Source of the DNA: Fonticula alba ATCC 38817
Taxonomy: Eukaryota > Protista > Nucleariida
Length of the DNA stretch: 7,029 nucleotides
NCBI GenBank assembly: GCA_000388065.2
Contig: KB932211.1
Reading direction: 5' to 3' (one strand)
Shown in pieces: positions 1 to 7,029 of the stretch. The notes under the pieces were generated by a model that saw only the letters and a program-made list of their open reading frames with translations, was not told where the DNA came from and searched no databases. Position 1 is the first letter of the stretch. Each line of letters starts with the position of its first letter. The position numbers were made by a program, and so were the translations under genes.

Positions 1-421
1 CGCCGTCGCCATGGTCGCCCTGCTGGCGGTCATCCACGAATTCTCCTCCTCGCGGGCCACGGCCGCCGGCTTCACCTTCGAGTACCACTACCGGTGCCGG
101 AAGGCCTTCGAGCGGGCCGACCTCTACAAGGTGTTCATCATCGCCATGGACCGGCTGCAGAAGCTCAGCCTCCTGGGTCCCGGGGCGTGCGTCGCCACGC
201 CGGAGCTCCAGTCGACCATGAGCAGCTCCCTTCACATCGCCGAGGCCATCCTCTCGTGGGACTTCTCGGTCATCAGCGCCGGCAGCATGCGCTTTGTTGT
301 GCGCAGCGAGGAGTCCGGCGAGGGCGCCCTGGCGCGTGACGCCAACGCCTCTTTCCAGCCGCCGGTCGAGTGGCAGGGGGTCCTGGCCGACCCGTCGGCC
401 TCGGTGGACCTCTTCTTCCGC
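1..421 (+). CDS. XPO4: XPO4 first visible exon (continues upstream of window)
   Basis: Frame open from base 2 (AVAMVALL...DLFFR); followed by donor GTGCGT at 422, phase 0. Intron 422..551 (130 nt). Confidence 0.9.
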
Positions 422-3400
422 GTGCGTGCTTGCGGAGTCTCCCGGCTGCCTGGCCCTCTTTCTTCCTTCTCCTCCCCAAGTGCATGGTGCTGATGCCGCT
501 CCGTCCGTGTCTCCCCGCCCCCCCCCCCCCCCTGCTGGCGATCGCGTGCAGCTTTACGCCATGACCCTCAGCTACGGCGATACCATCGGTCACTCGATCC
601 GCCAGTGCTTGATCCTGCTGGCCGGCCTGTCGGGGCCGGTGTTCACCAACTGCCCGGCCGACGCCCTGGCCACCTATGTCAACCGCTTCCTTCACAACAT
701 CATCCAAATCATCGACAAGTATGTGTCCCTCTCCGCCGCCGCCCCTCCACCCGTTGGACATATCCTGCGCACGCTTGCCGGCGCCCCGCCCCGGTCCACG
801 ACGCTAACACCATCGGCCGCCGCGACGAACCACCAACCGCCCCCCAACCGCACCGGCTGCGACAACACACAGCCTCCAGTACGCCTCCGAGACCGGCGCC
901 GAAGTCCTGGCCACCTCGCAGATGGCCCGCCGGCTGGTGATGGTCCATCCCATGCGGGACATCGCGCCGGTGCTGGAGCAGGGCGGCCTCCTGCCTCGCC
1001 TGGGCAAGTTCACGCTCGACTGCCTGGCACAGGTGTCCAGCGACGAGGTGGGCACCTGGTGCTCGGAGGCCCTGGACGAACTGCTGGCCATGTGGTCGAG
1101 CCTGCGTGCGTGCCCCTCCCCCTCCGGGGGCCCGGCCACGCTGGCGCCATCCCGGCCTGGCAAACCCTCTCTGCCCCCACTGACCGATGCTCCTCCTGGC
1201 TTTCTCGCTCCGTTCGCCCATGCGCTCGTCCTCCCCTCCTCCTGGTCCTCCCGTCCCGTGGCGGCGCCTTCCCCCTCCCGGTCGGGCCACTGCCCTCAGT
1301 GTCCAGCGCGCGGGACGCCTTCGAGCGGCAGCGCCTCACGGCTGGCAGCGGGGTGCAGCTCAGCGACACCCTGGTGTCCGCCCTGTCGGAGTCGGCGGCC
1401 ACCATCTTCCGGAGCTATGCCGAGCGCCATGTCAACCGGTCGCCGCAGGAGGCCGTCGAGGATGCGGACCCCTTCGAGGATGACCAGTCGATGTTCGAGT
1501 CGCAGCTGAAGGATGTGGCCTTCCTGGGCCGGTGCTCGGTGGACTCCTTCCGGCTGATGCACCAGCTGGCGGACACCTTCGCCGGGCAGCTGGCCGAGGC
1601 GGCGGCCACCCCCGGCGGGGCGGCCAGCCGGCCGGCCAGCTGGTGGGAGGGCCTCAATGAGGCGGTGCACTGGCTGTTCCTGCTGGCCACGCACCTGCTG
1701 GCCGACGTGGTCAAGGGCGAGCAGCCCCAGATCCCGGCCATGGTCATCCAGATCAGTGCCCGGGCCGCGGCCGAAGGGGCCACCCCGGAGGGGGACCCCA
1801 TCGTGCAGCTGGTCAATGCCCTGATCCGCCTGGCGGACCTGGCCGTCGCCGGGCCGGGCAGCCCGCTTGGGCCCTTCTGCAGTCCGCTGGTGTCGGACAC
1901 GGTCCTCTGGTTCTTCGAGCACTGGCTCCAGAGCTACCTCTACTACAACCCGCGGGACTATGGCAAGGTGATGAGGTGCGCACTGGCGTCGGCTCTTGCC
2001 AGTCTCCTTCTCCCTGCTTTTTTTCGTCTCTCCTTCATCTCGTGTCTCCTTCATCTCATGTCTCCTTCATCTCGTCTCTCCTTCATCTCGTCTCTCCTTC
2101 ATCTCGTCTCTCCTTCATCTCGTCTCTCCTTCATCTCGTGTCTCCTTCATCTCGTCTCTCCTCCATCTCGCCTCCCTTTCTCTTCATCCCTCCCTCTCTT
2201 CATTCCTCCCTCTCTTCATCACTCTCTCTCCTCACCTTGTCACCCTACTCTCCCACACACGTGGATCCCGCCGGCTGTCGGTGCATGGCAAATGATGACC
2301 CCCTGCTGCCCAATGGGCGGGCTATTTGGGTGCTCAGCCGGACGCTGGCCGACTCGTACAGTCGGAATTCCCCGGCCCCGGGGGCCGTGCTGGACTTCGT
2401 CCTGGGCAAGTGCCACGACGCCCTGCAGCTGTGGTTCTCCGAGGCGGACTCCGTCAACCAGGTGGCCGCGGTGTTCTTGGTGATTGCCGGCAACCGGGCC
2501 ATGCGCGAGAGCATCTTCGGGCTGCCCCGCTGGCAGGCCCTGTGGCCGCAGCTGATGCAGTCCATCGAGCGTCTGCCCTCCGACGCCCAGTCGCGCTTCA
2601 TCGAGTCCCTGTGCAACCTGAGCGTCGTGCACTACATGGACGCGCCGTATTACAAGGAGCTGCTGACGTTCACCGAGGTGCGTGGCGGCCGGCCCTCCAA
2701 GCGGGTGCCGGGGGCTGCCCTTTCCCCCCCCCCCCCTCCCCCCCCTTTTTCCGGCTGACCCTGGGAGCCTTGCCGCGCCACAGGCGCCCCTCCTCCCGCG
2801 ACCGCGCATTCCACCCGCCATGGCATTAACGCTCCCCCCCCCCCTTTCCCCTCGCCCGACACACAACAAACAACGGTGACGCACTCGCATGCGGCGCCCT
2901 GCCACCACCACCACCACCACCACTGCCACTGCTGCCCCCAACGGCTCAGGCTCGCCTCCACGACACCATGCGCAATCCGACGCACACCGGCCTGGCCCTC
3001 AGCACGCTGGACATCCTGCGCGGCGTGGCCATGTCCAAGAGCTCGGCCGACGGGCAATCGGTGTTCGCCCTGTGCTCCGGGCACTTCGGCAACCTGATCA
3101 CCCTGCTGACCGGGCAGCATGACATGCCGGGGATCGTGCAGCAGGTGCTCCTGGTGTTCGACGCCTTTGTCGAGCACCAGATCGCCTACCTGGAGGGGGA
3201 CCAGCTGCAGACCACCTGCCAGGCGCTGGTGGCCCTGCTGCGCGCCTTCGCCGAGATCCGCATGAAAACCCGCCGGAGCAATGCCCACGACGCGGATGAG
3301 GACCGGTCCTACGAGATCGTCACCCTGCTTCGGACGCTGGCCAACCTGCAGACGCGCGACTTCTCCGACTTTAGCACCGGTACGCCGGGCCGCGTGGCCC

Positions 3401-4463
3401 CCCCCCCCCTCCCCCTCTTCTCCCCGATGGCTTTGACGCTGACTCCGCCGGATTGGTCGTCTCCTTGGCCCCGGCCTGGGCCCGCCGCCAGGTGGCTCGG
3501 ACGCCACCAACGACCCGAACCACCTGTCCGTGTCGTCGGTCATCTACATCGGCCTGGAGCTGCTGCTGCCGCTCATCAGCGAGGCCATGCTCCAGTATCC
3601 CAACCTGTCGGAGCAGTTCTTCACCCTGGTTTCCTTCATGTTCGAGACGTACACCGACAAGCTGGTGTGCCTGTCGCCGGAGCTCTTCCGTGCGCTGATC
3701 GGCACCCTGGACTTCGGCCTGAAGTCGTGCGTTGCTGCCCCCCCCCCTCGCCCCCCTCGCTCCTGCTCGCTGCCTCGGCTGGGCCCCTGCCCCCTCTGCC
3801 CCGGGCCACATCTGCGCCCCTCCGGCACTCACCGGCCCATCCCCCGCGCTCTGTGCATGCGCACGCACAGCTTCGTTGATGAAAATGTCCGCCTCGCTCT
3901 GGCAGCCATCTACGGCATGGCCAGCTTCCTGTTCAATGCGCGGGAGGTGGCCCAGGCCAGTCCGGAGCACGGCCCAGAGGTCCAGGCCCAGCTGGCCCTG
4001 CTCGGGCCCATCGTGGACACTCTGCTGCTGGAGCAGCTCAATCGCCTGGTCTTCGGCAACCACGTCGGCTCGACTTCCCTGATGGAGAACGCCTCGGAGA
4101 CGCTCTTTGTGTCGATCTGCTCGCAGCAGGTGCGCTTCGCCCTCTTCCTCCCCCTGCCCCTGCCTTTGCTTTTTTTCCCCCCCTCGCGTGTGGCCCTGCC
4201 CTCGCCGCTGCCCTAACCCACGGCGCCTCCGCTGCCCACAACACCAACAGGCCTCCCTCAACCAGGTGTTCAGCCAGTTCGTGTCCCGGTACAACGACAA
4301 CCCCAAGATTCGGGACCGGCTGTCGGAGGAGCTCGTGCAGCTGGTCCGCGGCTCTGGCCCCCAGCCGCTGACCCTCATCCCCAACCGACTGAACACCACG
4401 GCCTTCCGCGCCAACCTCGAGGCCTTCCTCATCCACACGCGCGGCTTCCTGCGCGTGATGTAA
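1..4463 (+). CDS. XPO4: Exportin-4 (importin-beta/karyopherin family), 9 exons visible, 5'-partial: join(<1..421,552..718,873..1105,1300..1975,2338..2677,2950..3379,3492..3726,3871..4129,4251..4463)
   Basis: The spliced frame (2973 nt from base 2, 990 aa + TAA) is stop-free and all 8 intron phases match. Motifs match human XPO4 as recalled, in colinear order: HEFSSS..GFTFEYHYRCRKAFE (EFSSSS..GLSMEFHGNCKRVFQ), ILSWDF (VLSWNF), EDDQSMFESQLKDVAFLGR (EDDRDQFSDQLASVGMLGR), HWLFLLATHLLADVVKGEQPQIP (HWLILVTGYLLADDTQGETPLIP), LWFFEHWLQSYL (VWFLKRWAKTYL), LANLQTRDFSDFS (LTNLLSKEFIDFS), LLLPLISEAMLQYPNL (LILPLMSQDLLKFPTL). Roughly the first 170 aa lie upstream of the window, so ATG 11 is probably an internal Met. 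Confidence 0.93.
552..718 (+). CDS. XPO4: XPO4 exon 2 (visible numbering)
   Basis: Acceptor tgCAG at 551; LYAMTLSYGDTIGHSIRQCLILLAGLSGPVF; donor GTATGT at 719, phase 2. Intron 719..872 (154 nt), CTAAC at 804-808. Confidence 0.9.
873..1105 (+). CDS. XPO4: XPO4 exon 3
   Basis: Acceptor caCAG at 872 (phase 2, AA+C = Asn); ends EALDELLAMWSSL; donor GTGCGT at 1106, phase 1. Intron 1106..1299 (194 nt). Confidence 0.88.
1300..1975 (+). CDS. XPO4: XPO4 exon 4
   Basis: Acceptor ctCAG at 1299 (phase 1); contains the EDD..LGR and HWL..LLAD..GE.P.IP motifs; donor GTGCGC at 1976, phase 2. Intron 1976..2337 (362 nt). Confidence 0.9.
2025..2220 (+). repeat. 16-nt pyrimidine-rich minisatellite in XPO4 intron 4
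   Basis: Nine tandem copies of CGTCTCTCCTTCATCT (variants CGTGT-, CATGT-, -CTCCATCT) at 2025-2168, then about three copies of a related CCTCCCTCTCTTCATY unit at 2171-2220. Confidence 0.97.
2338..2677 (+). CDS. XPO4: XPO4 exon 5
   Basis: First AG after the repeat (ctCAG, 2337) is phase 2; RTLADSYSRNSPAPGAVLDFVLGKCHDALQLWFSE aligns with recalled human LPFSTAFGADTEGSQWIIGYLLQKVISNLSVWSSE; donor GTGCGT at 2678, phase 0. Intron 2678..2949 (272 nt). Confidence 0.87.
2903..2923 (+). repeat. (CAC)7 microsatellite in XPO4 intron 5
   Basis: Direct reading of caccaccaccaccaccaccac. Confidence 0.9.
2950..3379 (+). CDS. XPO4: XPO4 exon 6
   Basis: Acceptor ctCAG at 2949 (phase 0); ARLHDTMRN...TRDFSDFST; donor GTACGC at 3380, phase 1. 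Intron 3380..3491 (112 nt). Confidence 0.9.
3492..3726 (+). CDS. XPO4: XPO4 exon 7
   Basis: Acceptor gcCAG at 3491 (phase 1); SVIYIGLELLLPLISEAMLQYPNLSEQFF; donor GTGCGT at 3727, phase 2. Intron 3727..3870 (144 nt). Confidence 0.9.
3871..4129 (+). CDS. XPO4: XPO4 exon 8
   Basis: Acceptor caCAG at 3870 (phase 2); FVDENVRLALAAIY...ASETLFVSICSQQ; donor GTGCGC at 4130, phase 0. Intron 4130..4250 (121 nt), CTAAC at 4213-4217. Confidence 0.88.
4251..4463 (+). CDS. XPO4: XPO4 last exon
   Basis: Acceptor aaCAG at 4250 (phase 0); ends FRANLEAFLIHTRGFLRVM* (TAA 4461-4463), the same position as the recalled human C-terminus FLKSLEEFMANVGGLLCVK*. Confidence 0.92.
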   Translation, partial: ASLNQVFSQFVSRYNDNPKIRDRLSEELVQLVRGSGPQPLTLIPNRLNTTAFRANLEAFLIHTRGFLRVM

Positions 4464-4577
4464 GCACAGCTGCTGGGCCTGTCGGCTCGGATAGGGGGCT
4501 CAACTGCCGCCCGCTGCCGCCCCTCCCCCGCTGTCTCTCTCCCTCCCTCGGGCCACTGTTGCCCACTTTCGTCTCAC

Positions 4578-4607
4578 GAATATAGATCTTCCTCTTTTTC
4601 TTACTTG
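4578..4607. terminator. Candidate bidirectional 3'-end/polyadenylation region (AT-rich island)
   Basis: The most AT-rich patch between the convergent stop codons; AATATA on + (4579-4584) and AAGAAA on - (4602-4597) are variant hexamers; no canonical AATAAA. Confidence 0.3.
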
Positions 4608-4685
4608 GCTGGCAGGGCGACCTCGCGTGCTGGGCATGGCCGCACACGCCAGACGGCGGCGGGGGAGGGGCATCGAGAGGGCACA

Positions 4686-4718
<33 letters not shown>
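4686..4718 (+). repeat. Poly-G homopolymer (G33) between the two stop codons
   Basis: 33 consecutive G by count; exact length may be assembly-dependent. Confidence 0.95.
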
Positions 4719-4719
<1 letters not shown>

Positions 4720-4824
4720 AGTGCGCGCGCGACTGTGCCATGGCCGGAGAATCCAAGCCGGGGCACGATCAGGCAAGGGGCTCCGCCCTCCCCCTCCCCT
4801 CATGCCCCCTCTTCCGCGCCTCTC

Positions 4825-5154
4825 CTACAGCCGGGCCTTCATCCGGCGCTGGCCGGTCTCACGGAAGTGCTCGACCTCGGCAGTGGCCGACTCCAAGCCG
4901 GTCTGCTGGATCATGCTGGCCGCGGCCAAGAGGTTGTGGAATGTCCCGCGAGCCACCCGGTTGTAGGCCACCTGGTCGTGGATGCGCAATTGGCGCGCCT
5001 GGCGCACGTAGTCGCTGGTCTCGTCGAACCCCAGGCCGGCCGGGTACTTGCTGACAAACAGGGCCGTGGCCACGCTGTAGATGAGGAGCCCCGGGGCGGC
5101 TGGCGAGCCGGGCTCCGCAAAGTAGTCCTCCACGCCGGGCGGGTCGTTGGTGAA
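4825..5154 (-). CDS. Thioesterase last exon (last beta-strand plus ~74-aa tail ending RRMKARL*)
   Basis: Acceptor ccCAG at 5155 (phase 0); YSVATALFVS matches the final hotdog strand; TAG at 4827-4825. Confidence 0.88.
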   Translation of the reverse strand, partial: FTNDPPGVEDYFAEPGSPAAPGLLIYSVATALFVSKYPAGLGFDETSDYVRQARQLRIHDQVAYNRVARGTFHNLLAAASMIQQTGLESATAEVEHFRETGQRRMKARL

Positions 5155-6255
5155 CTGGGAAGCGGTGCATGGAGCCCAGAGGGAGCGGGGGGGCGAGGAG
5201 GGGGATGGAGGGGGGGGGGAGGAGGGTGAACGCGGGGGTGAAGGCGCCAAGGCGGGGCCCGGGCGAGAGCCATAGTCAGAAAAGAGCGGCGCCATGCACG
5301 AAAGAGGGCGAGGGAGGGGCAGAAGGGCATTCAGGCCCCGGGGGAGGGGGCCAGGGCATGGCACGGACCCGGCTCTCGATGAACAGCTTGTTGCCGACCT
5401 TGCGGATGATGCGCGCCGAAATGACCACCGTGTGCTCCAGCGGCACGGACCGCCGGTAGTCGATGGACAGGCGCGCCGTCACATAGCCCACCCCGTAGTT
5501 CCGGAAGATCATCGAACCGCAGGTGGCATCGTGAAGGAGGGCAATGGCCCCGCCTGGGCGCGGCGGAGCACGGCACCCCCGGAATCACACAGCCAAGTGG
5601 CGGGGTGTCAGGTGCCCATGGCGCGGGGGACGGAAGGCCAGGAGGATGGGCCGGAAAACGGCCAACGGGCCATGGGCCCGCCGCCTGGGGGGTCGGCCGG
5701 GGGTGGAGACAGAGAAGGAGAGGGAAGGGACGCACCATGCACACAGCCGGTGGGCCCCTCGCACAGGCGCGAGAACCAGCACACCGTGTGCAGCGGCCCG
5801 GTGTCGGTGATGTCCTCCGACGTCTGGCCCTCGGCCAGGGGCTCCAGCTGGACGCTCATCTCCCGGTTCCGAGCCGACTCACATCGCTGGGCGTACTGGG
5901 TGTCGAAGAATTTGGAGAAGGAAAAGCGCTCCTGATCCAGGAAGGTCGTGGCCCCGAGGACGATGGCCTGCCGCTCCAGGTAATACTCCTCCGGCAGGGC
6001 CAGCCCAGGGACCGTGCGCGCGCGGGTTTGCTCCAGGTCCGCTCGCTCGGCCACGGCGCCCTGTGCACACATGCGCCGGCCGCCCGAGAGCGGGACCCGG
6101 GAAAAGGGAGGCGAGGGACGACAAGTCAGGGGCCGGGGGCCAGCAGAAGGCACACATGGAGACTGATGTGCACAGATGTACGGGCGGAGCCACAAATGCC
6201 GAGGCAGCAGCAGCAGCAGCAGCAACAACAACAACGGCAACAACGGCAGCAACAA

Positions 6256-6289
<34 letters not shown>

Positions 6290-6303
6290 AGCAACAACGG
6301 CAA

Positions 6304-6338
<35 letters not shown>

Positions 6339-6969
6339 GCGACAATAGCAACAATGAAACTAGAAAGACCCAGACACATACCATCTCGGCCACCTCGCGC
6401 GCGTACGGCTGGAAACGGAAGGAGGACAGCGGAACAAAGCGCCACTCCCGGGCCGCCGGCGTGGCCAGCGGGTCCGGAGAGGACGACGCTCGCAAGCAGG
6501 ATGCCCGATGCCCGACAACCAGCGGGTCGGGGCAGCAGCCGGTCCCCCAGGCAGCCGGCTCGGTTTGGAGCTCCTGCTGGCGGAAGCGATGCAGCGCCGG
6601 GGACAGGGCCATGGCGGACCGCGCGCGCAGGAGATTCCCCCGGGCGATGGCGCCCAGGCGCTGGTCCAGGTCGGCCGGCTCGCTACTTGAGGCAGACCCC
6701 TGGGGCATGGGGGCCCCGGCCTCCGGGTCCTCGGGCCGGGGGAAGCCGCCGTAAAAGTGCATCGGCGCCCCCGGCAGCGGGGTGGTCAGGAGGGACCCGC
6801 GCGCGGCGCGTGCCTCCGCCATGGCCCGCGGAGAGGGCCGCGCGAAGGCCGGCAGCTCCGCGCCATACAGCAATCCCGCGCTGTAGGTGTCGTACCCGGC
6901 CGGCGAGGGGGTATCCGGGAAGACTGTGGGCTTTGGCGCCTGCCCCGGGCGCGAGGACTGGCCAGACAT
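4825..6969 (-). CDS. THEM4/THEM5-like hotdog-fold (PaaI/4HBT superfamily) acyl-CoA thioesterase with long N- and C-terminal extensions and C-terminal -ARL: complement(join(4825..5154,5369..5553,5736..6060,6382..6969))
   Basis: Splicing rebuilds EGPTGCVHG|GAIALLHDATCG...VTARLSIDYRRSVPLEHTVVISARIIRKVGNKLFIESR|F...YSVATALFVS. This is close to recalled human THEM4 [21 protein letters not shown]...[37 protein letters not shown]...YSEATSLFIK. The HGG, Asp and Thr active-site residues are present. 1428 nt = 475 aa + TAG. The start is uncertain: ATG 6969 is the first ATG, but the frame is open to the window edge. Orthology to THEM4 is not established, so no symbol is given. Confidence 0.85.
5369..5553 (-). 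CDS. Thioesterase exon 3 (catalytic core)
   Basis: Acceptor ccCAG at 5554 (phase 1) completes the HGG motif; GAIALLHDATCG...KLFIESR; donor GTCCGT at 5368, phase 0. Intron 5155..5368 (214 nt). Confidence 0.9.
5736..6060 (-). CDS. Thioesterase exon 2
   Basis: Acceptor caCAG at 6061 (phase 0), CTGAC 65 nt upstream; ends CEGPTGCVH-G; donor GTGCGT at 5735, phase 1. Intron 5554..5735 (182 nt). Confidence 0.85.
6205..6354 (+). repeat. Compound trinucleotide repeat (CAG/CAA/CGG) inside thioesterase intron 1
   Basis: 47 consecutive CRR triplets at 6205-6345: (CAG)6, (CAA)n blocks, six CAACAACGG units, and an exact tandem 27-mer duplication (6220-6246 = 6247-6273). Confidence 0.97.
6382..6969 (-). 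CDS. Thioesterase exon 1 (N-terminal extension; 5' boundary uncertain)
   Basis: Stop-free MSGQSSRP...AREVAEM; donor GTATGT at 6381, phase 0. No homology recognised. The C-rich sequence upstream of a CAG at 6960-6958 could instead be an intron end. Confidence 0.62.
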
Positions 6970-7029
6970 GGGCGAGGGGAGGGGGAGCGGGAGGCGTGGC
7001 CGCGTGCGGGACGTGCGCAAGACCGGGGG

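What the first reader, a model, noticed from the sequence alone, without database searches (positions are those of the whole stretch)
4825..4848. THEM4-like thioesterase ends in a PTS1-type peroxisomal signal (RRMK-ARL*)
Seen: the last codons on - read R-R-M-K-A-R-L-TAG. Established: PTS1 is (S/A/C)(K/R/H)(L/M) at the extreme C-terminus, ARL is a canonical variant, and upstream basic residues favour Pex5 binding. Mammalian THEM4/THEM5 are mitochondrial, while familiar peroxisomal thioesterases are other types (ACOT8/Tes1, type-I ACOTs, plant DHNAT). Inference: a THEM4-type enzyme retargeted to a peroxisome or glycosome through an added tail. If the host is an anaerobic protist thought to lack peroxisomes, this would hint at a cryptic anaerobic peroxisome like those known in Archamoebae. 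A single tripeptide can arise by chance.
Basis: partly seen in the sequence, partly recalled or inferred. Interest (0 to 1): 0.7.

Follow-up and report, generated by a model that had tools for sequence, protein, structure and literature searches.

The report
Fonticula THEM4-like thioesterase with peroxisomal tail
The amoeba Fonticula alba has an expressed fat-metabolism enzyme (a THEM4-type acyl-CoA thioesterase) that really does end in a peroxisome address tag, but many protist relatives carry the same tag and the host is an ordinary oxygen-breathing cell with peroxisome genes, so this is a routine annotation point.

Summary
The minus-strand codons 4848..4825 read R-R-M-K-A-R-L-stop. They close a four-exon gene (6969..4825) that is identical to the public 475-aa model H696_05464 of Fonticula alba. 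Spliced RNA contigs from four runs use exactly these introns and this last exon.

The protein is a single hotdog (Pfam 4HBT) thioesterase. Its nearest solved relatives, by sequence and by fold, are human THEM4 and THEM5. The HGG motif and the Asp/Thr pair that align with THEM4 D161/T177 are kept.

The PTS1 reading is supported by conservation:
- 30 of 149 homolog cluster representatives end in [SAC][KRH][LM], against 0.3% expected.
- These include THEM4-like proteins of Balamuthia (-ARL), Stygamoeba (-ARL), Stenamoeba (-AKL) and Naegleria (-SKL).
- Only 1 of 109 further word-search hits, mostly vertebrate THEM4, does so.

The tail is therefore not a Fonticula invention. The "anaerobic protist with a cryptic peroxisome" idea does not apply. 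Fonticula is an aerobic relative of fungi, and a published table lists hits for PEX2/10/11/13/16/19, acyl-CoA oxidase and catalase.

One point stays open. That table shows no PEX5 hit, and earlier scan notes describe an unusual PEX5. I could not fetch it to check.

Verdict: new member of a known kind, low interest.

The parts
6382..6969 (-). Exon 1, ATG at 6969-6967. It encodes residues 1-196, an Ala/Pro/Ser-rich N-terminal extension with no recognisable domain.
   Evidence: Identical to residues 1-196 of P0002. The RNA contigs cover it and join 6381/6059. Pfam, NCBIfam and Atlas searches gave nothing usable. Composition.
6061..6381 (-). Intron 1 (GT..AG), 321 nt, with no in-frame stop. It holds an imperfect trinucleotide repeat at about 6193-6347.
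   Evidence: Joint 6059/6381 with CT..AC ends on the + strand in all four runs. The read-through ORF 5608..7020 is.
5736..6060 (-). Exon 2, residues 197-304 plus the first base of Gly305. It holds the THEM4-type N-terminal strand and helix and the start of the hotdog core, up to the His of the HGG motif (His304 = 5739-5737).
   Evidence: AlphaFold strand 46-52 and helix 54-68 of the 197-475 piece have pLDDT 80-86.
5554..5735 (-). Intron 2 (GT..AG). It is retained in the public 'variant' model of 346 aa.
   Evidence: Joint 5552/5735 (cut +1) in all four runs. P0001 reads into it.
5369..5553 (-). Exon 3, residues 305-366: the hotdog central helix and strands, with Asp313 (5530-5528) and Thr330 (5479-5477).
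   Evidence: Pfam 4HBT E 1e-6 on this exon alone. THEM4 4gah/4ae8 E 5e-5. D and T are invariant in alignment A1. Positions checked.
5155..5368 (-). Intron 3 (GT..AG).
   Evidence: Joint 5154/5369 in all four runs.
4825..5154 (-). Exon 4 coding part, residues 367-475 plus the TAG stop (4827-4825): the last hotdog strands, then a helical C-terminal extension of about 70 residues.
   Evidence: hhalign with the PTS1-bearing family reaches residue 415. Helices 213-271 of the modelled piece have pLDDT 54-73.
4828..4848 (-). The flagged tail R-R-M-K-A-R-L. The PTS1 tripeptide ARL is 4836-4828. Basic residues sit at positions -4, -6 and -7.
   Evidence: The last five residues have pLDDT below 50 in the model, that is, no fixed structure.
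4733..4824 (-). 3' untranslated region, at least this far. The contigs break at the poly-C run 4674-4732 and a further piece lies at 4581-4673.
   Evidence: table 8.

Best explanation
The minus-strand gene (H696_05464 of Fonticula alba) encodes a THEM4-family single-hotdog acyl-CoA thioesterase. Its flexible, basic C-terminus ending in -ARL is a type-1 peroxisomal targeting signal. The most likely mechanism is as follows. The folded enzyme, probably an oligomer as in other hotdog thioesterases, is bound at its free C-terminus by the PTS1 receptor PEX5 and carried into the peroxisome matrix. There it hydrolyses acyl-CoA esters to free fatty acid and CoA, which regulates the CoA and acyl-CoA pools of peroxisomal beta-oxidation. 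Shown here: the gene structure, its expression, the family assignment, the conserved catalytic motif, the canonical tripeptide, and its strong enrichment among homologs. Inferred: import, enzyme activity, and the role in beta-oxidation. The PTS1 tail is a shared trait of many protist THEM4-like proteins, not a Fonticula novelty.
For: Host and model: exon 2 matches the Fonticula alba protein at 100% identity, and the cluster holds the 475-aa H696_05464, equal to my exon model. Expression and splicing: one spliced contig per run in four runs, with three GT..AG joints at the predicted sites and coverage through the stop. Family: Pfam 4HBT 40.2 bits against a cut-off of 20.6; PDB sequence best THEM4 at E 4e-10, then THEM5; Foldseek best THEM4 at E 1.7e-10, then THEM5. 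H304-G-G, D313 and T330 are invariant with homologs and align to THEM4. PTS1: canonical ARL, with 5 basic and 1 acidic residue in the last 12 and an unstructured tail in the model. Conservation: 30/149 canonical and 14 near-canonical ends among homolog representatives, against 0.33% expected, and 23 of the top 50. Named examples are Balamuthia 'THEM4' -ARL, Stygamoeba -ARL, Stenamoeba -AKL and Naegleria lovaniensis -SKL. The Balamuthia protein matches THEM4 at E 7e-25. The profile of these PTS1 proteins matches P0002 at 99.6% probability, E 7e-24. Grouping Fonticula with the PTS1-rich clade is not rejected (AU p 0.71). Host machinery: Table S4 of PMC6299283 gives Fonticula hits for PEX2, PEX10, PEX11, PEX13, PEX16, PEX19, PXMP2/4, acyl-CoA oxidase (2) and catalase (1), while microsporidia score 0 for the peroxin rows and acyl-CoA oxidase.
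Against: No localisation or import data exist. The same published table shows 0 hits for the PEX5, PEX12, PEX14 and PEX3 models in Fonticula; some of those models also miss fungi or amoebae. Earlier scan notes, which I did not test, describe a Fonticula PEX5 with most PTS1-pocket residues replaced. The C-terminal extension beyond residue 415 is not detectably homologous to that of the other PTS1-bearing proteins. Fonticula sits on a long, unplaced branch, so an independent gain or a chance match cannot be excluded. The N-terminal extension of about 280 residues is unexplained and could impose another location.
Confidence: 0.72

Rival explanations
1. The ARL end is a chance tripeptide in an Ala/Arg/Leu-rich proteome, and the enzyme is cytosolic or works elsewhere.
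For: About 0.3% of proteins of this composition end canonically by chance. The distal part of the C-terminal extension has no detectable homology to the PTS1-bearing relatives. The tree does not place Fonticula firmly.
Against: The family-specific prior is high: 20% of all listed homologs and 46% of the top 50 have canonical or near-canonical ends. The upstream residues are basic, as in those homologs. The extension starts at the same place with a similar P-x-[YF]-[DE] motif.
Confidence: 0.1
2. The tail is an inherited PTS1 that works poorly or by altered rules in Fonticula because the receptor PEX5 has a changed binding pocket. The enzyme would then be mostly cytosolic, or imported by piggy-backing or another route.
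For: Earlier scan notes s1-065495 and s1-065456 report an unusual PEX5 with four of five pocket residues replaced (untested here). The published PEX5 model finds 0 hits in Fonticula but 2 in its sister nucleariid Parvularia.
Against: A fully canonical, basic PTS1 has been kept on a very divergent protein (best identity 39% over 84 alignment columns), which suggests continued selection. Other peroxins and matrix enzymes are present. I could not inspect PEX5 myself.
Confidence: 0.12
3. Dual or conditional location: the unexplained N-terminal region of about 280 residues, or alternative isoforms, send part of the protein elsewhere. One such isoform is the intron-2-retaining variant, which lacks the catalytic core and the tail.
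For: The long N-terminal extension has no match. A public variant model of 346 aa lacks the PTS1. Vertebrate THEM4 proteins have presequence-like N-termini and no PTS1 and are reported as mitochondrial (PMC13599495).
Against: The first 40 residues hold 7 Pro, 3 acidic and only 2 basic residues, unlike a mitochondrial presequence (a crude check). Only the fully spliced form appears in the RNA contigs.
Confidence: 0.06

Closest known systems
Human THEM4 (CTMP) and THEM5, single-hotdog type II acyl-CoA thioesterases
   Same: Best solved relatives by sequence (E 4e-10 and 5e-5) and by fold. Same HGG motif and the Asp/Thr pair aligned to THEM4 D161/T177. Same Pfam family 4HBT.
   Different: The human enzymes are reported as mitochondrial (PMC13599495). 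Vertebrate THEM4 hits have presequence-like N-termini and no C-terminal extension, and only 1 of 109 further word-search hits (mostly vertebrate THEM4) ends in a canonical tripeptide. The Fonticula protein has an extra ~280-residue N-terminal region and a ~70-residue C-terminal extension ending in ARL.
Protist THEM4-like proteins with PTS1 (Balamuthia mandrillaris KAL6062035.1, Stygamoeba, Stenamoeba, Naegleria lovaniensis, many environmental sequences)
   Same: Hotdog core (hhalign 99.6%). A C-terminal extension that starts at the same point, a basic stretch, and a terminal [SA][KR]L; Balamuthia and Stygamoeba even share -ARL.
   Different: They are 200-260 aa long, with a conserved 'DFPIL' N-terminal segment and an 'LFG..SG.TKE' tail motif that Fonticula lacks or has diverged beyond recognition. 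None has been localised experimentally, as far as the library searches show.
Plant peroxisomal hotdog thioesterases DHNAT1/2
   Same: 4HBT-type hotdog thioesterases that carry PTS1 and are localised to peroxisomes (PMC9244630). Same working logic.
   Different: Only a distant fold match (AtDHNAT1 4k02 at rank 36). Dedicated to phylloquinone synthesis and said to be of bacterial origin. Not the same subfamily.
ACOT8 / yeast Tes1 peroxisomal acyl-CoA thioesterases
   Same: The presumed role, hydrolysis of acyl-CoA in the peroxisome matrix, and PTS1-dependent import (own knowledge; ACOT8 is listed as peroxisomal in PMC13599495).
   Different: ACOT8 is listed among the ACOTs with two hotdog domains (PMC13599495). 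The Fonticula protein has one 4HBT domain.

Membership tests
THEM4/THEM5-type 4HBT hotdog acyl-CoA thioesterase | Pfam PF03061 (4HBT) domain above the gathering score | tested here: met
   40.2 bits against a cut-off of 20.6, residues 301-373. Exon 3 alone scores 29.5 bits.
THEM4/THEM5-type 4HBT hotdog acyl-CoA thioesterase | THEM4/5 are the nearest characterised relatives by sequence and by fold | tested here: met
   PDB phmmer: THEM4 E 4e-10, THEM5 4.8e-5. Foldseek: THEM4 chains at ranks 1-6, THEM5 at rank 7. The profile of the close PTS1-bearing relatives hits vertebrate THEM4 at about 1e-30.
THEM4/THEM5-type 4HBT hotdog acyl-CoA thioesterase | HGG motif and the catalytic Asp and Thr (human D161, T177; the catalytic role is from my own knowledge of the THEM4 literature) | tested here: met
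   H304-G305-G306, D313 and T330 align to the THEM4 residues and are invariant in alignment A1. Positions checked.
THEM4/THEM5-type 4HBT hotdog acyl-CoA thioesterase | Acyl-CoA thioesterase activity | not testable with these tools
   Needs an enzyme assay.
THEM4/THEM5-type 4HBT hotdog acyl-CoA thioesterase | N-terminal mitochondrial presequence, as in vertebrate members | tested here: inconclusive
   The first 40 residues are Pro-rich with 3 acidic and 2 basic residues, unlike the basic N-termini of the fish and reptile THEM4 hits. No targeting predictor was available.
PTS1 cargo of PEX5 | [SAC][KRH][LM] at the extreme C-terminus of the translated, expressed last exon | tested here: met
   ARL followed by TAG. 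The last exon and stop are covered by spliced RNA contigs in four runs.
PTS1 cargo of PEX5 | Favourable upstream context (basic, accessible, unstructured) | tested here: met
   K at -4, R at -6 and -7; 5 basic and 1 acidic residue in the last 12. The last 5 residues have pLDDT below 50, after helices of low-to-moderate confidence (pLDDT 54-73).
PTS1 cargo of PEX5 | Signal conserved in homologs | tested here: met
   30/149 canonical plus 14 near-canonical ends against 0.33% expected. The label is clustered on the tree: 14 changes against 27 in shuffles, 0 of 500 as low. Named protist examples.
PTS1 cargo of PEX5 | Host has peroxisomes and a PTS1 receptor | tested here: inconclusive
   The published table (PMC6299283, Table S4) gives Fonticula hits for PEX2/10/11/13/16/19, PXMP2/4, acyl-CoA oxidase and catalase, but 0 for PEX5/12/14/3. 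Earlier scan notes report a divergent PEX5. I could not fetch it.
PTS1 cargo of PEX5 | Demonstrated PEX5-dependent import | not testable with these tools
   Needs a reporter-fusion or binding experiment.
ACOT8/Tes1 double-hotdog peroxisomal thioesterases | Two tandem hotdog domains | tested here: not met
   One 4HBT domain only. Some long homologs do have two, but P0002 does not.
Plant DHNAT-type peroxisomal thioesterases | Closest relationship to DHNAT1/2 | tested here: not met
   AtDHNAT1 is only rank 36 by fold and is absent from the sequence hits at E 0.1 or better.

The most novel reading that the evidence does not exclude
The THEM4 family was peroxisomal in early eukaryotes. A C-terminal extension ending in PTS1 is found in Amoebozoa, Heterolobosea, Fonticula and many environmental protists. 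The vertebrate THEM4/THEM5 (CTMP) enzymes, reported as mitochondrial, would then be the derived state, having lost the tail and gained a presequence. Fonticula would be the holomycotan witness of the old state. A sharper variant: it keeps a canonical PTS1 although its PEX5 pocket is reported as altered, which would mean altered signal reading.
Probability: 0.4. Interest if true: 0.35.

Novelty: new member of a known kind. Interest (0 to 1): 0.25.

Why it matters
It adds a likely matrix enzyme to the poorly described peroxisome of Fonticula alba, a key outgroup of fungi. It also shows that PTS1-tailed THEM4-like thioesterases are common in protists. That corrects the impression from mammals that this family is mitochondrial, and it offers a handy natural PTS1 cargo for testing the reportedly unusual Fonticula PEX5. 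It does not reveal a new organelle or a new targeting principle.

Tried and rejected
- My first guess from the 68% G+C content and pyrimidine-rich introns was a green alga. The 100% match to Fonticula alba rejected it.
- Exon 2 alone found nothing in Pfam, NCBIfam or the PDB.
- The N-terminal 200 residues gave no usable Atlas match.
- The word-based search with residues 197-475 found only three weak relatives, so the exhaustive search was justified.
- Literature: no paper in the library pairs Fonticula with PEX or peroxin terms. The supplements of the peroxisome-loss paper and the PEX comparative paper do not list Fonticula. THEM4 plus PTS1 gave no relevant paper. The free-living-amoeba peroxisome paper does not mention thioesterases.
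- The tree could not place the Fonticula protein (113 columns, long branch). Only the AU test showed that the PTS1-rich clade is compatible with it, and that group was named after the tree had been seen.
- I could not obtain any PEX5 sequence by reference, so the receptor pocket was not examined.
Exons were searched one by one by reference. The full-length protein used later (P0002) is the public record returned, and it equals the exon model.

Full report
**Observation.** On the minus strand the window reads ...E-T-G-Q-R-R-M-K-A-R-L followed by TAG at 4827-4825.

**Gene model.**
- I read four exons on the minus strand: 6969..6382, 6060..5736, 5553..5369 and 5154..4825. All three introns have GT..AG ends.
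- Exon 2, scored inside the read-through ORF, matched a Fonticula alba protein at 100% identity.
- The same 90% cluster holds the public 475-aa protein H696_05464 (KCV67997.1 / XP_009497564.1, named 'Acyl-coenzyme A thioesterase THEM4' by UniRef). This is P0002, and it equals the four-exon model residue for residue. P0002 was used for the later searches.

**Host.** The host is Fonticula alba, as earlier follow-ups in this scan also stated. It is not an anaerobic protist.

**Expression.**
- Four runs of one organism (two samples, one study) each hold one spliced contig of about 1.6 kb.
- Each contig covers 4733..7029 and beyond, with joints at 5154/5369, 5552/5735 and 6059/6381. No letters differ from the window.
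- The last exon and its stop codon are therefore transcribed as modelled, and no alternative last exon was seen.
- These are contigs, so rare isoforms cannot be excluded.
- The refuting condition 'transcripts show a different last exon' is not met.

**What the protein is.**
- Pfam 4HBT (PF03061) scores 40.2 bits against a cut-off of 20.6, at residues 301-373.
- The best solved sequences are human THEM4 (E 4e-10) and THEM5 (E 4.8e-5).
- An AlphaFold model of residues 197-475, built on 104 aligned sequences, has mean pLDDT 74, with the hotdog core above 90.
- Its best Foldseek matches are again THEM4 (E 1.7e-10) and then THEM5. Arabidopsis DHNAT1 is only at rank 36.
- H304-G-G, D313 and T330 align with the THEM4 HGG motif, D161 and T177. 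That these THEM4 residues are catalytic comes from my own knowledge. They are invariant among 20 aligned homologs.
- 'THEM4-like thioesterase' is therefore right.
- Residues 1-196 are Ala/Pro/Ser-rich with no match anywhere.

**Is the tail a PTS1?**
- The tripeptide is canonical. The last 12 residues hold five basic and one acidic residue, and the last five are unstructured in the model.
- Chance alone gives such an end in about 0.3% of proteins, so the test that counts is conservation.
- The exhaustive search with residues 197-475 found 552 relatives.
- Of the 149 listed cluster representatives other than the Fonticula proteins, 30 end in [SAC][KRH][LM] and 14 more in near-canonical forms such as PKL, GKL, ANL, SNL and SKI. 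That is 20% against 0.33% expected, binomial p about 1e-43. In the top 50 the share is 46%.
- Named examples are Balamuthia mandrillaris 'Thioesterase superfamily member 4' (-ARL), Stygamoeba regulata (-ARL), Stenamoeba stenopodia (-AKL) and Naegleria lovaniensis (-SKL).
- The Balamuthia protein matches human THEM4 at E 7e-25 over nearly its whole length.
- A profile of 14 such proteins hits vertebrate THEM4 at about 1e-30. These are therefore THEM4-family proteins, not another hotdog clade.
- They share a C-terminal extension after the last strand (P-x-Y-E, 'LFG..SG.TKE', a Lys/Arg-rich run), and most of them end in [SA][KR]L.
- The profile matches the Fonticula protein with 99.6% probability (E 7e-24), from the hotdog core into the first residues of its own extension, where a similar P-x-x-x-G-F-D-E motif sits. 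The rest of the Fonticula extension is not recognisably alike.
- Only 1 of the 109 further word-search hits, mostly vertebrate THEM4, ends canonically. The examples read have basic presequence-like N-termini and stop soon after the core. This fits the mitochondrial location reported for mammals (PMC13599495).

**Phylogeny.**
- A quick maximum-likelihood tree on 113 core columns shows a clade of 24 proteins (SH-aLRT 90), of which 20 have canonical or near-canonical ends.
- The PTS1 label is clustered: 14 changes against 27 in shuffles, with 0 of 500 shuffles as low.
- The Fonticula protein sits on a long, unplaced branch.
- Forcing it into the PTS1-rich clade is not rejected and even gave a better likelihood than the free quick search (AU p 0.71). 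The group was named after seeing the tree, so this shows compatibility only.
- Whether Fonticula inherited the tail or gained it anew is therefore not settled. With no root, the direction of change between the PTS1 forms and the presequence forms is not settled either.

**Does the host have the machinery?** I could not fetch any peroxin sequence by reference, so I relied on a published table and say so. In Supplementary Table 4 of Torruella et al. 2018 (PMC6299283), the Fonticula column shows:
- hits for PEX2 (1), PEX10 (2), PEX11 (1), PEX13 (2), PEX16 (1), PEX19 (1), PXMP2 (1) and PXMP4 (1);
- hits for acyl-CoA oxidase (2), catalase (1), carnitine acetyltransferase (4) and D-amino-acid oxidase (1);
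- zeros in the microsporidian columns for the peroxin rows and acyl-CoA oxidase.

This argues for an ordinary oxidative peroxisome with beta-oxidation, the setting in which a matrix thioesterase makes sense.

The same table has 0 hits in Fonticula for the PEX5, PEX12, PEX14 and PEX3 models. Its sister Parvularia has 2 PEX5 hits. The PEX3 and PEX14 models also miss many fungi or amoebae, so those zeros are weak. Two earlier notes of this scan (s1-065495, s1-065456) report a Fonticula PEX5 that is unusual, with four of five PTS1-pocket residues replaced. I did not test this. It is the main reason my confidence is not higher, and it is the one place where something of real interest could hide.

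**Comparison with what is known.**
- The protein works like other peroxisomal acyl-CoA thioesterases, namely ACOT8/Tes1 and plant DHNAT (the latter in PMC9244630).
- By membership it belongs to the THEM4/THEM5 branch of the 4HBT hotdog family.
- Within that branch, it belongs to a widespread but, as far as my library searches show, undescribed set of protist proteins with PTS1 tails.

**Verdict.** This is a real, expressed gene with a very probable PTS1, and a new member of a known kind. Interest is low, with a modest evolutionary side point (THEM4 may have been peroxisomal first) and one open link to the PEX5 oddity.

Noticed in passing
window 1-4463, + strand: A multi-exon gene converges on the thioesterase gene.
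   Followed up: partly
window 4581-4592: Contigs that continue the + strand gene reach 4592, while a piece that may continue the thioesterase 3' UTR lies at 4581-4673. The two convergent transcripts may therefore abut or overlap by about 12 bases. Contigs cannot show strand or ends.
   Followed up: no
window 4674-4732: A long homopolymer run (poly-C on the minus strand) sits in the thioesterase 3' UTR. It breaks every RNA contig, and read laying skipped it as a repeat.
   Followed up: no
window 6061-6381 (intron 1), repeat about 6193-6347: Intron 1 is 321 nt, a multiple of three, and has no in-frame stop. It is filled with an imperfect GTT/GCT/GCC trinucleotide repeat that would read as poly-Leu. 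Exon 1, intron 1 and exon 2 thus form one 470-aa ORF (5608..7020). The intron is spliced out in all four RNA contig sets.
   Followed up: partly
window 5608-5735 (intron 2): The public 'variant' model KCV67998.1 (346 aa, P0001) retains intron 2 and stops inside it. It therefore lacks Gly305 onward, including D313, T330 and the PTS1. This form was not seen in the RNA contigs.
   Followed up: partly
homologs P0006, P0007, P0008, P0012, P0014, P0018, P0021, P0026: The top-scoring relatives of 350-550 aa are tandem double-hotdog proteins from unnamed eukaryotic or metagenomic sources. Several also end in AKL, SKL, GKL or SKI.
   Followed up: partly
PMC6299283, Supplementary Table 4, Fon_al column: The published PEX5 (K13342) model finds no hit in Fonticula but two in the sister nucleariid Parvularia. 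PEX2/10/11/13/16/19 are found. This echoes the earlier scan notes of a divergent Fonticula PEX5.
   Followed up: partly
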